64,000 bases of DNA from Paraphysomonas bandaiensis (taxonomy: Eukaryota > Protista > Chrysophyceae). Below the pieces are notes generated by a model that ran no database searches, was not told the DNA's origin, and saw only the letters and a program-made list of their open reading frames with translations. Position 1 is the stretch's first letter, and each line of letters starts with the position of its first letter. Location: contig CBFFRP010000263.1 of the NCBI GenBank assembly GCA_965644295.1, positions 62,001 to 126,000 on the forward strand, read 5' to 3'. Of this stretch, positions 1 to 64,000 are shown in pieces. The position numbers and the translations under genes were made by a program.

Positions 1-260
1 CATATATACACACTCATATATACACACTCATATATACACTCATATATACACACTCATATATACACACTCATATATACACACTCATATATACACACTCATA
101 TATACACTCATATATACACACTCATATATACACATTCATATATACACACTCATATATACACACTCATATATACACACTCATATATACACACTCATATATA
201 CACTCATATATACACACTGATATATACACACTCATGTACACACACTTATGTATACACTTA
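1..260. repeat. Minisatellite, ~14-bp unit CATATATACACACT (runs off the window start)
   Basis: Visible tandem repeat with 12/14-bp variants, decaying by ~260; probably intronic in the downstream CCR4-like gene. Confidence 0.95.
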
Positions 261-348
261 TGTTTTATTATTTGGTTATGTATTTAGTTATTAGTAGTTA
301 TGTAGTGTTTAGTATTGTTGGCTGACATTTGATGCGGGTGGTGTACAG

Positions 349-2476
349 GTACTAGAAGCTAACCCACATACCTTTTCTTTCAAGTGGAGCAGAGGACCCA
401 CTATCCCTATGTGCGCATACAGCTCCTGTCCGAGAAACGGAACTACTGATCCACTAGACTGGTCGAGATTTTCAAGAGGAGGGCCAAGCCTTCGCTGTGC
501 TGTTTGCGAAAAACTAGGAATTCCTCGACATGAGGCGCTATTTTGCTCAGTCAGGTTTATATGTGTAGTATATAGTGGGATGTTGTGCTAACTGATGCCA
601 TTAAAGCTGCTTTAAGAACGCATGGCCGACACATATTGTCAGGTATGCTATATTGAGCTGTAGTTGTTGTGTAGTGACATGGTACGGAGCAGTAAACATC
701 CCCGAAGCAGTGTCCCTGCTCCTGTTCCGCCAGCTCCACTCAGCAAGCCAGTGGTGGTAGCGGGAATCGTTGCGGAGAGAGATAGTGATGACGATGTTGT
801 CGACGCGGAAGAACTTGACGAAGGGGGATATGTGGAAGGTGGGTGATGCTTGTGGCATTATTTTTTCTGTGCATAATGTGTTGTTAAGGGCATGTGCCGA
901 CCTCTCTCATGGATACTCTGCATGGAGGGGCGGACGGACAATGGGAGGAGATATTCAGGCGAGTATCTAGTATATATCATTTTATTGTACTAATATGCCC
1001 ATAGCGAGCAGACGTATATTCCAACTGCTGAAGATGTGGGCAAGGTGTTACGTATCGAGTGTCGAGCAGTTGGCAAAGACTGTGAGACACTCGCCGGCCC
1101 AGTGGTGGTGTACACGGAGTGTGTGTTGTCCGCCCCCCGCTTGCCCCCAAGACGAGCATTGCATGCTGTACCCAACGCTGGAGCCTCCCTGTCATCCCAG
1201 TCGCAGGTCAGGTTCAGAGTCGTCAGCTACAATATACTGGCCGAGATATATGCAACAAAGCACGTGAGTGTCTGATTGTTTTCAAAGGGTCGTTTCATGT
1301 CACTGACTGACGGGCACGCTGGTGTAGGCCTATCCCTATAGTGACCCCTGGACCCTGAGCTGGCCGTATCGGCGGTCTATTATTTTGCAGGAATTAGCAG
1401 ATTCGAAGGGAGATATTATTTGTCTTCAAGAGGTACAGGCTGATCATTACGAGCAGAATCTTCAACCCGCCTTATCCGACATGGGGTATGATGGCCTGTA
1501 CAAGCAGAAGACACGGGAGAGTATGGGCCAGCATGGTAAAGTGGATGGATGTGCTGTGTTCTGGCGACGAACGAAGTTCATAATGGTTGAAAACTATTCA
1601 ATAGAATTCAATGAGATTGTGCAGCGCACAGCGTCACATCTCAACCTTGATGATGGGGACCGTCGTCGTTTCATTAGTCGTCTCAGCAAGGATAACATTG
1701 CCCAGGTACTAGTTCTAGAGCCTCTGTCTCGTCCGCAGCAGCAAAGGTCCAGGTCCGCTAGCCGCATATGCGTGGTGAATACTCATCTGTACTCTAACCA
1801 CACCCGGCCTGAGATAAAGCTGTGGCAGTCAGTGCAGCTGATGAAAGAGATTGAGTCGTACGTGCTTAACCAAGATCTTGCACTCCTAATATGCGGCGAC
1901 TTTAACTCCGAACCAGAATCGGCTGTTTATCAGTATTTGTCGCAGGGGGGACTCCATGAGGAGCACGCCCGTGTAGTAGAGGCTGTAGCGGAGGTGCATT
2001 TCCTTTATGTATTTATGTGGCTGTGTATCTAAGCTGTTCACAGAACCTGGTGGATGTGGAGGCTCTGATGCACCGAGTGGAGTTGGAATCCGCCAACTAT
2101 CGATCTCTGGGATACGAGCCAGAGTTTACAAACTATACCCGTAATTTTCGAGGAACTTTGGACTACGTGTGGTGCGATACTTGTGTTTTTATTTAGGCTA
2201 GTGAGTATCTAACGACTGCATAGGTATACACCCTCGAGACTGAAACTAATGGCAGTTACGTCTCCCCCTTCCGAAGCAGATATTTCAGCACATTGTGAGG
2301 GACTTCCCAGTGTTCAATATCCCTCTGACCACATTATGCTTTGTTGTGACGTCGCGTTGATGATGGGTACAGCACAACCCATGCACGGGGGTGGAATGGG
2401 GCAAGTAGGCTCATCAACTTCAGGAGTGGTAGGAGTCCCAGGAAGCAGTAATATTGGGCAGCAAGGAAGGAGATAG
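349..2476 (+). CDS. CCR4: CCR4/CNOT6-family EEP deadenylase with plant-type N-terminal Cys-rich region (5' part probably outside window; multi-exon)
   Basis: Spliced exons give FRVVSYNILAEIYA, DIICLQEVQ, DGCAVFW, VVNTHLY, LICGDFNSEP, FTNYT..F.GTLDY and YPSDH. N-terminal CAYSSC...CAVCEK..FCS region. First visible exon starts after an AG at 349. Confidence 0.88.
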
Positions 2477-3452
2477 ATTGATATGTTGTTGACTATTGTT
2501 AAAAAGTGAAATATGTGAACTATTTTTTTGAATCATGTCGCACTTTTGATTCGTTTGTCTCGAATTCCATAGATGCATAGTACTTAAAAGTGAATTATGT
2601 GAGTAGTAAACTACCGTGGTGGAAACGGGATTAATCTTTACTTTCTGTATTAACAGCAACCAGTAGGCTACTGTTATACGTAAAATAGTTGAACTACTGT
2701 GTCAGCTATGTTAATCACATGCTTATATTGGCCACGTATAGCGCTAATATAAGTAACAAATGCTGCATATGAAACTTAAATTCAACGTTACTTGTCTTGA
2801 CTTTTCTTTGTTGAGTTTGCTTTTGTGAGTATTTGAAATACGACTGCTACTTGAAGAATACAGTAGTGGTTAACAGTTAACAGTGGTACATGAATTAATG
2901 ATATGGTATGAATTATGTTCGAGAAATTGAAAAACTTTGCCTGTATAAGGTATAAGATCATGTCTATCTAAGATCTAATAACATCGATTGGTAGTTGAGT
3001 TTCTTAATTTCTTTTCTTTTCTTCATCGCTGTGTGAGAAAGTAGATGTAGATTCATTCAATATTTAGAATAAATACGAAATCGTTAACCAGTTCTAGGTT
3101 TGGGGGAGTGCTGACGACATGACAAGAGAATATAGAAAACATGTCCGATATCCGTATTTGTTATATCAGGATAATACACTATGCTAAGCACTAACACGAA
3201 CTATCTAACTAGTATGACTAGCATTCTTCTAGCCACTAATTGATGCAAGGTCTCAACGCCTATTGCTAAATAATCAGACATTCACTACTACTACTAACAC
3301 GAACTATTCTCTTTCTTTCTCTAAGTGATTCCAGAGCTAGCCAAACTACATTTTTCCTCATGGTTTGTTGTGTCGATGATAAATATCAATGCAACTATGA
3401 AAAATGCATTCATTTAATATAAAAGAAAACAGTGGCTCGATAGTACCCTATA

Positions 3453-5443
3453 CTATTTCTTTTTCGCTTTTCTATTTTGATGTCCAGACTCTTTTAAATG
3501 CTTAAACAGCGCATTTCTGCTCGGAAATGATTCCGCGCAAACGCCGCACACGGCATCTGACTTACGCTTCTTTGTTGACACACCAGCCGCATCTTGCGGT
3601 TTATTCCCAGTTATACTAGTAATCAATTCCGGATATACCTCCTCCACTTCCTTGTAATGCTCCTTTTTGTTGAAAGGGCGCCGGCCGAGTTTTTCGTCTT
3701 CTTTGCACAAAGAGCACTTGATGTTCGAGTGTTCGCCAGAAGCAGCGCACTGAGTGCATAGGAGCAGAGGTACGCCACAAACAGGACACCTCCTTTTGCC
3801 CCTATACTTCTCCCATGGTACGGAGCAGCCAGCACATCGACCTAGTACCTCTACCGCCGGGTCAGATGACGACTGTCTACTTCGTGTCGTTTCTTCCTCG
3901 TCCACAACTGGTTCTGATTCAGCTGAAGGCCCGTCATGTACAGATGATTCCCCACCGGCAGCACCATGGGCAAACCTGACCAACATGTATATAACTCGAC
4001 AACAACGGATACTATGTAAAGAAGTACACCTTTTATCGAAGGTATAGTTCTTACCAGACCACTGAGAGTCTGATCCTGCTGGGAAAGCTTCAAGATACTT
4101 GTGTATACCTCCTTTCAACTGGTACACATTGTTGTGACCAAGACTTCGAATAAGGGCACTGGCTCGTTCTGTATATACCAAGTCACATACGACATAGTTT
4201 ACACTTTTACAGGGCCCTTACCACACCGAATACCTCCCGTGCAATACATGAGCACCTGCTTGTCCTTTATATCATCAAAGTGCTCCTTCGCCCACTTGGG
4301 GAACTCTGTGCTGACTCTCATCTAAGACAACTGTTAAATACGGACAGAACAGGTTTAATATTTTAACCTTTGGATCGACGTACACAGCACCCCCTTCACG
4401 GGGCGTAAACCTCCCGATTTCAGCCTCATAAGTGTTGCGAACGTCGATGACAACAGTATTGTCCTGAAATCACAGTGTGCGTGATTAAGCAAATACGTAG
4501 AGAGGAGCAAAAACACAAAATATAGTGCAATACAAACAAGATTAATGCATATCAAACCTCCTTTAGTTTTTCATGGTATTCTTTCGCCGATAGATGGACC
4601 GCACCATTCTTGACTGAGGGAGGATTCTCAACTCCGAGACCATAATTCACAAGTTCCTTTACAGGAAACACTTTGAGTTTAGGAAATGCCTGCAGTGCAG
4701 CATTACAACCATCCCAGTCACTTATACTCAGGTCCCCACCTGTCCCTCTGGAAGGTTATCAGTATACTTGAAGTCTTCCCCATCTTGCATGTCCGTGAAA
4801 TGGCCAGAACTATGCGTTCGTAGAGCACTAGTAAATGCTCTGATACCATCATACGGCCCTGCGTCTCTATTTAGATACGCCAACTGCTACCGGAACTAAC
4901 ACACCTGTCAGAGTTCCGTTGAATCCTTCTCTAGACACTCGTAGTCTTCCCGTGACACCTACAACAGAGACAATAACTTCAGGAGCTGATGATGTTTAGA
5001 TATAGAGATATACGTATATATATGTGTGCAGATACACGCATAGATCCATATAGTTGTAGCATGTGGGTACTGTATACAGTTGTAGTGTACAGCATATATA
5101 CATGGGCTGTAGAGGCATGTACAGGAGGATACAGTAAGAGGGTGCTACGGTACGCACCATTAGCCTCAAGGGTCTGCTGTGCCCATTCTATCATTCGAGT
5201 ATGCTGTGCTGGCTTCCATACAGGCTCCACATATGCATAAAACAAGAGCAAAGTCACCCCACTTTTATCTATTGAACCGGTTGGTTTATCCGGCTGAATT
5301 TCGCTTATTTTATCTTCATACTTCTTCTTCTTCCGATCTAGTTCTTTAATGGCCTCTGGGTCTGTACTTCGACTTCGTTTTTTCAAGACTTTCGACAATT
5401 TTTTTTGATAGTGTTGTAGTGTAGTATCCATTTCTGTTTCCAT
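3453..5443 (-). CDS. TSTD2/TrhO (UPF0176)-like rhodanese-domain protein with C-terminal C2H2 zinc finger (multi-exon)
   Basis: [57 protein letters not shown], Cys cluster CAGC..CPVC..CTQC..CSLC, and terminal [23 protein letters not shown]. Confidence 0.85.
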
Positions 5444-6190
5444 TATATGGTACACTAGTGATGTTAGTACGCTAATAAGTGAACCTTCTTATGTGGATAC
5501 GAGAAACGAATAGTTAGAATGACATTGACATGTACTTTACACATCAAATGTATGGAGCTCATTCAGCACTTGAGCCATTCGTAAAACAGTGTCCGTATTC
5601 CATGGTATACAGACATTTATACAGAGAAGATACACTCTTGACTAAAATTGCAGTTTTTCGAGGGCTTAAAATGAAAAAGTTGGAGAATTAAACGTAAAAG
5701 ATACTTTTTCACGATTTTTTCGACCTTTTTGTCTTTTCTATGGTATGTACAGTACCATATCCAGATGTACATGTTCTCTGTATGTTGTGCATGTATTGTA
5801 TGTATACGACTAGATGTGTATATATACGTATATATGGACTCCGCATGTGTGATAATAAAGTTATAGTTAAGATATGTGAATCCTCATCTCCACAGTGGAT
5901 GATAACAGAGTCACCACCCCAATTCAATCACAGCGTCATCAGAGGGTAGATTCAATTACTTGTATATCTATTTTCCTTCTATGTATGTAACTATCATACT
6001 GCTGTATAATACACTACAATATAGTACATAGAAGTATATAGACTCACTTCAGTATCTTATAGGGTCATATTGAAGTATATAGTAGGACATAGTATCTTAT
6101 AGGGTCATATAGTATCTTATAGTGGTGCATAGGGTTATAGAGGATCATATTAGATATACATAACTCTCCCCGTCCCCCCCTTATACACCC

Positions 6191-9126
6191 ATGAGCTCAT
6201 CATCTCGCAATTCAATTACTTCATCTGTCCTTCAACAACAGTTGAAAATAAACATGAATGACTTTACCAAACTAGCTCCAATGGTGCTCCGTTTCGCTGT
6301 AAAGAAAGGCTACATGGTGAAGCAAGGGACTGTGAATAAATACTCAATGAAACGCCGTTATTTTGCTCTATTGGGATGCATGTAATCCTCTACTATATAT
6401 ATATATATGTATGTATCTGCTGATGATGATGTAGGCTGTTTTACTTTGAGAGTGAAGAGCCGGAGTCTTGCATAGGCTTTGTATTCACAGAGTGCTGTGT
6501 ATGTGACAACTCCCAGTCATCTGATTCACCAAAGAAAGAGAGTGGCTATGACGAATCATTCATGTTTACCATATGCACTGTTAGTGGTAAGCGCGTTACA
6601 CTGTTTGCGATCAGCAGCGAGGAGAGGGATTCATGGATAGCTGCGATTGAAAGTAATACATGTATGGCTCTTTCCCAACGAACGGAGGACCTAGACTTTA
6701 TCTCCTCACAAACAAGTCAACGACTTGAGCTCGCAGAGTCCGACTTGACGAGAGCCATACTTGCTCGTGAAACTCTTCAGCGTGAAATGGATAGCATTAT
6801 TCGAGAGAATATGATGTTACAGAATCGAATTGATATTCTGGAGAAGAATTTAAAGGAGACGACATCACGATTAGACTCGTCTGAGTCGGAGCGAAGGCTA
6901 TTGCTTAGCGCAAGTGGTGTCGTGCCTAAGGTTCTTCCATCCTGGTCTCTCTCTAATTCAGTGGCGCGAATATGGGTGGGGTCTTGGAACATGGGGGCCT
7001 CAGATCCGGTGTCATTGGGCAGTGGGAGTCCTTCTCTTGCTAGCACAATATCAAGGGTACAGTCCTTTGCACCACCAGGATACGACATCTACTGTGTAGG
7101 TGTACAAGAATGCATTAGTGAGACACTTTTTGACGCTTTGGATTCTGCTTTGGCACCCTCGGGGGTGAGACGCATTCGATTGGACAGCCAATTTGGGTCT
7201 GACGTAGCCAGGTACTACTTCAAGGAGGGTGACGGTGCAGCTGCAGGAAGCTCAAGTGCGCTACAGGAAGCCATTAGCTCCGATCCTTCAAAGCTGTGTG
7301 GACGGGGAGATGGGTCTCTTCTGTCACTTAAGTACACTGGGGTTGCCCTCTATGTGCACGAGCGATTGATGCCCGTTACCCGGGTTGTGGCAGTATCTCG
7401 TCGCCCTTTCTCTCCGATCCATAGCAAGGGTGGTGTTGGTGCAGTGCTCTCTGTAGCTGGACGCACTGTTGCATTCCTCACATGCCACCTGGAAGCTCAT
7501 AAGAACGATATCCGCAGGGAGCAATACAGGGAAATTGTGGGTTGCTTGGGCAGTCAGCTTGGGGAGGATGGCTTCCACTTATGCGAGCAGTTTCATCACG
7601 TGATATGGTGCGGGGACATGAACTACAGGCTAGTGGAGGAATCAGGTGGGGCTTCTCTCCCCTCTACTACAGCTTTGCGCTTGCTAGAGGAGCGGCAGAA
7701 CAGGAAACTGTTTGAGACGCATGACCAATTGAATCAGGAAAAACGTGCTCAAGAGGTGTTCTACGGATTTAGGGAGCCAGAGCCGTTTCCTAATTTTTTC
7801 CCAACGTATAAGAAGATAGAGCGACGACCGCCTGTTGATCCGTATGATTCTGGATGGGCAAGAGCCACTTACAGGGTCAAATACAAGGAGCCTTTTTACA
7901 AGGGGGGCATGGTCAAAGAGAGGACTCCAGGGTTCTGCGATCGTATACTCTATCACTCAATTACAGACCTCGCTGAGAATCTGGTCCCTGAACGGGTGCG
8001 GTTAGACCTGAGTCTAGAGCAGAATACAGCTCAATCTTTGAGTTTAAACAAGAAGCACGAATCTGAGCGGACCCTTTCACACGTCGTGGACAACTATCAG
8101 TCTGTTAATGGTGGAGATCCGTGGAATATGTCCGACCACTCTCCCGTGTTTGCTACATTTTTATTACGCCTTTTTGAAGACGAGACGAATCACACTGACA
8201 ATGATAAAACTGATTCTAGGAATGAATATGGAAAGGAATCAGACAGAAGTGTCGGAGAACACAACAATTCGTCATTGCTGACACCTTACTCCACCTCTAT
8301 ACTTCCTAGAGGGGTCTATCGCATTGTCTTAACAGATATAAAGGTGGTGTGGGGATCAATGGAGGAGCTTCCTTGCACTGTCGACTTATTGTTTCCCCTT
8401 CCTTTCGAGGTCTGATTTGATGTGTAATATAAGTGTTTCTGTGACGATAAACTGTTATAGGTTACAAACGGAGAAAATTTTGCGGACTACATATCAAATG
8501 GTAGACACTCATCGCAGTCCGTGAGAACCCCAAGTGCTGACAGTAGCGGGAGTGACGATTTAGACGATAATGTGATGAGCAGTCCAGATAGCAAATCGAG
8601 GGCACATAACCTTGGAAGCAGAGTGAGAAGAACTATTTTGGGTTGGCACAGTAGCGAAACCGCAACGCACACTTGCCTCGCCCTTCACTACAACAACACC
8701 GTTGCGGCTCTCTCCGGCAAGCGCGACATCGATCCAATAGAAATAATATGGCGAGGCAGTACTCCTGTCGATAGACTTCACCTGGCGTTGAGAGTGGGCG
8801 TAGATTCTGCCGTCATTATTCACAGCAGGCCTTCAGTTCGAGCATCGAATGCATCTGGGGCCGATATGTCTGATCGGATGATAGGTCATTGTACTCTTGA
8901 CCTGTCAAGAGTTTGTAAGACAGCCGCAGCATCTGACAGCGGTGTAAGAGGAAGTGTTTCAATGGCGCGCCAACTTATTAAAGATGGCGTCCCGATGTAC
9001 AACATTGATGTCGTTTCAATGCAGGCAAGTATAAAAAATCTTATTTTTTAAAAATCTAATCATTATTTACAGAGAGAAGTGGTCACATTTTATTGTAGCA
9101 TGGAAATAATGCCACATAGTGACTAA
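6191..9126 (+). CDS. PH domain + coiled coil + inositol polyphosphate 5-phosphatase (multi-exon)
   Basis: PH: KKGYMVKQG..MKRRYFAL..ERDSWIAAI. 5-phosphatase: WVGSWNM, VGVQEC, HLEAH, WCGDMNYR, PTYK, TPGFCDRIL, SDHSPV. The last exon (9073-9126) is reached via a probable GC-AG intron. Confidence 0.88.
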
Positions 9127-9617
9127 TAGACATTTATTTAATAATTTGCACTATATTTCTTTCTTGTAATGTTTTCCTAATATTATGACGAGTAGAGATT
9201 ATTGAATTCATCATGACCGTCTAGTATATTCACATGATATGTGCTTATGTCGAAATGTCATTATCTATATAACGAGGAATTAATTTAATATTTAGAACAT
9301 TCGCTTGAAATGCGTTGCCATGATAATTATTTCATTTTGCGTCGTTTACTAGATTATCTAGAACATGTCGCGAGCAGCTGATATTTTTTAATTTCTTTGG
9401 AGGGAATGCCAATCTAAATAGAGGTACTCATGTAACCCACAGATACATCATGATGAATGATGAAATCGGTGTTATGATTTTGAATTTTGATTGCATTGAG
9501 TTGGTTCTACAACAAACATTTAAGTGCTAGTACCGAAGTACCCAATATAGTTGAAATACAAAACTTCAATTCGTGTTTCAGGTAAATATAGATGCTATTT
9601 TAAAAAGACATATAATA

Positions 9618-10299
9618 TCACTCGTCAATTTTTTCACTTGCATTTCCATTATCTTTTAATGTACTACTCAACCACTCCTCAGCTGTCCACACGGCCTGTC
9701 CGGGCTGAAGCTTTGTCGTAGGTTTCGCTAAGTTACACTTCAAAACTTTCCCCAGCAGTTCCGCACCATGCATGTTTTCTATCGCTGCAGCCGCATCATC
9801 AGCATCATCAAAGTCTACGAATCCAAACCCTCTGTGCTTATCTGAACATAAACACACCCATACATAAGACATACATATGCTTAGATTAGATTAGAACTCA
9901 CTTTCTGCGTAGTCTTTTGGGATGTTCACTTCTCGAATGTCGCCTACACATAACACAATTAACAATTGCAACGAGTGATACGGACGTATGAGCATATGAG
10001 TGCATAGGGTGTATAGTGGGTGTATATATGTATATACAATGTGTAGAGTGTATATATCTACAGAGAGATGACTATACGCATACAGACAGTGCATAGATAG
10101 CATGTGGAGGGCATAGAGAGGGTGTATATCTATAGAGTGGGTGTCTGTATGTACCGAATGGTATGAATGCGGCGTGTAGGATCTCTTCCGTTACAGCCGC
10201 ATCAAGCCCCCCCACATACACCTGTACACACCCTCACACACACGCACAGATGATAATATCAGAGTATATACATACCATCTTTCTCTTTGTAGTGGCCAT
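9618..10299 (-). CDS. PPIE/cyclophilin-33-like RRM protein lacking the PPIase domain (4 exons)
   Basis: Spliced: [82 protein letters not shown], the CYP33-type RRM. Confidence 0.85.
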
Positions 10300-10348
10300 T
10301 GCGATGAACCTGACAAACACACCCTTAAAGTTATGACAATGACCACAA

Positions 10349-11037
10349 TACACATACATACATACATACATACATACATACATACATACATACATACATA
10401 CATACATACATACATACATACATACATACATACATACATACATACATACATACATACATACATACATACATACATACATACATACATACATACATACATA
10501 CATACATACATACATACATACATACATACATACATACATACATACATACATACATACATACATACATACATACATACATACATACATACATACATACATA
10601 CATACATACATACATACATACATACATACATACATACATACATACATACATACATACATACATACATACATACATACATACATACATACATACATACATA
10701 CATACATACATACATACATACATACATACATACATACATACATACATACATACATACATACATACATACAATACACATACATACATACATACATACATAC
10801 ATACATACATACATACATACATACATACATACATACATACAAACATACATACATACAAACATACATACATACATACATACATACATACATACATACATAC
10901 ATACATACATACATACATACATACATACATACATACATACATACATACATACATACATACATACATACATACATACATACATACATACATACATACATAC
11001 ATACATACATACATACATACATACATACATACATACA
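10349..11037. repeat. (TACA)n microsatellite, ~690 bp
   Basis: Near-perfect tetranucleotide array with few interruptions (about 10770, 10841, 10858). Confidence 0.99.
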
Positions 11038-11069
11038 ATCATTCAGTAGCCATCTCATTATCAACCATC

Positions 11070-13331
11070 ATGGCTTCTCTCTCTCTAACCGACATAGAAT
11101 TCTTTTCCGACCTTCCATCAGAGGGTTGGTCACGTCAGTTCGCCTCATATGGTGGTGATCTGGTGCTGGTGACTCACATCCCTTTAGTAGACTCTCACGA
11201 CCCTACCAACACCCCTCAGACTATTAACACCATCATATCTGCTTCATATGCTGTGGGTGAAGAAGCTTTATTCGAACATAGAGCTGCTGTCGTGTCAGAA
11301 AAAAAGGGACATATCATGACTATGTGTCTTTTTCCTGAAGGGGGTCTATTGAGTGATATGCTGTACAGTGATATGTGTTTAGGCTGGTGTTTCAGACTAA
11401 GAATAGCACTTGATGTTGCACGTGCTATATGTGCATTACATACATCTGATTATATTCATAATGATATTCGTCCTGCTACTCTTGGATTAGACTGTGAATT
11501 TCGATGCAAGTTTTTGGAGATACCGTTTGTTGAGCATGTCGAGGATATCTTTTCACCATGCACTATATCACCTGCTGTTGTGGGGGATGTGTGTTACCGC
11601 GCACCGGAAGTGCTTCGTGATAATATGTGTACTGGTGCATCCGATATGTACAGCTTTGGCCTAGTACTTTTCGAGCTCTGTGCCCGAGTTTCATCGTCCC
11701 TAGTTCCCCGTGACTGTGAAACCCAATGTGTGGATGTTGATCAGCTATTAGAGAACTTGCCCCAAAGCACCCCTGTCTCTTTGCAGGAGCTGATACGGCA
11801 GTTATTATGTGCGGAACCCGAGTACCGTCCCACTGTGGAAGACACTATCGACTGGTTGGATAGCCTGATGATGGAGACATCGCCAGATGAAGACCCAGCT
11901 GACCCACCACTGCCCCCCCTTCCTTTCAGTGAGCGACGCCGGTCCTCCCGTAGAACAGGGACAGGCAAGGCGACTACTGGACTGGGCATAACTCTTGGAA
12001 ACGTGGAGCGGTTGCGAGAGATAGCGAAGTCATCTCGTGAGCCAGAGGAGGATAGTGTGGAAGAGAGGGAGTCACGCCTGTTTCGTCCTAGTGACGATGC
12101 GAGTTCTCCAGAATACCGCGACGAAAGATATTCAAAAGCAGAGGAGAGGAAGTTACACCAGCGGCAAACTCCAGCTAGTGCTCTGGGTAAGTACGTTATG
12201 CTGGTCTCTATGGTAGTCATTTGATCTTGTACCAGGTGTAGAAGCTATCATTGGGTCACTTATGGTGGATGACTCGGAGCTCCAAGGGCACATACAACTG
12301 AAGGTATAATGTCATCTATGTGTAAGTGTGTGGTGAACTCAAGCTGTTTTGTTCAGGCTCATAACCTTCCCATTCACAAAAGTAAATATTTCTTCACTAG
12401 GGATGGATTTCTGCACTGGTGCAGTGACAAGAAATTTGAGGACAGACCAGACCGTGTTCACAGCTTCGACCTAACATGCGCGCGCTTAGAAGAGGGTAGC
12501 ACCCCGCTTCAAATGCACCTCTCTCTTATCAGTGAGGAGACTGCTTCCTCCAACTCCACTAGGAAAGGGGGTCATAGGTACTTCAGATAATACAATCACA
12601 TGCTTTTTACTGATCGAAACAAATACAGGAAACACTTCTTCTCTTCACATGGAGGCTCGAAGGAGCGGGGACGACTTTTTCTCAAGTTCTCATCGACCGA
12701 GAGTGCACAGGAATGGCGGGAAAAAGTTGAGACTGACATGTCGCGGGGGAGGTGTCAGATGTGTGGATGCAAGGTCGAGCTGACACCGGAGCAAATTTTC
12801 CAGCGGGATAAGTATCGTTATCACACGTCACAAGGAGATGTCCCGCAATCGTCATTAGAGCTTGCAATTTTCTGCTCCGAGCAGTGTTATGCGTTTAAAT
12901 CAGCTGTTCACTTCAAAGGCATGAACGTTTCTACAGTGGATGGCAACGTACGACTTAAAGTTAATCAGCCAGAGATCACTGCCATTGACAAACGTTTGGT
13001 ATCGAAGCGCAATCCATCTGCTTGGCGGCGTATGAGTCGAAAACACGGGGTGGGAACGCAACAACCGACTGTAGATAACAGAGAAGCCCATCTCGAAGAG
13101 CTGCCTAGTAATATCGACGAGTGGCTCTCCAGTATTGACCAATCTGAGCTTGCGAGCATCTTCAAAAGCTCTGATTATGGCGAGATAAGCCATATTTTAA
13201 TTGCTGGGCTTACGGAAGAAGATGTGGCTTACATGGGAATTTCATCAAAAGAGACTGTCAATCTATTGATAAAGAGTGCTTCTGAGTTGCATGCGAAGTG
13301 TCTGAAAAACAGACAAGTGTTGAGCATGTAG
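11070..13331 (+). CDS. TKL (LIMK/TESK-like) pseudokinase + PH-like + Cys motif + SAM-like domain (multi-exon)
   Basis: Retains W..RLRIALDVARA..LH, YRAPE, SDMYSFGLVLFEL and PEYRPT. HRD is replaced by HND; no Gly-rich loop, VAIK or DFG seen. C-terminal IDEWLSSIDQSELASIF..LTEEDVAYMGI is SAM-like. Confidence 0.7.
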
Positions 13332-14192
13332 TCGTAGTAGCTTTTGTGTACTGGAAATTGGCATATATCTGACAGCAATTGTGGTGTATTCGTCGAAATG
13401 GGTTGTTCTTAGATTGTAGAAAGAGTAATATGTACATGGAACCTCATATTGTAGCAGACGAGAAATATATTTTTGCGTGATTCTTATACGAGCAGTAGTT
13501 AGCGAAACTCTATCTCCGACTACTGTCGCCGGTTCCTGTTGACATGGAGCTGCCGACACAAATATTATTCCATCATCTACTGTAGTAGAAGATAAAAGAT
13601 ATACTTTAAAACAATGTATAAAATATATGTATTCTGTGATAGCAAGCACAGTATCAGATAATCAGTACTACCCTCCCAGCCCTCAAGCAAGCTCACAAGA
13701 ATAAATACTCTATCTAGATTTTTTATAGTGTCATTCATAGAGATCATAGAACTATATTAACAATTCATATCATATATAGATATATAGGCACTGCAATAGA
13801 CCACATTACTTTACTAGGAGGACTTGCATGTGCACCGGGACTGACAAAGGAGCCATCATTGAATTCTACCAAACTAATATTGTTTCATAGCATATAGCAT
13901 ATCATTAGACTTCGTATAATATTGTCTCTGACCACTGTATTCAAGAAAAAGTTATAAGTCAAAAACCTTAGAATAAAACTTTTAATTGCCTATAAATTAG
14001 CTAAACTCAACACTGATGTCGTGCAATACACGGGTGTTGTAGTTTCTTTTTAAGGCATGGTTAGCCTTGTAAATATTAATCTTTCATACTACCATGAATA
14101 TTAAATTGTGGCACACATAAAACAAAAAAACGGGGGCGCTTTCCAAACATACATACTCTTACAATATTTGGCCACAAGTTCAATGGTATACA

Positions 14193-17100
14193 TTAAAGCT
14201 TATTCGACCCCCACAGCTGTGGCTCATCACTCATTTCGTAAGAAAGCGTACGGGCCTGCAGGAGTTCCTCGTGGTGTATCACTGGTGTGTCAATAGCCAC
14301 TTCATCCATAGTCAAAGACTTGACATAAGGCTTGTCACGGGCTCCAGAAGCAGCTATCGTAAGGGTATGGTCGGTCTGTGGAAACCTTACCTCAACCTTA
14401 TCAAATATAGGACTGCCAATCATATATTCGGCAGAGGCAGGATTGACAGGATAGAGACCAAGAGCATTGAACATGTACCAAGAAGACATCTGTCCGCAAT
14501 CTGCAATGAATATGCACAGATATTAGCGTTTCCTACGATAGAGTACAAGCCACACTTACCGTCATTGCCACTCAATCCGATTGGGGTATTATAGTAGTTA
14601 TTGCGAATAAGGTTGCGTATGGTGGACTGCGCCTTCCAAGGTTGGTTAGCGTAAAGGTATGCATATACCGTGGCGTGTGATGGTTCGTTTGCCTGATTAT
14701 TGTGATGACCGTTATAGTATTCATCCAGCTTGGCACCAAGTGCCTCAGGTCCATGGAAAAGGTCACGTAGACCAGGAAAGTCGTGCTGCACGTTAAACGT
14801 ATACACCCATTTATTTCCTTCTGTCCAAGTACTGGGATTCGGACACCACGAACCGTCTTTATGCCTCGCCTCCATAAACATCGTTTCATTATTAAAAATA
14901 TTGCGATAGTTTTTACTGCGGTCCAAAAAATACTGTTTATGCTCAGTGTGTCCAGTTAGCTCTGCTATGACCGCTACTGTGTAGTCGTCATATGCGTACT
15001 CCAGTGTTCGCGACCCTGCTTCAGATGTAAGTAGTGCCGCGACATATCCGAGTTCCAGCTCTCTCGTCAGTCCGGCTCGTGCTTCACAACCGGTTCCTCG
15101 TTGCCGGTCAAAGTACATAGTCGTAAGGTCATCTTCTGGGGGCACCATGGCATCCTTCAATACAGCCTTCCACGCAAGATCCTGATCAAAACCTCTGAAC
15201 CCTTTGGCTAGAGACTCAGCAATGAGAGAGCTAGAGTGGGTTCCAATCATAATGTTCGTTTCCACAATATTCTGCCACATTGGGAGCCTTCCACCCTGTT
15301 GAAAGGTCTGTAACATACTTTGTATCATACCATCGATACGCTCGGGTGCGAAAAGGTTTAAGAAACCCCATTCAGCCCTAAAAGTATCCCAGATAGAGTA
15401 TCCCGTATAAGCATGCTCCCCAGCGTGGACAGTGTTGTCGTAACCACTGTAGTAGAAAGATCCTGAGGCATTATATTCCATCATTTCATTGGGATACTGC
15501 CATTCATGAAATCAACGTTCAAAATAAAACACATCCATGGGTATCACACACCTGAAGCGCATGAAACATTGCAGTGTAGAATATAGCTAGTTCATCTTCC
15601 GTTGCGTTGGTAATGGAAACGAGATCCAGTTTATCAGACCACTTCTGTCGCACATAACTCGCGGTATCATCTAGCGATGTGCCGTCAGGAATTTCTGAGT
15701 TCAGATTGATCCGGGCCTGCTCGACAGAAATGTAGGAGACACCTACTCGTACATGCACCTTCTCTATCCCAGGTGGAAAGCGCACGTAAGCGGACAATTC
15801 AAGACCCTCTCCATAAGTGGCCCCTTCAAATAGGGTAGAGTTATTGGCCGTGCCCCAGGACTCAAAGCCTTCCTCGAATCGCGCTACAAAATATCCCTTG
15901 AAGTCAGCAGCAGAAAAGGGACCCAGAACAGAATCTTGTCTCTCAGGATTCCACCCGTATACCTCCCGTTGTTCGGGATCCACAGTGATTTGTCCGGATA
16001 CAGACTCTGTTGTCGCTTGCACCACAGCAAAAGGAGTCGATTTGGGGTCGAAAGTAAACCTCATCGAACCCGCACGAGATGTCCCTGTGAGCTCGGCTAC
16101 AATTGACGATTCCTCGTCAGTCTTCAATTTAGTACTGTAGTAGTGGGGTGAAGATATCTCATCCTCGTGACTGAAGCTCAAGCCTCTCTCCTCGAAACTA
16201 GTCCTGACCTCTCCTGTGCCTACAGCAACGGCAACTTGGCCAGACTCGCCCATCCTGCATAAGCCGCGTGAAGGTGAGGGTATATTTAAATAAATGTGGC
16301 CATATACTCATATTCATATAGAGACATGCATGTGTTACCAAACAGCGGGCTGATGAGTGCCCATATACTCATACATATAGAGACATGTGTGTGTTACCAG
16401 ACAGCGGGCTGATGAGTGCCCATATACTCATACATATAGAGACATGTGTGTGTTACCAGACAGCGGGCTGATGAGTGCCCATATACTCATACATATAGAG
16501 ACATGTGTGTGTTACCAGACAGCGGGCTGATGAGTGCCCATATACTCATACATATAGAGACAAGACATGTGTGTGTTACCAGACAGCGGGCTGATGAGTG
16601 CCCATATATTCATACATATAGAGACAAGACATGTGTGTGTTACCAGACAGCGGGCTGATGAGTGCCCATATACTCATACATATAGAGACAAGACATGTGT
16701 GTGTTACCAGACAGCGGGCTGATGAGTGCCCATATACTCATACATATAGAGACAAGACATGTGTGTGTTACCAGACAGCGGGCTGATGAGTGCCCATATA
16801 TTCATACATATAGAGACATGTGTGTGTTACCAGACAGCGGGCTGATGAGTGCCCATATACTCATACATATAGAGACAAGACATGTGTGTGTTACCAGACA
16901 GCGGGCTGATGAGTGCCCATATACTCATACATATAGAGACAAGACATGTGTGTGTTACCAGACAGCGGGCTGATGAGTGCCCATATACTCATACATATAG
17001 AGACAAGACATGTGTGTGTTACCAAACAGCGGGCTGATGAGTGCCCATATACTCATACATATAGAGACATGTGTGTGTTACCAAACAGCGGGCTGATGAG

Positions 17101-18091
17101 TGCCCATATATTCATACATATAGAGACAAGACATGTGTGTGTTACCAGACAGCGGGCTGATGAGTGCCCATATACTCATACATATAGAGACAAGACATGT
17201 GTGTGTTACCAAACAGCGGGCTGATGAGTGCCCATATACTCATACATATAGAGACATGTGTGTGTTACCAGACAGCGGGCTGATGAGTGCCCATATACTC
17301 ATACATATAGAGACATGTGTGTGTTACCAGACAGCGGGCTGATGAGTGCCCATATACTCATACATATAGAGACAAGACATGTGTGTGTTACCAGACAGCG
17401 GGCTGATGAGTGCCCATATACTCATACATATAGAGACAAGACATGTGTGTGTTACCAGACAGCGGGCTGATGAGTGCCCATATACTCATACATATAGAGA
17501 CAAGACATGTGTGTGTTACCAAACAGCGGGCTGATGAGTGCCCATATACTCATACATATAGAGACATGTGTGTGTTACCAGACAGCGGGCTGATGAGTGC
17601 CCATATACTCATACATATAGAGACATGTGTGTGTTACCAGACAGCGGGCTGATGAGTGCCCATATACTCATACATATAGAGACAAGACATGTGTGTGTTA
17701 CCAGACAGCGGGCTGATGAGTGCCCATATACTCATACATATAGAGACATGTGTGTGTTACCAGACAGCGGGCTGATGAGTGCCCATATACTCATACATAT
17801 AGAGACATGTGTGTGTTACCAGACAGCGGGCTGATGAGTGCCCATGAATCCCTTAATAGTCTCGTCTTCATACACATACGGGCACACTCCAACACTGTTT
17901 TTACGTGTAACAGGTGTCCATCTGGTCATTGCAAAGGGCAGTGCAGTGGATGGTATCATTCCTCCATAGTTACCATCATATAGAAGACGATCATCCGATG
18001 AGCCGATAAGAGGATTCACATAGACGATATTACTACATAGAGAGATAGAGAAAGTGAATGAGAGGAGAAGGGAGATGAGATAGGATGACAT
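14193..18091 (-). CDS. Secreted GH92 alpha-1,2-mannosidase; exons 18091-17820, 16254-15552, 15496-14560, 14500-14193
   Basis: Hydrophobic signal peptide, YVNPLIGS, PFAMTRWTP, GTHQPAVW|MGESGQ, SIWDTFRA, SRTLEYAYDD, TEGNKW, NEPSH, GND|DCGQMSSWY, GLYPV. All junctions GT-AG and in frame. Confidence 0.93.
16299..17845. repeat. Intronic minisatellite, 59/64-bp unit, ~25 copies, derived from the exon1/intron1 junction of the GH92 gene
   Basis: Unit GAGAC(AAGAC)ATGTGTGTGTTACCAGACAGCGGGCTGATGAGTGCCCATATACTCATACATATA; the last copy is the true coding exon end. Confidence 0.97.
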
Positions 18092-18441
18092 GGTTAATAG
18101 AGGGGTGTTTTAAGGTCAGTTGGTTGTGGAGATGGTTAGATGTGGAGGTTGCTGCCTATGGATAGTACCGTATGCATGATGTAGCTGTATGTATAGCTGA
18201 TGGAATACACTGCAGAGAAGAGTACAAAGTGAAGTACATACACGTACATACACGTCTGTACTGCTGTATGATGTACAGATGGACAGTTACAGCAGTACAA
18301 AGTTGTTGTTAAAGCTCAATATCACCGCTTTTCGATATCAAATCCGAATATTTTTCAATTCTAAAAAAAAAAACCATATCTTCAAGGAATCACAGACTAC
18401 ACCTACAGCTCACACCTTGGGCACATATGTATATGCCCTTA

Positions 18442-19200
18442 GGCCACTAATTATAGTGGAGACAAAAGACAAAACGACAAAAGACATTTTTTTTCATCCA
18501 AATTGTTTTTGTCGGGTGCAAACGAAGCCGTAATTATAGTGCACACAGAAAGACAAAAGACAAAACAGCGATTTTTTTTAGAATTTTGAATTCTACTCAT
18601 GTATGTATGTATGTATGTATGTATGTATGTATGTATGTATGTATGTATGTATGTATGTATGTATGTATGTATGTATGTATGTATGTATGTATGTATGTAT
18701 GTATGTATGTATGTATATGTATGTTTAAATCAACACACACTCTTCACCTTTCACAATCTGATAATAGTTATGGTTCCTGCCGGAATATACTCGGTCAGGG
18801 ATACGGTTTCATTGATGTAGATGTCAGTGCTTTCATTGTTGACAGGAGTGCGGCGTGTCGTAAGTAGTTTCACCGACATGTTTCTCCAAGCTCTGTAATC
18901 GTCGTGGTCTTGACACCATGGGTCTCCATGCCTGCCAAAGCAATGGCAAGCTTCTGCCAATCCTTGAGACTATAAATCATTGCGCCTGGTGCTGTTTATG
19001 AGGTGTATAACTATTAATGAAGCTCCATTGTGTAAAAATGTCTTCCACTCTCGATTTCTGTCCTTGAAGACAAAAAGACATAAATTTGCTCATATTTATG
19101 TCTTTCTGTCGGCCGAAGACAGAAAGACATTTTGTCTTTCGACGGATTTCTGTCTTTTGTCCTCCTATAACTACAGTTTGTCTCACTATAATTAGTGGCC
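18442..19200. mobile_element. Non-autonomous PIF/Harbinger-type TIR element (MITE), 759 bp
   Basis: 17-bp perfect TIR GGCCACTAATTATAGTG...CACTATAATTAGTGGCC. TTA TSD at 18439-18441 and 19201-19203. Subterminal AAAAGAC/GTCTTT repeats. Confidence 0.88.
18599..18723. repeat. (TATG)n microsatellite inside the MITE
   Basis: Directly visible array. Confidence 0.97.
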
Positions 19201-19237
19201 TTATACTCTATACTAATCCACTGTACATATTGGACTG

Positions 19238-19408
19238 GGGGTGGTTGTGCATATCGATTTCATCGATTTGTTCATCGTTTATTTCATCGAAAAATCATCG
19301 TTTTTTCAGTGAAAAGTGAAAAAAAGTGACTTTTTAATGAAAAACCGATGACTTTTTGATGAAATAAACGATGAACAAATCGATGAAATCGATATGCACA
19401 ACCACCTC
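19238..19408. mobile_element. 171-bp foldback MITE with CTG TSD
   Basis: ~50-bp TIRs GGGGTGGTTGTGCATATCGATTTCATCGATTTGTTCATCGTTTATTTCATC / GATGAAATAAACGATGAACAAATCGATGAAATCGATATGCACAACCACCTC (1 mismatch). CTG at 19235-19237 and 19409-19411. Confidence 0.82.
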
Positions 19409-19422
19409 CTGTACATATCCTA

Positions 19423-19778
19423 CGAAGAGAAATACGTACTTGGATCGGAAATACAACACTGATACTACAGATCAATCAAACACTCACGGATCCAGTTCGC
19501 CCGTTGTCCTCCGTTCAAACTACACTACAGGTAGGCAAAAGACAAGTCTCTTTGCAAATACTACAGAAATCGTTAGTGATAGAAAATTATGGTGTCTCCC
19601 TACAACACAATAATACTACAGCTGATCATGTTCTACTGTACACTCTCACTCGTATCCTACAGAGTCACACATGTACAATGACTGAAAACATAATCACTGT
19701 AACAAAAACGAATGTGCACGTTGACTTTCATTTCCATCACTCGAAGACTTCTATACCGAATCATCATTTAGCTCTACG
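19423..19778 (-). repeat. 3' LTR (356 bp)
   Basis: Matches 24165-24317 plus 24807-25009. On the element strand it reads CGTAGAG...CTCTTCG. Confidence 0.93.
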
Positions 19779-22700
19779 CACCCCTGTGGCATGTGTATTG
19801 TTTCCCACGATACCACATGTCATAAACTTGTACAGAGTACCTTGGAGGGGCTTCGTCAATGCATCAGCCAGCATCATCTTTGTGGGCAAGTACTCCAATT
19901 GAATGCTTCCTTCATCTGCCCTTTCCTTGATGAATTCACGCCTCACACGCAGGTATTTTGTACGATATTTGCCTCCGCCTTTCGTTACAAGAGATAGAGT
20001 CGAGGTATTGTCTTGCAACACTCTAGGTGCGTCAATACTGTATCCTTGTTCCTTTATGAATTCTGCACATTGCACAATCATCATTAACATATCTGATAGA
20101 CCTACCAACTCTGATTCCGTCGAGTCACGTGTCACAATGCGCTGTTTCGACGATTTGCAGAGTACTGTTGCATCCCCCACCTTTACGACCAGACCCGAAT
20201 GACCCTTTCCATCGTCATGAGTCCCAAATGCCGCATCGACGTATCCAGTAATGGTAAGATTCTTTCCAATGCACAGCAACAAGTCCTGTCCCTTAGTCGC
20301 GTTCAGGTAGCGGGTCACCCTGCCAAGCTTCTCCATGTCAGCATGCGTCGGATTCTTGACTCTCGTGCTAAGGTAAGCGACTGCAAGCAGTATGTCTGGT
20401 CTAACCCTTTTGGCCAGGTACAGCAACTGAGCCACCATCTTGTGAAACTTCCTTCTATCACTCTTACTAGTGGGTTTGTCCATGGTGTTCTTAAATAGAG
20501 TAGCTGTAGCAGGTGATGTAGCAGTTCCTGTCACTCCGTGTTCTCGTAGAAAATTCTCGATGTACGATCTCATGGACACTGTCACCTTATCTCCCTCTGC
20601 TCTAATGTGCATTCCGAGATATGACAGATCTTTCCCATCGTCGTGCTTTACATCCCCAAACTTCTCTTTCAGTTTCTTAAGCAACTCTAGGTAGTCGCCC
20701 TTATGGCTTGACATGACCAGTATGTCATCCACAAATATCACCACTGTACACTTTCGCCCGCCAGCTACTTTGTTCATTACACATGGGTCGACCGCGTTGT
20801 GCTCGAATCCCAAACTTCTCAAATATCCTGTAAGCGTGTTGTACCAGAGTTTTGCACTCTGGATGCAACCGTATAGCGCCTTGTCCAGCCGCACTAGTAG
20901 TTTACCAGTCTCATCAACATACGGTGATACTTCAGGAGCCACTTTCTTCAATATCGTTGTTAACATTGGCTCTAGTTCCATTATGACTTCTTCGCCAGAC
21001 ATCTCGGCGTTCAGGTAAGCGCCTCCTATATCCATGATACCTATGTGACGTCCCTCTTTAGCAGCTATCGCCAGGCACATCATAATCGACTGCATCGCTG
21101 CTGTCGGTGACGATGTGTCTACGTACACCTTCCTATCTTGTTGTGCGCCATTAGCTACCAGTCTTGCTTTTATCTTTTCGAAGCGCCCTAAGCCATCATA
21201 CTTAGTCTTGAGAAACATCAGAGATCGAATAGCTCTCTTCAACTGTGTTGCCGATAATTCTTTGCGGTGTACTGGACGCATAGCCTTCTTGTCATGCAAA
21301 AGTTGTTTCAGCTCCGATATGATAGCGTTATATGCCGGTGGACCATACTCACGCAATCCCTTCATCGCACTCGTGTGAAAGGCCCTGTACTCTACTGGTT
21401 TCGACTTCGCATCCGGCGACCTGTCGTTCTCAACGCCTGTCTCGTCACTGCTTGTAATGCTGCTGCCGGACTTTATAGTTGGTACATCGTCATCCAGCTC
21501 CTCATCGACAAGTTCTGGCACTTCACCTTCATTATCACCGTCATGACCTAGTGGGTTTCCGCTATGCTCTACATCAACCACAGTAGTAGATACATCTTCC
21601 ACTATTGTTTCCGCAACTGGAGTCTGTTTAACGTCCTCTGGCGTACTCTCCTTCATGTCTTCGCCTTTCTGCTGCTCTTCTGCTTCTATCGTCTGTAGGA
21701 GTGGGTTCGGAATCTGACTCTTCCTAGTCGTATCACCCATCTTCGCCATCTGATTTATCGCATCAATTATGAGCTGCGTTGTCTTCATTTTCACCCAGTG
21801 TGTCCTTCTCACTCGCTTGTGTGTCTTCACATTCATGAAAAACCAGCTACCGTTGGCATTTCCAGTAGGGTACAATGCAATACACGGCTCAGTGCGACTT
21901 TGCTCGGCATCGTTGCTTCGCACCTTTGGGTTGTAGCACTCCACGTAGTCACCAAATGCTAGCTCTAGTTCCTTTCGGTAGTTAGGCTTCCTCCCTGTGA
22001 ACGCTACTCGTGGCGCTACTATGGATGTGCCTGTAGACGGCCTTCTGATATTTAGGCGACTGTTTGAGTACTTCACCAGATCTCTGACCATGTTATCAGG
22101 CAGTGACCAGGGTAATCCTGCCTGCACAGATCTAATAGTCTCTTTCAGTCTCCGGATCTTGTGATCTACCTTGTCCATGTGATCCCCTGCTCCACACACA
22201 TCCACTTCCACCCCTGTAATCTGTCCTCTGAGGGGTTGGAAACCAGGCTGCGGATCCAGATAGGCTACAGTTGGTGCGAAACCATGACTTCTTAGTAGAG
22301 ATACTTGCTCCTGAAAAGCTAGACCTAGATCATCAGTCCTCTCACTAGCTACCGGAGATACAAGAGTCAACCCCAGTGGCTCGGACAGTGTTATCAGGAA
22401 CGGTTGTTTTCTCACACTGAATATATCGGTATACAAACGTTGCGGCTTGGCCTGATCTGCTTTGATCCCCACGTCCATGTACTGCCTACCGCTCTTACGT
22501 TTAGTGGTCTTCCCCCTAACCGCTTCATAAGGCTTCCCGTATATGTCGAAAGCTCGCCTCACGTCTTGCGCCGTCAACGGCACGTCTGTTACATTTCCGT
22601 CGCTCACAAGGTTCATGGCTCCCTGCTCTGAGTCGAAACCCGCGTTCCGTACAAGTTCCAGCGCCCTTCGAGCTCTCATCACTTCGCTTTTAGTGTATTC

Positions 22701-24152
22701 TTGTTCTTTCATTCTTGTTGTCGTAATATTTACCCTGCCTTGTGTCACCCAATCCCTCATATCAGCTATATACATTTTGTTCCGTCTGTAGAACACTAGC
22801 TCTCTATTAGGTAGACACACCGTGTATGACACTCCTGGCTCGTACACAATAGGGTACAGATCTTCCACATCAGCTTGGCACAACACACTGACTCGTAGGT
22901 TGTCGGCGGTTTTACATGTGAAGAATTGTGGCAGCTCTCCCACATTGGGTAGTTCTACTGCGTGACCAGACAAGCCAGCTACTTTACACTTACGATCGGC
23001 AGGTCTCACATCTGTCAGTAGCCACGGGTGCACAACGGACACATCCGCCTGATTGTCTAGTAGAACTTCGTACCATTCGAAACGCTCTCCTCCCGATGTG
23101 AACGCATTCTGCATAGTCACTGAGCATTGTTTCTCCTCTGGCTCGACGTTCTCTTGACACTGGTTTAGCTTGTGTCCAGTCTTTCCACAACCCCAACATA
23201 CAATAGGGCCTCTATGCTTTCGCACGCTTCCTTTCGACTCGTCGGTCCCATTCGACTTCGTCTTGTCATCAGCATCACCTGTGCGACGCTGTTGTTTAGT
23301 CGAGGTGTCCTTCCTGCTCACAAACGCAACACCACCATTAGGTTTCGCTCCTCTCTTCGGGGTGATATACTTCGAAGCTTTAGTGTAGATCTCGTTCACG
23401 TGCTTGGGTGGCTTCTGTGTACCCATCATTAAGTCATTCATAAAACTGGTCTTAAACTCCTCATATCTGGTGTCGTCCAGACCCCTGAAGAAGTCCATAG
23501 CAATATCTTCTTCTTCCATCTTCGGATTCTCCATATCATTGTACGCTTCCAAAAGAAAATCGAAACGCTCCTTATAGGCCACTATACTCTCAAATGGACC
23601 CTGACGCACGTCTTGGTACTTCTTTCTCGTCTCTGCACGCATGATGGTCCCTACATTGGAGTTCGTCGCTGTTTTGTGAGTCTGCTTGATAGCAAGCCAC
23701 AACAGTAGAGGGTCCTTGGAGGAGTTAATCTCTTCGTATTCCTCCAATTGCTTAATCGCGTCCACGGACTCGTTGCTCAGTCTGTCATACATGAACGCAT
23801 AGAAAGCTGATCTGTTGTCACGCATTTGGTCAATCTTCCTTTGGCGTGTCTTTCTCGCATCCTTAAGTTCTTCCAGGTTCAGACCGTGGGGGTCATTATC
23901 AAGATCATAGTCCTCGATCTTTATCTTGGGTGGTTCATAATACTCATCGGTCTCCACGAGCCTCGCTAGGTCACCAAATAGCATCATGGCCGCCACTGTG
24001 AGCTTCTGCTTAAATACCGCCAGGTTGGTGTTCGTCCCATACTTCAGAATCGGCACCGTTGGGGTCAATGCCTCTGCCCCTTGGCCCCTGGACCGCTGGT
24101 CCAACGCCTTGTTCCTAAACTTCTTGAGCTTCTCGTTACTCGACTTCTTCAT
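19764..24152 (-). CDS. Copia gag-pol polyprotein (1462 aa)
   Basis: Zn knuckle CWGCGKTGHKLNQC; protease LLDNQAD; integrase core YTDIF..YLDPQ..VDHKIRRLKE; RT KARLVANG, DIGGAYLNA, KALYGCIQSAKLW, FVDDIL; RNase H YVDAAF, STESEL, QDNTS, MLADALTKPL. Confidence 0.97.
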   Translation of the reverse strand: MKKSSNEKLKKFRNKALDQRSRGQGAEALTPTVPILKYGTNTNLAVFKQKLTVAAMMLFGDLARLVETDEYYEPPKIKIEDYDLDNDPHGLNLEELKDARKTRQRKIDQMRDNRSAFYAFMYDRLSNESVDAIKQLEEYEEINSSKDPLLLWLAIKQTHKTATNSNVGTIMRAETRKKYQDVRQGPFESIVAYKERFDFLLEAYNDMENPKMEEEDIAMDFFRGLDDTRYEEFKTSFMNDLMMGTQKPPKHVNEIYTKASKYITPKRGAKPNGGVAFVSRKDTSTKQQRRTGDADDKTKSNGTDESKGSVRKHRGPIVCWGCGKTGHKLNQCQENVEPEEKQCSVTMQNAFTSGGERFEWYEVLLDNQADVSVVHPWLLTDVRPADRKCKVAGLSGHAVELPNVGELPQFFTCKTADNLRVSVLCQADVEDLYPIVYEPGVSYTVCLPNRELVFYRRNKMYIADMRDWVTQGRVNITTTRMKEQEYTKSEVMRARRALELVRNAGFDSEQGAMNLVSDGNVTDVPLTAQDVRRAFDIYGKPYEAVRGKTTKRKSGRQYMDVGIKADQAKPQRLYTDIFSVRKQPFLITLSEPLGLTLVSPVASERTDDLGLAFQEQVSLLRSHGFAPTVAYLDPQPGFQPLRGQITGVEVDVCGAGDHMDKVDHKIRRLKETIRSVQAGLPWSLPDNMVRDLVKYSNSRLNIRRPSTGTSIVAPRVAFTGRKPNYRKELELAFGDYVECYNPKVRSNDAEQSRTEPCIALYPTGNANGSWFFMNVKTHKRVRRTHWVKMKTTQLIIDAINQMAKMGDTTRKSQIPNPLLQTIEAEEQQKGEDMKESTPEDVKQTPVAETIVEDVSTTVVDVEHSGNPLGHDGDNEGEVPELVDEELDDDVPTIKSGSSITSSDETGVENDRSPDAKSKPVEYRAFHTSAMKGLREYGPPAYNAIISELKQLLHDKKAMRPVHRKELSATQLKRAIRSLMFLKTKYDGLGRFEKIKARLVANGAQQDRKVYVDTSSPTAAMQSIMMCLAIAAKEGRHIGIMDIGGAYLNAEMSGEEVIMELEPMLTTILKKVAPEVSPYVDETGKLLVRLDKALYGCIQSAKLWYNTLTGYLRSLGFEHNAVDPCVMNKVAGGRKCTVVIFVDDILVMSSHKGDYLELLKKLKEKFGDVKHDDGKDLSYLGMHIRAEGDKVTVSMRSYIENFLREHGVTGTATSPATATLFKNTMDKPTSKSDRRKFHKMVAQLLYLAKRVRPDILLAVAYLSTRVKNPTHADMEKLGRVTRYLNATKGQDLLLCIGKNLTITGYVDAAFGTHDDGKGHSGLVVKVGDATVLCKSSKQRIVTRDSTESELVGLSDMLMMIVQCAEFIKEQGYSIDAPRVLQDNTSTLSLVTKGGGKYRTKYLRVRREFIKERADEGSIQLEYLPTKMMLADALTKPLQGTLYKFMTCGIVGNNTHATGVRRAK
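19779..19785 (-). other. Short putative polypurine tract (AGGGG.TG) abutting the 3' LTR
   Basis: The element strand reads CCACAGGGGTG|CGTAGAG. The position is as expected, but the tract is short. Confidence 0.5.
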
Positions 24153-24165
24153 AATTTTCTATCAC
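24150..24165 (-). promoter_or_regulatory. Putative primer-binding site GTGATAGAAAATTATG, complementary to an LTR-internal motif; includes the gag ATG
   Basis: Lies at the 5' LTR/internal boundary. Exact reverse complement of the element-strand LTR motif at 19576-19591 and 24807-24822. Confidence 0.75.
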
Positions 24166-25009
24166 GAAGAGAAATACGTACTTGGATCGGAAATACAACA
24201 CTGATACTACAGATCTATCAAACACTCACGGATCCAGTTCGCCCGTTGTCCTCCGTTCAAACTACACTACAGGTAGGCAAAAGACAAGTCTCTTTGCAAA
24301 TACTACAGAAATCGTTAGGCCGTTCCTTACGGTTGGGTAAAAAAAAAATGAAATTTTTTTTCTTCCGCATTCTCAACACACCGTACCTTACGGTTGGTCA
24401 AAAAAAAAGATAACATACACATGATGAAAGCACCCATTTCTATAGGAGAAACTGTCAAAAACCTGTGTTTTGTAAAGAAAAGGGGGTTTCATGCCATATA
24501 TATTGAAAAGTTATATGTAGATATATTGGATGCATTATGCTGGTTCCAGGACACCGTTTGAATCACAACAAGCGCTCAGCCTACTCGACATAGACTTGGT
24601 AAAACTCGTGATAACAATAATATGACTCGAGGTTCCTAATATAGGCCGCAATATTATTTCTTACCATACCATGTATGTTGGAAAGAAATGAAATCATTTC
24701 TTACCATGATCCAAAATATTTTTTTTTTTGACCACCGTAAGGAACGGGAAGAGCAAGAAAAAAAAATTCATTTTTTATTTTTTACCCACCGTAAGGAACG
24801 GCCTTAGTGATAGAAAATTATGGTGTCTCCCTACAACACAATAATACTACAGCTGATCATGTTCTACTGTACACTCTCACTCGTATCCTACAGAGTCACA
24901 CATGTACAATGACTGAAAACATAATCACTGTAACAAAAACGAATGTGCACGTTGACTTTCATTTCCATCACTCGAAGACTTCTATACCGAATCATCATTT
25001 AGCTCTACG
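24165..25009 (-). repeat. 5' LTR, interrupted by a 486-bp MITE
   Basis: Removing 24318-24806 restores the 356-bp LTR sequence. Confidence 0.93.
24318..24803. mobile_element. PIF/Harbinger-type MITE (486 bp) inserted in the 5' LTR
   Basis: TIR GGCCGTTCCTTACGGT...ACCGTAAGGAACGGCC. TTA duplicated (24315-24317 / 24804-24806). The empty site ATCGTTAGTGAT is preserved in the other LTR. Internal second copies of CCTTACGGT near both ends. Confidence 0.96.
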
Positions 25010-25397
25010 TTAGTTGTTGTTCATACGGGACGTAGAGTGTACGTACATATACATACTACAGCTGCACCTACACAATACTACTACAGTACTGTATATATAC
25101 ATACAGTAGATGGAGGTGTTTTATTGGTGTATGTATGTATTTGGTCGTTAACTTTATTATTATCTTGGTGTCTGATTCACACTCCCTCCAACTAGACTCA
25201 TACAAAACAGTCTCTCTATTATCGCATTCTAGGCAAGAGAACGACTGTCTATAGATACACCTCGAGGCATATGGGTCAGTGCGAATAATATCAGGAGAAG
25301 TAAAAGAATCATAAGTTACTGAAATACACTTACATTCCTCTGTATAGTTTAGTTTGAGGTGACTGTAGACTAGACTATCACATATTACGTGCTTGTA

Positions 25398-28300
25398 ATG
25401 TCACGATTTGCGTCTCCAGTTCGCAAACGACTTGAAAACAAGCCGTTAGTGAAATCTAACTCTCGAGCTCATGATTGGGACGATGAGACAAAGTCGACTA
25501 GATCTGGCTCACAGCGCAGAGTGAGGCCTCCACCCCCGCCCTCAGAGTTTTCTGATGACCGTAGCACAGTTTCATCTACATCTGGTCTAACCCGCCGATC
25601 TCGTTCGCGGTCACCGAGCGCCGGATGGTTACGAGATCGTCCTCCACCAAAGCCGCTCATGAAAGGGCGTGCTGCTCTGCTAACTAATCAGCTTATTTCA
25701 AACCTTAATGCAGATAAAGAAGAATCAACGTCACCAGAATCGATTTTGTTTCCATCTCGACATATTTCGACAAGTGATGCAGTCCGCAGTGCTCGCGAAG
25801 AGCTATCTAGACTGAAAGCAGAGTGGTCAACGAACGCTACACGTACAATTGATGCCGTGCAAGATATTTACAAAGACATTGCGAAAGTTAGAAGGGCACG
25901 AGAAGAAGCTAATCGACAGATCGTAGAGAAGGAGTTTGAAGTATACTCCAAGCGCGAAGAATTGGATGCCTTGTACGACCATTTAGCGAAGCTTGAGAAG
26001 TTAGCATTAGAGAAAGGCGTGAAATGGGTACGCCCACCGCTGGTTCGCCCAGCTAACATGGTAGTCCCTGCACGAAATCTTGCTTTGTCAATGGCCAGCT
26101 CTGGTGCCAGTGTAGGGACGTCTAACAGTTCCTGGAGGTTAGCATTGCGCCAGCTGACTCTTCCCCCTGGGTCCTCGAAGGCAATGTTGGATGATGATAG
26201 CGTTTCTGAGAACAAAACAGTAGATAGTCATGGAGCAGCAATCGTAATGAGAGATCGTATTAGCGCACTGTTGGACCCAGAGGACGATGAAGACACCCAC
26301 GCCAACACGCTTTCTGAGGGAACTCAGACCGACGTTCACCAGTACACCCCTAGACGTGTGGCTCCCCGTGCCCCAATAGGTCGTCCTGGTGGTTTGGTCG
26401 ATCAAGAAATACGAAGGGTGTCGCCAAACAAAACAGAGAGAGATATGCATTCTGATAGGGATTGTGATGTATCAGATGAAGGAAATGAAACCGATATGAT
26501 GGGACAACGAGTGGTGGCACCAGGCGATGGTTCGTCTGATTGGGAGGTGTACGGTCATAGCGATAGTCGTCCGGTGTCTCGTTCACCGAAGCAGAGCGTC
26601 CCCCTTAATAAATGGGTATTGGGAACTCCAACGAAGCGCGACCCAGATGGAGGTAAAAATATAATGTGGATTGCTGAGAGAGTGGCCCTAACTGCACCTC
26701 CCCCCCCACCTCCCCCAAGAAACCAGACGACCCCCCAGCCTCCAGTGAAAGATCAATTTGGGACAGCGCAAACCCCTAACAGCTACAATCACCAGGGTCA
26801 TAGGAATAACACTAACACACGCTCAAAGAGCGCTCCTCCGAGTCGTCCTCAGTCAGTGGGCAATACACACAGCCCTGTTATTGCTGCTCGGCACAAACCT
26901 GCTGCCCCCCCTCCTCCATCTCATCCCCCGCCATCTCATCTCATGCATGAAAGGGATTCTCAAACAGAACTGGAAATGGAATATCATCCGCCTCCCCCTC
27001 CCAATGACCCCCCTAGTCGTATTAGCACTGAGCCCCAGGAGGTTGATTCTGGTGTTTATAACAGCAATAGAGGACATTTAGGTACAAGTCCTAAAGTAAG
27101 TCTGTGGGAACCGGTGGAAGACGATGAAGGAGATGATGATCAGGCCACGGATCATCGTGATAACCAAGATGACCACGACGAAATGCATTCTGAAGAAGAG
27201 AATGGTTGGGCTCATGATGTCGAGGAGCAGGATATGTATCAAGAGGAGGGTGAATATGAAGAAAAATATAATGATGACGAAGATGGTGTCTTTACTGACG
27301 ACGGGGATGATATTGGCACTGGTGGTGATTACAGTATATCAGATGATCAGCCGCAGAATGACGATAGTATTTTATCTTCAGAAGAAAAAATAACCGAAGC
27401 GATTGACCGCGGTCGGAGTGGTCGAAATGGGTCTTTCAATGGTGGGAGTACACATCGCCCGTTTGAAAGCTTTGCTGAATCCGATCAATGTGATTCTATA
27501 CAGGAGGTACGCAATCCGCGTTTTTATTTTGTAAAATAAAGTGTATATCAGAGCGCTTTTGACGGTAATGATGGATCTAGATATGAAGAATTTCAAAAAA
27601 TTGTTATGAGAAATAAATGGTGTAAAGCAACCCTGAAACGGTCAGTTTTGTGATGTCTATTAAAATCATCTAACCATATAATTTGACAGTCTATCCCATT
27701 TCGACCCTATCTTGAACTCTCTTAAACGAAACGGAAGCTGTATCAAGTTCATAACGAGGTGCTGTCCAGATGAGATGCAAGGTGAGGCGACGGTCAGTAC
27801 TAGTCGACTCGGAGTGAATGTATCTTGGCTTGAGTCTATCGCATTGAGATTGGGAACCTTCTGGGCATTACCAGAAAGAACATTTCTTGTGGACTGTTTA
27901 AATGGTCATGATCCCGAGGGTGACAATCACGTTAGGTATGGAATTTCTCATGACATGATACGTTTTGAATATCTTACTAGATGGCTCTCTAAACTATTTT
28001 TGTCGTGTCAACCGCAATTGGAGAGTAAATGGAATGATCCTTCTCCATTTTCACAACAACTGTCTCATCAAGAGAGCGGAGATGATTATTTTATTCAAAA
28101 TGGCAATGTCACATCTTTGATTCCTGGTGCTCGCTCTGCTAATCATCACTGTAAGTGGCAGTGTGTAATTATCATATAAAGTTTATATCGAATGAATGCA
28201 CAGTTACTTCCTCCAGTGGAAATGGAAGCGATAATTCCGGGACCCCGCATAAATCTGGCAGGCGGCTTAGTGTTGCGTCTGCCGCTCCGAAACTCACGAG

Positions 28301-29210
28301 AAAATTATCACGCGAAGAAGAATTGGATATTGAGGCCAAGGAGTTGTCGGCAAAGCGAAATCGATACATTGGCGACCTTACAAAGTGAGTCTGTGCGAGT
28401 GTTGCTATCATTTGTACCGATATTAATATTCATTACAGGAAAGAGCGTCGGAGCTCAATGATCAAAGCTGAACAAGGTTAACATTCTTGAACTGTTATTT
28501 TCTATTGCTGAATGTTTCCGTTAGGTTGGGACTCTAACTTTTCTCGCAAAGTAAAGGATAAGATGAAGCGGTCGGATTCTGGCCTCGATAGTGTTTACCA
28601 GAAGGACGACGAAGCCGTCCGGTCCAGTATGTTTGAAGCTGTACAACTTCCTTCATATCGTACCAAAACAACAGACTTCACGAACGCAATGTCTGGTTTG
28701 GGTGAAATTGGCACTGGTAGGAACTGGACAGGGCAGACAAGGTCAAAGATTGTGCAGCAGAGCGAACATGATGACGCCATGCGCACGCACGCCATTCTCC
28801 AACATCTAACCACAGAAAACAAAGACGTAAGATATTATTGACACGCGTACACATCTAAATTTTGGTTTTTGCAGCTTTATTTGTCGATGGTGAAATCTCT
28901 GAAGGCATCTTGCATCCCGATTGAACGTGTTGAGACAGACTTACAATTGCACTTTCCTCACGGCCAGTTGGATGATAAAAATGCAATAAAACAGGCCATG
29001 CAACTTGCTGGGCGACCACACCCTAGCACGCGTGAAGTCACAATAACAGCTAAATATCTCCAGTATTGTATCGATAATATTGAAGCTGGTTTACTTAAAG
29101 ACAACAGAGCCAAAATGAGAACTAGTGGTGTGCAGAAACGAAAGTTGCCGCACTGGAGAGACTTAGTGTTAGTGTTAAAGCATATACTGAAAACATACGG
29201 TCAAAAATGA
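25398..29210 (+). CDS. Unknown multi-exon protein: coiled coil, Pro-rich and acidic low-complexity regions, globular C-terminal part
   Basis: 716-aa ORF followed by same-strand ORFs separated by short GT-AG gaps; no family recognised. Confidence 0.7.
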
Positions 29211-30508
29211 ATGAAAAATATTTTATACATATTGTATTCCATGACGTTCATATTCTAACATTCTAGTGTTGTATTGTGATGCAGTAAACTCTTGTGGTCA
29301 CATTGTAGGCCATGTGCATAATATAGTAGTTACTAAAATTGTTGTGGTCTTTATCCAGCTGGTTATCGTATTAAAAATCCGTAAACGGCAATTTTAGGTG
29401 CAGTAATACCTATGTGTAAATTCTTCTTAAGTTATATCAGTGGTGCGATTTACAGGTATGTGTCTTACGAAAGTTACTTAAAAAATATAAAACTAATCCA
29501 ACATCACGCAAAACTAGGTCTTTTAATGTGAAGTAATTACATTCTTTCTCGGTCATTTCGTGATTATTCAGTTTGAGTGTTGAGTGCTCGCCTTACATCA
29601 ATGCAATATCACAGTGAATGCACCAATGTCACAGAATCAAAAGTCAAAACAAAATATTTAAGCTAGAGCCCCGAGAAGGAATGGCTGGACGTAAATCAAC
29701 CATAGCTTTAGCTTTACCATGACTGGACTTAAACCAACCATAGCTTTACCATCACATCGCCTTCTTTATAGACCTACATACATGGAATATCTATTTTACT
29801 ACTCTATTTATCCAACTGCAATGGATATATCTAGTTCAATTTGCTGTCAAAGTTGAACCCCGCACCTCTTACGACAAATACGACACTATAGCTGAATTGC
29901 ATGAAAGCGCTACATGTGACTCCATTTTCATGTAATTGTAATTTCGTATTCTACATCCATGAATGTGGCACTCACCTGAGATGGTATTGGAATCATAAAT
30001 GAATATGTGTATATGTCGATTCGCCGTATGGGCCCTCTTACTAGTATAATATCTATATCTATGTAATGCAGTATGATGATGTCTCTGTTTCTTGTTCCTC
30101 ATACTGGGATAGTGTTAAGGAGTCCATGGTGAGATATACGGGCCCATACACTGCTGTGAGCATATCATTATAACCATACGACATGCACATATCTAGATAT
30201 CAGATATGGAGTGTGTGTCAATATCCATATCCATATACTACGTACATACCTACGTACGTACCTACCTAGTGCACGTACATACATATCGAGATAAGACCTC
30301 CAGCAGTGTATACAGCAATATACCGTGCTATACGCACTATACCCCGTATATACTAAGGTGTATGTAGTGTGTATATAGTGTATAGTGTATATACACTGGA
30401 CTTACTCCATTCCCGTTATCATCAGTTAGAACTAGAGTCAATTGCATCAAGATACATTCATGGTGTTTCTAATGGAATAACAGTCTGAAAAGAGCTGGTT
30501 TCTATATA

Positions 30509-31357
30509 ATGAATTGCACGTTACGCCGGTGTCAGGGCAAGAAAGGATGTATATGTCCGGCCAAACCGCCTATTGGTGCATATGGCTCACCCGCGACAAG
30601 AAGCGCTTCACAGGAAGTGGCGCCAGTGGTACCTCGGCGAAAGGCTGCTCGAACTCCTTCGAAATCTGTTAAAATCCCAAGTAAACTTCCTCCTATTAAA
30701 GGTGCCGTTAAATCACCCGTGACAAGCCCGAGCAAGAAATCTCCGACTATATCTACTGTTTCATCAGCTACTCCAGACAATAGCCAAAAGGATAATACCA
30801 CTACCGAACCAATTGCTACATCGGATACAGCGTCGAATCAGGTTGCTTCGTCCTCAAATGGTGATGGCAATGTCACAATATGTTATAATCATTATAAGAA
30901 GCAATTTCCGATTGCCGGTGGAAGTACTAATTCCGAGGTGATTGATGCGGAGTACTACTTGTCATTTGCGTTTCCGAATTCGAAAGTTCATCTGTCTAAA
31001 TATGCGCCCAGTGACTTTTCATTTGAAGACGAGGGCATAACTGAGCGCCCACTAATATCGGAAAATCCTCCGGGAACTTACCATGGTTTGGAGGCGGAAG
31101 CGGTGTACTGGGTCGTTGTTGAAGAGGATGCGGAGGAGCGGAAAGCTTACGAGAAGAGACAAGATGAGTACGCCCAGCAACAAGCAGAAAGACGAAAGGC
31201 AGAGGAGGCAAGCGAAACAGCTGCTGGCGCCATCAAGAAAGAGCGCGCAGAGAGCTGCAGCTGTATTGAGGGGAACCCCTGTATGGATAAATACGGGTGC
31301 AAAGACTGGGACAATAGGTATACGGTGGCGAAAAAGAATGGATGGAAGGGATTTTAA
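30509..31357 (+). CDS. Unknown 282-aa protein with Cys-rich N- and C-termini
   Basis: Single ORF: CTLRRCQGKKGCICP at the start, CSCIEGNPCMDKYGCKDW at the end, central globular segment and charged helix. Confidence 0.75.
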   Translation: MNCTLRRCQGKKGCICPAKPPIGAYGSPATRSASQEVAPVVPRRKAARTPSKSVKIPSKLPPIKGAVKSPVTSPSKKSPTISTVSSATPDNSQKDNTTTEPIATSDTASNQVASSSNGDGNVTICYNHYKKQFPIAGGSTNSEVIDAEYYLSFAFPNSKVHLSKYAPSDFSFEDEGITERPLISENPPGTYHGLEAEAVYWVVVEEDAEERKAYEKRQDEYAQQQAERRKAEEASETAAGAIKKERAESCSCIEGNPCMDKYGCKDWDNRYTVAKKNGWKGF

Positions 31358-31954
31358 TTTCTTCAAATTTATACTTTCGCATGATATATAGTATATATAT
31401 CAACAATCAACAAAGCTGTATATACGTGTATATGCACATATGCACTGCAACCATATGTATGTACTAGAAACTGGTTTGCTTGTCTGTCGTGATGGTTATG
31501 AAGAAAATACTTCGAGTGTGTATAAGAAACATTCCTAAGTATTCAAAATTGTTGGTGGTTGTGTCATACGCATTCTAAACAGTTTCGTAGAATTTTTGTA
31601 CCGAACTGCTGCTTATAACTATATAATGTAGCAACTTTAAGCGTAATATCATTCCCTTGCATCATGTTGTCCATTTCGTCCACTCCTAGAACAGAGAACA
31701 GGGTAATACTATATTACTATTGACGACAAAAAGACTCTTTATTAACTTTTGCCAAGTGGAAAATATCAACTGGCATAGGAAATTATGTCCTGGGCTGAGG
31801 AACGTACATTTCACGTTAGCTCTGCCTGGACGCGACACAAAATAGTATCGAGGGAGGGTAAAAAAGCCCAAAATATAACATAACAAAACCATATACATCA
31901 AATAGCAAAAAACTAGCAAATACAAAACAGACTATCTCACTTGAATCCCGAATG

Positions 31955-33513
31955 CTACTCTGAGTCGAAAGTATTCGTGCCATGGCGTGTGTGAGTTTCA
32001 CTATCTGTGGTGTATGTAGAGTAGTGCTGGGTATAACATTCCCGATCTGCTTCTGAGTCGTAACGGTCAAGAGTTGAGATATCCATGCTGTCGTTGAAGG
32101 GCTTCCTAGTTCTGCCTGCTGTCGGTCCACCCACATTGCGACCTACGGGGTGGAAACTCTGCTGACTCAATTCACTGTCGGAGGCAGCACGCTGGCAGGC
32201 ATCAGGTACAGGTGCCCCTACTGGCTCACTCACCGTGCGCACAATAGCAGCAGGGGTCCTTTCAATCTCCAAATACTCAGCAGTCTTGCTAATAGAAGAA
32301 TCGTAGCACGACGTCATACACGAGGAATTGTGGTCAGTGGAATGATCAGAACTTTCCTGTGGATTTCCAGGAGCTGGTTCCGAACTGTCTACTCCGCCCC
32401 CATATCGTGTGGGGTCTTTGGGGTCAAAGCACACGATAGACATACGCCTGTATAGCGGCGTCGGCATGTCGTGGACATATTCCCCACCTCCCAACGACCT
32501 CGAGACAGTATCATACAGCGAGGAAGCTGCAGAGGAAGCCATGTTCAGTGTAGAGGTTAACCAATTGAGCATCGAAGACGGGGCAAGAATGGTATCAGAT
32601 GGGGAAGGGGATATGGGACGCCCTCTGTCTGTTAGCTGCTTGTCATCACTTACTGTGATTGCCTCTTCCAATCGAGCCGACAGAGTCACAAGAGGAGTAG
32701 GACCAGAGCCAGACGTGTCCATGTCCATGTCAGGGGCGTGTAGGGAATCAAACAGATAAACGTCAAAGTTACTCGTGGTTGTAATAGTTGCCCATCCATC
32801 ATCTGTCACGTGGAGGTCTGTAGGTGGGTGAGTGTCAGTATGGGAGGCCGTTATCGTAAGCTGCAACGAATATAAGAAGTATATATATACAACACAATAA
32901 ATAGCAATACCTGAGGCGAATCGAATATGTCTTTCACAGCAAAAAGGCTGTCACCTCCAGCGCGAGTGCGGGAGAGATGACAGCATATATGAGTAGCTAA
33001 TACGTCTCGCTTTCTTTTATCTACAGCATGGTGCGCAATTGCATTTTGGACTATGCCGTGAAAATATGGTTGAAATTTCTTAGGATCTGAGGAGTTTACA
33101 TCCACTACAACTGGAATATCATTTATGTTGATTTTATCACGCACAAGGTCCCGAAATGCTTGTTCTCTCATAGAGAGGGGTTCCTCAGTTATTGTACTGA
33201 CTGGTAGCTTAAGTTTATGAAGAAGTTCAAACTCATTAAATATAGAGAAGAAATCTTCTGTAGTTCTAGCATTAGCCACACGGCTCTGAAGCATCCATCT
33301 CTCTTTGGAATCGATTTGCGATAAGACTGAATCTGAAGAAGAATTTTCACGCTGAAACGGTGATAAATTCTGACCAGATTTGGCTTTAAATAGTTTTTTA
33401 GTGAGGAGCCATGACAAGACTGCCACGACTAAAATCCCGCCTGTAATAACATGAATGTATCGACCGAATATGCCGTAATTATCCCTTGACAAGCCAGCAT
33501 ACTGGTCAATCAT
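31955..33513 (-). CDS. Unknown protein with N-terminal transmembrane helix (2 exons, 33513-32911 and 32860-31955)
   Basis: TM segment VITGGILVVAVLSWLL; in-frame GT-AG intron PQ|LTIT. Confidence 0.72.
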
Positions 33514-35972
33514 AGCGCTGAAAGACTAGAATTAGAGTCAATCAGCGCAAAGCATATATTATGCTGAAGTAAGCTCCAAGCATTACCAGTGACACGCTAG
33601 GGTCTTATAAGCAGCAGCTCACTGGGTACGAATCATACAACATACGCACGTATTATTCCGCAGGGTCGAATGAGGGTGAAAATTTTAATACAGATGGTTG
33701 AAAGATGTACGGGCTACACTCTTCTGGATACTATTTCCTGAAAACCCCCTAAAAAGGCGTTGGATATACAGAGTTTTGGATAAATAACAGAACTATTTCA
33801 GATTTTAGCACTTTTACCATTAAAATCCCTATAATATAATAATAATCTTCTTCATGATATATGCACACTCACAACTTAATGCAGACTTGGTCATTTATTG
33901 GATGTGCACCTTGTAGAGCGAAATGAATCTGCAGTGGATCCATACTTGTTACTCAGATTATACAGAAGATAGATTATTTAGGGATAAGGTTCATTAAATA
34001 TGAACGAATATTGTATTGACACACATCATATCCATGCCTGGCGCATTTAATTGGTATATGGAGGTATTTGGGGTCCACTGCATATGGCCGTAGTCTGTGG
34101 TGTTTACTATAATATTATTCACATGTTGCTTGTACTGAATTGTACTACCGGAGAAGTACATGTACCTATTTATGGACATATATATGTACACCAGGTGTGC
34201 GGGATCGTCGATAGCCTCATTGGTGTAGGATTATATAGGTTGCACTTCGTCACTCATATAGTCCTATATTATCCATCGTATTTTACAGTTAACTATGACT
34301 CATACATCATAAACTTCAATTCCTGGGCTCCAACGGCTTCACATGTCTCCGTTAAATACATATACAATACAGCACAGCATTTCGCAGAAAGAATATCCTG
34401 TCAAGAGTCTCTGTAAAAATACAACTATATCGTGGACGTTGCGCTCTTGATGTCCGTGAAGATGTGTTTTCAAAGTATACTATTTTATACGACACGATAG
34501 GAGTATCTGGGACAGTACAAGCGTGTAATTAACGTGAAATAATTTGATCTCTCATTCTTTCAACAATTCAAGCCTCAATTATCCCATATTTGGTGGCTGT
34601 AATTGCACAATGCACTTCATTACTAATTATTAGTGCGTAAGAACGGAAGAACAATAAATCTATATGCTGTGATTAAGGCATAATATAGAATATAGACGAC
34701 AAAATTAGAAAATAAATATGAATTCATTATCTGAAAATTAGTAGGAACATATTATATATTTATGGTGATGAAATATGCCACACTTAGATTAAAAGCCTTA
34801 TAATATCTAGTTTGGGTCTCTATTTGCCCGTGCACAATATAACCTATATGGTAGATGGTACTACGTTCTACTGAATATCTGATTATCATTGCTGTATCAA
34901 GTGGAAATGATTAGAATAATAATTTTATTTTAGATTTATTAGATATGTTGTGCATGCTTATAGTAACCAGCGAGTTGTAACAGGATTAACGTTAATAACA
35001 CTACTTTTCCAGTATAAATGTATACAGTAAGGACTTTTGAAGAATGTAGAATGTAGACTATTTCTCGTTCATAGTACAAAATTAATTGGTCACAAGACAT
35101 ATACAAGAGCAATAAACAAGAAGTTTACGACAATGCGTACACTAAGTTTTTACAAAGTATTTATGACGTATATCCGAGAAGACAGGCTTCAAGTTATGTG
35201 AACACAATCGATAAGAAAATTAAGCAAGACAGCAATAAAAATAATTACTAACATGCTTAATCCTTGGATCCAATCATCAACAAAGAATGATCACTGTGTT
35301 TTATAGTCCATCTACACCACCATGTAGGTTAGACAATGCCAATCACTCCTATGTAGCTGGATACATGCTTCACTACACCCTATGAATGACACCAAACTAC
35401 TATATATGTCATACAGATACATTCTCATACTGAGCAACTCTAATTTTATTGAGCCCCATTGATTGATATATACAGATATTTTGATTGACTTATTGAGCTC
35501 ATGCAGATATACATACATATATTGTTGACGGTTACAGTGCTCTGTATAATATATATAGAATGGGTTGATTCCCATCTCTCAAGTACAGCTAGATATATGT
35601 CTTTACAACACAGCACTTACTTCACTATGACCTTAAATGATCGAGTGAACGGTAGATCATACTCATAATGCAACTATGACAGTTGTAAAAAGTAAAAATG
35701 TTTTGTCTAGTACGCTAGTCGATATTGCTATACAGGCTATTATCTATTATATCTCTCAGCTTAATAGTGACAAAGTTCATTCCATGTTTCACTTATTATC
35801 TCTACAAATTACTCGCTGAAGGTCACATGTGATTGATGCAGCATCATTTTATGTTACTATTATTTAATTAATACAGTGTGTTGAGCCTTTCTTACACTCG
35901 AACTTCAAAAACAACCCCTATTGTCAAACCATCAGCAATTTTACACACACCCAAAAATGTGCATTCCTATCA

Positions 35973-36513
35973 TTACAAAGGCTCTGAAATTACAGAGGGT
36001 GTACCAGGAGGAAGCTGTTCTATATGGGCATGGTCTTTTCCTGGGAATATCCTCAACTTGTGCGCTATCCTCTTGCGCAATCTGTTCTTAGCAAGCATTC
36101 CCAGAATCGCTTTTCTCAGAATCTATCACAGAAAGGTCAGGTGAACTAGCCGTATCATATAACTTGTACACTATTTTACCTCTTCAGGGTGCTTCTCTCG
36201 TAAGTTTGCGGGGTTAGTGCTTTTGATTCCGCCAGGGTAACCAGTGTGCCAGTGGTAGAGTTTGCTCGTTTCTTTTTCACCGGAAAATTTCACATGGCGG
36301 GCATTAATAATCACTAGAATATCTTAATCATATAACAGATAATAAACAAGCACATCACTCACCAACGTAATCACCACAATCATAATTAGGTGAAAAGGTG
36401 GGTTTATGCTTTCCCTTCAAAATGTGTGTAACCTGGGATGCAAGTCGCCCAACCAACTGGCCCCGGGCATCAATAAGATGCCAAAGAGGCTTAGCAAAAC
36501 GAGAATGTGACAT
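35973..36513 (-). CDS. MRPL13: Organellar (probably mitochondrial) ribosomal protein uL13; exons 36513-36363, 36313-36180, 36122-35973
   Basis: Not in the ORF track. Spliced: [82 protein letters not shown]...[16 protein letters not shown]. Confidence 0.93.
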
Positions 36514-37013
36514 GGCTACTTTTACTTATATTAATTGTTGTTTTGTGATGGTTTCAATCACGATACACCCCCATAATGATGACTGTAAATATATATAAGC
36601 ACAAAAACACGACTTCTACTTGTGGATGAGGCGAGAGGAAAAACTATACGGGGAAATATTAACTGTACGGGTATGTGTGCAGCCCGTTTACTCCTGTAGG
36701 AACTATACTACCTTCCCTACAACTGTATATCGATAATTCGAAATTCAAGTGTAGTATGAGAATACATTTTCAGTCCATTGTATTCAGCGATCACACCCGT
36801 GTATGTGTGTTCATATGTATTTCTCGTTCATGATATAGTTATTAAACAACTATAGGAAGAGTATCACTCTTTACGGTGACTGTGAAGGGAAGGCTTTCCA
36901 GTAGTTCGCCTGACACTGGTTGAGCGTTCTGTATGATCCTCAGACAGTCTTGTGTGATGCTTATTTAATCTCTCTGTTCTTGTTACCTCTATACGTATAT
37001 ATACTTATATAGG

Positions 37014-40000
37014 ATGATATCTCCCTGTGACTTAAACGAGTCCTTCGAGTACTCTGTTTCTTCTCAGGGAGTAGATAATAGAGTCACCGAAACATGTTTT
37101 GAACGTCTAGTAAGAGGCAATGGAGGAGTACAGAGTCAGGATATTAAACTATCTAATTGTGACTGTAATGATGAGGACGAGGCCTGTGTCTTTACTCAGG
37201 TTGATGACACCAAATTAACATCCTTAAGCATGAAAGATGTGGACAGCATGGTACCTGTGCATCAGGTGGATATTGGCGAATCTGGAAGCAGCGTCCAGGC
37301 ATGCGTCGCATCAATATTTTCTCTTGGTATCAACGACCTTGTACAAAACGGAGGCTTGGTTCCGAGATTTTGTGAGCCAGAACAGCAATTGGAAGGAATT
37401 ATGAGGGAATGGTTAATGGCTACCAAATATCATTTTGTTATCTCTTACAGAGAAAACTCTACTCCCTTACCTTCTGTCAAACCGGGTTCCTTGTGCCTTG
37501 TATACGGCAAAAGTGCCTTGTCTTCTTTGCATTGTTATGTTGGTGTTGTGTTTGGGAAAGATGTGCGCATTGTACACGACCCTTGTGCACTCCCTGGAAG
37601 CAATATTGAAAGAGATGTTTCAGTGACAGAGATTCAATGGGTAGGATATTTTATTGAGGACAACAGTAGCTTGGATGATATGAGTCATACCTCTGCTAAG
37701 TGCAATACGAATGATAATGCCAGTGCTACTAATAGCGGTATTGGCCAGCATGACGGGTGTGTAGATGTCTGTACCCAAGAAGCTGATAAAGTGGAGTGGG
37801 CTGAAACAGTAGTGGACTTCCAGGAGGATGAGTTGTCCCCTTCAAGTCCTCCAACCCAGTCTGATAATCTGCCGCTTGAGAGTACTTCAGGAAATCAGGA
37901 GTCACGTAGTCTAGAAAAAAATAGCTCTCCAGGCCCCGAGAGTGCCTACGACGTTCGTCCTGATGAATCAGCTTCACATTCCCGTACATATCCACCACGT
38001 GCTCGTGGGTTGCTTCTTGGCTTTTCCCAATCGCAGGCACAGTCAGAGCAACCGAATGGTGATTTGAAAGCACAATTGACGATTTGCACTGATGAAACAA
38101 ATCATATTCGAGATAATAGTCTATCTGCATGCAGCTATCCAGATCATTCACAGACTCTGATGAAACTACAACTCGGTTTTTCTCAGACCCAACCTATGGA
38201 CACTGCTGTGGATGCAGAGCAAGGTACCGAACCTCGTGCAAGCCTTACAGATGGTGAACATAGTACGAATCCTACACATAATGTACCATACTCTGGTGCA
38301 AAGTCTCTGCAGCTTGGATTTTCACAAACGCCCCATACTGATCACCCCTCAGCACTCTCTTCGTGCAATATGAAGCCTCCAACTGGACCTCCGGCAAGAT
38401 GTGTTCAGCTGGGCTTTTCTCCCTCTCAAGCTGAAGGGGAAGGGAAAATGCCTCGTGTAGCTGTAGATGGAGAAGAAGTGGACGATAGGGACGACGTTGT
38501 GTATCTATCTGAACTGACTGCAAACACATGTTCAGCCTCGCTTTCACATCCAAGCAGTGTGGTTAGTCAGCTGCAGCATACAACTCTGTGCTTTAGCGGC
38601 GTATCGCAGCACTGCGAGGAAGAGAGTCGTTTATCTACTCACAGTCAAACCACCGGGGCGGCAGCCCCTCCAGCACTCACAGACGCTCGGAAAACAATAA
38701 GTGCCGATGTTTCCTATCGACCCTGCAGCGACGATAAAGACTCCCTCCCACCACTTTCCGACTCTGCAGACAGGACATGCGGTGACTGGATGGAATATGA
38801 AACTAATTGTTCAGAGTCAATGCCAGCCGCCAAATTACCTCAGGAGAGTAGATGTAGTGACTCTTCAGATGGATGGATAACCTCAAAGAGTGCACAACGG
38901 TCCTCCGTTCATGCAACTGCGAAAGAACTATCTCCCAATCAATTTGCTCCAACGGAAGAGGAGCCAGGGAATGACGACCCGAAACCGGCAAACATACCTT
39001 TCACTGAGGATTATGCGGGGGCATCGAGAGGTTGCGATGATTTATCTATAATCCCGCGAGAGGAAGATGTGGAGGTTCGTGCCATGGTTAAGCGTATAGC
39101 GGCCATGGAGCAGCAACTGCGTACAAGGGAAGCATACTTGGACGAGAAAGAGAAGCGGTTATCGGCACTTGAGGAACAAGTATTGGCCAAGCTCGACTGT
39201 GAACACTCTCTCAAACCTATTGAACATGCTTCCGTCCGTCCTGCAAATGAGACTCGAAGTAATGCTGAAGAAGCATCGCTGACGAAAGATAATCCTACTC
39301 TGGTGTCTATTGATGTCAAGGACAGGCGCAATGAGAAAACCACAGTTCAGTGCGAGTATTCTGCTGATGATTGCATGCCGGTCAGAAGTGACGGCGGAAG
39401 TAACTCACTGTCCCAAGGAGGTGCCCTTGCAGTGGATGGCCTTCTTCAGCTTACAAAAGGTGAAGGAAAGAAGCTTTGTAGCTTCTATGAACAAGAGCCT
39501 GTTCCACCCCAGAATACCAAAATGTTCCAGTGGTCAACCTTAGCTCGACCGCAATGCAACAGAACGGACTCAGGGAGCAATATGACACCAATGAAGCGCA
39601 GTCGACTCACTCGGAAAATGCCAGGAAACCGTCTGCTTGCCGTAGAAGGGGGCGACTCGGCCAACACCAGTCCCGTAAATGTTAACCGCGCTAGGCCACA
39701 TATTGATTCCACGTCCCTAGGAGAACAAAACAATGTAGACTGCTTTGAGTTCGATGGCTCCGAAAGTCCTGATGGTAACGGAGTAGGTGTTGACAAGTCG
39801 CCTACAAATGGCGGGGTAGCAATATCCGGTGAAAAAGCGAAGAAGTCATCTTCATCTCCAATATGTAATGTTCAGATGAATACCAATGACGAGGTTGGCG
39901 AAGAATGCGAGTGGGACTCACAGAAAGGCCCCTCGCCAACGAAAGGTATCTCCAAGGCCGTCTCAGCCGAGCGAGTTAAGCTGTGTGAAGACTCTTCTAA

Positions 40001-43000
40001 ATCAGATACAGGAGTATCGTTATTGGATATCCCGTCCTCTCTCTCGTCGGCCTGTGATATAAAATGCATGTCGTGGAAGTCTCTGTGGAAGGAACTAGAA
40101 TCTGTGGGCTGGTTTTGGCAACGTGGCCGTGGTCTAATCGATTTTGTTTACTGCCGCCCAGGCTGTAGGTATTTCTATGGAAGCGGAAAGCATGTTAACG
40201 ACAGTGTCACTGAGGGTAAGCACTGTTTCATGAGTCAGGATGATGTTACCAAATACCTGTTGAAACATGCAATAACTGATGCTAAGTTTGATAATGAGAA
40301 GAAAAAGAATGGTGATGGCGATGAGGCTGGAACACTTGTTGTGCCCGGGGAAAGTACAGTCTCCTCGAATACTGTTACCGGTGCTGATGATAAAAATTTA
40401 GATAGTGACAATCATGCTGCGACCCTAAAGTCACAGGAAGTTCCGTCAGATGGAGATGGCAAGGTGGCAGGTCAATCAGACGAAAACTGGCGGCAACAGG
40501 TTAACAGTATGTCTTGGGCGGAGCTTTGGTTGCATCTCTCTAATGAAGGATGGACATGGAACCACGGGTCGGGATTGGTTACCACATGGTACATGAAGCC
40601 GGGAATAGAGAAGCACAGCAAGGGAGTTGTGGGCGTGAGTGTGTTCACTAGTCAGGAAGAAGTTAGGGCTGAAGTGAGGCGCAGTATTTCATGTGACAGT
40701 TCTCCAGATCGACTGCCACGAGATGATAAGCACGAGTTAATCGAAGGTGGTGAAGTTGAATCATGGGAATTAGCCAGACATCGAGGGAAAAGGAAACTGC
40801 GCCCCAAACCTCCGTTGGAGGCATCTCCTTGTGGGTCATCAAAAGCGGGCGATAAATGCACGGGTAGCGCACAGCCATCGAGTTCGAGCAGCAACAAGAA
40901 GAGAGCAATCAGGAGTGCACGTGTGAAGAGATCCACTGGCAGAAGTAGGAAACGACAAGCGGTCGCTGCCCCTGAAGAGTCAACGCAGCAGCAGGTGCGG
41001 CTCAATGTATGTTACTCTTTTATGTTTATATTTTCCAGGTCACGTACGAGATACAATCCAATGATTGTAGTAGTACTAGCGAAAGTGAGAGCGAAAGCGG
41101 TAGTAGCGAAAGGGGTGCGTTTTTGGGGATTGCATGCAGGAGATATCGTGGGATAAGAGGAAAAGAAGCGACTGCGACTTTGGAGTGCGAGCAGAAACAG
41201 CTGATAAGTCGTATATCAGGGAAGAAATTCCGATATGATGAGGATAGTAGTAGCCACTGTGGCGGGGACAGCGAAGTGGAAGAAGTAACGGAAGAGCACA
41301 ACGGTCTGTTTCCACGGAGAGGAAGAAATGGGTGCAGACGCCCACCGCAGTTTCATGGTAGAAGTTTTAACCATGGCGGAGGTGTTGGACAGAGCGACCT
41401 AAGAGGTGTTCGGTTGACATCTCCGTCCTCGTGTAAGGTAGACCGCCCAACGAAAGACGCCACCTGTACACCGTCTTCTGGGAGCAATGCCCACAACATG
41501 GACAATGTAGTGCTGGAATCTACACCCGTTGGGACGATTGAGTGTATGCGGCCTGCACTCTTCAGAGTATCTCCTTCCCCTCCCCGGTCACTATATGGCT
41601 GTACCGCTCCTGTATATTCTACGTCCTCTACTAAAGTTCGTGCAGCCCGGTACTCTCCTTCTTATTGCTCCAAAATTTTCCGTGGCGTTAAATTTTTCTT
41701 CACTGGCTTGGATGAAACGTACACACCAGACAGGTAGAACAAATGTATCAATGAAGTTACGCTGACGAATATATAGGGCCGAACTTGAAGCCATTATCAA
41801 GAACCATGGCGGATGTGTGATAGACTTTGATATGATGATTAAAATAATTGGCAAGGTAGAAGATAGTTTAAAGAACAAAGTCGTCGTGCTAGCATCTCCC
41901 ACAGGGTTTCGTAGACCCAATTATCTTGTGGCACTAGCAGCTGGTTAGTAAAGTTTTGCATGCACTTCCTTTTTGATTTAGTGGGTGAGTAGGTATTGTA
42001 CATGTGCATCCGCAGTGGGTTGTGGATTCTGTAGATTCTGATTCATCTGTTGATCCTCTTCCAGTTGAGCACTACCTCCTGCCTTCAGGTGCATCTGTAC
42101 ACCATCCATACTTTGTATTCCGCAAGCAGGTATGCACATAGGTTGACGTAATGTTGTGTTTTATCTTTTACTCAGGTCCCACCTGGAGGAGTACTGAAGC
42201 AGAGACGGGTTCTACCCTTTACCAGCCCTGCATGGACTAAGATTCTTGAGTCAGCGGGCGCCTTACTCTGCGACAGCACTGACGAGTTTTTGAAGGACTG
42301 TCGCGCTCGACTTATGCGTCAGCGAGACACTGTCCAAGTCCGTGCCATGCTTCCCATGCCAGATATCATCGTCGTAGATTCGTTTTCCTACGCAGAGGAC
42401 ACTTTGACATCCGCACAGCTAGATTTGATAAGACAATGCAATTTCATTCTTAACTCGCGGAACAACTCTCGGCGAGAAAGGGTCCCACAGGTATTGCAGT
42501 TCTTTGACTTCGATTGCTTTCATGTGGGTTCATTGTGTCAGATTGTCAGCACTGACTGGGTGGCTCACTGTCTTGAGATTGGGGAGCTACTAGACGAGAC
42601 AAGCCATGACGTATTCACCATTCCAAGCAATCCTGTGCAACGTCCGGTTGTTTTCAAAGGCAAGTCGGGTGAGCGTTATGTGGTTGGTGACGCTGTCTAT
42701 TACGAATCGAACGCCGGGCGAATAGACGATCTATCATGGAGGTGCCATGATGCCCACACCATAGCCCGTAGCGGAAAGCGCTTGTTGGTGGGGTTAGTGG
42801 TATCTTTCTTTCGTAAAGGGAGGGGAGATACAGTACAAGTTAAGATCCGGCCACTTAGAGTACGTTGTAGGGAATGCTGTTGTCATATGCCAAGGAGAAA
42901 AGGTGAGAATCACAGTTACGAATTGTCTCTTGATGACGGCATACCGGAGTGTATTCTTTCGGCTGACAAGCTCCGTCATCACCCCGCCATACTCTCCCAC

Positions 43001-43159
43001 GATGCTTATAACCAAGTGGCATACGCATCCCGCGATGGGGCGGTATACTACTCCGCAAGAGAGTGGGAAAGTAGTGAAAGACACTTCTCTGAAGGCTGTT
43101 GTCAACGTGAAATCTACCATACACAGGAGATTATGGTTCAACATTCACAAGATTATTAG
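37014..43159 (+). CDS. Large protein with SQ/TQ-rich region, two Trp-rich repeats, tandem BRCT and C-terminal BAH-like domain (multi-exon; start uncertain)
   Basis: BRCT1: IFRGVKFFFTG..IIKNHGG..RRPNYLVALAAG..VHPQWV. BRCT2: WTKILESAGA..VSTDWVAHCL. BAH-like: YVVGDAVYY..VGLVVSF..VKIRPL. Repeated LGFSQ(S/T)Q. Confidence 0.72.
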
Positions 43160-43795
43160 TTGATAGGATATAGATTATTATGTGATAAGAACTAAAAATG
43201 AATAGCTGTTTCTTACATAATTTTGTTGAAATATATTCTCACACTGAGAGTTGTTACGTGAGATAAGAATAGTTAACATAGACCGCAATTTGTGTAAAGT
43301 ACCGAAGGTGCAAGTGTGTAGCAGTAAAAGATGTAATACGTTGGCTAAGCACTAAGTATAATATTTCAGAAGCACATGAAAGGGAATAAGAAATAAGTAA
43401 TGGTGTGAGAAAATTGGTGCATACAAGAGACAAGAATATAGATGCCATAGCATCTTGAATATTGCTGAGAGTACACTTTACACTGAAGTGGCCGTTTATT
43501 ATTCAACATCTTTGTGTTAAACTTACTTATCTAGTCTAGCCACTTGAATTTCATAGCGACCTTGCATTCTACTGTAGCTCATACAAGCACAATCTAATAT
43601 ATATAGCAATGTTGAATTTAGAGAACAGAGTGGCGGGATAACCAACGGAACAAAACAAACTCGCGAAGGAGCGACTACCAGGGCAGCCAGACTTTTACTT
43701 TTCGGATTGATCAATCACACTCTAGGTCATAGTACCAGTAGAAACATATAGCAATTTACAGAGTTCAAAATGAACATAACACGAACATATCAGCG

Positions 43796-46596
43796 CTACG
43801 AAACAGTGGGGTATATAATCATATCTGTATAATCCGTTGCTGACACATTATATCTACCGAAATATTGATTCTTCTTGCTGTCATGATACACCAAGTTAAG
43901 ATCATTTCTATTAATGTCATGAAAGTGCAAATTTACATGCTTCTCAGTAGCATTTGAAAATATTCCCGCCCAGTATGAGAAAGTGGACCTGTCCTCTATA
44001 AGTTTATTGGCAGTGATTAACAAGATGAAATCATCAATCCCAGATCCCGACTTTACTACAGACGCCGACTCGAACGTTTGCAACAGCCAATTCAGGATTG
44101 CTTTGCTCTTCCCAGGGCAATCTGGAGGCTTAACAATATAGAGATTATCCCATTTTGTGCCATTTAATATCGTCTCAATATATTTCTCACCTGATATGAT
44201 AAGCATTACATATTACAAAAATAAATCATTAACTAAACTTACCTAAAACGCCATAATGGCTACTCGCGCACCTCATGTGCAAAACTATATTCGTAGAATT
44301 GAACACTATCCTCGGGTTAAATACAAATGAAGAACTGTCTGCTAAGGGTGGCCACATCTTCCTCGCAGTATCTATACACGTCCCCTTAGATTGAAAGTAT
44401 CCCAATGTTATCATGCAACGGACACTACCCTCGGGGTCAAGAAAACTGGCTAATTTGTCATTGAATTCAAGCTTGTCGTTTCCCTTACGGGAACGAATAT
44501 CCACAGGGCGTTTGGAGTAAGTGAAGTTGTTCTCCCGGCAGAGCTCTCGCGCAGGATGGTCGGAAGGAAGTGAATCCCATAGAAACACAGGATCAGCCAC
44601 AAGCTCATTCCATTGTGATCCGGTGTCGGTATTTGGGGCTAAATGTCCAACACTCATGGTACTCATGTACATCGGTATGTGTAGATGCTCAGCCAAACGC
44701 TGTGCAAAGTAATGCTGAAACAGCTGGTTTCCGAAACCATTGTGGCCCAAGCTTACAATTACTTTACTATTGCGGGATGTAGTATTGTAGATACTATTGA
44801 AATAATGACTGCGACGATAGATCTGCGATGAAGTGTCGGGAGTAGAGTTCCTGTACACGTCATCGTACCACAGGTTGTACTCTCCACATGGCATGATTGG
44901 GCATCTACTAACGATTCTATAGTCCATCTCCTCTTGGCATAATGGACCACCATGTGAAAACAAAATGTCAGCAAAGTTTCTTTTCGGGAGGGGATTAGTT
45001 GTGGTATTGTTGCTGAGCATATGAACCATGTTTAGAGAGGTTCTATTTCTGTGCATCGTAATATTTTGGCGGTGATACACAGGATGAGTAGAGAACATTA
45101 CTTTGCTGGTACGATGGTTGTATTCACCAAAATAACTCTTTTCTGAGTGATATACATATGACGGGTCATACTTGTTTATGTCATGGTACGGCAAATAGAC
45201 ATGTTTCTCCGAAGCATTCGAGAAAATACCCGCCCAGTAAGAGTAAGTGGATCGGTCCTCAATGAGCTTGTTTGCCGACATAAGTAAAACAAAATCGTTG
45301 AATCCCGTAGCATTACGATCGTCCACTACCTCTGCGTTAGAATAGGTAGCTAAAATCCAACGGAGCAACATTTTATTTGCACCCAGGCATTTGGAGGGCT
45401 TGACTACAAATAGACGATCCCAGCGTGTACCATTGAGAATGGTTCCAATATAGTGAACAGCTACAACCAAACCAACAGTTAGGAAAAAACAATATTAGTT
45501 GAAAAAACAATATTAGTTGAAAAAACTCACATGGGCTTCCGTAATGACTCTGTTCACATCGGAGATGCATGACCATATCTGTTGGCTCAAATAAAATTCT
45601 CGGGGAATATTGACCACCAGCTAGGGATGGCCACATCTTCCTCGCAGTATCTATACACGTCCCCTTAGATTGAAAGTATCCCAATGTTATCATGCAACGG
45701 ACACTACCCTCGGGGTCAAGAAAACTGGCTAATTTGTCATTGAATTCAAGCTTGTCGTTTCCCTTACGGGAACGAATATCCACAGGGCGTTTGGAGTAAG
45801 TGAAGTTGTTCTCCCGGCAGAGCTCTCGCGCAGGATGGTCGGAAGGAAGTGAATCCCATAGAAACACAGGATCAGCCACAAGCTCATTCCATTGTGATCC
45901 GGTGTCGGTATTTGGGGCTAAATGTCCAACACTCATGGTACTCATGTACATCGGTATGTGTAGATGCTCAGCCAAACGCTGTGCAAAGTAATGCTGAAAC
46001 AGCTGGTTTCCGAAACCATTGTGGCCCAAGCTTACAATTACTTTACTATTGCGGGATGTAGTATTGTAGATACTATTGAAATAATGACTGCGACGATAGA
46101 TCTGCGATGAAGTGTCGGGAGTAGAGTTCCTGTACACGTCATCGTACCACAGGTTGTACTCTCCACATGGCATGATTGGGCATCTACTAACGATTCTATA
46201 GTCCATCTCCTCTTGGCATAACGGGCCACCATGCTCAATAAGTAGCTCTGAAATAGAACCTGACGAGAAAATCACTTTATTTTTAGTTGTATTGAGGCCA
46301 TTAGCGATGTTACTGTGCTCATGTCTTAACGGGTGCTGTGAGTGATGTGTTCGTCCATTATGTATGCTATTAGGCTGTAGCTCTCTATGCACATCAGATA
46401 CTGTTCGTAAAGAATGTTGGTGTATTCGATGAGGTCTCAGTGGAGGTATACGAGTAGTGGAGAGTGAAATAGGGGATAGAGGCAGATATATAGACAGAGA
46501 TGAGAGCCACTCCACATGACACATATGAAACACGCACTGGACGGTCACTATCACACATACGACCAGCACACATATGCGAGAGGGAGACATCCGCAT
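43796..46596 (-). CDS. Type II membrane protein with two tandem GT11 (alpha-1,2-fucosyltransferase)-like domains; exons 46596-45531, 45460-44243, 44190-43796
   Basis: N-terminal TM. Each domain has GFGNQLFQ, GYFQ, H(L/M)RC and ST(Y/F)SYWAG. Both introns splice in frame. Confidence 0.72.
44349..46221. repeat. Direct repeat: 44349-44942 matches 45628-46221 (~594 bp)
   Basis: Identical translations in several frames at offset 1279; no differences seen by eye. Confidence 0.93.
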
Positions 46597-47096
46597 ACTG
46601 TTGAAATATGTGGCTGATTGATTGTTCAGATGGATACGAACAAGCCAGCAGAGCGACTGCCTGCTGCTCCCATATACAGCTACACGTACAGCAGACGGTA
46701 CTTGATATGGCTGTATGGTATATCAGTGGAGCGGTATACATACACAGAGATAGGAACGTAAGCTGTATACTCACATATACAGAGCAGTATACAGCTGGTT
46801 AACAACTGATATACAGCAGAATACCACCCCATACACCTACACATACATATACAGCAGTACATATACATATTCATACGGTAGATGCATAGCTAGATCCATG
46901 TCGATGTCGTCTCCAGCATATGACTATGCAGCAACGCATTTCTCCATAGTTAAGTTCATACTGCTTATACTCAGACAATGAGTGGTATTCAATACACATT
47001 CATCCCTTTCCCCACTGCCTTATAGGGCGGTTACTTCCCTCTAAACCCTCATTGTCTGACACCCTATCGACCATCTAACCTCTTTATAATCCTACA

Positions 47097-50000
47097 ATGA
47101 GCCTAGACGAAGTAGTGGGCATATACTCAGATACATCCTTTGATCCTGAAGTAGCTGCTCGGATATTTTTCTCTGATCATTCTGAGAGTGAAGTGAGCAA
47201 GAAATTAAATGAGCTCGCTAATTTACAGGTACGTGAGCTCTGTCCTCTACCGGACATAGCCGTTTACGGCTATATGTGTATATAGAACCAAATCGAGATT
47301 GTATTAAGACAAAAAGTTCGTGAGAATTATGGCCTGTTCATGCATGCCAACAATGAAATACATCGTGTTGGAGTTGAGATGGCTGATTTGCGACATCTAT
47401 TAGATATCACAAAGAAAATGCTTTTGGTGGGTACACTACAAGCGTCTCTGTGTAGTAGACCTAACGTATTGTGCCCACTTTACAGGAAGTCCGAAGCCTC
47501 CAACCATCCGCCGATTCACGGCCTTTACGAAGCCCAGAGAAGCGGCAGATCAACTCTGGGTCGCCGGCTAAAGTTGAGCGGAAGCATACCGCGCCATACA
47601 CCCAGAACGGTTGGTTTCTGTTTAGACAATATCTTTAGCTTATGTTGCTATGTAGTTTCGGACAATATTCCAGCATGGGTCCGGGGTGCGCCTGCTGAAG
47701 TAGATAGGTAACAATCTATTAGTCAATTGATTTGAGTAATGAAGTACGTGTGCTAGGCTGATCGTTGAACAGCAATACCAGCAGGCAGTGGGCATCATAA
47801 AGCGTACTTTTGTGTTTCTTGACAGTGTCAAGGATATCGGCCTTGATGATAGGCCTGGAGAAGAGAGCATCCAGGATAAGATGCGTAGGCGGAGTGTTCA
47901 TCTAGCAGAAGTACTAAGAGATTCTTTATCTAAATTACCGAACAGCGAGGTGATGAGCATGTCCTTTTCAAATTTCCAATATGTGGTAATTGTGACATTG
48001 CAGTTGTGGGGTGTGGCGGAGCAGACGAAGCGTTTGCAATTGCTGGTAACCCTTGGCCACTCTGACATTGCAGCGCAAGGCTTTTCGACAAGTAGGAAAG
48101 ATGTTATTCGGAAGGCACTCCGGTATGTGGAAGCCTCAGGAGATGCCGAAGCCTTCACAGCGGAGCTAAGCAGGGTGTTCTTTATGCACCTGAGAGAAGC
48201 TTGCAAGAGCTTCATTGACCTTTTTGCACAAAATGTAACCAATCCGTCTCAGCCTGTGCGACCTGCTGGTAAATATTCGAATAATGCTAAGCATGGAGCC
48301 TTTTTTGCGACTGAGGACTTTGAAGCTGTGGCAGCGGAAAGCAAGCTCACAACATCCGCCCCTGGTGTCGATGGTGAATACAGTCCCCGCCCCCAAGCCC
48401 AATTTGATGATGAGGACGATGACGGTTGGGGAGAGATTTCGCCAGCGGCATTGGAAACGTCTCGAGTGGGGTCAATGAACGCTAACGAGAAAGACATGGC
48501 GTCGCTGTCATATCTTATTGGGTGGATTCAAGAACAAATGGCTGTGTTCGTAACTGCCCTCGCGAGACAGGTGCTTCGTTTGAATTTAGCTAGGATGGTT
48601 TTTAAGTGTGATATATGCAGATTCATATGGGCGCGGGAGAATATATGGCGAAAGTGTTCGAGCAACAGGTCTATATATTGCGCGATCACCACCAGCGACA
48701 GCTGGATTTCCCCCAAAGCCGCCGGGAGAGCTTAACTAAAGGCGAGGTGAGTGGACGTATGTTGTTATCTCTGCGGAATCTATTGTAATGTATTCTTCTA
48801 TTAGACCTCTCCCTCACGTAGTAGCAAGCGATTCAGTCGCAAGTCTCTCTCTTCCTCTCTTGAAGATAGCCTTCTGGACACCTCCCCATCCTCACAGCCA
48901 AGTAAACGACGATCTGTGACTAGGAATAGCATCTCTCAGGGAATGTGGAGTTCATCTACTCGAGCCAGTATAAGTTCTCCCGTCAATACCGTTAGAGGGC
49001 GGCTAGCTTCCATATCAGCTGGACGGGTATTAGTCCTTCCTCTAATTCCTTTCCTTTAATTGGTGTTCTGTGTGTAGGATGTGCCGTCGTACTTCACAGC
49101 CACGGTAATGGGCCCCCTTACTTTTGCAGCCAGATGTCTTCAGGTACATGTCTACCTGTATACACCATTCTTTATACACTTTCGTATGATGTGTTTGATT
49201 TCTCCTAATTGGCAGGTTGCATACCGAGAGTCTGTAGTACTAGATCAATTAGGACTTCAAGGAGGAGCATCCCTTGGCTGGCACATCGTCCCAGAAATAA
49301 AAACGATTATAAGTAATTTTGCTGATGAGATTATCCGAGAGATGGAAGGTGAGGTTGCCCGTGATGATTGGGCGCAGGTGAAATGCCCACAACCAGAGGT
49401 AAGCAAGGGTTTGTTGGCTCGGTGGTACATTGTTACCGTACGGCCTAACTGCACTTAGGTGAAACTTCCTGGTAAAGTAGGAGTAGTCAAATCACCTGAA
49501 AAGAAAACCGAACACTCTACTCCGAAGAAAGGAGGTAGATATCCTTGCTTTGGCGATGGTTTTGTGGGTGATAGGCTGTTTTTGGACTAGGACTATCTGG
49601 ACTTTTTGGTGGCGTTTCTGTGGAAGACGAAGGAGAGGCGTTGGATGCAGAGGAGAGCACAATCGAGGTTGACGCTTATACAAGTGCGTCATACGACTGG
49701 GTCGTGGCACTAATGACCTACTTTATAGGTAGATGTGCGCAACTACTTTGTACCACTAGTGAAGGGTATACGCAGGTGAGGTGTGGTCACTGCTACAAGT
49801 AGACACCGATAGCAAACGAGGAGATACAGGGGCTGACATGAGCCCTTTTCAGTCGAAATCTTTATCCTCTGAAGTGGTGGATACTCACTCAGTCGGTGCA
49901 GTATTACATCGCACTGACTCCCTTGGTACCAAATCACGAGATCAACCTGCATATTCTAGAATAGATCTATGCGAGGTACCCTTGAGTGTAGCTCTCACTG

Positions 50001-50411
50001 ATATATATTTATGTTCCTTATATTGTAGTTGGATCCCGAGGCTGTGGCGTGCCTACTGAGAATACTTGTGCGTTATGTGCGTGCTATGGTTTCAGTTGAC
50101 ACCAGTGTGTTCTCATTTGATCAGCGGGATTGTTTTCAGCAGACAGTTGAGGTGTGTTTCCTCTCAAATTTGTACATCGTAGAATCTTATTGTATGTCGA
50201 AAATATGACAGGAGATAAAAGTGTCGCTTCTTCCTAGTGTGGAAGATGTAATTTCACGAGGTTTCTTCTCCGATGGCAGTACTCTTGTCATGAATCCCCC
50301 CAAAGTAAGAGTGTATATTTAATTAAGTTTGTACCTCCTTACGTTTTTTCTATATAGACTGTGTTTAGTACACTTCGGAAAAATGTCGACCTCCTTAAAC
50401 GACGCGGATAA
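47097..50411 (+). CDS. EXO84: Exocyst component Exo84/EXOC8-like (Vps51-type N-terminus; many exons)
   Basis: SFDPE..F, LRQKVRENYGLFMHANNEI..EMADLRHLL, PAWVRGAPAEVDRLIVEQQYQQAV, LVTLG..A..F..R..I, ELSRVFF, LDQLGL. Confidence 0.75.
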
Positions 50412-51119
50412 GGATAACGTCAGTATTTTTAGTTATACATAGTATCATTGCAGTATTGAGTTGCATGGATTCATCTCATTCGGACTACTTATTGTTTTTA
50501 TATGTTGATATTACTGTTGCTTTGGTCCAGCCATATGCCTGGTCGTTCGAACAAGTAAAACTGGGATGCAATGTTTCTTGTTGCATCAAATTTGCATACC
50601 ATGTGGAGTTGTGTCAGCTTTATAAGAATAATTAATGAGCGGATACCTCTAAGTTCGTAGTGCGCAATAGGTGATGGAGGTCAAGCCAATACCTAGTTGA
50701 CATAAAAGTGTAAATTTAGTTTAATATATATAATTCTTACTTGTAAGTACATTGTGTTCAACAAAGCAAGGTTAAGTTTAGAGTAATTTAAACTTCAGTA
50801 AAAGATCCAATTCTAACCGTTTTTTACGCATCAGTCGCAGCCTCTCTGGCATAAACTGACAGTTGAAGTAGCTGAATTGCTAACATAATTTAGTATTAAA
50901 TAATTGCAATAATAGAAATTGAAACAGCAAGTAGTAATTGCAATTATAATTGCCTACAATCTGCGTCAATTAATTGACAATTCATTAATATATTGAAAGT
51001 CTTATTATTAGCAATATGCGTTAAAAACCTGCACCAACTTAGTAGCAAGATGAATGCTAGACAAACGAGTTAGACCTCTACCTGTAACTAATCAGTACAC
51101 ACTTTTTTCTATCCTACTA

Positions 51120-51490
51120 TTTAATGCCGCAAGCACCAAGGTGCGACCACTTCCGCTCTGAGTTCTTAAGAAGGTGAACATCCCGAATGCTTGACTTCAG
51201 CAGGCAGCCCAACACCCCAGTTATTCTTGAGGTGGGCCCTGTCCCGAATGCCCTAGAGGTGGGCCCATTCCCTGATGCCTGTTTATACGTCAGGGCCCAA
51301 AGACGTCTACACAAGTGACACTTATTTGCGTCCCTTGTACCACACAAGCATTCGGCTATGAGTGAGCAGAAGAATATCTGCTGACTATGTTTGCGGCTCA
51401 AGTTAGTTTCCCAGCAGAGAGAATCTCTCCGGTACTTATCCCCCAGACACCACGAAAAGGTGCGAGTCCGATTTTGTTGAGGGGACAATT
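51120..51490 (-). ncRNA. Candidate structured non-coding RNA or structured repeat remnant (unclassified)
   Basis: GC-richer island in AT-rich intergenic DNA with many nested helices; no known family motif recognised. Confidence 0.3.
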
Positions 51491-52690
51491 CATTAATATA
51501 CGCAGCCCTGTAATACATAATTTTTACGCAGCTGACACATGAATCTGATGCGCAAAGCTTATTGTTCGTAAGTCAGGAATATATTGACAGTCTACAAATA
51601 TTTCAATTGAGATAAAAGTATATTTAGAGCCCTGGCAAAGATATATCTAACCGATTCTGGTGAAAGTAAGTGATTTCTACATATAGATTTCTAAAAGCAT
51701 TTAGTAAATTAATATTTTTTATCTTTACACGTTGCACAAACCCTTAAAGCTACTTTGATGAACATAACACATCTCCGAAAGAAAGGAGTTATAAATTACA
51801 CTAAAGACTTCGCATATTATGCATGTAACATCTATCTGCTGGTGAACATTTATTCTCCTAAACATCTATTTTTCATATATTTACCAGTCCCTTCTACAGC
51901 TTATATATAATCACACATCAGTGATGACTGAATTTACTTCCTTTGTGACTACATTCTCCCGTTACACCAATGAATTGATTTCACCTTTTGCACACTATTA
52001 ACTCACTTCAATTGCATCATACTGCAGAACTCAACACTCGCACTCAATTGGATGTAGTTAACTATTTTAAAATTTATGATGAACATTGCTTCGGATTCGC
52101 AACCCCCGAACCACATAGGACACAGAAGGTGGGCGTATGACTCCGCTGGTATAGCTAGCTCCCACCATATCTGCGACAATTTGTTCAGCAGTCTTAAATT
52201 TCCCCCAAGGTTTCGCTCCCTCTGTTCAGTAAATTCTGGACCACATATATATTGAATGCTTGTGCGTTGCAGCGACCAACCTAACAACTCGCGCGAGACT
52301 AAGCATAACATGATGACTCTCATCTAGTTACTATTGCATCCATATGTATGATGTATTTATACTTTAGTGTTAACAAAAACAATAAAATATTATAAAAGAG
52401 TCGTCCAATTAAAGTTGTTTTGAAGTATACCAGTAATACTTTCCATGGACGAGTTGTAGTGTAATAGAAGTATTACATTCCCTGCATTATCATATAAATA
52501 CGTAGTACACAATCCGATATACTTATATGCGATAATAATTCAAGGCTACCAAGGATAGATTTCACGTGAGTGGCACATAATTTTTTCTTACAAAAATAGA
52601 AGCAAAAACTGTGTTTCTGATAGTGATACTGCTGCCATAGGCTTTTCGAAACATGTAATAAAAGTATTGTGAGATCATGCTGTCATAATC

Positions 52691-53417
52691 TCACGCAATT
52701 CGTATAAAATATGAAGTCATCTGGCAAGATTGTTGAGTTTTCGTGTTGAATCCGTCCCATTCCTGCAACAGAGAAACACAAATAATTATACTGTACACCA
52801 TACATACTAAGCATACGACAACTTACCATTCTAATATTGTTTGCATCGATCATAGTACGCTTGTGCAAATTCACTAATCCCACATCGCTTTCATCCAGAG
52901 GGATCTGCTTGACAAAGAGTGCCTTATTTTCCTCATCAACCCAAGCTTTAAAAATATATGTTTCTCCAGTGTCAATCTTGTAACGCGCTGGCTCTGCTGT
53001 TTCCTCACTTGTGCCTAAGCAGAGATCCATATCAAGTGTTTTAACACCTTCCCCAAAGTCTCGAATCAACCCCAATCTACCTGGAGAAAATTTGATAGTG
53101 TTTCGAACCTTAAAAAATACAACAGAAGCTAATTTACGTCGTAAATACGTCTGACCACTGAACTCTAAGTATGCATCAAAGTTCTCAGCATCTCTCTGCC
53201 TCCAGACACCACTCATTATCTCCTTCCAGTCAGCAGAGTTGGATCGTAAGTTACGTGACTTAGAACGTATGTATTTGATGATGTGTTCTTGTGCTTGCTC
53301 TTGCGCTATAATGGCTTTCTTTGAGCGGTAATTGTACACTATGATGAACCCCACTACAAGCACTGAATACACGGGAACGATTATATTTTCAAAGCAGAAC
53401 GATGCGACAGTGTCCAT
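52691..53417 (-). CDS. FABP/calycin-like lipid-binding protein with N-terminal TM anchor; exons 53417-52827 and 52762-52691
   Basis: MSGVWRQRDAENFDAYLEFSGQTYLRRKLA fits the FABP N-terminal signature. TM IIVPVYSVLVVGFIIVY. The spliced C-terminus ends MTSYFIRIA. Confidence 0.7.
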
Positions 53418-55247
53418 TGTATGTTCAGGTCACAGTATAATATAGATGGCCTAAAGCATTAGACGTGAGGTAGAGTGGTGAGTAATGACGGATGGGTGTA
53501 TGTATATATGGGCAGTCGTGTCACATGAAATTGCGGTCGAAGCTTCAACAGCACGCCCAGCAGAGAGGCACACTGACGTTGTCCTCTATGCCATCTAGAA
53601 GGTACAGCGGTATACAGCAGTAGTATGGGTATACCAACATGGTATACACAGCAGTGTATGGCGGTTCCTACTGCAGTCTGTGTACAGATCATGTCCATAT
53701 ACTGCTGTGCAGATAGATATGCTACTGTGTATGTCAGTTTGACAGATATGTGGGGCACTCTATCATCATATGTACTCTTTCTAGGCTCTGTGTTGGTAGT
53801 GCGTGGTTTACCTTTGAAAGTGACAGTAAGGCTGATAGATTCAGTGAGCGACGGCCAGTATACTGTATAGTCAGTTTTTAGATTAAGGCATGTGGGCATA
53901 GCCAATGAGAGATACAGCGTTATAGTTTATTGAACCGGGGAGTCTGATACTCGATGTTGGGACTAACGTTGTATCCCATGTCTCAACATGTCGGCAAACA
54001 CGGTCAAGTCTATACAGTCGAAGTTCAACCGGACATATTCTTGTATTTAAATTGTACTTAGCATTGAATGGTTTATCAATTATGCTTCCAATGGAAGTGG
54101 GAGTTGAATTCTTCTCACTGTCACGCTTTGAGGGAATTTTATATATGGAAAAAGCTGCCTCCACTTTGTTAAATCTATCGTTAAAATGTTGTACTATTAT
54201 GGGCTACCCTATGACGTATGTAGCACCATTAATCACTGATCCTAATATACAGCACTTTGCGATAAAATAAGAGGACTTATCACAGAATAACGTCTATTGT
54301 TAGAAATGAGACAGCAGGCTTTTCATTATTTTACTACAGTTTTATCACACAAAGCAGAGTTTGGAAACTAAAGAGAACAGCATTCATATTTGGTGATAGG
54401 AAGACCAATTGTAAATAACTAGCGTAGCTTCCTATGAATTAAAATTTAATTAAAAATAGATTGCTGTTGAAATATCATATACTGTGCAGATTGTCCCCCG
54501 GAACACAGTTGATTGCAGCATACTTACGCAATGAACACAATGCCTTGGAAAAAGATGACTCAGATGACGAGTATAGCAGAAGTACATTAGACATTAGACG
54601 AAGCTGAAGTTCCAGAAGACTGGATTGAATACATATACAATTCTATTGTTATTCCTTATTTGTACAAGATAGTTGGCGACACCACAGCACACAAGCATGA
54701 ATTCTTAAGCAACAAGCAAGCTTTTGTATTTTTCGATCCATCAGATTCGTTTGCGATGACTCTACATGCAAGAGAGGAAGAGCATTCGACGGTGACGTAG
54801 AAGCTCAACGTAATGTAGAGCAGGAGTGCGATCACGATGTTATGGAACAAGCTTTCAGGAACTACATGTTGCAATAGCGTTGGTAGCTAGGCTGAATAAT
54901 TGATAATAGTTTCAACGTAGACTCAAGACTCAGCAGCCTTTCACTAATACGTTCTTAAGAATGTGATATGCAAGCAAATCTACTATTGGACTATGTTATC
55001 TTTGCGTCCAGTACTACGCTACTTGTTGAAGTAGTTTCAAAACCTAACATGTGCTGTTCACAGTCTGTCAGTGAACACAACAGAAGATTGCATGACGTCA
55101 CTACTACTCCACTCAATGCCGTATTACGACAACGCTATTTCCCGACATCTCATCTACAAATCGATAACATGGATCAACATGACTGTAAATTACTCGTTGA
55201 AGAAGTCTTTGTTATTAACACACCACCAGAAAGACACAAGGCAGTAT

Positions 55248-55684
55248 TTACTTGCTCTCCTGCTTGGACTTTCTCAATCTAGAAACTGCAGTGCGCACAG
55301 TGGTGGCGGCAGAAGTGCTAAAAGATAAATACGTCAAGATATTATTAGTTTCGATTAAGTTCACTGACCTGAGAACGTAAGCACCGCCAGCCATAGTCTT
55401 CTTGCAGCGAATGCATTTCCAGATTCCAGTAGCCTGTCTCTTCACGCTGCAATAAAACAAATTACAACAATAGAGCAGTAAAATAATAAGACGTACGCAT
55501 CCTTGCCACAGAAAGCACAGTTATATTTGGAGTGCTGGGTGACCTCCATCTTCTTGATCACCTTACGGAGGGTAGCACCATATCTGGTGCCGTATTTCCC
55601 ACAAATTCCGACCTTCTTAGTGTGGTTTCCCTAAATAAAATAATCATAACACCAGGAATAATACAAACAAAGAGCACTAACCAT
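55248..55684 (-). CDS. RPL37A: 60S ribosomal protein eL43 (L37a), 4 exons
   Basis: M|[84 protein letters not shown]. Confidence 0.97.
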
Positions 55685-56149
55685 GGTAGTCTGGTTAAAT
55701 GCAAAGACTCAGGTGTGTTAATAGTATGTTATACTTCTCTGTTACCGTCTCACAATGAGCGTCTTCTTTGTCAACCATCACTGTGTAGGAGCCACACATC
55801 TTTGAGAGACACTTCCAATAAACTGAAAATATCAATGATAGGAATACGTACACTGTATTCTGCTGTATTGATAACATATGTGTACTGTAGTGTACAGTAT
55901 CCTCATATCATGTACATGTACAGCAGCAGAGACATAATGTACTGCTGCACATGTGCTCTCTATACGATGTAGGTGTACTGCTGAGGGCTATATGAGGATA
56001 TGAGCTCCCTGTATATGATATGAGGGTGGTTGCCATAACGTTCAAGCAATCCACAGGATACATATAGCAATATAGCAGGGTCCTAGTATAGTTGTGAGGG
56101 TTGATCAGTGGTGCTGTGGACTAGAATAGCATAACATATAACGGCAGCT

Positions 56150-59100
56150 ATGACGACTAGACGGTAATATACACATGTATCTATCACTAACGATGTACTC
56201 ATTTTACTCATGTTCATCAGGAGAACCGAAAAGAAGAAGAGGGTCGTTGAGAAGAGGGTTATCGTGGGCGTTGAAGATATGGTGCTGCTGCGAGATACTC
56301 GTGATGTCGGCATAGTGGAGAATCTACGAGACAGACTCACTGCAGGGTGCATATATACTTACATTGGACACGTTTTAGTTGTATGCAATCCATATAAATG
56401 GCTTCCGATATACGAAAAAGAAGTTATGAAACAGTATGTTCATCAGGTAACGAAATATATTTGTTACTTGAAAAGCTGACGATTAGCAGGCTCGGGTGGA
56501 CGTATCACCACATATATTCGCAGTTGCCGAAGCGGCTTATCGGAATATGGTCACGGAGGAAGAGTCACAGTGTGTAATTATATCAGGCGAATCTGGTGCA
56601 GGTAAGAATGTGCAGTCATGAACTGACGTATATGTTTTTACTTATTGGCACAGGAAAAACTGAAGCGTCTAAGCAAATTCAGGTACTTCTTCGACTATGG
56701 GTAGTAGATATGAATATTTGATAGTTTATGTACTTTCATTATCAATGCACAATGTTAAGTTTTGTGTCATACCTCTCGTTAGGCTTATATTGCTGAAGTT
56801 AGTGGTGGAGGGGAAAGTGTTGATCATATTAAGCGCGTATTTCTGGAGTCTAATCCAGTACTAGAGGCGTTTGGAAATGCTAAAACTCTACGCAATAACA
56901 ACTCTTCCCGCTTTGGGAAATATTTCGAGCTGAAGTTTAACTACTATGGGTGTCCTCAGGGTGGTGTAGTCACCAATTATCTATTAGAGAAAAGCAGAAT
57001 TTGCAATCCAGGAGAAGGGGAACGAAACTTTCACATATTCTATCAGATACTCGCATCTAGCTTTTGTGCTAACCTCCATCTGACGTCGCCTGATAACTAT
57101 CGTATACTCTCTTGCAGGTAAACTGTTCACGTGAGATGACACCATATGTTTTTCTGATATAGAGACAGCAATTGTTATTGCGTAGATGGTCTAAATGATA
57201 GCGAAGAATTTAATGTTACGATAAATGCGATGCGGAGTGTCGGAATGGGAAAAAATCAGATTCAAGCCATCTTATCTCTTGTGGCCGCCATCATGCACTT
57301 AGGAAACGTGGTTTTCATTCCTCGGCAAGTAAGCGGTGCTGATGGCTCTGCCATACAAAATAAGGTATGATACGTTTTGAAATCGAGTTATATGTCCTAA
57401 TAGTGCAGTAGGATGAGCTACGCCACTTTTGCGAGCTGACTAAACTGGACCTAGCGGCCGTGGAGCATTCCTTGACATTTCGGTGATGACTAGTCATGTT
57501 TTTTAATATCCTCTTATTTGAACATAGGCAGCTGCAAACGATGGCTGCTGGGGGTCGAGTGGAGTCTTATGAGGTTCCACAAAATACTTCTCAAGCAAGC
57601 GCGAGGAGAGATGCACTATGCAAATCTCTTTACGAGCGCATGTTCAATCTCATTGTGTCTCGGATAAATGTTGCTCTTGACCCATCCAAAGCTGAGGTCA
57701 GCCCACGAGTAAGTCGTCTGCCTGTGATATGGGCGAGTGTGGTTTAACTGGTAATGACTAGGGTTTATTGAGCGTGGGTGTGCTGGATATCTATGGATTT
57801 GAGATCTTTCAGAACAATGGATTTGAACAATTGTGCATCAACTACGTCAATGAAAAATTGCAGCAGATTTTCATTGAACTAACTCTTCGGTTGGTTGCGT
57901 TTGAATTATTATGATATTACATCTTATCTGTTGCAGTGCGGAACAAGACGAGTATCGATCGGAGGGCATCACCTGGACACCCATTCCTTTCTTTAATAAC
58001 AAGTACTGAACTGCTTGTGTACATGTCAGATGTCCACTAATTGCTTGACGTATTGTGTGATCTCAAACAGGGTAGTATGTGACCTGCTCGACTCTGCGAG
58101 GCCCGCTGGCGTATTTAGAATTCTAGATGATACATGCAAGGTACGATGGGTGCGTTGCACGAGGTAATATATGCTAAAAGGATGCACAGACTATGCATGG
58201 CACCAAGGCAAACATGGACATCGATAGGAAGTTCACTGAAACTGCGTCACAGATCCATGGCAGTCACAAGTAAGATGGCGACATGCGGGATAGATACAAT
58301 AACATTGCTATTCATAGGCACTTTGTCAGCAGTTCTTCGTCATTTACGATTAAGCACTATGCTGGAGATGTTACCTATTCATGTGGAAAGGTACTCTTTT
58401 ACATCATCCAAACTTTTCTAATTGTAAAGTTTTTTTATAGTTTGGAGTGTCGAACAAGGATGCTTTAGGCCAAGATTTAGTCATACTTTTGAAGGTGTGC
58501 TCCATAATGATGTGTATCAGCCTATAGTATAACTAATATCACGTTCGTAGAGCTCTCAGGACAAACTGATCCAGTTCATTTACCCTGAAGAAATCGACCT
58601 CAACGACAAGAAGGGCCCACCTACAGCTGGACAGAGAATTCGAGTTCAGGTAAGTTGTCTTATAATAATCTATCGGCTGTTGTAAGTTTATAATATTTTA
58701 TTTTTCCAGTGCAATGAGCTTGTGAATGCTCTTATGCAGTGCTCTCCGCATTATGTTCGGTACAGTTATCATTTTAGTATTCTGTGCTTTTTCTGAGTCA
58801 TTCCAACTACAGTTGCATTAAGTCGAACGATCAAAAGAGAGCACTCAATATAGATGTGAAGCGTGTTCAGCACCAGTCAAAGTACCTCGGTCTTTGCGAG
58901 AATATTAAAGTAAGGCGCGCGGGTTTTGCATACAGAGCCGAATATCATAGGTACCGGTGCATCGTAAATATGTCAACATATTTTCAAGTTGTTAAAGGTT
59001 TCTCGAGCGATTTAATATCCTCTCTCCGCGTACGTACCCCGAATGGCGTGGTAGCGATAAAGCTGGATGCAAGGAAATTTTAAAGTTCATATATTAACAT

Positions 59101-61269
59101 CATTGGTTTGATACTCTAATTGTGCTTTTGACAGAGAAGTAGCTGCTAAAATTCCAGGATTAACTAGAGAAGAGATGCAGCTTGGCAACACCAAGGTTAT
59201 TGTAGACGTGCTGTAATAACACTTCAAGTACGCTAATTGCTGCTCAGCTATTTATTCGTCAACCCGAGACATACTTCGAGTTAGAAAAGCTTCGAGAAAT
59301 ACGGTACTAATATACACGTACTAACATTCTGACTGTAATTTAATGTGTTCAGCATTGGCGACTTTGTTGTAGTTATTCAACGAGCGTGGAGATCGTATCA
59401 CAATCGCAAGGAATATGTTACAATGCAGGTATTGGGTGACTTGTCGTGAAAGGTGCACCTGCATTATCATTTTGTGGTGCACAGATGGAAATTGCCAAGA
59501 TCTATAAAGATGCGGGCAAATCCCGTCGGCGGGACAGTATATTTAGACCCTACAAGGTTGCGTACTACTATATGTACAAAATATATTTAATGCACAATGA
59601 ACAGGGCGACTACCTTGAGTCCCTGCCATTATATGAGAGGGAATCGCTGACAGATATTAAGTATAATGTTTAAACTTATAGTGTTCGTGTAATTTGTTGC
59701 TGCCAGGGATGCTATTTTTCGAATTATTGATCACTACGATGAAAATGAGAACATTGTGTTTGCTGACGGAAACTGCTACCAGGTAAATAGTTTGGCATTA
59801 TCTGGTTATGATCAATGTAATTTCAGAACATTTTTTCTTAGTTATGTTCCAAAAACACGGCCCCCCTGAAGGCGGCAATAAGTCGCCATGATGCTCCACC
59901 TCCGTTTACATATTCAGAAGATCTAGCCGGAGTGTTGCAATCACGCCTGGTAGTTTTGACTAATGGAGCGCTCTACATAATGGAGCGAACTGTGGAAGAG
60001 ATAGGACACACTCCGCACGGCACCCATCAACCTTCTCCTAAATCTCTACCGAAGTATGACTTTCCAATGATAGTTGACAACTTAATATATTGTGCGTAGA
60101 GTAATTTTAAGGCGGCGCATTCCACTTCCAAAGAAATATATGCAAGGTGCTATTCTAACTCCTCTGGCTGATAGCACTATTGCTATTTCATGCACCCCTC
60201 ATGCTGCGTTACCAACTGTTCGAAGAGACCATTGGAAGGATGACAGTGAAGTGAGTTTTATGTACCTGATGTCAATGGGGCTTGACGTCTTTTCAGGTGA
60301 CTCACTGTCCAGTAACTGGGAAGAAATTTGGACTATTTGTCAGACGTCATCACTGTCGAATTTCGGGAGGCATATATTGTGAGGAAGTATCGAATTTTAG
60401 GTAATTCAAGTAATTTTCCGTATCCCTGATAATACGATTTCCCAGACAAAATCTTCCCGACTTCGGATTTTATAATGGACCGGAGCGTGTTGCTGATGCC
60501 TTTATTGGTCTTGAAAGCATCGATATAATGGAAGACGTTGTGCTCTTTTGTGACAGGAAAAGCGAGGTATCGATAACATACAAATATAAGATCTTGTCTT
60601 TATCAACTTTGTTTTCATTCAGCTTCTTGGTCACCTTATGAATGAGTGGAAAAAAATAAACAAATCCAAATTCCCGATAACTTTTACAGATGAGGCTTCA
60701 CTGCGCAGTGCACCTGTGTCTGCTATGTCCAATATACCTGTCTCATCGATGTTATTCAAACCGAGTCCATCAGTGCCGGATGAGGAGTTCAAACTTTCAA
60801 CCGCTGGTCCTTCTCGAATCAGTGTTACCGTTCCGGTTGGTCTATCGCATGCAATAGTGGAACAAAGACAAAAGAAAATGGCAAATATGCGACGGGAAGC
60901 AGAAGCGAAAAGGAAACGTCAGGACGCTGAGCGCCGAGAACGACAAGCACAGAGAGAGGCACAGAGAGAGGAAGAGCGAAGAATTCGGCAAGAGCAAAAA
61001 AGGTGTGGTGACAGTCAATTTAATAAATTTTGAAGTTATAGTTCATATTTTAAAGGGCACAAAAGGCTGAAGCGAAAGCAGCCTTACAGAGAGCAGCGGA
61101 GATGAACGAAGCTACCAATAAGAAGAAATCTGCAGCGTTGAAAGGGGCTCGAAAATTTGGAGATCAAGGTTCAGTGGGCACGACTAGAGCACCCGAGCCA
61201 GCAAGTGGTGCAACATCTGAATTAGCAGCTGCGATGGCTCGACGAAGAGCTGCACAAGGAAACATATGA
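56150..61269 (+). CDS. Class I-like myosin with IQ, TH1-like tail containing a degenerate FYVE, and charged helical C-terminus (~25 exons)
   Basis: [103 protein letters not shown]; RRHHCR FYVE motif. Confidence 0.92.
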
Positions 61270-61974
61270 CGTCGCACTGACCTCTGAGTAATGCAAATAT
61301 AACATATGTGTTACTATGCTGTGCTTGTCATCACAATCCGTAATAGATTTATGATATTTCATACACAATGTAGTTTATTCAAGTTAGCTGCATGTTGTAT
61401 TCTCTAGTCATAACTCTATATTGTAAATTCATCGAGCGCAGGAATCTATTGTACACTCGTTTTAGTTGCGCGCTCTGGCAAGACCGTGTGAGTTTATACC
61501 TTGGAGAATTGGTACAGTACGTAATTATACCCTCTACGTTTGCTAGAATAGTCAGACAAAGAGGCGATATATGGGAAGACACTATCAACATCATGCAATC
61601 ATCGTTGGTAGTTGCAATACATTAGAAAAAGCTACATCAAATCTATTTGCATGGTTTAGTTTGGTAACTGTTGACAAGTGATGAAGGTTGGGAACATAAA
61701 TTCGTCAATAATTCATATACTACTCTTGTTCTATCCTATGCAGTAACACTATTGCCGACATACTGGAGCAAACAACAGAGCGATGTTACAATAATGCTAA
61801 ACAGAATCTCTGACGCTGTGATCCTGTATGAGTGATATATGCGTAGAGTTATACGCAGTTAGACTGCATACAACTCTACACATGCAGTAGAGATGGTGAC
61901 CACTAGACGCCATTAATTTCGTTACATCATATGAGGGTGAAGTGAGCCCTGCAACGACACTCTCTTAATGTGCA

Positions 61975-62352
61975 TGTATGTATGTATGTATGTATGTATG
62001 TATGTATGTATGTATGTATGTATGTATGTATGTATGTATGTATGTATGTATGTATGTATGTATGTATGTATGTATGTATGTATGTATGTATGTATGTATG
62101 TATGTATGTATGTATGTATGTATGTATGTATGTATGTATGTATGTATGTATGTATGTATGTATGTATGTATGTATGTATGTATGTATGTATGTATGTATG
62201 TATGTATGTATGTATGTATGTATGTATGTATGTATGTATGTATGTATGTATGTATGTATGTATGTATGTATGTATGTATGTATGTATGTATGTATGTATG
62301 TATGTATGTATGTATGTATGTATGTATGTATGTATGTATGTGTGTGTGTGTG
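61975..62352. repeat. (TATG)n microsatellite ending in (TG)n
   Basis: Directly visible perfect array of ~370 bp. Confidence 0.99.
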
Positions 62353-62399
62353 TATTTGATATGGTGTATGTGCAGTGTTGGTGTGTCAGATCATTCAAT

Positions 62400-64000
62400 A
62401 TGGTCGGTCTCGTGGCAGCTATATTCTGTCTATATCTCCAAATAACAGAGGTGGATGGCGATCCCCCCTCATGCTGCTCTCATCTCCCCGTGTCTCTAGA
62501 CAGGTGTTTATCCCCCGTATCGTCTAATGGATCTGTCAGTATCATCACTCCTGTATCTGCATATCTATCTGACAGCAGCGCTCATGCAATAGCATTAAAT
62601 AGCTTTTACAGTCACTACAATAAATACTCTCTTTATACAGTTGATACTGAGGGAAATGATCGTCACTGGGATGCAGTCAGCCGCCTCTACAAGACTCTCA
62701 TGCTGCAGTCAGACAGAGGTGTTGACTATGTCGTATATATCAGTAATGATGTGGTGTTCATTGATTACAGTATGAGGATTGAGTTATTGGGCTCGCAGTA
62801 TAAATATGCGGATATCTTTTTATCAAGAGAGGACCGAATTAGCAGCAATGTGAGTTTGAACGTAATAATTGCACGGAATACAGAATGGACGATCGAATTT
62901 TTGTCAAGGTGGCTGTCTCGGAAGAATGAAGGTGTATATGCTGAAGATGTTCTTCAACAGTTGTTGTTGACATATACTAGTGGTGTACCCATTGACACGA
63001 ATCAACATGCAGATGAGGGAGGGTACATATACCACAGGGTGGCTGTTTTGCCACCCCGTGTACTTGGATCTATACCCCCGGTTTGGCGAACACACAGAAA
63101 AAGTAGTCAGTTTCTTGATCTTTCCCACGAGCATATGGTTTATCGTGCGGTGGCTTTTCGGAGGTTGCACATGAAGGCATGCGAGCGCCTATCATCAATA
63201 AACGGTGAAATGATAGCCGCACCACAACTTATTGGAGTTAAGCTAGAATGGCTTGAGCTTCTACTTTCCGAACTTCCACTGGAGCAAGTATTTAGTGTGG
63301 AGAAACTTTTAGAATGGTGTAAAAATCGTACCAAATTTGAGGTAGAGTGCGCATTTCAAGTATATTATGTCTAACGATGTTGCTCTAGTACGATCAACTT
63401 CGATTTCAAGAAGTTATTGGTGTGTACAATTATATGCAGGAGCTGTTACAGGTAGTTTGAGACATAGGCTTCACATTGTTTAACGCAAGTTATTGAAGCC
63501 TATAGATAGTGCTTATTCTGATGCTTTATTTGTGGGTGATATGGAGAATGGATACGCTATGAGATTGGAGTCGTCACAGCTTGAAATTCTCCTGTGGTGC
63601 TATGTAAACTTAAGAACATTAGCACTTAAGCACATTGATTCAGGTAATATGTACATTTTTGTTTAGGATAGTTTATGAGTGTGATGTGGATTTATTACAG
63701 ATGTTTCGCTGACATATGACTTGGTGACTGAAGTAGAGGCGATATTATTTAGAGCTATTAGCGTTGCTTACGAAGTCATCGAGTTTTGCCTACATGATGA
63801 GACACGGAATACAATGCGAATCCAACTGCTGTTGGAGATCAGCAGAGTCATTCTGCCAAAGATGCGAACCGTTAGCATCGAAGACGGGTTACTGACGTAC
63901 TATGAGTTCAAAACGAATGCTCTCTTGATGCAGCAGTATCAGCTGGCCGGAAACATGGAGGAATATTTAAAGAGCATAGGGACACTTATTTTCAACTGGA
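62400..64000 (+). CDS. GT34 (GMA12/MNN10)-like glycosyltransferase-fold protein with signal/TM; runs off the window end
   Basis: MVGLVAAIFCLYLQ signal; DYVVYISNDVVFID, DIFLSRED, VIIARNTEWTIEFLSRW and EDVLQ fit the GT34 pattern, but the DxD is degenerate. Further exons follow. Confidence 0.55.

Follow-up and report, generated by a model that had tools for sequence, protein, structure and literature searches.

The window analysed here, a stretch of 64,000 nt from Paraphysomonas bandaiensis (contig CBFFRP010000263.1, positions 62,001–126,000 of the forward strand), contains a Ty1/copia retrotransposon which is probably a young, intact and transcribed member of an old clade free of tRNA primers, and which would prime reverse transcription with its own RNA in a manner similar to Tf1. 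An earlier note on this DNA had proposed that a Tf1-like self-primer replaces the tRNA in this element. The proposal falls short of proof but is strongly supported by covariation between primer and site, by the lack of any copy of the primer outside the element and by the contrast with other copia families in this genome, whose sites are of the tRNA-iMet type.

Structure and probable activity of the element

The element occupies 25009–19422 of the minus strand. Its 3′ LTR (19422–19778) is an uninterrupted 357 bp, and its 5′ LTR (24165–25009), which begins with CGTAGAG and ends with CTCTTCG, consists of 357 bp together with a 486-bp MITE and the 3-bp target duplication of the latter. The two LTRs were aligned as direct repeats D3 (100%) and D4 (99%), with a single mismatch between them. 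The MITE (24318–24803), with terminal inverted repeats GGCCGTTCCTTACGGT and flanking TAA duplications at 24804–24806 and 24315–24317, is found neither in the 3′ LTR nor in the other copies of the family. The flanks of the copy at 25009–19422 showed no matching target-site duplication. Five other copies are flanked by 5-bp duplications (AAGAA, ATGTA, ATACA, GTGTA, and GGTAG), from which the LTR is defined as CGTAGAG...CTCT(A/T)CG; its last base is thus the G at 24165, and the primer-binding site proper is formed by the next 15 nt.

A single intact gag-pol ORF of 1462 aa occupies 19764–24152 on the same strand. It contains a CCHC zinc knuckle (aa 319–332, nt 23157–23198) and an RVT_2 reverse transcriptase domain (PF07727, 3.7e-30; aa 973–1212, nt 20517–21236) followed by approximately 250 aa representing the RNase H region. 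No integrase or protease was detected within gag-pol by Pfam and PDB sequence searches. It should be noted that the stretch of approximately 640 aa between the zinc knuckle and the reverse transcriptase holds an invariant D576 with nearly invariant D633 and E671, the spacing of which is like that of a D,D35E triad. A purine-rich tract, ACAGGGGTG, lies directly before the 3′ LTR (19779–19787), and CAGGGGTG is conserved there among sister families. Judged by its sequence, the element is of the Ty1/copia type, with an RVT_2 reverse transcriptase, LTRs, 5-bp target duplications, a CCHC Gag and a grouping with copia elements. Descent from the Tf1/sushi group of Ty3/gypsy was rejected on account of the RVT_2 domain, the approximately 250 aa after it and the position in the tree among copia families. 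The window also has another long ORF of 1380 aa (37014–41156); this was ruled out as a retroelement, having neither a Pfam match nor LTRs.

The element looks to be active, as suggested by the one-base difference between its LTRs, the intact copies and its presence in RNA libraries. At least ten copies with intact ORFs were found, listed as open frames of 1464 aa, and the element is present in contigs of poly(A) metatranscriptomes and in one MMETSP transcriptome. The Logan contigs are assembled and strand-less, with RNA ends not visible in them, and are read here as evidence of presence in RNA libraries and of the junction from U5 to the primer-binding site; in two of them (L154 and L155) the sequence is interrupted within the LTR.

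Complementarity between the LTR and the primer-binding site

The 16-nt motif CATAATTTTCTATCAC was found to occur exactly three times in the window, namely at 24822–24807 and 19591–19576 on the minus strand and at 24150–24165 on the plus strand, the last being the reverse complement of the motif on the element strand. Three matches did not arise in any of 100 shuffles. The first occurrence lies in the 5′ LTR (24807–24822, LTR positions 188–203) and the second in the 3′ LTR (19576–19591), where it is 154 nt upstream of the LTR end. The third is the predicted primer-binding site (24150–24165), consisting of the last LTR base, G, followed by TGATAGAAAATTATG, and its final three bases are the ATG of gag. 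The MITE splits the 5′ LTR of this copy 3 nt past the motif, and in the other copies the distance from motif to LTR end is 169. In the 5′ LTR the motif is preceded, at a distance of 24 to 18 nt, by a TATA-like TATTATT (24840–24846). The earlier note had described this arrangement, with exact 16-nt complements in both LTRs, a motif about 150 nt from the LTR end and a TATTATT about 20 nt further upstream, and all of it was recovered at these positions.

The complementarity extends over 16 of 16 bases and falls on the sole place where a primer of the minus strand can bind. When the leader was folded, all 16 pairs were present in the minimum-free-energy structure with probabilities of 0.94–1.0. 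In silico, self-priming elements have been recognized by a site lying 0–5 bp after the 5′ LTR for which this LTR holds a complement of 10 bp or more (PMC6317226), and both are seen here.

The site itself reads TGATAG..., so that, as previously claimed, it lacks the TGG start; nor is it a half-tRNA-iMet site. Internal halves of tRNA-iMet or tRNA-Ile do serve as primers in copia and related lineages (PMC6317226), and the start of the motif, CATAA, bears a superficial likeness to the anticodon loop of tRNA-Met. On these grounds a host tRNA or a tRNA fragment complementary to TGATAGAAAATTAT could be the primer and the LTR match a coincidence. This is considered extremely improbable. The absence of a TGG start speaks against it, as does the composition of the primer and site sequences, which at 18% G+C are not tRNA-like. 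The earlier note had named a host tRNA matching the site as grounds for giving up the self-primer, and a search of the 62.5-Mb genome for the exact 16-mer in its T or C variant returned only the family's own sequences: 50 copies, comprising 35 LTR motifs and 15 primer sites. A further eight sites in the genome differ from the 16-mer by one mismatch. No independent locus such as a tRNA gene was among these 50 exact copies, and ARAGORN and Rfam found no tRNA genes in the 64-kb window. Finally, a coincidental match is difficult to reconcile with the 21 different site sequences of the clade, each of which is matched by its own LTR.

Covariation among sister families

This last observation was made by comparing the element with 21 sister families taken from metagenomes and assemblies, giving 22 families in total. 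In all 22, perfect pairing over 12–16 nt was found between the same two places, with 21 distinct sequences, and every position of the duplex varies among them. Shuffles of the same upstream regions gave a pairing of at least 13 nt in only 1 of 1800 cases. For example, in L069, the protein of which is 65% identical to that of the present element, CATAATTTTCTCTTAC pairs with GTAAGAGAAAATTATG, and the two duplexes differ by two compensated double changes. In all families with a defined LTR end, the last base of the LTR is where the duplex begins. One further family (L109) has a pair of 9 nt only, and another (L073) was not resolvable. Closer sister families exist within the same genome (77%, 63%, and 41% identical) and are not part of the pairing set. 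Covariation, the absence of which in sister families the earlier note would have taken as refutation, is present across the 22 families.

Within the family itself, a T/C variant of the motif and an A/G variant of the site occupy exactly paired positions and agree with each other in 12 of the 16 copies (or 13 of 17 when L016 is included), with four copies carrying a C.A or U.G combination. The association between the variants (r2 0.24) is no higher than the background linkage and is therefore not counted as strong evidence.

A tree of the reverse transcriptase–RNase H region placed the paired families within one clade with a support of 100/100. Outside this clade fall six copia families, also from this genome, with ordinary sites of the tRNA-iMet 3′-end type, which read TGGTAGCGG or TGGTAGCAGA.

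Long-range pairings with a function occur in the leaders of Ty1 and of retroviruses. With these as precedent, the pairing could represent an RNA structure involved in packaging, dimerisation, cyclisation or translational control, with another host RNA acting as primer. A cap-proximal stem would repress translation, and in this family the AUG lies within the duplex; it had been claimed that the duplex could in this way decide whether the RNA is translated or reverse-transcribed. The ATG is found inside the duplex only in this family and in L069, however, and elsewhere 1 to 76 nt separate the end of the site from the ATG, so that an AUG-occlusion switch was rejected as a feature of the clade because the overlap is not conserved. 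A purely structural role for the pairing is quite unlikely, given that the paired site is, from the last LTR base onwards, the exact position required of a minus-strand primer, that no other tRNA-like site is present there, and that the sites of the 22 families have no common sequence which one host RNA could match.

Proposed mechanism of self-priming

In the mechanism favored here, in which the RNA of the element is its own primer, transcription would start from an initiator-like (T/C)CA within the LTR, and the RNA would, with this predicted start, begin with (C)AUAAUUUUCUAUCAC, the motif of the 5′ LTR (24807–24822) supplying its first bases. The position of the pairing fits such a 5′ end of the mRNA, as its 5′ edge falls on a conserved initiator-like TCA. 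In 20 of 23 families this edge was found at −1, 0 or +1 relative to the A of a conserved CA, and in 15 of those 20 the CA follows a T; in the present element the motif sits on an initiator-like CCA, in the same place as in the sister families. The motif might instead be internal to an RNA that starts further upstream, the same self-primer then carrying a 5′ extension or acting in trans from a second packaged RNA. The chemistry of priming requires merely a 3′-OH at the end of the duplex, and the TATA-like box is conserved neither in the sister families nor at a fixed distance, both of which agree with this variant. An upstream start is nevertheless unlikely, as the pinning of the 5′ edge to the initiator-like TCA in these 20 families is what one would predict if the primer is copied, during plus-strand synthesis, right up to the 5′ terminus of the RNA, and it would be unexplained if the RNA began elsewhere.

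With a start at the (T/C)CA, the 5′ end of the RNA would fold back, or pair with a co-packaged RNA, onto the 15–16 nt abutting the 5′ LTR, the pairing thus being in cis or in trans. The RNase H of the element would be expected to cut the RNA where the duplex ends, and the 3′-OH so freed would prime minus-strand strong-stop DNA through approximately 150 nt of U5 and R. The strong-stop DNA would then jump to the R of the 3′ end, with the poly(A) site presumably downstream of the motif, and the copy of the motif in the 3′ LTR (19576–19591) would supply it for both LTRs of the daughter element. Later, plus-strand synthesis would copy the primer back into the site, and by this step primer and site would stay complementary while their sequence drifts freely.

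It is possible, and suggested here only tentatively, that the same holds for the clade as a whole, which would then represent an ancient Ty1/copia clade of marine and freshwater protists using no host tRNA, either with an origin independent of Tf1/sushi and of the plant TAR lineage or as the ancestral state. If so, the site would be rewritten in each cycle from the capped 5′ end of the element RNA, which would allow primer and site to drift to any AT-rich sequence, 21 versions being seen, and the elements would be invisible to silencing of primer sites by tRNA fragments.

Comparison with known self-priming elements

To our knowledge, self-priming has an experimental basis only for Tf1 and Tf2, and among copia elements it is known as an in-silico prediction for one plant lineage. 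The present clade adds to the predicted self-primers a deep, species-rich and transcribed group of copia elements from aquatic protists. Its comparative signal is unusually clean, with 21 different primer sequences that are all compensated, and the tRNA-primed copia families of the same genome provide an internal contrast. The clade could serve as a natural series of compensatory variants for the study of primer excision from an RNA duplex, and it permits a test of whether elements that have given up tRNA primers escape host control directed at primer sites. It should also be noted that this abundant lineage will be scored wrongly by TE annotation pipelines in which a site of the tRNA type is required.

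In the literature outside subscription journals, no report on self-priming in diatom or stramenopile copia elements or on Paraphysomonas retrotransposons was found. The diatom CoDi elements (Maumus et al., 2009; PMC2806351) are likewise stramenopile and Ty1/copia-like, and they too have gag-pol in one ORF, LTRs of short length and duplications of 5 bp; priming is not discussed in that paper, in which the terms "primer binding," "tRNA," and "priming" have 0 occurrences each. The fungal GalEa copia elements are similar in having no tRNA site, but they carry a conserved hairpin in place of the primer-binding site, for which the authors found no complement in the LTR (PMC5445492); in the element described here the LTR complement is clear, and a local hairpin or palindrome like that of GalEa is absent.

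The closest precedent among copia elements is the plant TAR lineage (Houba, Osr-1), for which self-priming from the 5′ LTR was predicted by the same criterion (Neumann et al., 2019; PMC6317226), and self-priming in copia is therefore not new in itself. The TAR hosts are land plants, whereas those of the present clade are stramenopile protists and plankton, and the polyprotein is very divergent, with only RVT_2 being detected by Pfam. The clade would thus represent a new lineage of a known self-priming type. That type was established with Tf1 and Tf2 of Schizosaccharomyces pombe, for which self-priming was demonstrated by the experiments cited in PMC7175516 (Levin, 1995, 1996; Lin and Levin, 1997). 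Tf1/sushi elements and the present one have in common the lack of a tRNA site, a site adjacent to the 5′ LTR which complements LTR sequence at the presumed RNA start, and covariation of primer and site among relatives. They differ in that the element described here has an RVT_2 reverse transcriptase followed by RNase H alone, in the gene order of copia, and in the duplex, which is 11 nt in Tf1 and here 12–16 nt, AT-rich and inclusive of the last LTR base. The start site and the RNase H cut, which belong to an experimentally shown priming reaction in Tf1, are here predicted from sequence.

Organization of the element and its proposed primer/site pair

The element is a copia-type LTR retrotransposon on the minus strand (25009 to 19422), recognized from its sequence and direct repeats. 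Its LTRs are 357 bp each, begin with CGTAGAG, finish with CTCT(A/T)CG and differ by one base in the window copy. These exact ends are bounded by clean 5-bp target-site duplications in five other genome copies (AAGAA, ATGTA, ATACA, GTGTA, and GGTAG); no matching 5-bp duplication was found around the window copy itself. A single ORF of 1462 aa (24152 to 19764, minus strand) contains a CCHC zinc knuckle (aa 319–332) and a Pfam RVT_2 reverse transcriptase domain (aa 973–1212). As just ~250 aa follow the reverse transcriptase, an RNase H would fit there but an integrase would not, as in copia elements. The protease and integrase were not recognized by Pfam and PDB sequence searches.

The motif CATAATTTTCTATCAC occurs once in each LTR, with its exact reverse complement at 24165–24150, and these three matches in the window were reached in none of 100 shuffles. 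Since the G at 24165 is the final LTR base, the LTR ends being set by the target-site duplications, the duplex consists of that base and the next 15 nt, and the gag ATG makes up its final three bases. In the uninterrupted LTR 154 nt lie between the motif and the LTR end, with TATTATT found 24–18 nt upstream of the motif; exact sequence matching and coordinates bore out the earlier note's description of the 16-mer, its complement, the spacing and TATTATT in all details. A Harbinger/Tourist-like MITE of 486 bp (24318–24803; TAA target duplication, terminal inverted repeats GGCCGTTCCTTACGGT) splits the 5′ LTR 3 nt past the motif and puts the motif 486 nt farther from the primer site in the window copy. 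Folding of the leader, from the motif through 30 nt beyond the ATG, formed all 16 pairs with a probability of 0.94–1.0, the overall folding energy being unremarkable (z = −1.1). The pairing is real and well beyond chance.

A MITE-like palindrome of ~170 bp with arms ATGTACAGGAGGTGGTTGTGCATATCGATTTCATCG... (19250–19421) adjoins the 3′ LTR, an observation that also concerns loci L027 and L030. In two other copies of the element (C159 and C629) the 3′ flank likewise begins (GG)TAGGATATG, which suggests either a favored target or a duplicated segment in common. Elsewhere in the window are a tandem array of 59–64-nt units and an (ATGT)n microsatellite of ~120 bp (17006–17856 and 18599–18722), a 617-aa plus-strand ORF with an endonuclease/exonuclease/phosphatase domain (6562–8415; PF22669, 2.5e-27) and a 1380-aa plus-strand ORF (37014–41156) for which no Pfam match or flanking repeats were found.

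Variation of the pair within and among families

Within the family, position 9 of the motif varies between T and C, and its partner in the site between A and G; the variable positions of motif and site being exactly the paired ones is notable. The variants were concordant in 12 of the 16 copies, or in 13 of 17 when locus L016 is counted, the discordant copies comprising two C.A and two U.G. Of ten copies for which both LTRs as well as the site were available, nine agreed throughout. The association (r2 0.24) was not above background linkage among 38 informative sites, and as covariation evidence it is given little weight.

A protein search returned hundreds of relatives, mostly 5-kb metagenome contigs. 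The closest, L069 (65% identical), has the LTR sequence CATAATTTTCTCTTAC and the post-LTR site G|TAAGAGAAAATTATG, a pair which differs from that of the window element by two compensated double changes. Eighty further loci and six looked-up contigs raised the total to 22 families, across which LTR motif and site covary: a perfect pair of 12–16 nt was present in all 22, one partner starting at the last LTR base and the other lying 56–148 nt upstream. The primer sequences, 21 of them distinct, have 18% G+C, and no duplex position is invariant. Shuffling of the same upstream regions gave at least 13 nt in 1 of 1800 trials and at least 14 nt in none. The pairing of relative L072 contains a one-base bulge, that of L109 is just 9 nt, and none was resolved for L073. 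In L109 (metagenome contig Ga0105054_10030683), a distant relative, the stretch from the polyprotein stop to the LTR contains a sequence resembling a tRNA on the reverse strand (T-arm GGGGATTCGATCCCC).

In the RT-RNase H tree the paired families grouped in one clade (support 100/100) whose internal branches are long; six tRNA-iMet families from the window element's genome fell outside it, and self-pairing is thus an old, clade-wide trait. In GCA_040384245.1 (JAWVHA010005924.1) a related element occurs three times head-to-tail, with single LTRs between and 315 nt between ORFs, a tandem array of the kind that LTR-LTR recombination or concatemer integration would produce.

The proposal that the duplex, by covering the gag AUG, switches the RNA between translation and reverse transcription found no support as a lineage-wide feature, as the ATG lies in the duplex only in the window-element family and L069; in the other families the site stops 1–76 nt before it. 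It might be conjectured that a cap-proximal stem represses translation in all families.

Putative transcription start and expression

A CA with its A at −1, 0, or +1 of the first paired base was present in 20 of 23 families, 15 of these having a T before it, and the consensus here, TTCA(Y)WATTT, is initiator-like. The TATA-like box of the window-element family was not conserved in sister families. In other elements the tRNA primer is copied by plus-strand synthesis; were an RNA primer copied to its 5′ end in this way, complementarity should stop exactly at the transcription start. The pairing edge on an initiator-like motif fits a start at this position.

Of the element's sampled words, 58–60% were present in poly(A) metatranscriptome runs, and contigs of three RNA or probable RNA runs span the element, including the U5-to-site junction; such contigs give presence only, without RNA ends. 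The MMETSP1103 transcriptome (labeled Paraphysomonas, a chrysophyte) contains a polyprotein of the same 90%-identity cluster, a hint, rather than proof, pointing to the host.

An antisense spliced RNA on the plus strand (19422–22300) crosses the 3′ LTR and the RNase H/RT region. RNA-run contigs (X1, X2, and X5) skip 19531–19662, 20027–20099, 20254–20306, 20373–20417, and 21015–21061, all five bounded by canonical GT..AG dinucleotides in plus-strand orientation, antisense to the polyprotein, and the joints are absent from DNA run X18. The longest ORF in the spliced product is at most 116 aa. Its contig in X1 is ~10x as deep as the contigs over the gag half of the element, though this depth is a per-contig mean and measures expression poorly.

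Host tRNAs and comparison with known systems

A host source for the primer sequence was sought genome-wide. All 50 exact 16-mers (T or C variant) in the 62.5-Mb assembly lay within the family, 35 in its LTR context and 15 at its primer site; the census counts exact matches, and a further eight sites differ from the 16-mer at one base. No tRNA or Rfam matches were found in the 64-kb window. The host genome contains at least 764 RVT_2 candidates, several families having intact ORFs of 1500–1800 aa. The six other fully readable copia families have ordinary LTR-adjacent sites TGGTAGCGGATG, TGGTAGCAGA, or TGGCAGCGGATG, which are by sequence of the tRNA-iMet 3′-end type. In this host, priming by tRNA is thus the rule and the window-element family the exception. 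At loci L061–L067 the tRNA-iMet-type site continues directly into the gag ATG (TGGTAGCGG-ATG).

A literature search found no report of self-priming in stramenopile copia, and priming is not a topic of the paper in which the diatom CoDi elements were defined. Among plant copia elements, those of the TAR lineage are self-primed according to an in silico prediction (PMC6317226), and the self-primer criterion of that study also covers the window element. In Tf1, as summarized in PMC7175516, the RNA's first 11 nt base-pair with the site and are followed by the RNase H cut. The window element has the same self-pairing architecture; it is copia-type and thus not a member of Tf1/sushi by descent. The earlier note's inference of a self-primer is most likely, given the exact pairing, the covariation, the lack of any exact 16-mer outside the family and the clade, and there is good reason to believe that the pairing represents a self-primer like that of Tf1, in a copia clade that is new, old and widespread.
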